From Rhodosorus marinus CCMP1338 (taxonomy: Eukaryota; Plantae; Rhodophyta): a stretch of DNA of 64,000 nt. Where the stretch lies: the NCBI GenBank assembly GCA_029953675.1, contig JAMWBK010000005.1:2914001-2978000 (forward strand), given 5' to 3'. How positions within the stretch are numbered: position 1 is the stretch's first letter; every line of letters starts with the position of its first letter. Shown piece by piece: positions 1 through 64,000 of the stretch. The notes under the pieces were generated by a model. That model saw only the letters and a list, made by a program, of their open reading frames with translations, did not search any database and was not told the origin of the DNA. A program made the translations under genes and the position numbers.

Positions 1-746
1 CAGAACTCTAATTAATTCCGTTATACAATATTCTGGTTGCTAAATATAAAAACTAAAAATGCAAGTTTTAATTTGCTGCGTATTATTATTTTAAATATTT
101 ATTTATGATATTATATTTTATGCATTTTTAAGAGGGTATATATGTGAATTTGGGAGTCCTCGGAGTGCGGTTTTCTGGGGTTTTCTGCGGTTTTCCTAGA
201 CGGGGAAAACCAATGACTTTGGGTGGGTGTCCTAGGCGTCGGAAGGGAAGTCATAAGCGTGTGGCTAGTAACTCATCGGTAAGCGATGACTAAAATAACT
301 ACGTGCACGCTCATAACTACGAAGTGCAACCCAAGAGTTGCCCTCTCCACAGCGTGGTTTAACTGGTTTGTTGACAACCCTAGATTGGTGGAACAGGACA
401 TGCAAACGGGAGTCGCAACTGTGTGACTACTTGATTTAGGCAAAGACCAGCGCCTAATGGCCACGCCTCCACCCTTACCACCATGGACCTTCAAGACCGC
501 CAGACTCCTTCCAAATTGATAGGCCACTGTCCACGGGGGGTAGTCGGGAACAAAGTCAGTTGTGTGTTGAGTTCCTCTGGGGGGGTATGCAGCATCTCTT
601 CCGCCATTTGGCATGCCATTTTATAGTTTTCTCATTGCGTCCTCTGCACAGGGGCGAGTCCCAATGGGGATCGAGTGAATTGTAACTCCCTCGCGAGTGA
701 CGTTCAAATCCGCCTGGTGCCTAGTATCTAGACGTTCGCCCACTGG

Positions 747-780
747 CCTGTCCTACGTACCTGCCTGTCCTACGTACCTG
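747..780 (+). repeat. Perfect 17-bp tandem duplication (cctgtcctacgtacctg x2) at the apparent 5' truncation point of retroelement copy 1
   Basis: Read directly: 747-763 is identical to 764-780. Confidence 0.95.
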
Positions 781-1769
781 ATCGCTGCCCCCGCCGAACA
801 TCCCACTCCTGATCGGCCCGGGGTGAGGCTAGGTCCATACAACAAAACCTCTCAAGAGAGGCACACCGAACTGCTTTCACCCCGCAAGGTCAAGGATCCC
901 GCAATAGAACCGAACACCGACAAGAATTCGTTCCGCTGCAGGAGCTGGTTCATGCGTCTGGCTACGCGATTTGCCCCGGTTCGGACCACGATAATGGAGC
1001 GGTCCTGGCATGCACCTCAATATCGACAACTGCTAGGACTCCCGATTTCGGATTGCGGACGACGCAGAGGTGTACTACCTACAGTAGAAAGCATTGACTG
1101 ACTGCGTACAAGGATTCCAAACAGTCAGCCCTCGACGGGGTTGTGGCAACGCAGAAATGACGAGATGGGTACCGAGCTAGCGAGACGGCTTAACAGATGG
1201 CAGTTCAGGGATGTTACGCAAGAACTTTTCGACTACTTGACGAACTCGAATCTGCGACCTGATCTGGTGGCAATATCCACCCAAAAACATGGCAAAGATT
1301 TGCGATCGATGTGACGGTGGTCTCGCCACTAAAAGCTAGACACCTGCTGCTTCCAACAGCAAGGACACCGTCGGCCATGCAGCGAAGCACGCGGAACGCC
1401 GGAAACTTGCCCACTACAAGGAGGCGATGGCGAAAGAGCATCCAGAGACAAACTCATTCCGATTTCATCGAAACCTTCGTGGTGGCCAGATGACCCAGGA
1501 TTTTCTGCGGGAAGGCTGTAGTGACATGCTGACCAAGCAAGACGAGTTGTGCGAGGGCTCAAATCAACAGAACACTTTGGGCCGGGAACGCAGAGCTTGC
1601 CTTAGCGGCTTTGGGTGTGGATCAGCCGGATCAGCCACTGATTCCTTATTTTTCTATTTTTATCGCAGATAGAGACCCCGCGGCGCGGTGTTACCTCCAT
1701 TCATTTTCCCTAGATAGTGATAGAATTGGTGTTGTGCTGTATTAGGCAGGTGCCCAGTAAAGTTTACAG
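747..1769 (+). mobile_element. Degenerate, 5'-truncated non-LTR retrotransposon, RLE-type (CRE-clade-like), copy 1
   Basis: Frameshifted translation gives RIRSAAGAGSCVWLRDLP (post-RT helix typical of CRE-like ORFs), then WQRRNDEM, RPDLVA, DVTVVSP, K..HY and IPISxETF(G)G. This is the PD-(D/E)xK restriction-like endonuclease C-terminus. It aligns by eye with 61500-62380, including the 3' UTR. Confidence 0.8.
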
Positions 1770-2912
1770 TTACGCTGGAACTTGGCGCTCTCTCAGCTCG
1801 TTCCACCATAACCTTGAACCTGCCGGAGCCACTCACCAAAACACCCTTCACTCAATCCCACTAACAACCAATCTCAACCACCACACCCGATGCTTGTCCC
1901 CACAAATAGTCACGAGATGTAATCTCATTGATCAATGTTAAACCTAAATCTCGTTATAACCTTGTAGTTCTTTGAACGAGGAGGTATTTGACCCAGAGCG
2001 GGATGTGATCAGCCTAAAAGGTCCCAATGACAAAAGATCGCGGGGATGAAACTCACTGGCTCTATGCCAAAGGTAGTCCAAATCAGACGCAGGGATATTA
2101 ACCTAAACGTAAGCAAAGCTTGCACTTCAAGCGAATTCCCTGTTTTTCCTCTCGCTTTGTCTACTTCCCGCTAAACTCTATAAACCCTAAGGGGTTTAGT
2201 TCACTGATCCTCTCTATGAGGAAGATCTGCTTCTAACATCGGCATATCAATCGTTATCCTATTGCTTAGGTGAAGATACCATGGTTCGTTAGTGCATTCT
2301 TTGGACATTCTCACCAACAGAACCCTTTTGGCAGAACAGCTTTTTCCGTTTCCAAAGGCATATGGGACGGGATTAATTTTTTCTCTCATTTTGCGTATTC
2401 AAAAATATTGATTATTCTGAAATAATATTCATTTCTTTCAAAAGAAATTTTTGAACTGGCTAACGGCACAATAAATCCTTGTCAGCAAGGTTTGTAATGG
2501 CGAGCTGAAAACCCTCATCCGGTTTAGGAGTATGGAAAAGGTGAAAGGCGCAGGGAGATTATCAGCAGCATTGCCCGGTTGAGAAACGGGTTTTTTGAAA
2601 TCGCTGCTGTTCAAAGCAGGCGTTACATAATTGAGGGATAAAACTTTCGCACTTGGATGAGAAATGTTCGGATTTATGATGTTTTCCTTCCCACATTTCC
2701 GTTTCGGAAAGTTCCTCAACACCTAGGGGATGGTCCGATATGTTTCGCCATGGAAACCCGTAGTCTAGATTGAGGGGAGTGTTGAGCATGCCTAGTATAG
2801 AACACCAAGGTAACTGATTTGCTTAAGGGCGTTGCTAGCTGATCGGCTGCAAAAGTCTAGGCGAGTGTGCGGTGTGAGGCCGTCTAGTGTGGACGTTCTC
2901 AGCCTTGCTTAA

Positions 2913-3746
2913 ATGGAGTCTTACTGCGTTCAACAAGCGTTTACTGAGCTCCAGAGTTCACCTTGCCCTGTTCAGGACTCGGGAAAGACCCGTAGGTGCC
3001 TGCTCGATAAATAGAAACTGTTGAAAGCGCGATTGATGCTGAATCTCGTGTTTATTCCTGCGCAGTGATTGTGTTTGATTGGGATGACACGCTTCTTCCC
3101 TCAACCTTCTTGACATATGGCTGCGGGTTGCGAGTCTCGGACGATGTTCCAGTGCCCGAGGATGTGGGTGGGAGAATCGACCCAGTTGCGGAGGCGGCAG
3201 TGGAAGCTTTATCTATAGCGATGCAGCATGGGGACGTCGTGATCGTTACAAACGCGGAACATGGATGGGTGGAAATGTCTTCCGATAAATTCCTCCCTCG
3301 AATCAACCACTTCATTCGTGAAAACGGAATAACAGTCGTATCCGCGAGAAGCGCATTTGAGGAAGAGATACCAGATTCTCCTGTTGATTGGAAGATAGGA
3401 ACGTTTTCGCAACAGGTACAGTGCCACTGAAATACCAAAAAAAGAACTGCAAGCTTCCCTATCAGGCTCTCAAGATCTTGTCATTCGATGCGCTTGGACT
3501 TCCACGCAGGTGCAAAGCTCGGACCGCAAGAGTTATGACAACCTTGTGGTGATCGGCGACGATGAATGTGAACGATTGGCAGGTCATGCGATGTCCAGAA
3601 TTGCACCCTGTCTATCCATCAAGACGGTCAAGTTTGTGAGAAAACCAGAGCCAAGTCAGCTGGCTAGGCAGCTGGGCTTGTTGGCCCAATCTCTTTCAGA
3701 TCTTTGCGAGGAACAGGGAAACCACGACGTAAATTTCATTGTCTGA
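2913..3746 (+). CDS. HAD-superfamily hydrolase/phosphatase (DWDDT type), 3 exons
   Basis: Exons 2913-2991, 3066-3415 and 3510-3746 join in frame through GT-AG introns. Motifs: motif I TLIVFDWDDTLLP, motif II VIVTNAE, a motif III Lys (DWK) and motif IV LVVIGDDECE. Confidence 0.85.
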
Positions 3747-4158
3747 TAACAAAGCACCTCACAAGACTCTGAATCTTCATTTCGGGCGATGCTGATCTCT
3801 GTCAGTTTACATACTAGGAATTCAAAGCCCAACATCCGGCAGATCTTGTAAAAAGTAATAAATCTGTCTAAGCGTTGCAACTGAACAGTACGTATTCCCC
3901 AAGCCCCTATGGATGCTCAAGTCAATACTCCTACACTAACCAAACGAAGCTGAAATAGCTCATGGGACACGGCTTCTCCACGGATGCTGCCAGTCATGCT
4001 GTCAGTGTCCTGGTCCAGCCCCGGAGCAAGAATAGATAACGCTTCCCCGTGATCATGAGGTGGATGTGCTAGCTCAAGGATTCTCGCATATTCCAAGGAG
4101 GAAAGCTCCAGATTACTTAATAATCACAAATGCTTCAAGATGCGTTTTCGCGTCCGCT

Positions 4159-7100
4159 TCAGAGAACAGTCAACAACCTATAGACTTTTGACGCGAAGCC
4201 GCTCCACCTGGGCACACACCGAAACGCGGACGTGTGAGATGAACATCGCGCCTGGCCAAGAATGCCTCACTGACGATTTTCTTACCTCTCTTTTGCGGCT
4301 TCAGCCAGAGGCGGTCTACTCTTCATGCTCGAAAGAGCTCTGAAGTCCTCGAACGCAGAATCCCAAATGGCTCGCGGTGTCGTCGCAACTGAGTTCGTGC
4401 TCCGAAATCGTTTCGTGCACTCGTCTGATATAGGCCAGGGCCAAAAGTCTGGCTTGTACAAACCTCTATGGTGATTTTCACACCAGGCCCTGAGAGCTAA
4501 GAGGTAGCTCGACTGCAGAATTGTAGGGAATTCGTTCAACGTTAGACTCACGTTGGACTGCGTGCTGTCCTTTGGCTGGGACTCTTACCTTTCGATGATA
4601 GAACATGCTCATGGGAACCCGTCGATATAATCCGCTTTCAAGAGTGTTCGGGTCCAGGAACATGGTTCCATCGCCGGTGAGTAGAACCTAATTGTGGAGT
4701 CACAGAGCAACAAGCTCGGTCATGAGTAGGGGCAAGGTGTTTGACGGAGTATTATCAGATCAGCTGGAGAGACTCACTCTATTTCCGACTGTCTTGTATG
4801 TCACCAGCGGTAAGCGAGGGACGATATCGGGGGCTAGCTCGACGCTCCAGTGCATTGTTACGCGTCCGCTGTAGACATCTCGAAAAGCTTTGTTTCCGAC
4901 TCTCGGTGATCCGAACGTTGAAACCACAATTTCTTCAGGCCCGATGCCGAGCGACATTGAACAGTCCAAAGCGGCGAGTGTTGAGAGGCTGCCACCAAGG
5001 GAGTGACCCGTGAACAGAATCACCCTACGTTTGCGCTTGTACAACTCTTGAATGGAGTCAAGGACCTAGCAGAGCGGAATAGTTGGCGGGCTACTGACAG
5101 TTCCTTCCGCATCCGTGGTGTGTGGCATGTGGGACCCAAAAAATACCTTTGAGGCTACCCGCACATGGGCTGCCGCAAACCCTCGATGAACTTTGCTTTG
5201 TGCGAATCCAGGTATGTCGGAATAGCTCTCTGCCGTGAGGCTGCAAACTCTTCCAGTTCTCGTGGGCAGAAAACTATTCAACTTGCGCATGAGTATGCTC
5301 GCGTCAGTCCTCAGGTTTCGGAAACTCGAAGTACCACGGAAGGAGACGACAATACGATCGCACATGTCAACAACTAGGCAGTGCGTGTCCGCTTCTGTAT
5401 CCTGAATAAAGCTGTGCACCTTGAGGCTCGACATAGCCTGTGGCGGATCATCAGCGTTGAGTTGTGTGAAGTACTCGCATTACGCTAAGGAGCGTGTCTT
5501 CATTGCCTTGGTACTCTACGAACCTGTGTTTCTGTGAGCCTATGGTATTTTTCAGTTCCATAATAGTACGCCAACCACGCAAAGTTAAAAGCAACAACCT
5601 ATACCAAAACAACGGGTTCAGCGCGGGTCGAATGTGGCGAAAAGGGGGGAGGTGCAGCTGGTGTTGGGACAACCTACGTGCGTATCCATAATGAAGCAAG
5701 ATGCTGACACTTCTCCGAGCGATCTGCTATCGAATCTGTCCGGCTCCGTCCGTCGATAGGTCATGGGAGATGTTGAACTGTGACCAGGGGATAGCCAACC
5801 CTCGGTGGGCGGCGTTTGATCATGAATTTCAGGGTGAGGACATTTCTTCACCGGAAGCTTGAAGTATGCTTCGGTGGAGACATATGCAACGAGGAGAATA
5901 GCGAGCGCCGCCATGAAAACGGATGACACGTAAACCCATGTGGCAGGTGCTCCCACTCCTGAGCTGGCAACAAATATTGCGACATCGACGCCTGCGGAAA
6001 AAAAGGATTTGTTTGTTTAGCCTCTCAGCACATCTTCGGACCAGAAAGCGTGTAGAGGATCAAAAGCTTTCCTCTGAACATACCGTTAGGGATAAAAGCG
6101 AAATAGAGAGCGCCCAGGGTCCAACTCGTAATATAGAACATGAGGTTATGATATACAAAAAACCGGAATCCTATTTGCTTGGGTCGAAATTTCAAGTAGT
6201 CTACGTCCCGGAGAACTAGCCTCGTTTTGCGCATGCTATGGACGATCATTCCCGCGAGGATCAATTCGATTGCGGTAATTGTCAGTATACAAACGGCACC
6301 TGAAAGGAAATAGAATGTTTGGGGGTCATCTTCAGACTCTTGAGACAAGGTGCTTGACAAAACTTGACAGCAGAGGGTTGAAGGAACCCTATCCATGGCG
6401 CCCGATATGTTCAGACAGCTTACCTGTTGTGCTCCAGCCAACCTGCGTGTAAATTCGAAGCATTGGGATCCATGCCAGAAGGGGCAGATCCAGAGTGCGG
6501 ACGTGATACACCCAGAACACAACTTGCCGAGCCAACACGTAGAATACGACTGCTGCTAGCTTCGGTAGGCAAAACCACTTCGTGATTTTGTCGTCAAGGA
6601 TGCGAAAAGTGTGAGCAGAGGCCAGAAGGTAGAAGACGGTGACCCCAGCGAACGCGGTCTGCCGTATACTCTGCACAACAATGTACCACGTTTCGTGGAA
6701 GAGGTCGTCGTTGATACCTATGTAATCAGGACTGTCTTAGATACGCTAGGTCCATGGAGTGCGGGAACCAGTCTCACCTGTGCCGCTGATTCTTAGAGAA
6801 ATAATCACATCCGAAATGTTGATGTAAAAGACTGTGCATACAGCTAGGAGCAGGATCCATTTCTGCTCGGGTAGGATTTTGCCGTTGGAACGATTCCGGA
6901 ACAGCTGAAATCCGAAAACGGCCGAAATCACTATAGCAAGAACAAACGCAAGTACCCGGATCACCGCGCATCCAATATCAATCCAGAGCGGATAAACCGC
7001 GAAATACAAGGTCTGGAACTCCCCATTGATTTCTGTTTTTGTGGGATACGCATAGACTGTACATCCTAGAATCAACAGCAACAGCAAAAAGAAAGAGGCC

Positions 7101-7436
7101 ACCAGCGAGACAATCTGTCTCCACCGCATCGAGTAGTCAATATGGCTTGAGCCAATGACTTCCAGCTTTGTATAGTACTCCCTGTCCCTAAGAAGCGGGG
7201 CTCCTTCAACAAACTCATCATCCCCCTCAATCCAAGATATATGCCCGGTGGACAAGTGAAGCTCCTAAACAAGGCACCCAGAACTTAAACAAAGTCCAGA
7301 CACGGAAACGAACGGCAGAAAGTGAACTCACCTGACTCCCGTAAGCCATTCCGCTTGAACCCAGCCGCTTCCAGTCTTCCTGGTGATATTCCCCAGCCTC
7401 GTTCCGCCTCAAGTGTTTCAAGTCTACTCCATCCAT
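4159..7436 (-). CDS. Multi-pass membrane protein: TMEM181/Wntless-like TM domain fused to a C-terminal class-3 lipase domain (multi-exon)
   Basis: Lipase_3 motifs IVVSFRGTSS, VHRGF, LFTGHSLGG (nucleophile elbow), TFGSPRVGN, DIVPRLP and MFYH. The N-terminal half has about 7 hydrophobic segments with PEQKWILLL..FYIN and QTAF...FYLL..HTFR...FCLPK. The last exon (stop at 4159) is inferred from splice signals. Confidence 0.85.
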
Positions 7437-8654
7437 TCTTGACTAAATACACAGGGAAGCTAAACACCCCCCCCAAAAAAAAAACACCAACAGCTTCCCG
7501 AGGACTTGTCAACGACCACCTCTCACACCCAACCCCTCATCACTTTCTCATCCAAAGCCAGAATCTGCCCCAACCCCTCATATATCCCCAATCCTCGCCT
7601 AATAACCTCCTTTTCTTGGCCAAAGCGAACACGCCAATATTACCTCACACGATCAGAGCGACCGTTCGAAGACCAAATAAAAAAAAAACCTCTCAAGCAA
7701 TGTCATCCACCACAGTCAACTGTCAGACAACAAACGCCCCCCAAATCCTTTTCAACCAACAAGACAAAATAGTTCCTGTAATTTTATAATATTTTTCCGA
7801 ATATTCTCTCAACTCAATTTTGATCTTTATAATTATTATTCATTTTATTATATCTTGTACGAATGGTGAAAAGTGGAAGAATATTGATGAGCTTCGTTTT
7901 TGTTTCTGAAAAACATTTTGGATTTGATTGCTAAATTCAACGTTATTTGAAAAAATCGCTCGGAGGCTTTTTTCATCTGTCAGTAACCAACCAGAGCATA
8001 GTACCAATTGCACCGGAGAATTTGTTTAACAGAAGGTATAAGCCGTTCGGGTACTAACTAACCCTGAAGTTTGGATTGGTGTTTTGAGGACAAAGCGTTT
8101 TAGGGACAGTATTTTTGGTACGCTTTTGTTGTGGGACAGGGGTTGCAGCTGGCTCCTTGATGATTAAGCCAGATCAATCGATCGTATATGAAACGCGGCT
8201 GGATATCAACATCTCTACGGAGGACGCCTACACAAGCCGAACGGAACATGGGAACGGCGAGGAAGAAACTATTGATGACAACCGTTCGGACTCAAGCCGT
8301 GAAGGCTAGGCAGAGGATGAGTGGTGAAATTGCCCACAACCACATCGCGGGGTTTCGTAAAATTGCTCATGTGCGTTGGCAACGAGTTTTCAAGATGGCA
8401 GGGAGTGGCACTGCAGATAATCCCGTTGGCAAATGTCTATGTCATGAAAAACTGATTCTACGTGCAGTTAACGAGGATTGGGATCTTTCCTTCCCTATCC
8501 AAGCAAAGCGACCGAATTTAATGGGCAGGCCAATCCTCAACAACATTATTTCACTGGCTGGGGGGGACGTAAGCCGACCTATTTGGAATGTCTGGAACGG
8601 GGTTCGATGCCAGTGACCGCTGGTACGGTTGGGCAACATTCTGCCACAATTCAC

Positions 8655-10848
8655 TTACTCCACGCTTACTTCACGTTGATTATCGGCAAATTTTTGGACT
8701 GGTTTCGGTGTTTGAGTCAACGGAAGTTGCTCCCTAAGTTTCTTGTTCTGCAACGGGTCGTAGACAGAATGCTGTACACAAGCAGGGATGACCCTTCCTT
8801 GATCAGGTTGGGCCATGCCGTATGAACAGGCCTAGGAAGCGAGGACGGACGGATCATCAGCATAAACGTCAACTAATCTTGTTCTGCGCTCAGTCGGTTC
8901 CTACCTGGAGCCTCTCCTGAGTTTCACGTATCTTTGGGTCGGTGGCATCAATCCCGAGCTCCATTAACTCCCACGCGCTCTGCACGTTTTCTGCGTCCAT
9001 GAATCGATGCATCACGATGGTCAAGAACATTACGCCCTGGAATAGTACACGAACTCCACCAGCTCTCTTCAAGAATCGACCGAACCACATTGCGAACATC
9101 CCTAGATAATACGGTCTTCGGATGAGATGCCTGGCAGAAAACCGCAGCAGTGAAGCTATGGTGAGGAAGTGGTTCACAATTAAAGATGAAAAAAACACAC
9201 GTGCGCGACCCTGCGAACCTCAAAAACTTGATGAGCAGGAGTCGCGTTGGCATCACGAACGACCCGAAGTTCTTCGTGAACTCGTTCCTGATCTTTATGT
9301 CTTTCGGGTCCTCGTCGTCGAGCACGGGAACAAACTTACGGTTCTTAGTTTTCGAACCTGTCAAAATAAACATGAAAAGCGACTTTCAGGTTTATCGTTC
9401 CCTGTTCAACTAGCCCTCACAGTCCCTCAGCGGAATGTCGTGCACGGCATCCACATCTCTAATGATCTCCAAGCTGTCTTTGTTGGTGCCCTACCAACGA
9501 CGAAACCAATACACTGCCGGTTGCATCTAGAGTCACCCATTTGGAGAACCTTGTAGGGAAGCCTTGCTCCAACGCCTTTCTCAATTTCTTTCCACACGTC
9601 TTCCCCATCATTTTCGGCAACCTGTGGACGAAGGAACTACACCATAAACGACTGATTCGAAGATGAGAATCTGCTTCTGGTCTCGGAACTGTTGCTGACC
9701 TTTTTGTAATCTGCCGTCCACCTCCTCTGGTCCCCCTGGAACGCAGCGGGTTGGAAAGAAAACAGCCGAAACCCAGCGGTCAGGTTATCTTTCAAGACGC
9801 TCGCAATCTCGCCAACGTTCCCTGGCTGAACAGTCATGTTGTGGGCAACGAAGAAATCAACGTTGTGCTCCCGCTTCAGCCGCTTGAACTTTTCCAAGAG
9901 CTCCCTCCGATATGGATTAAGTTCTGCTTCGGAGTTGGGACTGCGAATTCCACTTCTTCCAACCTGCACGGATTGAAACTTGAGCGGTGAGACTCACCGA
10001 TCATCCTGAACTTTGCGGGTTGAATGGATAGTTAAGAGTATGCTCACCATAAATCTATCGAAGTGAACGGCGAAATCTAGTCTGTCAAACCTTCGCTTTC
10101 CATTCGGCCCCACGGCAACATCTTTTAGGTACTCATATGTAAAGTCACCATGGCTGAACGACATGGGAACACGCCCGTACTTCTTCATGATAGCTAGAGC
10201 TGTTGCATGATCCTCTGCAGAAAGCAGGGAAACCTGGTGAAGATGCGGAAATCGGTCAGTCAATGCTGCTCGATGAACCCTGAACGCTACTCTGGTGGTT
10301 ATGAGGGATTGTCCAACCTCTCCACCGATCAACTGACAATGCCCGTGTGGGCCTCGGTGCTCGTCCAGCACCTTCATCTGCCGGGCAGTTTCAATTGCAG
10401 TATGGATACCGTCGATGCGAACATGGTTTGCGTCGGCTGAGTGATAGCACGGTTTACAGGAGAACGTGCATTTGGGGAAAACTCCTTGCGTTCCCTCGCA
10501 TCCTGGTGAAACCTTTCCTGCTCCAAGTCGCCCAACAAGAAAGGGCATACCATAAGAACAACCATGTCGCGACGGGAGAGAACAAGAGAACAGGCTCTTA
10601 CCGAGCATCTGGCTTGGGCCCTTCACGCGCTCCGGCAAAGTCTCGTATCTCTGTCTAAGGAGCTGATTCGATCTATGCGACCCATCCGGCCTGGTTAGAT
10701 GCTCCCACTCGACAAATTGACTCCACCATGCAGGTGCATGAACCGACAAATTTGACCTCTGCCTACTGGTTCTTGACCTAGATCCTCCTTCCGACCCGCT
10801 TCCGCTCAAGATGGGTACAAAAGCATGCATCTTCTCCCCAGCCGCCAT
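8655..10848 (-). CDS. Radical SAM domain protein of bacterial type, intron-containing
   Basis: CxxxCxxC motif (CTFSCKPCYH), GGE motif (QLIGGEVSLL), and downstream AHNMTV, FSFQPAA, GDSRCNRQC, MHRFMDA and ERLQACSY...GRVIPACVQH. Split by several GT-AG introns. Confidence 0.85.
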
Positions 10849-10948
10849 CCTCACTCCGCCAACCTACAAGTTCAACCCTAGAAATCGCCCAGGGCCTCTG
10901 TGCACCTTCTCACCCTAACACGGTCAACTCCTGCCCTGGCACAGCCCA

Positions 10949-11040
10949 GGCATATCCTAAGACCTTTTCATGCCTATTGCGAGGGGATCCTATAGGCATA
11001 TCCTCCGACCTTTTCATACCCATCGCGAGGGGATCCTACC
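10949..11040. repeat. 46-bp tandem duplication (2 diverged units) about 100 bp upstream of the radical SAM start codon
   Basis: Unit 1 (10949-10994) ggcatatcctaagaccttttcatgcctattgcgaggggatcctata; unit 2 (10995-11040) ggcatatcctccgaccttttcatacccatcgcgaggggatcctacc. Confidence 0.9.
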
Positions 11041-11603
11041 GGAAACTGAAAGCCCTGGTTTAGGCAAAAAAAAAAGAAACAGCAATAGAGCCATCGGTCT
11101 ATACGATCAACCCTACCTCATATAGATTATAAGAATATGATTCCTTTTTTGCTGAATTTATAAAACGTTATTACGTTGTTTGATGGTATAAACAGTTTCT
11201 CAAACTCTGCACATCCCCAGCCAATCGAAGGACGAGGAAGTAGTACGTAACTTTTATTGAGAAACTAACAACCGCGGGTGGGTGTCCTACGATAGGGAAC
11301 AGGAGTGTCGGATGGCTCATTGCATCAGCATGCCTCATCCATTGATTGAACATCCAATGACTCAATAAGGGCTTCCAATCTTATACTGCATCCCCCCCCC
11401 CCCACCACAAGCACACATATCCGGACTCTTCGTTGGTTTAATCCGTGGTTGAGGTCCCCGAATGAGGCTCTAGCAAGGTCGTAGAGAGCGCGCATGCATG
11501 ACCAGGGCAGCATTACAAGGCAGGGGTAGATAGTTTTCCAGTAAAGCGGGCATCCAGACTCACAAAGTATCACCCTCAATATAAAGTTTGGCTTCAGTTC
11601 GGT

Positions 11604-11818
11604 AGAGAAAAGTAAGTTCCGAACAGAAATTTTTTCAAGGTGCGGCTTTTTTGAAGGCGGGCCTTTTTGATGAGGATGTATTGATGGGAGTTTTTTGCTG
11701 GCCCAGAGAAAGTAAGTTCCCCACAGAAATTTTTTCAAGGTGGGTGCAACGGCTGTTTTCCATGAAGGCGGGCCTTTTTGATGAGGATGTCTTGGTGGGA
11801 GTTTTTTGCTGGCCAGAG
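11604..11818. repeat. Diverged tandem duplication of about 100-115 bp (2 units)
   Basis: The blocks agagaaa(a)gtaagttcc..cagaaattttttcaaggtg and gaaggcgggcctttttgatgaggatgt...gggagttttttgctggcc each occur twice, with units starting at 11604 and 11705. Confidence 0.9.
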
Positions 11819-11904
11819 GGCCTTCTCATCAGCTTTCATTGTTGTTGCAAATGAAAACATCGTTTGAACACTACAATGATGCTCACCACACTGTGAGTTT
11901 GTTA

Positions 11905-11928
11905 CTCTCTCTCTCTCTCTCTCTCTCT
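11905..11928. repeat. (CT)12 microsatellite
   Basis: Read directly. Confidence 0.95.
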
Positions 11929-13104
11929 CGAGAAGTTGTCGCTTCGGGCGTGCTGCGCACTCAGTGTTGGGCCTTTCTTCGTTCCCAGGTATTACTACTG
12001 AACCGCTTCTACTCCCCCACAACCTTGGAGAAAAACCGCACTCTCATGTCATGCACTTCTTCCATGAACCTCATGAAGGAGGCCCCGGACCGTCACAGGC
12101 AGCCGGACTTCTTCTTTTGATTCTCGTACGGAGAAAAATGCTCAGCAGTTTTGAACGTATTTTGAACATCGTTCAAAAACGTTTTATTTAGACACTTTGT
12201 CCTCGAGAGCGAACAAAAAAAAAAGGCGGCTAAAAATAACAAATATTTTGAACCGAAAACTGCTGTGGTTGTGCCGTTCAATGAGGGCGTGGCATTGCAC
12301 GACATACAAAGTGAGCTGGTCTATCAGACTTCATCACTACTCCCGAGAATGGGGTGCACTATTGGGCCAAAAACCTCTCCGCTGAAAGGGCTTAGGATAT
12401 GCACGGGGCGCTGAAATCACCGGGTGTCAAGAGCTTGGGGACTTGGGGCTATCTGCGCTTCGAGAAACAAGCAAGCTTTCTCAACAGACAGAAATTCGGA
12501 TTACTCAATAGTAATAGGGACGATGACGCAACGAATTTTTGGTGCTCGTGCCGTCTAACGCGTGTCATTTGTATCATCCGCGTTTCCGGTCGATTCTCAC
12601 CATCGAGAGCCCTGCGAGGCAGCGACACAAAGAGACGTCCCTGGAGACAGCTGAGCCTGTCCAAGCGATCAAGGAGGCGTACGTATGAACCTCGCTGCCA
12701 CTACGAACATCTCCGGCATTCTGCTTACTGCCGTAAGCCTCAATGCAATTTGTCCTCTATTTTGTTGTTGTGCCATCTTCATGCCCGTCCAGGTGGAAAG
12801 TCAGGCCTCTACTAACTTCATTCACGCGTTCTCGGAGGTTCTGTGTACTGGTGTCGTCTGCAGAGCGCTTTCAAGTCTACATGTCCAATAAGTTCTCCCC
12901 TCCATCAAGCTTGATCAGGACTTAGCGACATGCTGTCCTCTATTCCCCTCCAGCATTGTCAATATGCACTTTACCTGCCTTCTTTCGGTGGTAGGTATAA
13001 GATCCATTTGATGCTCACTCCGTTGTGTCCCTTTGTGAAGGGATAAAAGACCTGGGGGCAGGTGCTCGCCTCAGAATAGGCTCTGTCCCGGTTGAGGGGT
13101 ACCC

Positions 13105-13129
13105 GTAAACTTTACTGGGCAGCTGCTTA
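13105..13129 (-). repeat. Solo copy of the motif found at the 3' end of both RLE retroelement copies
   Basis: The reverse complement reads taagcagctgcccagtaaagtttac, versus taggcaggtgcccagtaaagtttac (1743-1767) and ttggcagttgcccagtaaagtttac (62354-62378). Confidence 0.8.
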
Positions 13130-14480
13130 CTCCCTATCCTCCCCCAAGTCCTAATCGTTCCTAACGATACTTTCCGTTGCTCATATACCGAAACAAGTGG
13201 AGAAAACGTGCATTCCTTTGCAAATATCCTTGAAGAGCGGAAGGGGAAGCCTGGGAAGATCAGCGAACAGGAAGCTCTGACGTGGACATGAAGATATGAT
13301 CAGTACGCTTCCCTTATTGGTTCCGCATCTCGTCAGCTTTGTTGGGCCATGTTAGCTGAAGACATCCATTCAAAGATACAGTCCTACAACGTGGAAGGAA
13401 AATCCTACGACAACGAAAAGGCCCGAAATTGGTTTAGGCCGGACATTTTTCTCTTCCTCAGATGCACGGTATCGTCTCGCTGCGAAAAGAGGTATTCTGG
13501 CTTTGATAGGCTTGACTCGTATCCACCGAGGTGCAAACGAAACGAATCCATCAACTGATCTGCTCGGTCGACATCAAAAACAATTTAAGTTGGAAGCGCT
13601 CAAGGACTTGGTCATATCAGCTTAGATACTCAACCCTAGAGCCAACTTCGGGTTAAGTCGAGTTGCGATGCACCACAGCTTTGTACTGGAGCTCAAATTG
13701 GCGGAAAACACGTTCGAAGAACCCACTCTCATGGCTTATCGTTGATAGGAACGCGACGGATCCTGAAGTTGGAACTCAAAACGTCTAACATTTTTCTTTT
13801 CTGAAGCTTGGAGATCTGTAGGTTGCCGTCTGGATAGATACACAGCTGATACGCTTGCGGATGCCAACGCAAAGTCAACTAATTGATCAACTTGGTCATC
13901 AAAATCAAAACCTCGATCATGCGGGCGCCTTCGCATTGGCTCAGCGAATTCTGATCTGATCAGCTGAGATACCGAAATCCTCGTGGCAAAGTCGGGGGTG
14001 GTGGGGAGTTCCCCTTTTTGCCCGCATCCCTAACTATTAGCTCTGTTTTTTTGTGCAACCTAAAGTCTCCAGCTGCAAGAAGTCTCAATTGACTAGTAAT
14101 AGGTTAACTGATCGAGGACAAACCAGATCGTGCCCCCACCCCGGTCTCGATCTAGAGGCCCATAATATCTCATCAAAGCACGGTACCGAAAAAAGGGCAT
14201 TGCCGCGCAAGAGTGTACGAGGCGAGATCTAATCGGTCCATCCTTAGCTAATCGGAATTCAACCATCAAAAGTATAAAAAAAAAAAGAACAGCAGATCAA
14301 TCTACCACGTCTATATAAAAACCGGGGCGAAGGGGGACATTCATTCAGTCAAATCAATTTGGAATAATGATTGCAACGACAATTGATAAATATCAAAGGT
14401 ATTAATATCAATAGAGACTGCATTCAATCTTTATGGTACACCATATCTCGTAGTTACTTTTATTTTTCTTTTATTATTGA

Positions 14481-14522
14481 TGATGACAAAGCATCACAAT
14501 CAGAAAGCCTGCTTCGGCAGGC
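14481..14522. other. Two adjacent hairpins in an AT-rich spacer: tgatg-acaaag-catca and gcctgc-TTCG-gcaggc (cUUCGg tetraloop)
   Basis: Perfect 6-bp GC-rich stem at 14507-14522 and a 5-bp stem at 14481-14496. Function unknown. Confidence 0.4.
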
Positions 14523-16137
14523 AAAGGGGCACGTTTCAATTTTTTATTGATTTAATTGGACTACGGTGATTTCGCCGCGTCCCTTGACTGATTCTCATTG
14601 GTCAATCCACCGGTCCGCCGATATCAAAAAACGTTATTGATTCGTTTGAATGTTTTTGAACACGTACGTTTTTTTCACTCTGCGATCGCACTAGGGGGTC
14701 CAATCAATACACACTTTTATTGAAGTAGGTAGTCTCAATCTCGTAATCTACGGTCTTTTGAAAAGCCCTACCCACCCTATCCCCCTCACCTCTCTCCCCC
14801 CCTCCCCGCTTTGTTTGATCTAGGCAAAGGATTCTATTCTATTTTTGATATGGTTGATAATTGGTAGTTTTTGATCTGCACTTGTACAGGGAAAGAACCC
14901 CTGCCGTCAAGATACTTCATATATTCAAAATAATTTCGTCTATTAAAACGGAACTTTCCTGATTTTTTTTCAAGTCTTACCCCTTCGTCGCTTGGCAGGG
15001 TCTTTACATTATCGCCACTTACTAGGGGCAAAATATCACAGCGTTTCTCCTGAGTTTAACTAATTTGAAAATAAAAAGCGAGCAAATCAAGATTGCCAGC
15101 ACTATACCATACCCCCCTATTTCGGGCACCTCTGATTAACAGCAACCACGAATATTTTAGCCAAACTGCCACCACCCTCAAAGGAAAAAAAAAAATCCAG
15201 CAACGGAGATCACGTCAAAATGTCCACGGCCAGGAGAACTCTGTTTTTAGATATTTTACGTATTATCTTTTTTCTTCTTTTTTTCAACTGATCGCCCCGG
15301 TTCTATTTCTTCTAGACCAACAATATCTTATTTAATTCCATATTATCTTTAAATTTAGTCCATATATACATTTATTGAAATAATTATTCTGGTATTTGTT
15401 TCATAATTAAGATCCGTTCATTTCCAAAACATGGGTGGTCCATATAGTGTTCGATCCCAATACAAAAAGCGATAGATTATTTTAGCGTAAGGGGGTGGAT
15501 CTATGTTTTTAATATCGACAAGGGAAATTTTGATGGAAAAAATCACTGTTTTTAAGGTTATTTATGTTCTATTGGAATTTTGTATTGGGGGGGTTATGTG
15601 GATTGTTGATATGGGGTTTGGATTTCTTGGTTAATATAGCGATTGGTTTTTTCTCGGGTTTTTTTTGCAGACTTGCTCCATGAACGGTGTAGCTGTTGTC
15701 TTCATAAGTCCAGAAGTGTTCTGGGCATTGCTCAGACGAAGGAGGGTGTGGAGAAGACAGGGAAGGGAGGCTTTAAAGAAGTCGAGAGGGGGGGGGAGGG
15801 GGGGAACAAAGGTTTGTACATTGCAGGGATTTCTTTTTTTTACTTGAGGAGGACTTGGGTACGCTGGTGCTGGTTTGAGTCGCGGTTTAAGACTGGAGGG
15901 TATATAGAGAGATAATTTTTTATTAGAGTCGGAGAGTCGGTCCTGGCTTTTGTTGTGTTCTGAGGGTTGCTTGACCGGTATTCGATGATTAGGTCGAAGC
16001 GTTGGAGTTTGAGTTGCTACTTTTGCTGAGGGAGACCCTTTCTGTAACAGTTATTTTTCATTATTTCATAATAAGTTTATCAATCTAGTTTATATAGTCT
16101 TTCGTAATAGTTTGTTTGTTTGTCTTTGAGAAGAGAG

Positions 16138-17027
16138 ATGGATCGTGAAATTGCTGCTGGTGCATTGGCACAGGGAGCCAACGCAGTAGCGAATTTGAAG
16201 GATCTGACCGGGTCGGCTACAATGAATAACTCGATCATTAATACGGTTATCATGCAACAACAGAAGAGGATTGCTGACCTGGAGAAAGAGTTGATGGATT
16301 CCCGAGCGGAAGTGAAGAAAATTAGATTCTCAGTGAAGGAAAAGGTATGCTGGGCCAAAGTTGTGCTTGCTGTGATGGGCTTCCTTCCCATGCTTTGGTT
16401 TCTAATATCTTTTTCTCGAATGCGGTTTAGGGTGGGACGATGTCTGTAGCGTCTGCGGATAGTAGGGTTGGAGCCGGCGCTGTGTCGTCAATTGGAACAA
16501 AGAGAAAGCACCATTCCAGCAGCAGGTTCCCCGATGCGGTCGGAAATCCACGGTATTGGACTGCTGATGAGCATTCGAGGTTCCTGGTAGCATGTGAGAA
16601 GTTCGGCTCCAGAAATTATGTGGCTATTTCCTCGTTTGTCGGGAGCAGGACTCCGAAACAGGTCAGGACTCATGTGCAAAAGTATGAGGTGCGACTCATG
16701 CGAGAGTCGAACAGCAGACTGCCGTCATTTGGGAACGAACCTTCGGCAGAGAAGGACAGGAGCAATGTTGACAAGGAGCCCGCGAAGAGGGCAGCAATGG
16801 AAAAGGCATCGGTCGGCTCAACTGTTTCCTTTGAAAGCGAGAAAAGGGAAGACAGCCTCGTTCACGACAGAGTATTCGCGTCAGAACACGAAGGCGATGC
16901 GGACAGCATTTGCATGGAAATGCTCGAGGGCGATACACTGACTGGCAAAGTGAAGGGGCTTAGCGATGTCGAGTTCTTGGACGAATGGTTTGTTGATGAC
17001 GATGCGTCCAAGGTTGAAAGTTCTTAG
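16138..17027 (+). CDS. Single-repeat MYB (SHAQKYF-class) transcription factor with N-terminal coiled coil
   Basis: RYWTADEHSRFLVACEKFG...VGSRTPKQVRTHVQKY. Exon 16138-16344 joins 16431-17027 in frame through an 86-nt GT-AG intron. Confidence 0.9.
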
Positions 17028-17488
17028 CATCTTCAACTTGGAGATGCTTCTTCCACTTCGTCCTTCAAATATCATTTGACTTTCGAGTTTTTAAATATTG
17101 ATTCCCACACAATAATAGTTACTATATACGTGCTAAGAGCAAGCGATTACCCGTAAAAACCAAGTACTTAACAACGACAAATGTCCTTTCTGTACACCTA
17201 GCTGTTACAAAGAGTTGTAGAGTTCCCCCGTTCTCACACTAGCCTCCCGCAAATTGCCTATGATCGATCAGCCCTCAGAACGCACATCTTTGTTACCCTG
17301 CAGGCCTGGTAGCTAGCTAGCAACCTAGCTTCTATTGTTGGATTAGCAAGTACTCGGGCTAGCTTCCTACTATCGGAGCCGCGGATCGTTTGCCTCTCGA
17401 GACGCCGGTCCGCAGGACCTAGATATATCTCATTCCGTACTGCCAGGCTAGTTGAGTATCCAGCACGGATGCTCAAGTATAGCAAAAA

Positions 17489-18852
17489 TCATCTTTTCAC
17501 TCTCAGGTCGTAGATCTATCAGGTGCATTTTATCAAAATGGACAGGAGATGGAGGTTTTTTTTTTTTCAGATTCAGTTGTGGAGTAGAAGCGTCAGCTCT
17601 TCAGGAACAAAATTTGCACACCTTGAACGAAGGGGTGGTCTCCCGCGCCTGTATCTTTTGTACATGTTGCGCTTCCTTGTAGAGGGGACTGCCAGCCCCT
17701 GGGTAGCCGTCAGGGATGTGAGATGACATATTGGTTTCTCCGATGCGGTCCGAGTATCTCAGAATAAAGCTCAGGCCAAGCTCCGTGAGTCCAAAGAACT
17801 TGCACTGCGTAGGCTCGTTTGGGTCAACTATCCCAACCACGCACTCCGGCATCATAGCCTGAAATCCCGCGTGGCTCCGCAGTTCGGTTGGACTAGGTTC
17901 TTTGCTTCCATCTACATTGACTACAAGCCAGCCTAGAACAAAGAGGCCTTTGGCTTCCTGCACGCAGCAGGATGGGGTTTGGAGGTAGCAGCTCCCTTTA
18001 GAAACGATCGATGCTCAAGATCTAGATAACCTGCGCGAGAGGTGATGGCCGCATTCCTACCTGAAGCCCTAGTATGTTCATTTCGTCGAGCATTTCACAG
18101 TTGTCCTTTGAGCCACGCTGATGAGGAACCACCAACGCCGCTACCCGGAGCTTCGACGCGTCTTGTCCGATTTCCTCTAGCTTTCCTGCCAATAGCCCGA
18201 TGCTTTGTGCTCCGCTTTGAGTCGTTTCAGAGGACATCCGTTCCAAAACTTGCAGAACGCCCTCTTCAATTTCAAGAGGTCTATTCTGGCTTACCCGAGA
18301 CTGCTTCTCACAGGAGGAAGAGAGCCAGATTCTAAGCCTTCAATCCGCGCAGTGGAGCACTGTTGACAATGAACATATTTCTCTGCTAAACGAAGTACCT
18401 TTGCTACGCTCACGTCCATTGAATCTATCTTTGGCGAAACCTCGATCTGGCCCTTGAGATGTTCCAGTGAGATGAGGCATTTCCCCGTAATCCTCCTCAG
18501 CTCCTTCAACCACTGCTCGTTCTGCGGAAGAGAATACTCCGGGTGGGCAGGTAATGTCCTGTTCGCCACCTGAACACAGCGTATATGAAGGAGTGCACTT
18601 CTCTCCGCATCCCCAGCGCTCATGTACTGCTCAGCCTGCAACAGCGTCTGCTTCAATGTCATACAGTACCGAGCCAAACTCAGCGAAGAGTCCACTGGTA
18701 TCGTCGGACAACGATCGAACAATCGCTGCATGATGGATTCAAACACTCGAAAAAGAACAAAACAAAGACAGCTTTTTCTCTCCCCTGGTGGTCTCCTTGT
18801 CATCAACAGACCCGCTATGGATCCTCCAGTACTCACCGTTCCCACCCTCCAT
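17489..18852 (-). CDS. AMSH/STAMBP-like protein (USP8_dimer/MIT-like domain plus MPN/JAB domain), predicted catalytically inactive
   Basis: N-terminal SLARYCMTLKQTLLQAEQY..GDAERSALLHIR..LPAHPEY; MPN core GLLAGKL..LVVPHQRGSKDNCEMLDE..LFVLGW..FQAMMPECVVGIVDP; C-terminal IYDLR. The JAMM residues are substituted. The first exon is inferred. Confidence 0.8.
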
Positions 18853-21800
18853 CCTACGGAACCTCCATAGGGGCTTTTTCTGGCGCTCTCAGCGATCTGT
18901 AGTTCCGTTGGCGAGTGGAGCCCCGCCCGGCTAATATCAAGGCTATTCGTGAGAAGGATTTATGCTGAGCATTCTGTTCTACTGGCTATACTTGTCAATC
19001 CCAGCGGGTCGAACCACAGGAGCTTTCCGAGCAGCATCCTCTCGATTTTTGAATTATCTTTGAGGGTTTGCGACTGGTTGCTTGCGAGTAACCTGCGAAG
19101 GATGAACTGAAGTTTACTTGCTCCCCCTCGCGCGCTCTGTACTTCTGCAGCAAAATTTACGAGCTGAAGAGCTTGATCTTTATTACTGCCAAAGCTCGTT
19201 TTGAATATACTCGCATCAAGTTGGGGTGGTTCTTTTCACGGCTTGTTGTTCGGACTGAGAATCGGGATGAAAGGCAAACAGAGTATCGTTTGTGATGGTT
19301 TCGAATCTGAGTGCCGAAGTCTACCATGTATATGGCACTGAAACGATCTACACGAACGCTTTGCTGCAAGTACCGTAAGCGACGAAGCCTCGAACGCGCC
19401 GGGTGTGTGTGGAGGGAAGGGGGATCGGAATATAGAAATACTCCAACGAAAACTCAAAAAGAAGAAATTCAGCCTAGCTCTCTGTTATTGGATGGCTTGA
19501 ATCTTGCAAATTTTTTTGCTAAAAGCTTTCACGAACATTGATCGCACTGATCTGTTTCGCCGTGTATCCGAACATATGATTTTACCCTTACGCTGGGCGT
19601 CCTGTGCACCAAGCTCGCAGTCAGCTTCGCCCTCATGCCCTTATTTGGGCTCATACACCCGAAATTCAGGCTTTGTTTTTCCCCTGAATAGGTCACTACG
19701 GACCTCGCGAAGCGTGCCCTTATATCTCTCGCCGTAGCCCACACAACGGAGTGAGGAAAATTTGACCATGGGATAGCCTCTGAAGACTATTCCCCGTCGG
19801 AAGGAGACAAAAGATATCTCCGGGAGCAATATGAACTCGTCGACACTCACAGAATGCACCAGGTGAACCACCAGAGGGCGAAAACTATCCCCATTTGACA
19901 ACGGCCTCAACTAGACTTCTGCTCGGATAACGACACTCAATCCAATGAATTCAGCTATCAATCATTATTAGTGTTCAATCATTTATATCCGACTGGTTTT
20001 TGGGGCCGGAAAATTTAACAAGGACAGTGCAAATGACCTGGGCCCCTAGAATCATTTGTGACCGCTTCATCGAATCAAGGAATACCCCTCCTATTCTCGG
20101 GCAACTTCCATTGCAATTTGGATCTAAAAAGTTTATGATTATGATTAATTGAGATTCTACATTTAATGTTTCCGTGGGAGGGAAGGGGCAGTATTGAGAA
20201 CTTTTCGAAATCTTGTAGAGAAAACTATACCCCGTAGTGGATTGAGTAAGAAGATGATTTTGTTTTGGGAAATAGTTTAGAACATGGATCACTATTTAAT
20301 TTTTTCCCCTTTTTTTGTGCTCAGTTTATTTGTGTTGATTATTAGGTGTTTTTTTACGTTCCTTTGTCAGCAAAAACTTTCCAGAATTTTTGAGCACGTT
20401 TTTGAGAGGCGGGCATTGACTTCGGTCTTAAGAGGTTGAGAGCAGTTCGGATTCACATTTCATGGCATGGTTTGGTGATCAGAAGTTCTCCGAAGCGGAC
20501 TCTAACGTAGAAAGTCGTTTGTTTGTGATGAGCACTGGTGGTGAGCTCTGTGGGCTAGGACTTTGTCATTCCGATATCTGCCACGTGGTAAAGTGAGGAA
20601 CCGAGCCCTTCACTTGCATGTCCGAAAACTCGCGCACTCGCCGTCTCTGCTGGACCCGCCACATGGCATGTGAACAGGAGTTAGAGCGTGGGCCATTACG
20701 AACCACTGCTTCCACGCCGATGCCGATCTGGCATATCATTGCAGCTTACTGCAATGACATGCCAGGATCCGCAGAGTCAACCTCTCCGCACTGCGGGTGC
20801 AGAAGCATCCTGATAACTCAGAAAAGGTTCTCTCAATAGCAAAAACGGGGAGAGGGCAGACCACTCTTTCGACGGCTCGTCTATTTCAACCCTAATAATA
20901 ATAGGAGGAAACCCGCTTTAATTTATCCAACGAAAAACTCCAATCGTCTTATCTTGCAGTCAGAAACCGCAAGCAGAGATAGTGTTACCATCACGATATC
21001 TTCTCTAGTCTCTCTCTACATGAGCCCGTAGTTGATAACAGATAGCATAACCTTGAAAGCAGAGGGGATTCCTTCCTCCCATTTATTCCTCTCCAAGCAA
21101 CTCTGACAGCACTCGAATCTCCAACCAGTCCCGATGCACTCGTCCAACGAGTATTTCTCCTATCAGCTCTCCCTCCCCCTTCCCGAAACCCCTCTTTTCC
21201 CCTTATTTCCTAGTCTACCTTCAGTTTTTGATATATCAAAAATATCAATATTTCAATCGCGAAAAAATATTTCAGCAGTTTTTGTAATGCAGGAAGAGCT
21301 AGTGTTCAATATCAGGACTTGGAACGCTCCATGTGTCCAATAAAAACGCAGGTGTGATTTTTGTTTTCAAAAAACAATATCATTTTGTCAAAATCAAAAA
21401 CCAAAAATGGCTGTTTTTTTTTGGAGAAGAGAGCGCTCCTAAAAAATTAGATGAAAATATGGAAGCTGAGAGTTTCTGCAAGGTGATCGATGGGCGACTC
21501 CTAACCCACCCCCTTCTCACGATTGGAGGGGTACAGTCAATAACTGCCGGCATGAAATCCTTTTATGACTGTCCTAGTTTGTCGGCAATCTAATTCTTGT
21601 TTCTATTCTTTGTTTATGGAAGTGGTTGATTTGTGAGTGGATGGGACACATGTCAGGTTTCGAGACTCTCTTCTCGTATGGACTGTCGAGAGCAGAGCTG
21701 CGCTCCATCGATTAGTGCATTATCTTCATACGATGCTCAACAAGGATCCGGGAGGGCGACGTTCAAGGACCCAGCAGGGGCGTTTGTATTTGAGGCCAGA

Positions 21801-23196
21801 ATAGAAACCAAGACACAGCCACCTGGCGTACTATGACGTATTGGATCGGTGCGGAAAGTTCGGATTTACAACGCTGCGTCTCAAGGATGCCCGCTGATCT
21901 GATAACTCCTGATTTTTTTGAAGAGAGCTGAAAGGTCCAGGTGCGCGACAGGTCGTTTGGTGAAGCCCGTTGAAACAGTGTTCTTTGTTTCTCGTGCCGA
22001 ACAATATACCTCCCTGTTATTCACAAACCACGACTTGTCCAGAAGGTTAAGCCTTTAACGAACACTTCCCACTCCACTGAACTCAACAAACTTGGATACA
22101 AAACCCTCAGTGTATCGCTCCTCTCTCGTAAACCACAACGGGATTCAGTCCACCCGCGATTGATTGACTGTCCCATACCTATTCTTGACATCCGTCGCAA
22201 TATTTATCAAAATACAAGTCATTTACCTCGTCAGAAACGTAAACGACATACCTCATCCTCATCGAAAATCCTTTTCAGTAAAGAAAAAACAAGCCTGTCC
22301 AAAAAACAGAACTTACAAGATGGGCGTTGCAGGGGAAGGGGGGGGGTTAAAAAGTTCCAATCCTAAATATCGGAATTTTCTTTTGCTAAAAATGTACTAC
22401 ACCAATCGATGGAACCCTTAAATTTTCATCCTCTACAAAATGTTTTTTACATAAAACACAATTCAGCTAGACAGGAAAACGCACAAAGTATGGAAAGCGA
22501 TAGAGCAAGAAGAGCTGACGGACATTGCGGTCTAGACTGGTAACTCATTTTTTACCCCCATCCCCCTCCTTTTCTCCAACGACCACTTCCAATTCTCGTA
22601 TTTTAGTATTGTTCGAATTGTTTTTTTCCGGAAGTGGAAAAAGACGCGGGGGGGTTGGTGATTTGGAGTTTACTCTCTGGTTACGGAGGCAAAGAGAAAT
22701 TTCTGTTTTGGGGGAAGGAGGGGTGGGAGTGAGTGAGGAGGAAAGGAGGGGGGGGGGGAGCGTTTTTATAGGGGTACTTTGAGAGGATGTTTAGAGTGCC
22801 GTGAGGGAAGGAGGAGCTTTAAAACGTGTGTTTAACTGCATACATACACATCCATGTAAGGATTAGTATTTGCTGAAAGCTTTTTTGGGGAGGGCGGGGA
22901 AAGAGGCGCTGCTGGATTTGGATGGTTTTTTTTGGAAGGGGCGTTGATTTGGTTAGAGATGGTATTTTGGGCCTGGCGAGGTTTAAGAGGGTTGGTGTGA
23001 GGAATGGGGAGATGTTGGTATTCTGGGTGATGGTGTGGTTGGGCATGTGAGGGGTGAAGGGCTGTGCACGTGTTTTTTTTTGTTTTGTTGGAGGTTGAGA
23101 GGGGTAGAGGCGCAGCGGGGCACGGGTTTCGGTACATGAGCATGTTACCATAGAGGGAGAGACGGAAGGGAAGGGTTGAGGGTGTATAGAATCTAG

Positions 23197-26101
23197 ATGG
23201 GGATTTTGAGGGTTGTCCTGATCGCTGCCGTATTGGCAGCGAGTCAGATTGCTCTTGCGCTGGAGAATTTGCCGGGTCCCATGACAGAGTTCAACGTTGA
23301 GTTGGACTCTTCTGGAATATCTGGGGGACTTATTCCAAATGTTCCTCACTACCCTCAGGCAATAACTGTAGATAGCGCAGGTGATGTTTTCGTCACTGGA
23401 TACTCAGAATCGGACGGGAGCGATCCGAACAACTCAAGTCTGTGCGGTAAAAAGGACGGATTTGTCGCCAAAATTGCAAAATCCTTTTTGTCGTTGTATA
23501 TACCTTTTGGAACGGAGGAGGACGATGTCGGGCTGGCGTTGACGATCGATGTAAATACAAAGTATGAAGAACGATTCACACCGGTTTTGTTCTGGTAGAA
23601 AATTTGATTTGGGTCTCTCATTTCTTCGCCGTTCTACGTGATGTCTAGTACTATCTTTTCAACTGGGTATACAGAGGGAGGACGGCCCGCGATTTGTACA
23701 GCACAAGAGGAAGCAACGGCCTCAGAGTCCGTGGAAGAATTTACACCGCAGTTTGATATCACAGCAACTCCTAGTTCGGAGCCAGAAATCCACGACCGAG
23801 ACTGGTTCATTCTTCGAGCAAGTTCCGGAGCAGCTACAGAGTCCACTCGGGTTTTCCCACTTCTGCAGGAAGGAGACGATGAGGGATTGACAATCACTAC
23901 TGATGGGAAGGGCACGGCTGTTTTCCTGGGAGGACGAATGAGCTCTGGGTTAGTGGAACTTTTCGCAATGCTAGTGAGGGGTTTCGATCTTGAGCTGACA
24001 TCCTTGAACGGTCTTGCGCTGCGCATTTTCCGTTCTGTATTCCCCGATTTATGCGTACAGGTTCAATCAGCTGGCGAAAACGAGCTTGTTCATCGTCAAG
24101 TATACAAGTGAACTCGCTTTTGAATGGTCTTATCCGGACCCTTCTGCTCAGGCATCTTATCAGAGTTTCATGGATCGAGTTGAAAAGCTTGTCTTTGATC
24201 CGCAGGCCGATATTTTGTACGGCGCGTGCTCTGTTTTCCCATCCAAAGGGCAAAACGGTGGAACCACTGACTTGCTTATTGTAGCGTTGCGGAGTTCCGC
24301 TGCGCTGGTGTGGGAGATGCTGCTGCCCAAGGTATTCATTGCATTCGAATGACATCGCACTGGAGCGCCGACGTCCATGTCTTAACGAACATCCTTGGCT
24401 TTTTCTCAACCTTTCGTTAGCAAACGGCGGGAGCGAACCTAATGACCAACGCGCTGACGATCGATCGGGATGGTTACCTGTTCGTGAATTATGTGGAGGA
24501 GGAAAGTGGAGGTGGAAAGTCGATATCTTACCTCACAAAATTGGGGAATGCAGAAGTTCTGCTTAGCACTAGGAGAGCGCTGTCGGGGACTCTCTTCGAA
24601 CGGACATACGGTATGTCAGCTACACAGGGACGGAGGATTCAGTACCTTAGTTATGTCGGATATCGAGAGAATCCGACGGATGGGTAAGTTCTCATGGCAG
24701 CACCACTTCGGCAAGAGTGCGGGAGCACCATGGATAGCCGCCACGGGATTTTTTTTTGACGTTCTAGTTCAGTCTGCTAACAAAGACTGTGAATCCGCGG
24801 TTCTGTAGGGAGAGCGAGAGTAACGGATTTTGGCAGGATGTCGTCACTGTTGGATCATCCTTTGGTTCTTCAGAAAACTTGGGTGTATCTCCGTTGACGT
24901 CGGAGCCAAACGAGCTCGAGTTCATTGACGCACAATACCATGAATTGAGCGGTGAATGGGTATTGCTTAGAAAGAATCCCCGTGCGGTACTAGAAACCCC
25001 AACCCCAACAGCAACAGCAACGATTCCACCGGAGGAGACTGCGTCAGAGTCCATGGACGATCAGCCGTCTCCGACAGCGGTTCCAGATCCATCGCCAACC
25101 ACAGTACCAATGCCATCACCCACAAGCGAGCCTGTTTTGCCCAACGCGGAGTCCAGGAGGATTGTTTGGGCATCTTTCAAATTCCTTCCGAGCCCGTTAA
25201 CACCCCCATCTGGAAGGAACATTACTATTCAGTTCGACACTAGGGTCACCGAGGTGCGCACCACAGGATTTCGTCGTTTTGTTTTGGTTTGAAAAGTCGG
25301 GATTGGCTGACGGACGGTTTGGCCGGCTGCCCTATGAAATTCTTGTGGTCTAGTTCGAACGTGAACTGAACAAGACTACAAATGGCTTGAGACAAGCCCT
25401 GCAGGAGGCGACTGAGAGTTTCTCACTGGAGGACGTTACTGTGAAGTTGGAAAGGGCAGATGAACTACTGGAAGGCCATGTGTTTATTGCCTGCGTAGGA
25501 TGTGACCAAGACCCAGAAAGGGAGGAAACTGTGCTGGGCATAATGAAGAGATCAACCGAAGGTGAGATCGGCTTCATCGAATACATGCACTGTCGAGGGT
25601 GTTTCGGTGAGAATGCATTCCTTAAGCTCCGCTGTCGAAATAATTCACAGAAAGAATCGGAGGACAAATCGAAGCTGTGGTTAACTTCACGAACGCTCAG
25701 ATCATCGGAAACGACGAGACCATCGAGAGCTTCACACCAACACCGACTCCGACTCCTGGAGGTGAGTTGCAATTTCAAGCGTGTAGCTGGTCAACTTTAC
25801 ATCCTAGTAACCCCAATCCAACGGACTTCACAACTACGTAGTGCCTATTGTGCCGGAGGAAAATGAAAGCTCGACGAATACTGCTGCAGTGATTGCGATC
25901 AGTGTAACATTGGGATCTCTGGCATTGATCTTGATTGTCCTAATTATTATAACCTGGAGACGGCGACGAAGACCTCCAGCAATTTATCAAGACATTGGGT
26001 AGGCAATGCATCCCAATTCTTATCATTTGGATCCTGTTGAAAAGCCTAACGCGTCAATCCTTGCTCTAACGCACAGGGGAGAAGTAAGCGCTCCTGTATA
26101 G
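23197..26101 (+). CDS. Type-I membrane/cell-surface protein: signal peptide, SBBP-like beta-propeller repeats, Pro/Thr-rich stalk, TM helix, basic tail (multi-exon)
   Basis: Signal peptide MGILRVVLIAAVLAASQIALA. Repeats AITVDSAGDVFVTGYSES, ALTIDVN, AITTDGKGTAVFLGG and ALTIDRDGYLFV. Stalk TPTPTATAT..PSPTAVPDPSPTT. TM AAVIAISVTLGSLALILIVLIIITW followed by RRRRR. The stop is at 26002 or 26101, depending on a last intron. Confidence 0.7.
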
Positions 26102-26442
26102 TTCTCTGAAGACACTAAAGTCATGCTGACCGAGAACAAAGGCGTGATTATATAGCAACAAGCGTTCTCGGTTTCGAGGGTGAACTCCGCCTCACCGGGA
26201 GGGGGTCCCTTGTTTGCGCAAGAAAAGGCATTGCGGATTTGTAGCTATAGGTATTATGCTCTTGCGCACATGCATGCTTTCCAAAGTCTATTTATCAATG
26301 GGTGACTAGACCTTCAACCTCGGTTTCAACGCGTCTAACTCATATCTTGACTAGATTCCTTTGCTGCGTTGTAGTTCAAGAAGTGTACATTTTTTTCTAA
26401 ACAATTGAGGATTCATATTTGAATCACAAGTATGCGCATGAA

Positions 26443-28676
<2,234 letters not shown>

Positions 28677-30082
28677 TCAATTCGAAAAAGAAAACAAACA
28701 CAATACAGATCTCAACAAAAAATCCTAAACCACCACCAACCTCCCCCCCTCCCCCCCCTCCCACTTGCCCCAACAAGTCCACCAAGCAGAGACTCCGCAC
28801 AGATCCTGATCTAAACCAACTCCTTATCGTACCTTGCCCCCCCGCCCCCATTTCACTCTCCGCCACCATTAAGAAAGTTTTTTCCTGGTCTGACCCTTCA
28901 AATCGCCCAGACCTTTTCCCAAACGCATGGAAACCTCTTCTAATATTAACTGTCCTCATAAATTCAATCCAAATATATCTACTTATTCGATTTACTTTCC
29001 TTTTTTGTCTATAAACAAATATATTGATTGAATAATCATATGACGCTTAAAAGCTGAAGCAACGTATTGTCATCCATCCCGTCACACGTCTGGAGTAGAA
29101 CTTAACCACTGGACTTAGGAGACATACAACGGGCGGGCGAAATTTCAGTGACAAAAAGGGAGGGGGGGGGGAGGTGTGTGGATAATCTTGTTACCCCTCA
29201 GGCGACGGAGTTCCAGCCAAGGCTTGCCGTCACGAAATCTTGAACAATCAAAATATTTTTGACGTTCTGAGGTCGTGGGGTTGTGCGAATAAGACCCCCA
29301 CCTTTCGAATTGTCGCGTTTGAGCCGTAGTTCGCTTGGTATTGAGAACGGGGGGGTGGGGGGTTGTCTTTTCTCTTGGAGGGCCGTAGGTTTTTAAGAAA
29401 TTTCTGTTTGTCATTAACGCGGCGTTTCCCATCTAGTTTAACGCCTGACGACGGGATTTGTGTGCGTCATATTTTTAAGGTAAACAATAGTAGAAAATTT
29501 TAGCAATAAATTTTCTTTTCTTAGACCGACCATAGTCACCCATTTTATCATTGGTCGAAGAAACCCACACTATTAAATATTTTTACCGGATATATACCCC
29601 CCCTACGTGGTTACCATAGAGCTCTAATTCAAGATAATATTGACTTTCTCCGCCGATGCAAGCTGGTTAGGGGTAGAAAACTTTGAGAGCTACGGATACT
29701 TTGGTATGAAATTTACCCCCCTAATGGGCAATATTATGGATATTTCTTGATATCAACCCTTCTAGAAGGCCCTGAGAGTAATTAACGGTGAGTCTATCGC
29801 TTTTCTACCCAGAATATTCCTCTTATCGAATATTTTCTTCTCAACTGATTTTTTATATGGTTCCTTGATGCATACCTACAGTAGTGTAGGACGCCAGAAG
29901 TATGGATTGGGACAAGACTGAATTGGGACGGGAGTGGGTAGGAGGTGAGGGGTATGGCTTCGGATGCACAATCACACGATTCGGCCAGGTCCCACCAGAT
30001 GTTCGGGACTACATATATACTAGTTAATGTTCAGGTTCCCATCAGTGCGATCAACGCGTTTGAGATCGTCTCAAAGGGAGGA

Positions 30083-30762
30083 TTAGACAGCGTTCTTGTC
30101 CTCTGCCTTGACAAATCGATCCTGTCTTAGGGAACGATGAACTCGATACTCCTCGTCGATGGTCAGGCCTTCCGATTCAAGCATAGTCCGCTTCCTAATT
30201 CCGTTCTCATGCTCCGGATTCCACACCCCGCTGAAACCTGTTAGTAGGTATTTCTTGATTTTCAGTTTGTCGCTTGTAGGCGCTGAGATCCTCAACTTTC
30301 GAGGTACTCACCTCCCAAGTGATATGTAGTGGCAACAACTCGATGACAAGGGACTCGCGGGGATGCGCCCTCTACGTTGAACGGGTTCCTGTTGGTAGAG
30401 AACTATGTGCTCAGCGGACATGACGCGACACAAAGGTAACATGCGTAAACTGATCCCTACCGACGCAGTGCTTGTCCAACAGCCCTTGGGCTGGATTTAA
30501 GCTCACGAGCAATTTCACCGTATGTCGTGAAATGCCCTTCTGGCACGTGGCAAAGCGCGTGCAGAACTCGTTTCCTGAACGGCGTTAAGTCGCTATTACA
30601 AACCCCGCAACTTGCCTTGTCTCCAACGGGACATGCATCTTTCAGATGCACTTCTGCTCGCAACCTCCCCAGACGCCTCTGTTTCTTCAAACTGTCCAGA
30701 TTGGGAACACGCCCAAGTCGTTTCAAGGGAAGCGCATCAACGTACATAAGTGCGGATTTCAT
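30083..30762 (-). CDS. MGMT: O6-methylguanine-DNA methyltransferase (Ogt/MGMT family), 3 exons
   Basis: TPFRKRVLHALCHVPEGHFTTYGEIARELKSSPRAVGQALRRNP, then the active-site VPCHRVV and LGGFSG...KRTMLESEG after splicing. Confidence 0.92.
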
Positions 30763-33538
30763 CGTGCGATATCGACAGCTGACGTAAGCTCGGCAATCAA
30801 AGGTCCTCCCGCATACGCTCTCCCCGGACCCCGTTAATCAATGTCATGTAACCGCGAACGTGCTTCTCTCTCTCGCACGTCTCTATCCTTTTTTTGCTTG
30901 CAACGCAGACTTTGGTACTCAACTCTTTCAAAACGGCTGCATGAGACTTTCATATCTAAGCGAGCTTGCAACATGGCAGAGGATACATAATCTAGGACAT
31001 ACTTCTACCTTTGTACTTTACATGAAGCCAGAAATTTCTTAAAACTAGAAAACAATATTCTTGCCTATTATTAGAATCTGTGGGTATCAAATATGCCTAG
31101 AAGTAATCTGGAGGGTTCCAACATGTTGGACGGTAGTCAGATATGCTCGAGCACTGGAGGGGCCAATCTTCGGCAGGACTGCTCCATCTCTCAGCAGGTT
31201 TCTCTGCCCAAAGTCACGGTTTTTCGTGTGGGTACTTAAGTCTGTGGCTCTGGAATGCAAAGTGCAAGTGGTTCCTTTTGTGATGCTTGGGCAGAGAAAG
31301 TGCTATCTCGTTCAAACCATGTCAACGACGCGAAGGCACCTCTGTGTTTTCATTGTTCGTTCCCTGGTTTAATTGCGCACCAGCAGTATTGACACCGATG
31401 AGAGAGGTGCTCCGACCATGGACGGTGGTTAACCCTCACATAGAACCGAAGGCTCGTCTGCAGGTCGAAGTCGGTGAGCAACACACCGGGGTGAACAGGC
31501 ATCGTTAGCATCCGTCACTAACTCAACCGGGAACCAAGGCTCCGAGACGGGCTCGGTCCACGGGCAGATCCTCCAATCACGCAAGCAACGTCGAGCAGGC
31601 CGATCGGTGCAGGTCCCATGAGAGGGATTTTTGGGGCACATCCGTTCTAGTACTCGGGCGAGTGGAGTCACTACGTCAACGTCGGTTCGAGCTCCAGCCT
31701 GGTGCTAGGTCGTAAAATCCATGGATCAGCTCTTTTGCTGCTTTGCGCGACCGATTGTGACAGATCCACCTGATTGCCGATCTGATCACGCCTTCGGCAA
31801 AACAAGTAACAGCAGATATATGTCTCAACCAAACTTGGGGTAGTGTTTCCAAGATCACGTGAAACAAGCGAACAGGGCGCGACAAAAAAAAACAACGTAT
31901 CTGCATGTTCCGCACCGCGAGCAGAGAGTTTGTCCCTCATCAGGATCCGCCCTCGCGCGATGCGCCCATAACCTCTCCTGCGGTGTTGTGGCTGCCTCCA
32001 CGAAATCATCCATCTTCGCGACAAACGAATTCGTCGGACAGCCACAGAGAGAACCAATCAAACAAATCAAGTTTCATTCCCGAGACGCAGCTTCCCCCGC
32101 AGAGTGAGCCAGGCCTATAAGCCATGCACGGATCGACTATTATGTGTTCCTGAGCGCTGTAGCTCAATTTTTTCTTCACAAAATCAAGCTCAATGGATAT
32201 TCTTTCGGTGGGGGTAGCAGGGGTGTACCTGTAAATCCAAAATACATCCGTAATCAATATTTTAAAAATATTCGGGCCCTATTCGACTCCCATTGGTTTC
32301 GTACCCCCTCCCGGGCTTACATCAATTCAAACCAATCCACGGCTGAAACCTACAAATGTATTAGTCTAAAAACAAAACGATCAATCAAATATCCAAGAAC
32401 GACGTTTTTTCTTTCCCAATTACACGGATTCTATCCTTACTATCAATCAATGAAGATCCCGTCTATCCAATAGAAAGGACTATATCAAGATAATTATTCA
32501 AATATCCGCGTCTCGACTAATAAAATTTGAACAAATCGAAATACCTCGGAAGCGAATCTCCGCCAGATAATTAACATGCAGGGGGTAGCCCGTTACTCAT
32601 GTAACAGCGGAGAACATACATCATAGTTTTTCATCTGATTATACACCATAAAACCACCTTAATTCTTTTTGATACAAATTTACTGAATAGTTACTGTATA
32701 CAAGTACGATCAAAGAACCACATTTGTCCAAGGGGTAAAGTTGGATAGGTTGTTTGTTTCCGTCCTGCTCAAGGAGTAGGAGTACGAGGTAAAGTGGAAT
32801 TATCTTATAGGGGGTGGTAGATGAAGCTCGGACGAGTCGGAATAGTTGAAAATATGATACTTTTTATTGGCCAAATCGTAGTTTACTGTGAATGGCCATT
32901 GCTACGTTGATATTTTGGGGTTTTTTTCGAAGGGTGAGGTTTGGGAGGAGATAGGGTTGAACAGTGTTATGGAGTTCGAGTGAGGAGGTTGGTGTGGAAG
33001 TGGCGCATGTGAAGAGTAGATTTCGTGTGAATGGTTTGCAGGAAAGAAGTCCGGAGGGAGCTGGATGGGATGGGGCGAGGGGGGTGGGGGAAGAGGAAAG
33101 GAGGGTGAAAGCATTGAATAGAATTGGGGTTTGAAGACGAGGTATCCTTTTTCTTGTTTGGGGGAAAGGAAGGGGGAGCAGTGAAGTGCCTCATTGTTCT
33201 TTGTTTTGGTTTGAGGAGTTCGGAGGGAATTTGAGGTCGAGAGGGTGGTGTTTTGGTTTTTGTTTTTTAGTTGGGGAAGGAGGGTTGTGTTTGGGAGCGG
33301 TGTAGAAGTTAATTTTGTAGGCTTGCTAGGCGTAGCGGTCATTTTGGCTTGCTTTGGAAGCGTGTTTAGAGTGCCGCGGGGTTGATGGGAAAGGGATAGG
33401 TTTGGGGTTACCGTTGTGGATGTCTTTGCAGAGCGTTGTTGTAGAAGAGGAAGGGTTTTGTTTGGAATATTTCGGGTACTTGGATAAGAGAAAGTTGTGT
33501 TTGGGGTATTACGTCACTTCTTGTGTTTTTTGCGCCTG

Positions 33539-34388
33539 ATGACGTACTTGTTGAAGTTCAGGGCGCTCTGTTTCGATTGCGAGAAGGCTGAGGCAAGCCT
33601 TTGGTGTATTCAAGACCAATGTGCACTGTGCAGGGTTTGCGATGAAAAGGTGAGTTGTGTTTTGAAAGTTAGTCTGGGGTTCCACTGAGGAGCTCTTTAC
33701 TAAGCGTTCACTGTTACTATGTTCCATTTTTTCTCTGTTGTTTTGGAATACTCCCTTCACGTTTGCTGAATTATTTCCAAAATTGTGATGTGAACTTTGA
33801 AAATCTGCTGCTCCCCAGGTTCATAGCGGCAACCGAATCTCGCAACGGCATGAGCGAGTAGAAGTAGTAAAGTCTTCGGTTCTGAGCACTTTGTGCAATG
33901 AGTGCAATATGGTACCGGCATCGTTTTATCATCAAGGAAGGGACTCTACCCTTTGCGAGCTGTGCGTGCAACAGGAGCGGGACTCTACCATGCAGACAAA
34001 GGACTTGGGGGAAATGTATCCCAAACTTTGCTTTGGATCACAAAATATTATACCGCTTCAGGATGCGCACGTTACGGACAGCATTGTGTTTGATAAGATG
34101 GACTTCACCACTAGCTATGCAGAAAAGAAGAGAAAGTCGCGAACGAGGCTTATCCTGGCTGGTTTGGGCTCTCAAGAGTCACCGGAGAGTAAGGTTGATC
34201 GATGGTTGAATAACAAAACTTACACCCCTGCCTGGAGCCTAGCAAAGTCGAACGATGGGCATGCGGAGTCGAAACTTGCTCCGAGCAATCTCGCCGCCTT
34301 GGTCTCAGCTGAAGTTCTCAGCGGTAGCAAGAGGAAGCTTCCCTCCGAGACCAAGAACTCGCTCAAGGGCGGAGGCGACGGAATCTGA
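33539..34388 (+). CDS. B-box zinc-finger protein (BBX family; no CCT domain seen)
   Basis: B-box 1 is CFDCEKAEASLWCIQDQCALCRVCDEK|VHSGNRISQRHER across an intron. A second, degenerate box is CNECNMVPASFYHQGRDSTLCELC. Confidence 0.8.
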
Positions 34389-34743
34389 TTGGTAGAAAAG
34401 CTATTGCGGAGTGTGGTTGCCTTGGGAGGCACCAAGTTTATATGTTACTTGTAAATAGTGTTGCCCTTATTTAAGAATAGCACTATGTGAATGAATCTAC
34501 TAAATTGTGCAGTACATAAAAACATGAAATGGCGTGAAATTGGATAGCCTGGTCAGCGGGTGTTACTTGGTTTGAGAGGTGTCCGTGCGGCAATGCGGAA
34601 ATTGTTGGAGCATCGAAGGCAGATTGTAACTACGTATCCATTGGTTGCGAGAACTAGCTTCCGGTGGATAACACGATGCCAATGGTTTCAGTCACAATCT
34701 CCAAAACCAGAAAAGAATGAATCGGACGCCCATTGACATGGTT

Positions 34744-34892
34744 ACAGCTCGCGACTAACGACCTTCAACTTCTTTACGATTTGACTTCAGGAGCAAAAGG
34801 AACGATTCCCTCACAGCTCACAGCTCGCGACTAACGACCTGCAACTTCTTTATGGTTTGACTTCAGGAGGAAAAGGAACGATTCCCTCACAG
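34744..34892. repeat. 76-bp-period tandem duplication (2 units, 4 mismatches)
   Basis: acagctcgcgactaacgacct(t/g)caacttcttta..tttgacttcaggag(c/g)aaaaggaacgattccctcacag starts at 34744 and again at 34820. Confidence 0.95.
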
Positions 34893-35722
34893 TGGATTTT
34901 GTCCCCCTCTCCTTTTGATCTTCTTCTTCACAGAGAGGGAAAACGAAGAAAGAGATCAGCAGGACGTTTTTCAAAATCCCCTGGATTGAGGTTCGCACCT
35001 CAGGGGGAGCTTCTGCACACATCTACGTTAAGCCTTGAGCTGGAGTCCCGTTCCACACCGAGAACCTGATATTCTTTGTAAGGTCTTGATCAAGAGGGGG
35101 CCTAATACGCAGATTAGGCCGGTAACAAAGGCAAAAACTTCCCAAAGGAATTACATCCACACTGAACATTAGGCACAAGAGAAGACTTACGGGTGGCCTT
35201 AAACAGATAGTGCAGCACAATTGCCAGGGAGAGGTGCTCTCTCTCCCTCTCTGTCTCTGTCTCTCTGTCTCTGTGAAGAGAAAAAGTAAATCTGAAATGC
35301 ATTGCTGACCTCTGCCAAACCTCGGTTGCAGTTCTTTCTATATCCATAGCTAGCGAATCCGTTTGCCCCCCTACAAACTCGAGCATACTAAAGCCGAAAA
35401 AAGGAGGCGTTACGACAGACAAAAAAAAATCCGCCGTTCAAACCTTCAAAAATAGATATCGTTTAGAATAAAATACTTCAAAGTTCCTCTTTGAAATATT
35501 TTCGTCTAGGACAGCTGTCCCATCCGATGAGCGGATCGCGATGTTGGAAGAGCTCAGAGATTCGTTTGGGATGATAAGCAGGGCGAGTGCAAAAGTTGAG
35601 AACACCGGTCGTGACCCGAAGATCTGGGTTCTGGGGTTCTGTTGACTTGATCATTTGTAATTCTCGCCAGGGTTGGTGGAACTGGAGATGACGATTCCAT
35701 CGTTCTTGGGATTTGGTTAATC

Positions 35723-37473
35723 ATGGGTACACTGATGAGGCAGGGATCTTCTCAATCCACGACGAGCAAGAGGAGCAGGCGAAAACCCGGTCTTTTTCTG
35801 GACCTGACGAATGGTACGATATTCTTAATGAAGAAAAAATTCAAAGGATTGTTTTGTTACAGATTGCTGATTTTGGAGTTGGAAACGAATGTGCAGAAAT
35901 GATTGGGGACAGCGTAATGAGAATGAAGTCCTCCCAAGGACGAGGGGGGGAGGACGAAGATATGTTATTCACGCCAGTGGATCAACCGATTCCGTCTCAA
36001 TATACGTGTCCGTCTTCACCGTCGCCGGACAACAAGCGCAGACGAAACCGCGGCGTCTTGGACGACAGCCAGTCGCAATCGCAATCGTACTCGCAATCGC
36101 AGTCGCAGTCTCAATCTCAGTGCGATTCGTTGGTACAGGTAATGGCAACGAGCATGAGTCAGGAGAACTTTAAGTTCGCGCCTATCCCCAAACGCCCGCG
36201 AAGGCAGCAAACGTTTCGAGCCCCTATGTTGCAGAGCATCAGCCTGGAGAATCCGTACCTCAATAGCCGGACCAACTCCTTCGCCACCCTTCTCAAGGAC
36301 ATTGGCCCGTTTACGATGGCCTGCAACCGCGAATACTTAAAAGAGTTCCAGGAAATCAACAGAATCGGGAGTGGCGATTTTTCCATCGTCACCGCCGCGA
36401 AACAGCGCATTGATGGATGCAAGTACGCCATTAAGCGAACACGGAAACCACTGCACTCAAATCATCCAAAGTTGGAAGCGCTTCGTGAGGTAAGAGGAGT
36501 ACCATTCGCATAGATACGGAGCCGAATGGCGCATTGCTTAGTAACTTGAATGGTATCTACAACCAGGTTTTCATTATGTCCGCAATGAACGAGCTTAACC
36601 CACAGGAGAACCTGCTTAGACTTTACTCATCGTGGTTCGAGAACAAAGGCACTGAGCTCTACATTCAGATGGAGCTTTGCTCCAAAGGGTCGCTTCAGAA
36701 GTTGGCCGATCAAGGTGAATGTTCGGCTGATCTTGTTAAGAGAGCGACGTTACATATTGCCCGAGCAATCTCCGCTATTCACAGCTGCGGTATCGTCCAT
36801 CGAGATGTTAAGCCCGAAAACATCCTGCTCGCAGACAACGGCCTGTTCAAGTTGGGTGATTTTGGAATCGCTGGACGAGCGGAAATGGTGGAAATGGACG
36901 ATAAGGAGGGAGATGGTCGATACCTAAGCGGTGATCGATTGGCGGGCGCGCGTTCTTCCGATGACCTCCTGAGCGCTGATATTTTTGCACTAGGTGCATC
37001 TGCCTTGGAGGTCGGCTCGGGAACTCGGTTGCCGACCAACGGTCCTGAAGCTCACCAGATTAGGAAGGGACAGGGAAGGTTTTACGAAAGCTGCTTCGAT
37101 GCGCTTTGGAATCGTTGCGGCGAGAGATTTGCGAAGGTAGTCCAGCAGTGCATTCACACCGATTCCAAGAAGCGCCCGAGAGCAGACGAGCTCGTGAAGA
37201 GCTTGGCAGCGGTTGTCACTGGGGAAGAAGACGGTCCCAGCGTTAAGGAGAGGTAAGCGGTGTGTTCCCTTTTGTTCGATCATCACGCAACCTTCTCATG
37301 GCCGAAGCTATCGTCGTTTGGAATTCGCATCCAGTGTAACACGGCTTAAGCAGAAAGAGATGGAGATCCTAAAGCTGACCGAAGTTGTTCTATCTCAAAA
37401 GGGCAGGATCACGGCCCTCGAAGGCGCGTTGAGGGATCTCGTCAACTCTTCTAAGAAACATAGTAGCAACTAG
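35723..37473 (+). CDS. WEE1: WEE1-family protein kinase (multi-exon) with C-terminal coiled coil
   Basis: EFQEINRIGSGDFSIV, IDGCKYAIKR, ALREV, YSSWFE...LYIQMELC, IVHRDVKPENI, FKLGDFG, EGDGRYL and ADIFALG..LPTNG. The start codon is uncertain. Confidence 0.9.
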
Positions 37474-37526
37474 CTCCGTCACCCTCATACTAGCGGGGTT
37501 GGGTTATATGGAGAACAGCCAAGTCT

Positions 37527-37830
37527 TTACGTTATCAAACTGTTTATATCCTCCCAAACGCCATCATCTTTGAGGCAGACTAGGAGAACCGCAGCTCCGT
37601 CTGATACTCCCTGTGCTGAAAGAAGAACCGGATCATCTAGCTTCTTAAGTTCTCGATCTTGAGGAACGTCTTGTAAATATAACTGCATGCTTTTCTCGGG
37701 GATGTTAAATAAATCGGAGATCTTCTTCTTCAGGTCGACTGTCGTCGAGGCGCTTAAGTCGATGGTTATCAAGGTTGTCCGATTAGGCCTCTCAACCCGC
37801 ACATATTCATCATTAGTAACAGACCGCTGA
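37527..37830 (-). CDS. Small ubiquitin-like protein, Elongin-B-like (5' exon not resolved)
   Basis: YVRVERPNRTTLITIDLSASTTVDLKKKISDLFNIPEKSMQLYL...LDDPVLLSAQGVSDGAAVLLVCLKDDGVWEDI resembles the Elongin B/plant UBL pattern (RVKR.KTT..., ENDAVVAL..RKDD..FE). Confidence 0.55.
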
Positions 37831-39745
37831 TTTGGCGTTCATTCAAGAGACAAAACCAGAATTTCAGACACCTGCATGAGAGAAAACCAAAACCGGTGAG
37901 GCAAGAAACGGCTTACCAATTCCATACCGGATCCTCGGTGTCAACTTTCGTCAAATCGAAGATCCGGAAACTCCAAAAGATTCTAAAAACATAAGCTTCG
38001 TAACAAAAGCTATACTGAAAACTGAAACTTAGCTCAAATGCCTCTTCTTCCCAGGGAATGGACGAAGATACCGCCTCAAGCTCAAAATATAGTCTTCTAA
38101 CGTCGCGCTTTCGTGCATGTCTTTTCAAAGCACCGATCACCTCTTTGGTTAGGAGAGGAGATCTCTTGAGATTGATTGTTAAAGCGTTGGTTGACTAATT
38201 TGGGTGACTCTGGCGACGGAGGAACTATCAACCCCTTGCCGCGGAAGCCTTCAGAGTGTCGCTGGCTGCCTTCCGGGGTTCGCCCACAGCGGAAGAGGGT
38301 TTTTATATCCTCTTCAAAAGCTCTGTTCTAGGATTTGTTTGGAAACCTGCTATGTCAGCGGCAAATGAAACTCTGGCATCATTGTTTCATGAGGGGATGT
38401 GGATTGAGAGAAATCCAGGACGTATGAGAAGACGATCTTCTCGCAGTTCGGTTGCGGAAGCGCTTTGCAGCCGTAGATGGGTAAGACGCAGATATCACCA
38501 AGAGGCACAAAGTTCTCCTTGATACTTCTTGGTGAGCAGAATCGTATGTAACAGTTTGTTCCTTCGGAAAGAGATCGTCGAGGGACGTGCTGCTGACGGA
38601 CACGAAGGCACGAAGAAACCACCCTCCATTCGCATGCGTTGGATACGGTCTTTTGCGTGAGCAGGAGATCGCCTCCTTCATTGTTTTAAGGTTCCGCGTG
38701 TGTGTGGAGGAGGTAGTACCTTTTGTTCCAAGTAGACCTCTCGCAATCGTTCATAAATCCGACTCCTCGGCCACCATCGAGCGATCCCCTCGAGGAAGCT
38801 TCGCCTACATACAATTCTGATTATAGTACAATAGCTCTATATAATGATCGACGATCCTTTTTATATATCGTATTCTAAAATAATCCCGAATTCTTTACTC
38901 AAATGAGTCCTAAAAGGTACTAGAAAGTTCTTAATCTGGGGTTACGTTGGTCTGGGGTTCCAGACTAACGTAACCCTCAGAAACCATGAAAAACTTTTAC
39001 ACAAGAAGATTGTTTTGATGATTATGATTGGATAAATTATGGAGCTCCACCCAATAGCAAGGGCGGAAACCAAACATTAATCTTGTTCAGGGTGGTAAAC
39101 TGGATTCTTAGCTGAATCTAATATATCGTATTTTATATAATAAGGAGATATATCTGAGAAATATTAGATTTGATAGAGGGGGGGTAAATAGATTTTCGTG
39201 TTCGAATTTATTTCTTCAATTTTATGGAGGATTGGTTGGGTTTTTGCTTTTTTTTGAATAGGGAATTTGTAACGGACATTTGGCAATTTGGATTGATCGC
39301 TTCCGCTGATCGATGGTTCAGATTGTGAAGCGCTGGTGTTATTCTGATCGCTGAGGGGAATTGTCTGTTTTTTTTTTGGTTTTACGGTCAGTGCTTATAT
39401 TGAGGCAGTTGTTGCTGTTTTCCTTGGACACTAGTCCTGTTTCCTGGTTTCTCTGTGTCTGGCTTTCGCAATACGTTTCTGTGTAGATGCTTTCAACGGA
39501 GCATCACCGGTAGCCGATGGAGATGTTCCTGTCTGGTTAAGGCTTCTAATCGCGTTTCTGGCTTTTGTCGCGTCTACTTCTGGTTCTGCCGATCTCGGAT
39601 GTCCAGTTGGCGCTCTGTGGATTTTGGGTTTCGCTGGAGAAGAGTTCGCTGCTTTTGATTGGCGCTTGTTCGAGGAGTGAGTTCTTGTTTCGGGAAAGGA
39701 CTGCCCTCCCACCGCCAGCGTGAGCTCAGAGTTGACTTTGTGGTC

Positions 39746-41093
39746 ATGGAGAGATTGAAAATCAGAGACAGCGTTGCTGCTCAGGTGGATGATCTGGGGG
39801 ATTTTGCCTCGGTCTCGTCCAACAGACACTTCTCAGTTCGCGAGGAGGTGTCTATTGAGAACAGCAGGGAACTTGGTGATAAGGTTTTGACAGCGTTTGT
39901 GTGGAAGGATGAAGCGAAAGCAGTTGCTGTCGCTATGTCAAGGGATCGATTCAAGCCGCATCCTTTGGTCAAGACCAGAGAGGGACAGTGAGTGTCGTGT
40001 TGGTTAAGTCCGCTGCATGGTTGTGATGGTAGCGGCTGTCTAACTCCAACGCGTTCCGTCGATTGATAAACAGTTTTGCATGTGTTATGGAGCTGAGTCC
40101 TGGGGAGTTTACATTCCGATTCCTTGTTGATGGACAGTGGAGAGTGAATGAGGAAGATCCAAGCACAATCGTTGACAAAAGAGGGGAGCGCTTTCATCAT
40201 CTAGTAGTAAGCTCTGAGTTGGCGGAGGCCTCACTCAACAGGTAATCAAAGCTAGACTTCCGAGTAGACTTCTATTCCTGCTTGTCCTGTCCAGATGGGC
40301 AGACTTGATAACCGTTCACACCTCACGCTGTCTCACGATCCTTAGGGAGGTGCTGAACCGGGAAGTTTTGAACGCTCTAACGAAGCACAAGGAGGCCCTG
40401 CCGCGCTCACAGATCCCAGCAGTGAATGTAAAGTATACACAGAACAAATCCAAAGAGGGCTTCCTGAGAAGGCCTCTGGGTATCATTGGGGTTGGAAACC
40501 CCACGACCAAGATCAACGTTGCAGAAAACCCACCCACGCGCCCTGAGAAGCCCCCAGTGCTTGAGAATAGACTTTCGAAGTATGCACAAGCGGAGGAGAA
40601 CGCACACCAAAGACAAGAGCTGGCCAGAGCGATGGTAAAGCGTGGGGCAGATGATGGAGCTCTCGCACTTTTCAAAGTTGCGCTGACGATTAGGGAGGAG
40701 AACGGTTTGGCGCTGACTCCCGCGAACGCCCACTGCCATGCGGAAATGGCCATGGTGTTCATGAAGGTCGGTGAAATAGAGCTTGCGGAGACTCATCTTC
40801 GACTCGCTCTGAGGATATGGAGAGAAGCTCCGAAGGGGAACTTCGCAAATGAACCCAAGCATCGATTTGGGGATATGTGCCATTACCTGGCTGTCGTATT
40901 GGATCGTGGAAAGAAGCATGACGAAGCTTCGAAACTGTACAGAATCACTTTGAAAGTCTACACTGAGCACTCTGATGGTGTTGAGGAGCGTAAGTTCGTC
41001 TCTTTGAAGAAGAACATGATGAACAACAACAAGAAGCGAGGAAAGCATCAAGCTAGAGCGCCAGGTGCATCTTCTGCACCTCGAAATTATTAG
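39746..41093 (+). CDS. CBM48 (AMPK-beta-type glycogen/starch-binding module) plus TPR-repeat protein, 3 exons
   Basis: TAFVWKDEAKAVAVAMSRDRF..PL...FACVMELSPGEFTFRFLVDGQWRVNEEDP matches the CBM48 fold. Three kinesin-light-chain-like TPRs follow (ALALFKVALTIRE; AHCHAEMAMVFMKVGEIELAETHLRLALRIW; HYLAVVLDRGKKHDEASKLYRITLKVY). Confidence 0.75.
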
Positions 41094-42771
41094 CTCATCA
41101 ACAAAGTTGCGAAACATGTGAAGGCGTTTTCGGGAACTGCGTCCTGGGTAAAAGAGAAGTACCGTGCTCAGTGGGCGGTGCACGCTGGCAGCGACTCTGT
41201 GAAGTTTTGCGTCCGCCGAACAGATCAATGAGTAAACGCAGAACGACGCGATATTCTGGAAGATCATCTGACAGCAGCAAACGAACTTTCCGTCACGTCT
41301 TGAACTCCCCCTGACGCCATTGAAGCAGCCTCGAGACCTCCTGGGTCACTCAAAGAGGCAACGGGGTCTTCTGCAATTCTTTTTTGCGCACGTGTACGTG
41401 CAGTTCGATCACAATAAATCATTAATTCACATTGGGCCAAAAGTCGACTACTGCTTTTCCATCGTTCAGCAGGCAGAGCGCCGAAAACCCATGCTTAACC
41501 AGCTGCTCTGAAGATCTACACGAACTCTAGCAACTCCAAAGAGAAATCCCCAGAAAACGCCCAAGCTCTCTTTTCAATCAAGACTAAAGACGATCTTCCA
41601 CGTGCTCAGCCTGAGCACGCAAGCCCATCCATTCGCGCTCAGCGTGGAGCAGTTCCAAAGCAAGCTTCAGCACCGAGAGGACCCAACAGACCATGGGACA
41701 ATCTCAAAAGTGTCCCATACGAAAAAAGAAAGACATCCTAAACGTCCCACAATCCGAGAAATTCAGTCAATAAAATGAAATCGATTGATGAAAACGAGAT
41801 CGCCGGTGGGCACCATCGTATAAACGAAGAAAAAAAGCCAGTCGAATGCGACTGGTACAGAAAGAGTCAGCCAATGAGCATGGAACAAGATTTCCGTACG
41901 ACATTGCTAGGCCAATAATAATACGGCTTTCCATGCAGCAATCAGAAAGTTTCTTTTTTCCACTACTACACAAACGAAAAGGAAGCGCAGAACCCCGCCC
42001 ACCGACCCTCACCCCCCTTTCTTTCTTCTTCTCTAAACTCTTTCTCAAAATAGTACATCATTTTTCCACTTGAAAGCGTTCTCAAATAACAACTCCCCCC
42101 TCTCATGTCCACATCCAACTGCTCGGACATGATACCCAGTTTTTTTGTAGAAAGAAAAATCCAAGCTTGCGGCCTCCTAAAGCCCTTTCGGCACCGATCG
42201 GCTAAAAGGAATATAAAAAAACACTAAATAACAAAATATCCGTATATGAGTTTCTACCCCCTCCTTATCAAAATCCAAAACAGCCTATCAAAACGTATTA
42301 ATTACTTCCAAAATACAATAAGGCGGCATCAACACTCATGGCCCTGGACCCCCTACCTCAGGAACTCAATACAAAGCAAGATGATATAAAATATAAACAA
42401 TATATTAAACCTCACGAGCAACAAGAAACCAAGCCCTTCTGTACCACTACCTCGGACTCAATCAAAATACATCCCAGACCATGAATTGCAAAATAAAAAT
42501 CTTTAATGATTGAAATCTAGTCATTGTTTTTGTTGGTTTTTGGGGATCTCATCGTACCCAGGATTTTGGATTCTTTTCGGTGGTTTAGGGAGAAGTGTTG
42601 TAAGAATCGGTGTTTTTGGAATGGATCTGAGGATTTGTTGTTTGATGAAGCGAAAAAAAAAAAGTGGGGTTTATTGATCAGTTTCTTTCATACGGTGGTG
42701 GAAAGGCATTTCTTTAAGTGGAGATCGCGGAGGAGGGCTCGTTTTGGGCGGGTTTTGGGGTTGCCTTGGTG

Positions 42772-42803
42772 GAGTGAGTGAGTGAGTGAGTGAGTGAGTG
42801 AGT
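42772..42803. repeat. (GAGT)8 microsatellite upstream of the Psb31 start
   Basis: Read directly. Confidence 0.95.
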
Positions 42804-42868
42804 GTCTGTCTGTGTTTGTGTATTGATATTGAGGGAATTTTTAATTTTGTTTGTTTGTTTGAGCAAGG

Positions 42869-43577
42869 ATGGAAGGTGGATTTGTGAGTGGGATTGTCCC
42901 GACGAGGGCTGCTCGTGCTGAGCGTAGCGTAGTTTGTATGTCGGTTTCGCGAAGGGATATGCTGAAGTTCGCGATTGGAGCTGCGGCGGCGGTGGTTGTT
43001 CCGATGGAGGCGTTGGCCGATGGTGCAACCTCCCCGGCAACCAAGTACAGGGTTAGGGGAATTTATGGCTACAAGATCATGAGCGCAGGCGATACGGTCA
43101 ACAGCGTCCAGGGCCTGGTTGATAGCGGAAGCTGGGTGGAGCTTGGAAACCTGGTTAGCAGCGCGAAGAAGAGCTCCGGCAAGTTGAGGGATCTCGAGGG
43201 CGCCCTTCAGCTGTTCAAGACTGGATACTTTGCAGACAGCCGTCCGGTAAGCATCCTTGCGATCAGTGTTTGAGCACTGTATTGTGAAGAATTTGTTAAA
43301 CCTGCGTAGATCTGAATCGATATTCTTCGCCTTGAAAACTTTCGACTCTTAGAAGCAGAGGGTGATGGCCACTTACCAGAGTGAGTTCGTCGATGCGGTT
43401 GCGGCGCTCGAGGCTGCAGCAAAGAAGCAGGATAAGAGCAAGGCCAATCGGGCCGCGGCTGAACTCAAGAACGCCTACGACAACATTATTGCGTATGCTG
43501 AGCTCAGCCCGAACGAGTTCGCCAACACCGAGGGCCAGGCTTGGAGCAGCGACTATGACTACCGCCGCAAATTCTGA
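42869..43577 (+). CDS. psb31: Photosystem II extrinsic lumenal protein Psb31 homolog, 2 exons
   Basis: Bipartite presequence with twin-arginine SRRDML and an ALA|DG cleavage site. The mature N-terminus DGATSPATKYRVRGIYG and C-terminus GQAWSSDYDYR match the Psb31 signature. Confidence 0.8.
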
Positions 43578-44869
43578 TCTGAGTCCCTTCAGATAAAAGA
43601 GCCGTGAAATAAAGATTCATTCCTTCAATTCAAGTCTGATCTACCTCTCCTCGCCTTAGTATAACACGGCTATCGCACGACGACTGGCCCCTCGACCAGA
43701 GCACGAAACGTACTGCAGGCTCCGTCACCAACGCGTGGCATAACTACCCCGAGGAGACTGCAGCCGTGCTCAGCAAACAAACATGACCACCACCAGCGCC
43801 AAAGTGCAGTCAATCGATCGTCGCAGAATTCGAAAAAATCTCCATTCCAAACGCCGTTGCGCCCAATGATGAGACCTCTGCTGTGCTAGAAGTGGTTGGA
43901 AAATCTCCTAGCGCGCCGCTAGAAAGATGCTCAAGTCCTCCACTCTCCTTTTAATTGACAATCTCAAGAAACCTGTTGCCTTGATCTTCGCACAGAACGA
44001 AAAAAAATTTTCGCCAGTACACAAGCTGCTCCCAAAGCTCATGACCTCGAGTACAATCGATTGCCTGTACTTTGACGCTGCTGGTGGTCGTGGGTTGATG
44101 TTTGTTTGCTACAGTCGGACATTGGCCCTGCTGCTTTTAACTCTGCTTTAGTAGACCCAACCTTTCTAACAAAAAAGTATCGTCAAGACTCTACTCGTGA
44201 TTTGACCTGGCGCACAAGCCGGCCAAGTCTGCTATCCAAGCCTACACACATGGTGTTAGTCTCGACTGGGGTCTCGACTGGGGTTAGTCTCGACGATCCT
44301 CAAATGGCAGTCCGCAAAACCGGCCAATGTCCACTTGCGAAAAGCGTGACATTCTTGCCTGCTCAACAATCGTTGGGAAGATATCGGACCTAAACCTATA
44401 AAACATGCTTCGGCTTCGCCACAAACTTGACCGATTTATCCCTATCCGGATACTACTCCTACGAAACTGCTGTGAACGCGTCTTAGTCACTTCAAAACAT
44501 TGACTCAAGAGTAGCTGAGTATTCAGCAAACATTTTCACTCCAAATGTCTTCCCCTACGCAAGTGTCAGCAACGGCGGTGGTTACTTAGGGATTGGGAAG
44601 ACAACTGCTTCCTCAGACTTGCGGAAGCGGGAGCTGGAGTGGTGTTGTTGACTTTTGGGAGACAAAAAGCGTTTGAAGATAGTGATGAACACTACTTAAG
44701 CCCCAGTGAAGAGATGTTGGGGCAAGAGTTGAAGCGGAAGAACTGATCTGGAAGGACAGATCTGATGATGAAGACCTAGTCCTAGGGTTTGTTTTTTTGG
44801 GGAGTCTGCTTCGAAGGGATTAGAACTTCGACTTTTGAACGATAGGCCGCTGTTTTTGTTTTGCTTACG

Positions 44870-46979
44870 ATGTCCGCTAGCGATGACAATGAGGATAGAT
44901 GGCTTGGTGCTGACGAGGACCAGTTTTGGAACGGCAGTGATGAGGGCAGCTTGAGTGCAGCGAACCATGCTTGGGCGGATGAACTTGCATGGGGGGAGAA
45001 ATGGAAGGAGCTGGGAATCTCCGATGATGAAGGAAAAATTCTGAGCCTTGTGAGGTCGATCTCGAGGTATATTCGTCGACGACTTATTGCTCCGCGTGAG
45101 AATGATCAGAAAGAAGCCATGGTTGAGGTGAGGAAACCGTAGATTTTGATATGCACGAGGATCCCATCGCTCAACCTTGCTCTTTCGATCTCGACAGGGT
45201 TACCTAACTAAAGATCTTCTTCTAACTGTGAGCTACGACACTGACCTAGATGGATTACTCGAGAAGGTAACGCGGCGGGAGATCGCGGATGTTCTTTTAG
45301 ACACCTTAGCAAGAATCAGACAGTTTGACAACGATCGGGCCACTAACCTCATTCTGGAATCACTCTGCGTAACCTCCATTGCTGTCTTTATCGCAGTCTG
45401 GATCGAAGGGTAAGCGCCGCAATAAAGAAGGAAAGCAGTTTGCGAAGCGCTGACTCCACTTCCATTCTACAGGAAGGAGTACGGCCTGGAAGATTTGTCT
45501 AGTGTCTCGGAAGACATGATTCTCATGATGGGCAGATCGCCTCTTACCGAACCCAAAATGATTGTAGACGAGTTCAAACGTGCGTCTTCGTTCTCAGATG
45601 CCCCGGAAGTAGTGCTGCGACTTGGCTCAGGGTGGCCCAAGCTCAGCGAGATCCTGCTGCGAAGAATGGATGACGACTCCGTAGATAACTGCTTTCCGAT
45701 AATGATGAGCCTCTTCCGTAACAGCATGTACAGCAAGTTCAAGGACAATCCATCAGGGCCTTCACTTTTGGTCATCGGGATTGCCGGCTTCTGCAAGACG
45801 CACCTCAGTACCAAGTTCAGAGACCTATCGGTTCATGAGAAGCTGGTCGATCTCTCTTTCGATTTAATCGCCATAGCCCGCTCTGAGGAGATCGACTCGG
45901 ACGAAAATGGTGGCGTAGCTGGTGACTTGGCGCTTTCGCTCGCTAACAATGGCTACGATGGTTTGATTACGGTCCTACGCCACGCCCAGCAACGTTGCTA
46001 CATGCCGCCGCTTTCCCTCGGAGAGATGAACCTCCTACAGATCGAGCTAGCCAGGTTGAGACCTCAGCAAGCGGACACTAAGATACCAGCATTGCCACTG
46101 TGGAAGCTGAGGAACATCGCATTCTACGCATCGCTGACGCTGGGACCGCTGCGGCCTAAGCTCATTCCAGAGTATGACCTACTGCATCCAGAGATGCTGT
46201 GCAACCAAGTCTCACCGTACGCTTTTCAGCTCCTCGTGGAGAAGCCCGAGAGCTCGAGGATAACCGGTATACGAATCATGAAGATTCTGCTGGAAAACCT
46301 GGGCGAGAAAGGATTCAAACTGTCTTCTGAGAGTCTTCTGGACGGCTTCTCACACATCGCGATAGATCTGGCTAGTTTCTCGTACTCGAGGATGGCAGTG
46401 ACGATCGGGAACGTACTGCACGAGCTCCCCGGCGACAAGAAAGCTGAGGCGTCGTTAGTTTTAGAACTGCTTCTCAAATACGTTCCGCCGGGTATTGAGA
46501 GAGTTCTGCAGATCAAATCGATGGTCAACGAGTCGCAAGTGGTTGAAGAGATAACTCCCCTTTCCAGGATAGCTTTTGCACAGTTCTTGGAGAAGGAAAT
46601 CCACGGGATACGAGATGAGCACACTGAAGAATTGGCTAGGCACATTGTGAAAGGCCCGCTTGATCGCTGGTTGACACCGAGATTGGAGATGATGAAGGAG
46701 ATGGACATCGTCGTGGCCTTCCTCAAGGTTACGTCTTGTATACTCTCCCAAGGATGCCAAATCGAAGAAGCTTCAAAGCTCTGCGAGCTAGTCAGAGCTT
46801 GTTCCTCGCAGTTTGCAAGGTTGACAGAATCAGACATGAGAAACGCGCCAGAGGAAGCCAGAAGGCAGCCCACGCAAGCGAAAGAACGCGAAGCGCTATA
46901 CTTTGCTGCCAAGCAAACGCTGAGTACGTGCGTGGAAGCAATGGAAATAGTGAATTCTCCCTTTCAATTTCAAGCTTGA
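44870..46979 (+). CDS. Alpha-helical solenoid protein of about 650 aa, possibly glomulin/ALF4/Ybp family
   Basis: A 494-aa open last exon plus two upstream exons with GT-AG introns; Leu-rich helical composition. There is only a weak recalled resemblance to the glomulin C-terminal region (LHELP..KAEASLVLELLLKYVP..ERVLQIKSMVNES..AFAQFLEKEI). Confidence 0.55.
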
Positions 46980-47444
46980 AATTGTGAATAATATCAAAAA
47001 GCGGCTCGTCTGTAACAAGAGTTAGTCTTCATGTACACCTTATCTACATATTTCAGTTAGCAAAACAGACAACAACACCGTGCGGAGTAAGCCTCCAGAT
47101 AGCCTTTCAGACTGCACAAAGGTGCTCCTGAGCTCCTTCTCGGAACCCGTCCTTAAAAAAAAATCAACAAATAGAGGTGATTTCCTTCTTCCCCTGTGCC
47201 CTTGACATCCTCCCATGACAACAGTGACCGCAAAACTGATGATCACGTCCTGTGAATCCGGGTCGCACTAGAATCGACTCTAGCGGTGTTCTCGTCCAGC
47301 TGGAGACGGTCTCTGACGAGTTATTATGAATCAAGCCTTGCGTAAGTGGATTTCCCTGGCTGTGTACCTCTTGCTGGAGCAATGGGGATGAATCTGACAT
47401 TTCCTTTGCTCTGATCGAAACGAATTGATAGCACACAATTCGGG

Positions 47445-50400
47445 TCAGACTAATTGCAAGGTACCGGGCAGGTGGAAGGAAGGCTCTAGGTAGTACTCTT
47501 CACATGGCGAAACAAGCAAAAGAGTCCAAACTCGTGGATATTTGATTCTTCCTACCTCAATAAGCTGAGCACTAGCATCTTCGTCAATGGGCTGAACTGA
47601 CACCATTGGACGGTCGGGGGCGTTCAGCACTACACGAAGCCGGCCTCGATCAACAACAGTCGAATTTGCGACTTTCGAATTGGCTTGGGCAAGCAAGTCC
47701 GAGTATTGCTACGGTGAGAAAAAACAACACGAAGTCAGAACTTATCACATGGGATGAAATCGGTTCATATCTGTAACTGGACTGGGGCTTACCTGATAAC
47801 GCTTTCTTTCAGCACGGTCTTCTTCCTTTCTAGAAAATTCCTTGAGCCTCTCGTAGTGCTCCAGTTTCATCTTGACGGTTTCCAGCTTGGTCTGCATGAC
47901 AATAGAAAAAAGCTTGTCGATTTCTTTAGCTTCCCTCTCGGCCTTCTTTCGACACCGAACAGCTGCTGCAGCGAGAGCAACTGCAGACGAGGCCGTTTCC
48001 ATAGAAGCCTCATCATCAAACTGATGTGGCAATCTTCCCCCGCCTGCAATGGATGCCTCCCTGGCCGACATCCTCTCCAATGCCGTCGCGCTCACCACCT
48101 CAGCGACGCCCTTCTGGAGAATGTCCTGAACCGTCGTATCCTGGGTAATCTGGTCACCCAGGCTCTCAGCCTTTTCCAAAGCCGATGCAGTTGTCCCCTT
48201 GGACACTGATGAAGGCACTGTGGACCCCATAAAGGCCAAATGGGCCATTAACGGATTGTTCATATCCGTAAACGGTAAAGGTTGCCCCGTCATGTCCCTC
48301 AAACCAGTTGCACCGACTCCGTAATCGTTCAAGGAAGCCTCTCTAGGCAGCTTTCCAATATCTTCCTTGAGAAAAGAGTCCTCGATTGGTAGACGAATGA
48401 ACTGCAGCACACAAGCGTCCTTTGATTTTGAACCGACGTGTTCTGCGACTAATTCCCAGTTGTCGCGATAAAGCTCCAGGGCTTCGAGGAGAAGCAGTGT
48501 CTCCGTTTCTGTCCACGATGTGGAATGGTGCCCTTCAACAGTAGACACCGCCGTCATTTGAATGAAGTCTCGAGAGGATATCGACTGTGGGAAGTTGCCG
48601 TCATTGTAGCACTCCGGGCAAAGGTCCATATCTGCCCTCGTCGAGCAGTGAAACCTCATGAGGCTGCAATCGCGTTCACAGCTATCGCAGTGGTACTCAA
48701 CAGCTGCAGCCGCGTCTTCACGATCCCGTGTTAGCCGACTGCCTTCATGACGAGCAAACTTCCCGTTCCTAATGACCGGACCTCCATCGTCGAAAAGCAG
48801 CATTTTCGGTCTCTTCTCTCCGGTCTCCAAGGATAGAGGCAACGGTGCAGGCGGCGGTACAATCATCGGCTGGGGTCTCGTCTGGGGGTCGACACCATGG
48901 TTGATCAGCCCCCAGTGCTCCAGGAACACGTGCACTCTCAAGATCGCGCAGGCGTCTCCGGCCAGATGCCTCCTTGCAAAAGTCGCCGACAGATACTTCT
49001 CCGGCGTTTTCCTCCATGATTCCACCATGAAGTTGCGATACTCTTTGTACACCTTTTCAGTCTTCGATTGATACTTCCCTCGAAAAAACTCAGGAAGCCC
49101 TCTTCGTTCAATGTCATGGACCGCGTGGGGTTTATACCATAGCGCGTACGAGGGTATTCTAATTGGAACCTTTGGTTGTGCCGGAGTGGTGGAAAGGTCT
49201 GCCATTTTCTTCGGCGACGTGAGATTAGCGGCAATGAGCGAAGGGCTCTTTGCGTCTTTGCCTATCTCAAGCTGCAAGTCCTCCTCTCCGTCCTTGGACG
49301 GTTCGATTGCGCTCTCCGTCGCAACGACCTGGGATGCAGTCAATGCTTTGTCATCCTCTTGTTCTTCCATCCTAGTGGTTTCGTTTAGCTTCTCAGAATC
49401 GGCGGAAGCAACAGGAGTCGCGACGACGCCCTCGACATGGACTTCTTTCTCCCCCAAGTCTGTTGGTGCTTCCCTCGTAAGCTTGATTCGTACCTTAAGC
49501 GAACCCGAAGAAATTCCCTGCGCTGTGCCTGGCTCTTCCGCATCTTCATTGACAGCGAGCGAATCCCCTCGCATTTCTTCCTTTCTTTCATCCCCACCTT
49601 CTTGCTTGTTATCAGCTGTACCCTCAGCCGACTTATCGCTCTTTGGCAAGCTGTGGTTCTCCTCCGAATCTGCGGCCAGTACCGCGGAACCCAGTCCAGT
49701 GAAGTCCCCTCCTATATCTCCTGACTTGCTTCTTAAGTTTTCGGAACTGAAAACAGTCTTAGTAGCCTTTTCGATTCCCTTCTCCTCGTCGGCTTCTGAT
49801 ACGGAGTCCAGCTTCCGCTTCCGTGATTCAGTTGTATCCGCCGTTGATTCCATGACATCGGATTCTTCCCCATGTGATGCAATCGTGCCGTCAGCTTCGA
49901 CAACGCTCCCTACAAGCTCCCCCTTTGATCGGGTCGACATGCTTTCGTTTGTGGAACGGCGAGGAGCTGGAATGACGTTGATCCGAAGATCTTCTGGAAC
50001 CTCATAGTCTACTTCGTTCATCCATTCGTTGAAACTGTCAGTATCTTGGATATACCTCATCTGCACATGCCAGGGTCCCTTTGGATTAGGATCTTCCGGC
50101 TCCATGTCGCCCTCAACATCTTCGATTGGGATCCATGAGTCGTAGCAGTCCGGATAGTACCACCAATGAACCTTCGAAAGCATTCCTCGTGTTTCAAGAC
50201 CTCGGCAAAAGTCCTCACCCTCCGTATCCTCGTGTCGTGTACCTTCCGGATCGGGGTAGATAATGTGAGTTGCGGCTGAGGAAGTTGAAACCACGACGCC
50301 GCGCTTTTTCAGAACAATAGAGCGCAGTTTCGGCTGCATATTCGCAGGGATTGCCCTGGTCAGGAATACTTTTCTCGAGCTCAAAAATCCACCTTGGCTA

Positions 50401-50810
50401 AGTGCAAGTTCGACGGCTGCCAGCATTTCAACTAATTGATCCGCTTTATCCGGATTCGACCACTCAAACTTCCGAATCATATTGTCCGCCTTCCACTTTA
50501 GCGCGGCACAGAGGATTGTCTCCAATCCACCATTTGGCTTGGTGTCTCTGAATACGCTACATGGAATCTTCGTCATCACCCGCAGCTCCTCGGCAGACTC
50601 CAAACCCAGCCTCACATCCATAAAGTTCATCATCCTTACCGACAAGAGCAGCAACGATCGAGGTGTGATATCCTTCGAATTAAACCCAAGAATATCATCG
50701 TCCTTGGACTTTATACTTTCACAAACACCGCTCAAGTCATCTCCAGTCCCAAGCTCCTCCCAAGATCTAAGACTCACCGCAACGCTCTTGGCCCGTCGCG
50801 GCGTATCCAT
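47445..50810 (-). CDS. SWI3: SWI/SNF complex subunit SWI3/SMARCC (BRCT/chromo N-module, SWIRM, ZZ zinc finger, SANT, coiled coil)
   Basis: SWIRM: IPSYALWY...IERRGLPEFF...LAGDACAILRVHVFLEHWGLIN. ZZ: CDSC..DCS..RFHC..DLCPECY. SANT: WTETETLLLLEALELYRDNWELVAEHVGSKSKDACVLQFIRLPIED. Chromo-like: VHWWYYPDCYDSWI. The 3' end is approximate. Confidence 0.95.
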
Positions 50811-51533
50811 CTTGCTATTTCCCTTCAGAAGAATAGGAGCTTCTAACTTACTCCTAAACAGAAAAACAAGAAGGCCGAAAAACAACTTGTCTAAGTTCGG
50901 CTTCTATGTCCTACGCCCTTCCCTTCTCTCCTCCTTCCCCGAAAAGTCAAAGAGCACTACAACTTCATAAGCACTTCATCGCCGTTACCCACAATGTAAC
51001 ATTCGCCAACGTTTTTGGCCAACAACAAAGCGCCAAAACGAGAGGGATCATAAAATAGCTACAAAACAAGAAATATTTAGGGAATACAAATCGTCCTAAA
51101 AAGAACTGAGTTTCTGATTCAATCTTTTCCATTTATTAGAGATTGACATTAATGATTAGTCCGTCTTAAAATTTGGTCGGTTTAAGTTGCCTTGGAGGGG
51201 GGCGCTGGTGAGTCTGTGGAATGGACGACACCTTGCAGTAAGTTGTTTGATTACGCTGAGCTCCTAAAAGTGCTTGAATGAGTCTCCCGATGTTCTCTAG
51301 AGCTTATTGTTCCCCCTGAGTAAGTGTTTTCAAAAAAAACATGGTTCGAAAGTGCGGCTCCCAAGTTTGGACGGAAGCACGGCGGAGGACCTGCTCATCC
51401 AATACACCTCGACATGATGAGAGTGAACGCTAGAGGTTCTCGGGTCTCCCGAAAAGGGATCTGAGGGGTTTGTGAAAGACGCGCCCTGTAGAGACTCCCC
51501 TCCCCTCCCATCTGCTGTTAGACTGCTCGTTCA

Positions 51534-52023
51534 TCAGCTCGAATGAAATTTGCCAGCGACGTAGGTCTGTGCTGTTTTCTCTAGAACTTCCAAACTCTGC
51601 TTTATAGTCGCCCTGAATTTTTGAAACGAATTAGAGCGAGCCCGTTCCAGGTCAGACCACTGAATCCTGATGCCATCTGAAACTTGTTTCACCCTCCTAG
51701 GAGACGGAGAACAGCACAATGAAACTGAGGTGAACTCAGGAATAGTTCGATACTCACACGCTGGTTCTTAAGTCATCAAGAATCGATAGATCGTCCTTCA
51801 TTGCGTTCACAGCATCCACTAATTCTTTCAGCCTTAAGGTGGCGTTCTCCACATCCTGCACCAAACCGTCTCGAACCGATTCAGACACGGCCTGGGAATG
51901 CAACAGCGTCAACTCCACTATTCCGTTCGTCCTGGTATGAACACTCCCAAGCAAGGCCGTAATCTCACGAGACAATCTTGCTGTCTGCGCCTCAAGCACC
52001 TCAAGTCTGTCCATACCATTCAT
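51534..52023 (-). CDS. Small coiled-coil protein, BORC subunit 6 (lyspersin C-terminal helix)-like, 2 exons
   Basis: LEVLEAQTARLSREITALLGSV...VENATLRLKELVDAVNAMKDDL...IKQSLEVLEK fits the recalled BORCS6 C-terminal helical pattern. Confidence 0.55.
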
Positions 52024-52696
52024 TACCAGCCACAAAACCACCACACCATTCTCCCTTCCACCAAGTTCACAAGAAACTCTCAAAGGCCTCAGACCATCTC
52101 ACCGCTGGGGCCGCGGCGGCACGTACAAAAATCAGTCTATAGTCCGCTACCTATCCTTCTAAGAGCTTCCCCAAAAGCCTTCCCGAAAACCCCCATCCTA
52201 GTCTCACAATGAAACCGACACTCCTCATCCACATTCCCAACAGAAATCAATCAACTAAGACAGTCAATTTATATTCAATCCATAAAATCAATCATTATTT
52301 CGTGAGACCCCAGCGATGAACGTCTAAAACTTTTTATGGAAAAATATGAAATCTCCAAGGTTCAGGTTGTGAACGTGTGTTTTTTTCCCAGTTTTTGAGA
52401 GATGTTTTTTGCTTGTTTCGCAGCCGTGGTTTGGGGGAGTTTTTTGTCAAGAGGAAGAGTCTTTTTATGTCACTAGATGATGAGTTACTCCACTCTGAGA
52501 TTGGGGAGTGGGAGGGAGTGTTTCCTGTCATGATGGGTAACTCGCTGAATCTGAGTATATAAACGTGATCTGGATTTTTTTTTGGGAAGGGAAGGGGAGG
52601 AGAGGAGGCGGAGGAGGAAGGGGTTCGGCTGAGGATTTTTTTTGGGAAGGTTCTTGTGAGGGGAGTGAGCGTGAAGGGAGGGGGGGAGGGGGAACC

Positions 52697-54568
52697 ATGA
52701 GTGCGTTTGTGAATGGACCCGTGTTTTTGAGCCGTGGGCGAGGGTTTGCTGCTGGGTCGAGGAGGCGAGCAGCAAGGATTGTTTGTACGGCGACTCCTCC
52801 AGTGAAGGTTGGGGCTGATGTTGATTCCAGAGTTGAGGCGGGGAAGGCGCTGTCTGCGCAGGGGGTGGAGAGGGTGAGGTTTGCGCCCTCGCCTACTGGG
52901 GCCCTTCATGTTGGAGGTGCGAGAACGGCGTTGTATAACTGGTTGCACGCAAAGGCAAATAATGGGAAGGTTCTTCTGAGGGTTGAGGATACGGATCAGG
53001 CAAGATCTACAAGAGAATCTGAAAACGCGGTTCTTAGGGATTTGAGATGGCTTGGAATTGACTTCGATGAGGGACCTGATGCCATGGGCGGAGAGGCTGG
53101 TCCGTATCGACAGTCAGAGAGAGGTGACATATATGTTGAACTGGCCAATCGATTGCTTGAATCCGGGCATGCCTACCCATGCTTTTGTACAGAGGAGGAG
53201 CTTGACATGAAGCGAAAGCAGGCAGAGGCAGAAGGCCGGCCACCACAGTACGATGGTACCTGGAGGGATGCTGACCCTGCTGAGGTAAAACGCAGGATGG
53301 ATGCAGGAGAAACCTACACGGTTCGGTTCAAGATTCCTGACAATACAACAATAGCGATTGACGATATTGTTCGAGGAGAGGTTGAGTGGGACGCAAACGC
53401 CACTGTTGGAGACTTCATTTTGTTGCGTAGCACTGGAGTTCCAGTCTACAACTTCTGCGTAGCCGTCGATGATGCGCTGATGGGGATCACTACGGTGATC
53501 CGAGCGGAGGAGCATTTGACTAATTCGTTGAGACAGATACTAATTCTGAATGCCCTTGGCTTCCCGGTACCAAAGTATGCTCACTGCTCGTTGATTCTCG
53601 GAAGCGATCGGTCGAAGCTTTCGAAGCGACACGGGGCCACCTCTTGTGACCAGTTCCGACTGGATGGATACCTGCCAAATGCAATGGTTAACTATCTGGC
53701 GCTCTTGGGCTGGAATGACGGTACCACGAAGGTATGAAACCGCTGAAAATTTCAGAGTATTTATGTCTACCATCCATGCCTCCCTTACGTCTTTGCTAAA
53801 CCAGAAATTTCTGCTTCTGTTGACTTCAAAAGGAGTTGTACTTTACACCAGAGGAGGTTGTAGAAAGCTTCGATTTAAATCGCGTTGGACCATCCCCAAC
53901 CATGTTTGACTCGGACAAGCTCATTTGGATCAATGGCCAGCATCTGCGGGCATTGCCCGTGGAAGAACTTGCACCGATGGCAAGGGATCATCTTGTGGAT
54001 CAAGAATTGCTCGACCCGTCCGTAGAGAGCGACTCTGAGCTGAGCATGTTCATTGCGGGCATGTTCCAAGGAAGTATGAGTCTGGTCAATGACGTTGCAA
54101 CAGAGTTTCAAGGTGCCCTGGGCTTCCCAGTTGAGGAATGCATTTCAACTGGAGAGGCAAGTGAGCTGCTGGAAGACGACGGAGGGTTCAAGGTCATTGC
54201 AGAGAGCATTTTGTCGGCGTACGATGCGGGAGAGTTTCCCAACGGGAGCTCTGATGACCACGCTGCGGAATGGAAGGCATGGGTGAAAGCTCTCGGAAAG
54301 GAAACGAAACGTAAAGGTAAATTAGATTGAGCTCGAATCGCCTTGCAAACTGACTCGTCATCCGCCTAATGCTGTTGCTTTCTTACTCTGCTCAATAGGG
54401 AAGAAGCTCTTCCATCCTATTCGCCTGGCCCTAACCGGCAAAATGAGCGGGCCTGATGTTGGGCAGGTGGTGAAGCTCTTGCATATTACCGAAGGGGTCG
54501 CTCCTAACCGCGTCTCGCTCGCGGAGAGAATCGACACGCTGCGGGAGGTGGTAGCAGCGAAATATTAG
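52697..54568 (+). CDS. gltX: Glutamyl-tRNA synthetase, organellar (plastid-targeted), 3 exons
   Basis: VRFAPSPTGALHVGG (HIGH), LRVEDTDQAR, GPYRQSER, YNFCVAVDD, VIRAEEHLTN, KLSKR (KMSKS), LALLGW and the anticodon domain KGKKLFHPIRLALTG. Transit peptide MSAFVNGP... Confidence 0.97.
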
Positions 54569-56243
54569 ATAAATAGAAGGTGATCATTGAACCCTTGATG
54601 TACTAAACTTTTTCAGAAATGCTCGAAACCTGGGAAACTTGGTTGAACGGCCGGAGCATGTCGTTCACTGTAAGGATACTTGAAACTGAACTTATGGGAC
54701 GGCTCTACCATCCGAGCATCTTGCTGAATCGCTCGCACATGTTGCTAACGCGAACGAGCTGCTTGTTTTCTTCCGAGAAATCGTCAGCTCTATTGTCAGT
54801 TTTGGCATCCCTTTGGAGCGAGCTCATAATCCATAAACTACCAGATTATCGCGATGCGCTGACCTAATATGATGCCATCAGGGCTGCAAGCCTCCCTTTG
54901 AATCCAGGCTACAGCAAGACAGATCATGCTGGCTGTAGAAGGGCACGACGTGACCTATGAACTATGCTTCGTTACCAGCTCTTACTTTCGATGCGAAGCA
55001 TCCCCGAGGAGATGTGAACTTTCGGGACATGTCTGCGCTTATCATCAACGAACTTGGTTACCCTTGTATACAAGAGGACAGCTTAGCAAGCATTTAGGGG
55101 TCTTTAGCAGCGATCACAGTATGTATCCAACAGGCAACAAATCATGGACGAGCGTGTCCAGAGGCCAATGAAATCAGTTCGATAGCCTTCCAGTGGAAAA
55201 CGCTCTGTAGAATCGAGCTCACTTTGTCCACCAGAAGATTTCCAGAATCCACGCATGGATTCCACGTGCGAGGGAAAGGCGTCTGATATTCAGCTGTCCC
55301 AGACGTCCCAAATTAACCCTGACTTCAATGGGACAAAATTTAGCAAGTGGTCAATCAATTAAACCTTCAATTGTGCACTCATTTCCTGCCATGTGTCCTA
55401 ATTTTGATAGAGCGAAAGCGAAGTCGCGAGTAGCAAAATATCCAAAAAAGCCAAAAAAATTGGACTTTAGGTCCTGACGTATATTTTGCCTAATAGTATA
55501 CCTATGACTTATTTTTTCAACCAAACCGTCCTGAATCTAGGACATAATTTCCATTATTACAGAACATTACCTCCCAAAGAATGACATGAGCCTAAAAAGT
55601 CTCGACGGAATACTAACATTCAATTTACCCCCCCTAACCCCTCCCTATCAATGCCAGCAAAGGATATTATCTACCCCTTCCATGATCTCCTATTTCCAGG
55701 TAAATATCATATTTATGAAACATTAAGAAGGATAAATAATCTTATACCCCTAATAAACACTTTCACAAACTTTGTAGAACCATGGGTTTTTTCCACCAGG
55801 GCAGGATAGTTCATATAATACGCACCTGCGCGTCTTTGTCCCCTTTTGAGCAGAATATCTGGGACTGCACGTTCCGAGATGCTTGAGATCAGTAGCGGTT
55901 AAAATTATACTAAAAACGTCATATTTTCGGGAGACTGTTTCTGTGAATGGTAAGCAGTAATGTTTTGCGGCTTTTTCCAGGGGTTGGTTTGTGGATGCAA
56001 ATTGTCCAATAAAGTTTTTGAATTATATATAAAGCACGAACATTGTGAAGTTGGAGGACGGGTAAATTGATCCAATGCGTATCAGCGCGATAACTTGATG
56101 GAGCTTCATAAAATGACTTGGCAGGGAATGGGAATGGTGGGGGAGGTTTGGTGCGGGGGTATCTGATGTGACTGTTTTGAGAGAGCTTTTTTTTTTGTTT
56201 GTCGTTGTTGTATTTGAAGAAGTTTAAAGACTAGATATAAAAC

Positions 56244-56777
56244 ATGGCTTTCCTGTCTGCTGGAGGATTCATCGGTACCAAGTGCCAGGGTCGCGCGATG
56301 TCTTCGTTTGCCGGCCAGAGGGTTGCTGTGAAGAAGTCCCAGAGAGTAGCTAGCGTTACCCAGATGAAGTGAGTTGGATGCCTGTGCGCAATTTTGGAAT
56401 GAAACCGGCTCCTGGAGCACCTAGGCTTCCGGGTTGGCGTTGTTTTTGAGTGATTTGGTGCTGATCTTGGTACTTGTATGTTTAGGTTTGAAATTTCTGA
56501 TGGAGAAGACTTCGATAACAATGGAATTGTCATTCCTCTTTCTATTATTGCATGGGTTGTTCCCTCTTCCATCCCGGCCGGCATTCCTCTTTTCAACGGA
56601 AGCGGCCTGACCCAGGCTTACTGGGCTTCCATTGCCGACAACCTCTCCCGCTATCCCAAGGGCCCTGCGCTGGACGACCCGTACTGGACTTTGATGGTGA
56701 TGTGGCACATCGGAATGTTCGCCTGCTTGATCTTCGGTACTATTGGATACAACGGAAGCAAGAGGAAGAGCTTTTAA
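56244..56777 (+). CDS. psaO: Photosystem I subunit O, 2 exons
   Basis: Transit peptide MAFLSAGGF, intron 56369-56485, mature part WVVPSSIP..GSGLTQAYWASIADNL..YPKGPALDDPYWTLMVMWHIGMFACLIFGTIGYNG. Confidence 0.92.
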
Positions 56778-57885
56778 GTTGTCGAGATAGTTTGAATTAG
56801 TTGTTGTTCTACAGTAAAAATGTGTTTTTGCCTACGGCTCCGGTGATTGCTATCGCCTGCAGAAATCCCAAGGTCTGGTTAGATCACAATCTCAATGCAA
56901 ACACAAGCTCAATATGTGTTCATAGCCCAGGCTGATTTAGTGGTGTCTACGTGGATAGCCCACAAGGTATTTCGATCTTCGTTTGGTATTGATGTAGAAG
57001 ATCCTATCCTCAATACCCCGGTACGATTTGTGAACTTCTCCGAGAGCGAACACCTGTAGGTGTAGACACAGAAAGTATCAAGAAACACAATGGGAGCAGG
57101 ACTCCTGGGGGGCAGTCGAGCTACTGCCCTGACCGACCCATTGCGGGTTTGTCCCAAGCGCCGCCGTTCCACTGTACGGCCCCGCCCGCGTCAACGAGGG
57201 GCATCTTGCGTTGTTGCCGAGGTCCTCCCGGGCTCAACGAGTTGTCAACGATCCCTTGGAGCCCTTTTTTTCCGGGCTTTTCCTAAGGGCTTACAAAATT
57301 TGCTTGTTCATGAAAGTCTTTCGGGTCCTGAGCTTCAGGGTTTTCCAGGAAACGGTTCGAGACGTCCAAGATTTGATGAAGTCTTCAGGTACAGGAGCTG
57401 CATGAAGAATGTAAACTGAGCTAAAGAAAACGGTGCGTCCTTTCTAGAAGCGCTCCGCGTGGATGCCGCCTTGCGCTCGAGCGAAAAGGCGTTTGATGAC
57501 CGACTCAGTTAGTTCAGCATTGGAAGAAACACGGACATAACTGAGCTAGCTTAGGGGTCCCTCACGCCTCCCTCACCTTCGAAACCCTCCCCACTACCGA
57601 GCGAAAGTCAGTAGCACTTGACTGTCCATTTCTATAAAGTCAAGACGATTGCGAGTCGGAGACGGCGTTGCGCTGAGAGCATGTTGATGATGGCAACCTC
57701 TGGAAGCATCGAAACACCTTCTTTACATAGGAAATCTGAGAACCTCACGGAAAACTGTTGAAACTCAACATGACGGCCTCGCTTGCTCATAACACAATAG
57801 TTAATGTACGTAGCTAACACACTACCCAACTACACCAAAAAAAATTTAACCCTCGCAAAAACCTTGTTCAAGTCCTCCGCACACC

Positions 57886-59673
57886 TTAGAGGATTTGCAA
57901 CTGTTTTCCTATACGTTCGTACTCTTCGGTTTGTCTCTTCAACTGCTGCTGAAGGTCGTCAAGCTCTGCCTGCAAATTGTAGAAATCCTGAAGCGGATGA
58001 GTGTTCTGCGTCAAGTTAGCTATATATTCAAGACACGCTCTTGAATGTACCCTGCGAGAACTCACGGTTATGAAACCTCCTGAAACCTGGTCTTTCCCTT
58101 CATTCTCTGATTTCGGCTCCTCCTTTCCTCGCATCCTGCTTCTTCTGTGGAAATGTGCAATTTTTCGCAGAAGAATTTGTTGGGAGAGGAGAAGCTGCGT
58201 TCCACTTTCGTGCAGTTCCCACTGCTTCTCAACGGTTTGCCTCGCGTTCAAGCCGGCTTTGCTTTCGTCCATTGTTCTGAGGTGGTTACAGTGCACGTTA
58301 TCAGTTTGCGCTCGCCACTGTCCGTGTTCGATTCCTCAAAAGGTCTTACCTTGCCCCTAAACTCTCAGAAATTCCAAGTCTGCTCGGCGAACAGCGGAAC
58401 TTTTGCATGCCAGAGCAGTCTCGTCCGGCAAATTCAGACGCATCAGTCTTTGACTTCCGCAGGTTATTCCGGAACTTTTGCAGGTGGCTCTTGACATGCT
58501 CCGTTGTTAAGCCCTTTACATCCATAATCTCAAGGATAGTCTTGGGAACTGCATTCTCAATTCCCGCTACGTTCACTGCTCGAAGGAACCGCTCGTGGAG
58601 ATCCTGCGTCCACACCAGCCTCTTCTTGATGGAGATTGTTCTTTGCGCATTTTCCATCGCACTCTGCAATGTGGACAAACGCAAAAAGTTAGATTCGTCA
58701 AGCAAGGTTCAGCGGTTTTCGGATGTAGCTAGCCTACCTCCAGGCTCCTCGTGCCAGCTTGCTCTTGAGCCTCTGAGTTTTCCTCTGGTTGGGCCAGTTC
58801 TTGCCGAGGGGGCAATTTGGGGCTGCTCAGTTTTGCGCTTGTGCTTGTATCAGATCGAATTTCAACAATCATTCGCGACATGGCCTGGTCTTCGAGGGAC
58901 CTTCGGCTCCGTCGACCCAAAAATTCGTCCCCTACGGACGACGGCAAAGCTGGGCAGCACGCCCGCGAACTTTCTTCATTTTGGCTTGGTGCCCGCGACT
59001 GTGGATTTCTAGGTCTTGCTTTCCCTTCATAATCAGACGGCTTGGCAGCCTTGACCCTCTGTGCACCCGGCTGCTCAAGTTTTTGACCGCTCATCGCTGG
59101 CCTCTTTCCAGTCTCAAGCAAAGGGCGCTCTCTCGGGAGGGGAACATTGCACTCCCCAAAGCACTTGTCACGCATTTGTCTAGTGTCGTTCAAACCCTTT
59201 TGCTCCAGATGATTCGACGCATCCAAACCAAGCATTTCGTCCTCCCCAAGGCACCCGCCAGCATCCCTCGCGAGTCCGGTCCCCAGCGACCTATTCTCAT
59301 CATCCCTCAACGGAACATTGAACTCCTCAAAGAACTTGTCACGAATTTGTCTCGTATCGTTCAAGCCCTTTTGCTCCGGATTATTCCAAGCATCCAAACC
59401 GCCAACATCCCTCACGAGCCCGTTCCCCAACCACATATTCTCATCATCCCTCAACTCATTCGGGGTACTGAGCAGAAACATATCCCCGACTTCCTGTACG
59501 GGAACAGTCTCTTCCGACGCTTCCCTGGCCCACTCATTATTCATTTCCATCAACCTGGTCTCTTTTCTCAACTCCGACGCTCCGGTTACGACCGAAGCGC
59601 TATTTTCTACCGACTGCCTCAAGCTTTCAAGCTTCATATGCACGTCCACCTCAAACTCACCCCCCAATTTCAT
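57886..59673 (-). CDS. GARP/G2-like MYB transcription factor (SHLQKF) with C-terminal coiled coil (multi-exon)
   Basis: KKRLVWTQDLHERFLRAVNVAGIENAVPKTILEIMDVKGLTTEHVKSHLQKFR, with downstream QWELHESG..QQ and LQAELDDLQQQLK segments. The 3' end is approximate. Confidence 0.85.
59146..59460 (-). repeat. Intragenic tandem duplication (about 144 and 171 bp) in the GARP gene N-terminus
   Basis: Encodes LRDDENMWLGNGLVRDVGG-LDAWNNPEQKGLNDTRQIRDKFFEEFNVP and LRDDENRSLGTGLARDAGGCLGEDEMLGLDASNHLEQKGLNDTRQMRDKCFGECNVP. Confidence 0.9.
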
Positions 59674-61079
59674 CACGCACTCTCCACCCGGCACCCCCTT
59701 CTCCTCTCTCGAAACACAACAACAAAAAGACTTCCTCCCACTTGCCCCGCAGTGCAGTCCCCTCCAAGAAAAAAACACCTCACAACTCTTTCACATCACT
59801 TGCCAAGGTCATTACAAACGCCAAAACTATCTTTTCAAGCAACCACCAGCACGCTCCCCAACCCCCAACCCCCAACCCCTTATCAGCTACCCTCAATGAC
59901 CCCATAGCTAATCCTCCATCGTCCGTATGCTCAACTCAGCACTCAGTTTCACCCCTTCTTCCGTCTTCATCAAAATCAGATAATAAAATGGAATCCTTCG
60001 CAAACCCCGCCCCCCCCCTCCCTTTTTCCAATCCACCCCTCTTCTCCCCATCTTTTTTGGTTCGGAGAGCACTCGTGGGCAGATCACAGCTTTTTCACAT
60101 GTTCCTGACCCCCCCCCCCCCAAGCCCACCCCTAATCCAATTTTTTTCAATGACGAGGCGACGGCCAAAAAGTAATAAATCTTCTTTCCTTTCATTGACG
60201 ATATGGTTTTCGTCCTTATTTTTTCCTGCTTTCAGATTGGCATTCTCATAGTAGATTAGAGACATGACTGGCATAAATATTACTGTTATTCACTACTTGT
60301 TGAGGTCCAAAGGTTCGTATTTGGTACGCAGAAACCCACATTCAGAAGACAAAGACAATATTTCAATGAGAAAGTTTATTTTACTTATTTTAGAGTGGTT
60401 TACTATCTTAAATTTGGTATAGATGGATAGTTTTCGAAATGTTGTTTTCCGACAGCATGGGGGAGGAAGGAACGGCGTGTGGAGGGAGGGGGGGGTATGA
60501 AAACCGGAAGGAACGAATCTAATGCATAGTTTTCTTCCCCCTCAAAAAGTTTTGGAGGAAAATTAGATTTGCTAGCTCTTATTTGATTTCTTGTCTCCAT
60601 TATGGAATCTTTCTTGCTGAGGCTTTTTTTCAATGGTTTCCATTGCATTATTAATATCTAGTTTTATTCAATGTTTGGTGTAAGAGGCTAGATCCTTTGA
60701 AATGTAAAAAAAAAAAGGTTTGGGAGGGGGTGAGGCGGTTAGGGTTTCCTAGCCTAAGTAGAAATCGCCAAGTCCCCAAATAGATTGTTGATTGCTACTC
60801 TTTGCGGTGGTTGAGATTATCATCTTGGATGGGGCGGGGCAAAAACTCCATCCCGCAGTGTTGAAGAGGCTAAGGAGCTCAGATGCATTGTGGAGGTTCC
60901 ATTGTAGTGCAGTGCGTAGTTAGGTATATCTCAGGCTGAAGGAAGTGCACTAAGGTATGACTAAGGCAAGAATGCAGCCTGTTCAACCTCCTTCCCGGTC
61001 GTCGTTTCATTTCATTCGTTCCTGAACGGCGGAGGTGTGGGTGCTTGGTTTGGTCTGGATCTGCGCCTGGCCACTAGGT

Positions 61080-62380
61080 GACTACTCTACGATAGGCGCA
61101 CCCGATCGGCTGAGAACGTCCAGCAGCTCCTACCCCACCCCGAAGATAGCGCTCTCCTTCAACCCCAGCGAACACTAATCCATAACCAATATAAACTCCT
61201 GAACTGGAATCCCGAAAATACCCTGCATGGCAGCAGGTCGCCCTCCCTTGCAGGTGGGGAGGCCTTGGATTCTGCACTCGAGGACGCGTCCAACCCATTG
61301 CCTTCTACACAGCATGGATACACACCTTCCGGGAGAACCAAGGCTACTGGCCATACGTCAAAACCCTGCAAGAAAGAACCATGGCGGATGCTACACGCCC
61401 CATCCCCAGAACCCTACATGTACTCCGCTCTACAGACTCCCTGAACGGGCAAATCCTACCGGCTAGCTCTGTGGATACAGAGACACTTCAACCCTGAGAC
61501 CAACCCACGAATTCGCAAGACTCGCCTGCGTCACGTACCTGACTGAGGCCCCCCCTGCCCAACAAATTCCTGACCAGCCCGGGTGAAGCACGGTTCCATC
61601 TAAAAACCCTTTCGAGAGAGTCACAGCAAACTGCTTTCATCCGGCTGGTCGCTGATCCCCTAGTCGACCCCGAACACAGAGCTCGAATCCGCTCCGCTGC
61701 AGGAGCGCAAGCGGCGTGCAAAGATTCCATCATTGTCCGACTTCGACCGCGCTGTGGCAACGGCGACATAATGAGATCTGCACTGAGCTGGCCGCTGGCT
61801 TAACAGATGGCAGTTCAGGGATGTTCAGCAAGAACCTACAGATTACTTCACAGACTCGAATCTGAGACCCGATCTGGTGGCTATCCACCCTCGAACATGT
61901 CAAAGATTTACGATCGATGTGATGGTGGTGTCACCCCTACAGGCGAGGCACCTGCGAAGAGCAAAGACAATAATGGCTATGCAGCGAAGCAGGCGGAGCG
62001 CTGGAAACTTGCGCACTACAAGGAGGCGTTGGCGACGGAGCATCTAGATAACAAACTGATTCCGATTGCTATTGAAACTTTCGGGAGGACTGGGCAGATG
62101 ACACGGGATTCCCTACGAGCAGGCTGTGGTCACTTGCTCACCAAGAAGGACGAGTTGAGCAATTTGAGGGCTCAACTAAACAGGACACTTTGGGCAGGGA
62201 ATGCAGAGCTTGCCTTAGGAGCTTTGCGTGTGGATCAGTCGGACCAACCGTGATCCTTTATTCTTCTTTTTTTTATCGTAGCTAGACCCCGGGTGGCGGG
62301 GTTAAACCCAAGCATTTTCCCTAGATAGTGATAGAACTAGTATTGCCTCGCATTTGGCAGTTGCCCAGTAAAGTTTACAG
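61080..62380 (+). mobile_element. Degenerate, 5'-truncated non-LTR retrotransposon, RLE-type (CRE-clade-like), copy 2
   Basis: WQQVALPCRWGGLG (RT thumb, from 61228), RIRSAAGA, WQRRHNEI, RPDLVA, KQAERWKLAHY...LIPIAIETFGRTG. Has frameshifts and an internal deletion relative to copy 1. The 5' boundary is approximate. Confidence 0.85.
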
Positions 62381-63677
62381 CTAAGAAAAAAATCCATGCA
62401 GGGGGGTTGGTGGCATGATACTCGATTAGCAAAGTAATAGGGACAGACTGGCAATAATATCTATCCCCTTATTCTGTCCCATCTACCCTTAATATTAATA
62501 CGAAACTGGTTACCCCCCCCTTGGTTCAAACCAAATTCTTTCCACCCCAGAACGTGAATCCAATCCAAAGATCACTGAACCACACACACACCCCCCTCCC
62601 TTTTATTTCTCTCCCAACGTAAAAGACACGACTTTACCCCCCTTCTAAGTGTTGGTGTCCCATAAAGTTGAAACTCAATAGGAGAAAAAAAAAAGAAGGC
62701 GTTTCGGTCACCAAACCAAACAACCAAACAGGAATCTGGTGCGACAAATCAGATTCCACTTGACAATAAGTTTCTTTATTTTCTAAAACCTTAACTGAAG
62801 CGTACGAATCTTCTCTCCAATCATATGGGAACCAGTAATTTTCGCTTATCCAATCATATCAAGATGCCGGGGCCTGACCAGATTCTGGTACGGCCACAAA
62901 ATCTTGAAAGGAACGTTATAAAAACTTCGGATTTTAATATCTGCTGGGCATTGCCGTCAGAACTGGGCGCACTCCGATGTTGGCCAATCAAACGTTGCGT
63001 GTTATTTACTTCGGCTTCTATATTTCTGGTAGTTTTCGCAGTAATTGTCATTGAAAAGCTTTAGGTTGCGGGCTATCATCCTGCCAGCAACTACTTATTT
63101 ACACCAGCAACTACTTTACACCAGCAACCGTGCAAACTGGTGTTTTGAGGTTTGGTGGGGGGTCATGGTCACCTGTGGTTCCCGTTCTTGTCTGGCTAAG
63201 AGCATGTGGGATATAAGGAACTCTAGCAGCGAGATGAGCGCTTTTTGTTTCCCAAGCCTTTTCTGCGCTTGCTTAACTTTTCAAAATTACCACCCCCCCC
63301 CCTTCCTCTCCTCCCCAGGGTTCAACGTTTCCAAGAGCCAGTGACCATTTTCCAACTCTTGCCCAATCCGAAAATTTTCTTTGCCAATTTCCACTCTACA
63401 ACAATGTTTCCTTCGAGCGCAAGTTGGGTACGTTATTATATCCAATTTTCAAGCCAGGTTAAATGTTACTGGAAACCGAGAAAATACAGGTTAAGCAAGG
63501 TAGTTTTTATTAGGAAACACTAAAATGTACACGTGCAACTTGTACAACAGTTTGTACAATGAACAGAATTGGTTTCGGAAAGGGACGATGACGATGACAG
63601 CATCCATATTGACCGGACACTAGTCCGGCCTGAGTGACGTTTCTGGAATGTTGCCGATTGGAGTGCAAGAGCATGGG

Positions 63678-64000
63678 TTATAGATTTTTGGAACCCGTAT
63701 TTTTTGCTGATGGAAAGCGGGCAGACCGACTCTCCAGATAAGGTGGTGGGGTGCAACCGGAGCAGGAGAAACCTGACGAAGTCCGGTAATTCTTCGCTTT
63801 TTTAGAGGTTATTCTGAAGCTTGCAGAGCTCGCCCGCCGTGTTCTGGTTTGGACTTGCGTCTTGGACAAGCTTGGAGGCTTCGTGCGCAAAAGACCTGCC
63901 CTGGGCGAACGTTTTCGTTCGTTCTCACATCCGGTTCCCTTTGGACGTTCCCAATCGATACCTCCGAGCATTCTGAACGGGTACTCCAGACTCAGTATAC
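63678..64000 (-). CDS. Possible 3' end of a gene entering from beyond the right edge; product unknown
   Basis: The frame is open from the window end (ILSLEYPFRMLGGIDWERPKG...) to a stop at 63678. No recognisable motif. Confidence 0.3.
   Translation of the reverse strand, partial: ILSLEYPFRMLGGIDWERPKGTGCENERKRSPRAGLLRTKPPSLSKTQVQTRTRRASSASFRITSKKAKNYRTSSGFSCSGCTPPPYLESRSARFPSAKNTGSKNL

Follow-up and report, generated by a model that had tools for sequence, protein, structure and literature searches.

The sn-1 diacylglycerol lipases DAGL-alpha and DAGL-beta are integral-membrane proteins with four N-terminal transmembrane (TM) helices and a cytosolic Lipase_3 catalytic domain, and act on membrane lipid. 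Fungal class-3 lipases (Rhizomucor miehei, Rhizopus, Thermomyces), Aspergillus feruloyl esterase A and plant PLA1 (DAD1-like/DSEL) consist of a single domain and are soluble or secreted or, in plants, directed to plastids; they are the nearest to the catalytic domain of the algal protein described here but, unlike it, none has a polytopic membrane domain. The GOST proteins (WLS, TMEM181, TMEM87, GPR107/108, GPR180 and TMEM145) are defined by a luminal GOLD domain located directly before a 7TM bundle. WLS (Evi/MIG-14) binds the palmitoleate of Wnt; Wnt is metazoan and, to our knowledge, is absent from the source alga. The binding cavity of WLS opens toward the luminal leaflet (PMC9711517), and a recent survey found both Wntless and TMEM181 to be missing even from choanoflagellates (PMC12716839). 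In the GPCR-PIPK proteins of protists, an N-terminal 7TM domain is combined with a C-terminal lipid-metabolising enzyme (PMC12716839).

The locus studied here, which lies in a 64-kb stretch of DNA analysed as a whole (the window), represents one nuclear gene, from a Rhodosorus-like red alga; the first-pass annotation had correctly taken the source for an alga. According to the open reading frames and splice sites, the gene is read in a single frame from ten exons on the minus strand, from 7436 to 4282, and yields a 799-aa product. Its nine introns are 60–124 nt long and all of the GT-AG type; the ATG is at 7436 and the stop codon at 4284–4282. In the protein, a disordered N-terminus is followed by eight TM helices (1+7), a linker and a class-3 lipase whose Ser-Asp-His triad is intact. 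The reading preferred here, with a probability of roughly 0.7, is that a WLS-like eight-helix domain is combined with a cytosolic class-3 acylhydrolase acting on membrane glycerolipids. The gene had been assigned the extent 4159–7436, but coding does not reach 4159; judging from the stop position, the minus-strand stretch 4159..4281 is non-coding and presumably represents the 3′ UTR. Neither a second copy of the gene nor any tRNA gene was found in the 64-kb window.

The membrane domain is encoded by exons 1–5, and the peptides by which it had originally been recognised are all located on the minus strand, as are all the exons. Exon 1 (7332..7436) starts with the start codon (7436–7434), ends at a GTGAGT donor and encodes residues 1–35, part of the disordered, predicted cytosolic N-terminus; residues 1–61 have a pLDDT below 50 in the AlphaFold2 (AF2) model. 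Exon 2 (6778..7264) contains the rest of the N-terminus, TM1 (76–104), a beta-hairpin assigned to the luminal side (107–124), TM2 (128–162) and TM3 (167–197) with the EQKW motif, as well as the peptide KILPEQKWILLLAVCTVFYIN. Exon 3 (6424..6717) encodes TM4 (203–234), cytosolic loop 2 with HTFRIL...FCLPK, TM5 (244–268) and a short luminal helix, and includes QSIRQTAFAGVTVFYLLASAHTFR...KWFCLPK. Exon 4 (6084..6299) encodes TM6 (294–327), cytosolic loop 3 with DYLKFRPKQIGFRFF and TM7 (334–364), and includes VLRDVDYLKFR. A luminal helix and TM8 (391–411) follow in exon 5 (5678..5991). The AF2 model of the domain (pLDDT 90.5, pTM 0.89) is a 1+7 helix bundle, so the description as a multi-TM domain stands, while the estimate of about seven helices becomes eight. 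The gap of about 23 residues between TM1 and TM2 is folded in the model as the 18-residue beta-hairpin. Within the family of homologues, E168, Q169 and W171 of the EQKW motif are 87–100% conserved, the loop 2 motif corresponds to the consensus HSYRxL...FYxPK, and DYLKFRPKQIGFRFF of loop 3 is the best-conserved part of the domain. About 28 of the 37 highly conserved positions of the TM domain are located in or adjoin the predicted cytosolic loops.

The first three exon junctions agree with P0001, an 89% identical protein from a Rhodosorus marinus transcriptome; it has the same start and exon 1 junction, and also backs the junctions of exon 2 and that between exons 3 and 4. P0001 was the sole same-genus transcript fragment found. 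It covers exons 1–4 and ends within intron 4, and could thus be taken, together with several database homologues that are TM-only fragments, as a sign that in-silico splicing has wrongly joined neighbouring genes for a TM protein and a lipase. Such an artefact is very improbable. The frame of exon 5 is open throughout 6016–5621, and the exon carries, after TM8, a low-confidence linker (about 420–440) and the conserved motifs PxxYRxRE and FxMxTH, with which the lipase module begins; since TM8 and the start of this module share one uninterrupted exon, the two domains are physically joined. An exhaustive phmmer search with the TM region found 80 homologues, in most of the long ones of which a GxSxG motif lies about 420 residues C-terminal to EQxW. 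Lipase_3 was detected in 43 of 65 homologues scanned, and single homologous proteins are colinear with the locus from 7246 to 4390; the TM and lipase parts are therefore one gene, in line with the earlier assignment of a multi-TM domain and an intact class-3 lipase to a single gene. At least one fusion protein, Erythrolobus MMETSP1354 P0028 (TM match and Lipase_3), comes from a transcriptome, and the TM-only entries terminate in read-through sequence or at contig ends. The later exon junctions restore family consensus motifs.

Exon 6 (5524..5598) encodes VVAFNFAWLAYYYGTEKYHRLTETQ, the conserved pre-lipase helix (FNxxWxxYY), and exon 7 (5147..5437) the N-terminal half of Lipase_3 with DRIVVSFRGT and HRGF. 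The exon 7 acceptor is ambiguous, with 5437 and 5473 as candidates; the latter adds 12 residues and gives an 811-aa protein. Acceptor 5437 provides exactly the 26-residue spacing between YYYGT and DTH found in the family, and 5473 was dropped because its added residues are absent from every family member. Exon 8 (4778..5065) holds the catalytic core, including GHSLGG with the nucleophile Ser616 (codon 5002–5000) and DIVP with Asp674 (codon 4828–4826). The end of the alpha/beta fold and the catalytic His721 (codon 4597–4595) are encoded by exon 9 (4589..4687); these residue numbers follow the 799-aa model. The C-terminal His (FYHRKSSY) spans exons 9 and 10 and belongs to a family-conserved HxxxxY motif, which is created only by the splicing of these exons. 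Read-through of the exon 9 donor (ORF 4478–4663) was rejected because this motif would be lost. The coding part of exon 10 (4282..4512) contributes C-terminal helices beyond the lipase fold and a low-confidence tail, and ends with the stop codon. The three lipase elements named in the first-pass annotation were thus all located.

The lipase domain matches Lipase_3 (PF01764) with 91.8 bits against a gathering score of 22 (E = 4.6e-26), over profile positions 1–138 of 140. GHSLGG and DIVP align with the Ser144 and Asp203 motifs of Rhizomucor miehei lipase 1tgl, and the GHSLGG, DIVP and His elements are common to the algal protein and the group of fungal class-3 lipases, feruloyl esterase A and plant PLA1. 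This group, including fungal lipases of the PDB, is the closest to the catalytic domain in sequence, with E-values down to 3e-11, and a Foldseek search gave E = 1e-10 to 1e-8 and target-normalised TM-scores of 0.62–0.68 to 1tgl, 3tgl, 1tic, 6a0w and 1usw. In the full-length AF2 model, the lipase region has mostly pLDDT > 90. EDS1/PAD4, in which a lipase-like domain is non-catalytic, are also found among the sequence and fold matches, and a similar role restricted to protein interaction or signalling might be imagined for the algal domain. This is extremely unlikely: Ser, Asp and His are present here and kept in 51, 46 and 46, respectively, of the roughly 50 members covering the domain, GHSLG is nearly invariant across the family and active fungal lipases head the matches. 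As judged from sequence, the domain appears catalytically intact and is predicted to be an acyl-ester hydrolase.

The relationship of the membrane domain to Wntless/TMEM181, proposed in the first-pass annotation, is upheld at the level of the family but not for the window protein itself. The latter had no match to PF06664 (WLS-like_TM) at E ≤ 10, either as the full protein or as the TM region alone. Among the 65 homologues scanned, however, 18 match this profile (best E = 3.9e-9) with colinear, near-full-length coverage, and PF06664 is alone among TM families in being matched repeatedly. One member, Pyropia P0031, exceeds the curated cut-off (34.4 bits against a gathering score of 28.3, profile positions 4–213 of 247) and also has Lipase_3; its phmmer match to the TM region of the window protein has E = 1.3e-12. 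Membership in PF06664 is therefore transitive, and the TM domain is predicted, through its relatives, to belong remotely to the Wntless/TMEM181 superfamily. As with WLS and TMEM181, a leading TM helix precedes the 7TM bundle. These proteins differ from the algal one in possessing a luminal GOLD domain, whose place is taken by the 18-residue beta-hairpin, and in lacking the fused C-terminal lipase. No GOLD domain (PF21883) was matched in the family, including three paralogues with long inserts between TM1 and TM2 (P0023, P0026 and P0041); PF21883 is present in all the WLS entries listed except the shortest.

The structural comparison with Wntless, likewise suggested at the outset, placed WLS amid generic GPCR folds. 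Human WLS (7kc4_B) was sixth in the Foldseek ranking, with E = 5.8e-3 and a query-normalised TM-score of 0.49, the highest among the top ten; the leading matches were TAS2R14 and class-A/B/F GPCRs, generic 7TM folds whose E-values were at least as good as that of WLS. An hhalign comparison with 23 WLS orthologues was not significant (E = 0.14), nor was that with a single WLS sequence, and an hmmsearch of PDB sequences with the family profile retrieved no WLS chain, its only match being spurious (cytochrome oxidase subunit 2). These results, along with the missing PF06664 match in the window protein, would also suit a generic GPCR-like 7TM domain without specific kinship to Wntless/TMEM181. The protein would then be a receptor–lipase 'bigram', in which ligand sensing controls a cytosolic lipase, as in GPCR-PIPK. 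A 7TM domain with a C-terminal lipid enzyme is a known theme (PMC12716839), and the protist bigrams share with the algal protein an N-terminal 7TM domain and a cytosolic C-terminal lipid-metabolising catalytic domain, but their 7TM family is another one and the enzyme is a kinase rather than a hydrolase. Nothing relevant to a GPCR-bigram with a lipase was found in a full-text search. The generic reading is considered unlikely in view of the recurrent, colinear PF06664 matches, the additional helix before the bundle, as in WLS, the top TM-score of WLS among the best ten Foldseek matches and the hhalign alignment, which, though weak, keeps the register over TM2–TM5.

Clusters of Lys and Arg, located by comparing the sequence with the AF2 helices, are found in the N-terminal flank, in the loops TM2–3, TM4–5 and TM6–7, and in the stretch after TM8. 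The positive-inside rule predicts a cytosolic lipase, on the same face as the conserved motifs of the TM domain; we infer an N-in/C-in topology. The full-length AF2 model, built on the 811-aa variant, whose 12 additional residues sit in a loop, has a pTM of 0.84, which suggests that the two domains are packed in a defined way. The lipase probably packs on the loops at the cytosolic side of the 7TM bundle, the best-conserved part of that domain. Its substrates would be glycerolipids of an endomembrane or the plasma membrane (diacylglycerol, phospholipid or glycolipid), whose acyl esters it would cleave at the cytosolic leaflet, probably in the sn-1 position, and the 7TM domain may serve as an anchor and as a substrate-access or regulatory module.

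DAGL-alpha/beta offer the best functional analogy, having an N-terminal TM block and Lipase_3, and the algal protein may be their functional counterpart on a different, unrelated membrane domain. The lipase domains of the two share PF01764, and the four TM helices of DAGL are unrelated to PF06664; the eight helices of the algal protein are of another fold, as the initial distinction from the DAGL architecture had implied. A quite different arrangement, proposed in the first-pass annotation, would be a carrier joined to a deacylase, in which the 7TM cavity binds the acyl chain of a lipid or lipidated protein, as WLS does with the palmitoleate of Wnt, and passes it to the fused hydrolase for removal. 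It would agree with the family-level relationship to WLS-like_TM, the strictly conserved fusion with its intact triad and the high full-length pTM, which implies tight coupling of both domains, and the cavities of GOST-type proteins are membrane-open and lipid-filled in solved structures (PMC9711517). The idea is weakened by the predicted cytosolic location of the lipase, since the cavity of WLS/TMEM87A opens to the luminal/extracellular leaflet. Moreover, there is no GOLD domain, which has been proposed to hold the part of the cargo exposed to solvent, conservation is focused on the cytosolic loops and not on luminal or cavity-facing parts, and there is no known cargo candidate. This arrangement seems improbable; compared with a luminal carrier-plus-deacylase, a DAGL-like integral-membrane acylhydrolase is the better fit.

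Conserved domain fusions provide functional clues and, if the preferred reading is true, this one ties a 7TM fold that is poorly understood to the chemistry of acyl esters. The algal protein would then represent a second, independent build of an integral-membrane class-3 lipase beside the 4-TM DAGL, and would place a WLS/TMEM181-like membrane domain in Archaeplastida, which bears on the origin of the Wnt-secretion chaperone. Being one polypeptide with an assayable enzyme, it would also offer a tractable system for studying the function of such 7TM domains. It is a doubtful further step that the Wntless/TMEM181-type 7TM domain predates animals and was originally a lipid-handling module supplying a coupled hydrolase with acyl lipids or acylated cargo, with palmitoleate binding by WLS as a later re-use of its lipid-binding cavity; the algal fusion would in that case act as a 'Rosetta stone' for a lipid-related function of the uncharacterised TMEM181 and perhaps other GOST proteins. 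For red algae, the family may be relevant to the remodelling of lipids and the turnover of oil.

The first-pass annotation had spoken of an undescribed system. No description of the TM–lipase fusion was found in the literature searched, and we know of no characterised member of the family, but members are already deposited under lipase names ('Fungal lipase-type domain-containing protein', 'Phospholipase A1-II 1' and 'Lipase'). Word-indexed homologue searches were of little use because hydrophobic words saturate the candidate list; they gave one match with the TM region as the query and three with the family alignment, and the family was revealed by phmmer. Among red algae the fusion is conserved, and it also occurs in at least one green (streptophyte) alga. 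Red-algal paralogues are numerous; Porphyra umbilicalis and Porphyridium purpureum each have at least three.

The lipase gene lies on the minus strand, with open frames running from 7436 to 4282. These contain every peptide quoted by the first-pass annotation; of the span it assigned, 4159–7436, the coding part stands, but the 123 bases at 4159–4281 lie past the stop codon. The ORFs were joined at nine canonical GT–AG introns of 60–124 nt each, giving exon 1 (7436–7332), exon 2 (7264–6778), exon 3 (6717–6424), exon 4 (6299–6084), exon 5 (5991–5678), exon 6 (5598–5524), exon 7 (5437 or 5473–5147), exon 8 (5065–4778), exon 9 (4687–4589) and exon 10 (4512–4282). The spliced product is a single frame of 799 aa. 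The start and first three junctions match P0001 (UniRef A0A7S2ZIM2), a transcriptome-derived protein of Rhodosorus marinus that is 89% identical to the window protein, and the later junctions restore the family-conserved motifs FxMxTHV/xxFN, YxxVGxx/xxLxxxGxxxxDP and Hxx/xxY (junctions at the slashes). Exon 7 has two in-frame AG acceptors, 36 nt apart (5438–5473, minus strand), which form a possible alternative splice site. The acceptor at 5437 gives the exact 26-residue spacing from YYYGT to DTH seen in relatives; the upstream one adds YFTQLNADDPPQ, present in no family member, and yields 811 aa. After the third junction, P0001 enters intron 4, and its C-terminus, ...FIPNGRFR, is the translated start of this intron (window 6083–6070: GMFRG); the transcriptome contig is, therefore, either an intron-retaining mRNA or truncated. 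Retention of intron 4 would give a lipase-less protein ending after TM7.

The claim that a transmembrane (TM) domain and a lipase are parts of one gene is borne out. Exon 5 runs in one frame, without a break, from the last TM helix (TM8) through the linker into the lipase module, whose earliest conserved motifs (PxxYRxRE and FxMxTH) it includes, and tblastn with family members was colinear from 7246 to 4390, with no other match within the 64-kb window. An exhaustive phmmer search with the TM region alone found 80 relatives; in most of the relatives exceeding 600 aa, GxSxG is located about 420 residues downstream of EQxW, and Pfam Lipase_3 is present in 43 of the 65 relatives scanned. The homologue P0028, from Erythrolobus transcriptome MMETSP1354, contains both the TM region and Lipase_3, so the fusion exists as mRNA in a relative. 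With the two parts meeting within one exon, and both present in many relatives and in a transcriptome protein, an artefact in which a TM protein and a lipase were wrongly joined is very unlikely. TM-only database entries look, from their sequences, like fragments or intron read-throughs. The family includes three paralogues in Porphyra umbilicalis, three members in Porphyridium purpureum and others in Pyropia vietnamensis, Porphyridium aerugineum, Erythrolobus madagascarensis and the streptophyte alga Chlorokybus atmophyticus.

The lipase is an intact class-3 lipase, as had been proposed, with a Lipase_3 score of 91.8 bits (Pfam cut-off 22). The best solved relatives are the lipases of Rhizopus, Rhizomucor and Thermomyces, Aspergillus diacylglycerol lipase, feruloyl esterase A and plant PLA1. 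In the alignment, GHSLGG and DIVP correspond to the Rhizomucor lipase motifs that contain Ser144 and Asp203, and the catalytic His is located inside a family-wide HxxxxY motif; numbered on the 799-aa product, the triad residues are Ser616 (codon 5002–5000, minus strand), Asp674 (4828–4826, minus) and His721 (4597–4595, minus). Among the approximately 50 family members covering those columns, Ser is conserved in 51, Asp in 46 and His in 46. The full-length AlphaFold model (pLDDT 84.8, pTM 0.84) contains a lipase domain similar to fungal class-3 lipases (Foldseek E about 1e-10, target-normalised TM-scores 0.62–0.68). A dead, EDS1-like domain was also considered and is very unlikely, since the triad is kept in the family and the fold is that of fungal class-3 lipases.

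Hydropathy analysis and an AlphaFold model of the TM domain (31 family sequences; pLDDT 90.5, pTM 0.89) give the same layout: an N-terminal helix (residues 76–104) and seven further helices (128–162, 167–197, 203–234, 244–268, 294–327, 334–364 and 391–411), with a modelled short β-hairpin at 107–124. The domain is thus multi-spanning, as annotated, but has eight helices (1+7) rather than about seven. Wntless has the same 1+7 layout, but carries a luminal GOLD domain of about 200 residues in place of the hairpin. The TM1–TM2 gap is about 25–35 residues in the window protein and most relatives. Some paralogues (P0013, P0022, P0023, P0024, P0026, P0027, P0041 and P0047) have inserts of, very roughly, 100–250 residues exactly at the Wntless GOLD-domain position; the three scanned (P0023, P0026 and P0041) contain no match to the GOLD-domain profile PF21883 or other Pfam families there. 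The window protein departs from the family consensus (encoded at 6710–6570 and 6850–6800, minus strand) with NI for NP at 184–185 (Pro 97% conserved), Leu for Trp (87%) at 229, HTFR for HSYR at 234–235 and FCLPK for FYxPK at 247. The P0001 orthologue has FYLPK, so this Cys is a very recent change.

The evidence for a Wntless/TMEM181 relationship is mixed. The affinity first proposed is supported by homologues, 18 of 65 matching PF06664 (WLS-like_TM; best E = 3.9e-9), but the window protein itself has no match to this profile even at E ≤ 10. Individual matches are colinear over most of the 247-position profile (3–215, 4–230 and 12–246), and no other membrane family recurs in Pfam among the 65. 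The Pyropia homologue P0031 scores 34.4 bits (gathering score 28.3), also carries Lipase_3 (E = 4.6e-29) and matches the window TM region with E = 1.3e-12. The family alignment gave weak hhalign values of E = 0.23 with human WLS (query identical to 7drt_B) and 0.14 with 23 WLS orthologues; both alignments are in register over TM2–TM5, pairing the R-rich loop/E-x-x-x/N-P, FY-W and P-F motifs. Among PDB sequences, the HMM of the family hit no WLS chain. Foldseek with the TM model returned 7TM receptors in general; WLS (7kc4_B) ranked sixth (E = 5.8e-3, 311 aligned columns) with the highest query-normalised TM-score in the top ten, 0.49. In our reading the domain does belong to the WLS-like_TM superfamily, as a distant member without a GOLD domain; that it is a 7TM domain without any specific relationship to Wntless or TMEM181 is unlikely.

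Loop charges were read from the sequence laid on the modelled helices. Lys/Arg clusters lie ahead of TM1 (MRWRQ), in loops TM2–3 (FRNRSNGK), TM4–5 (RILDDKITKWFCLPK) and TM6–7 (RKTRLVLRDVDYLKFRPKQIGFR) and past TM8 (KLPVKK), and are sparse in the alternate loops. By the positive-inside rule, an N-in/C-in orientation, the same as that of Wntless, is predicted, placing the lipase in the cytosol. Conservation is concentrated on this face: mean top-residue frequency in the family is 0.42–0.57 in the three cytosolic loops versus 0.14–0.40 in luminal ones, and about 28 of the 37 TM-domain positions conserved at ≥70% are in or beside cytosolic loops, including EQxW, HSYRxL...FYxPK and T..L..Y...R.KQ.GFRFF. 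The full-length pTM suggests that the two modelled domains are packed in a fixed arrangement. The best-supported mechanism, given the predicted cytosolic lipase and conservation on the same face, is an integral-membrane acylhydrolase that would act on glycerolipids of the cytosolic leaflet, the 7TM domain serving as anchor and as a putative substrate-access or regulatory platform. In this it would resemble DAGL α/β, but with a different membrane domain. The carrier-plus-deacylase arrangement suggested by the first-pass annotation fits less well, because the lipid-holding cavity in WLS and TMEM87A opens to the luminal/outer leaflet (PMC9711517), opposite the predicted lipase side, and the protein has no GOLD domain, the part proposed to hold cargo.

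The window protein is, then, a membrane-bound class-3 lipase and a 7TM–enzyme fusion. Both domains are already known; members are deposited under automatic names, among them 'Fungal lipase-type domain-containing protein', 'Phospholipase A1-II 1' and 'Lipase', and at least one (P0031) would, on its sequence, receive both Pfam domains in annotation. The full-text literature searched contained no description of a WLS-like/Wntless/TMEM181–lipase or GPCR-bigram–lipase fusion. A 2025 survey detected neither Wntless nor TMEM181 even in choanoflagellates (PMC12716839), which makes the occurrence of a WLS-like_TM family in algae of the red and streptophyte lineages a notable extension. A more ambitious reading, in which lipid handling was the original role of the Wntless-type fold, is unlikely but would be highly interesting if borne out.

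The region is ordinary eukaryotic nuclear DNA of about 46–52% GC. About 30 nt upstream of the lipase-gene start codon is a homopolymer tract, 7467–7484 (C8 then A10 on the plus strand, reading T10 G8 in the direction of the gene); a long low-complexity stretch rich in C and A follows as far as about 7760, and the block at 7760–7990 is AT-rich. Together these are probably the 5′ UTR/promoter region. A convergent neighbour (3065–3746, plus), a provisional two-ORF join, ends about 540 bp from the lipase-gene stop; it starts MIVFDWDDTLLPS, a DxDxT-like phosphatase motif, has VVIGDD further on and matches no Pfam family at threshold (HAD E = 1.8). No Pfam match was found for ORFs 45495–46979, 9994–10854 and 58729–59778. 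Three long single-exon stretches are ordinary housekeeping neighbours: HSP70 (26592–28364, minus; E = 1e-237) and, by Pfam, a SWI3/SMARCC-type protein with SWIRM, ZZ and SANT domains (47745–50885, minus) and a Glu/Gln-tRNA synthetase catalytic domain (52565–53737, plus).
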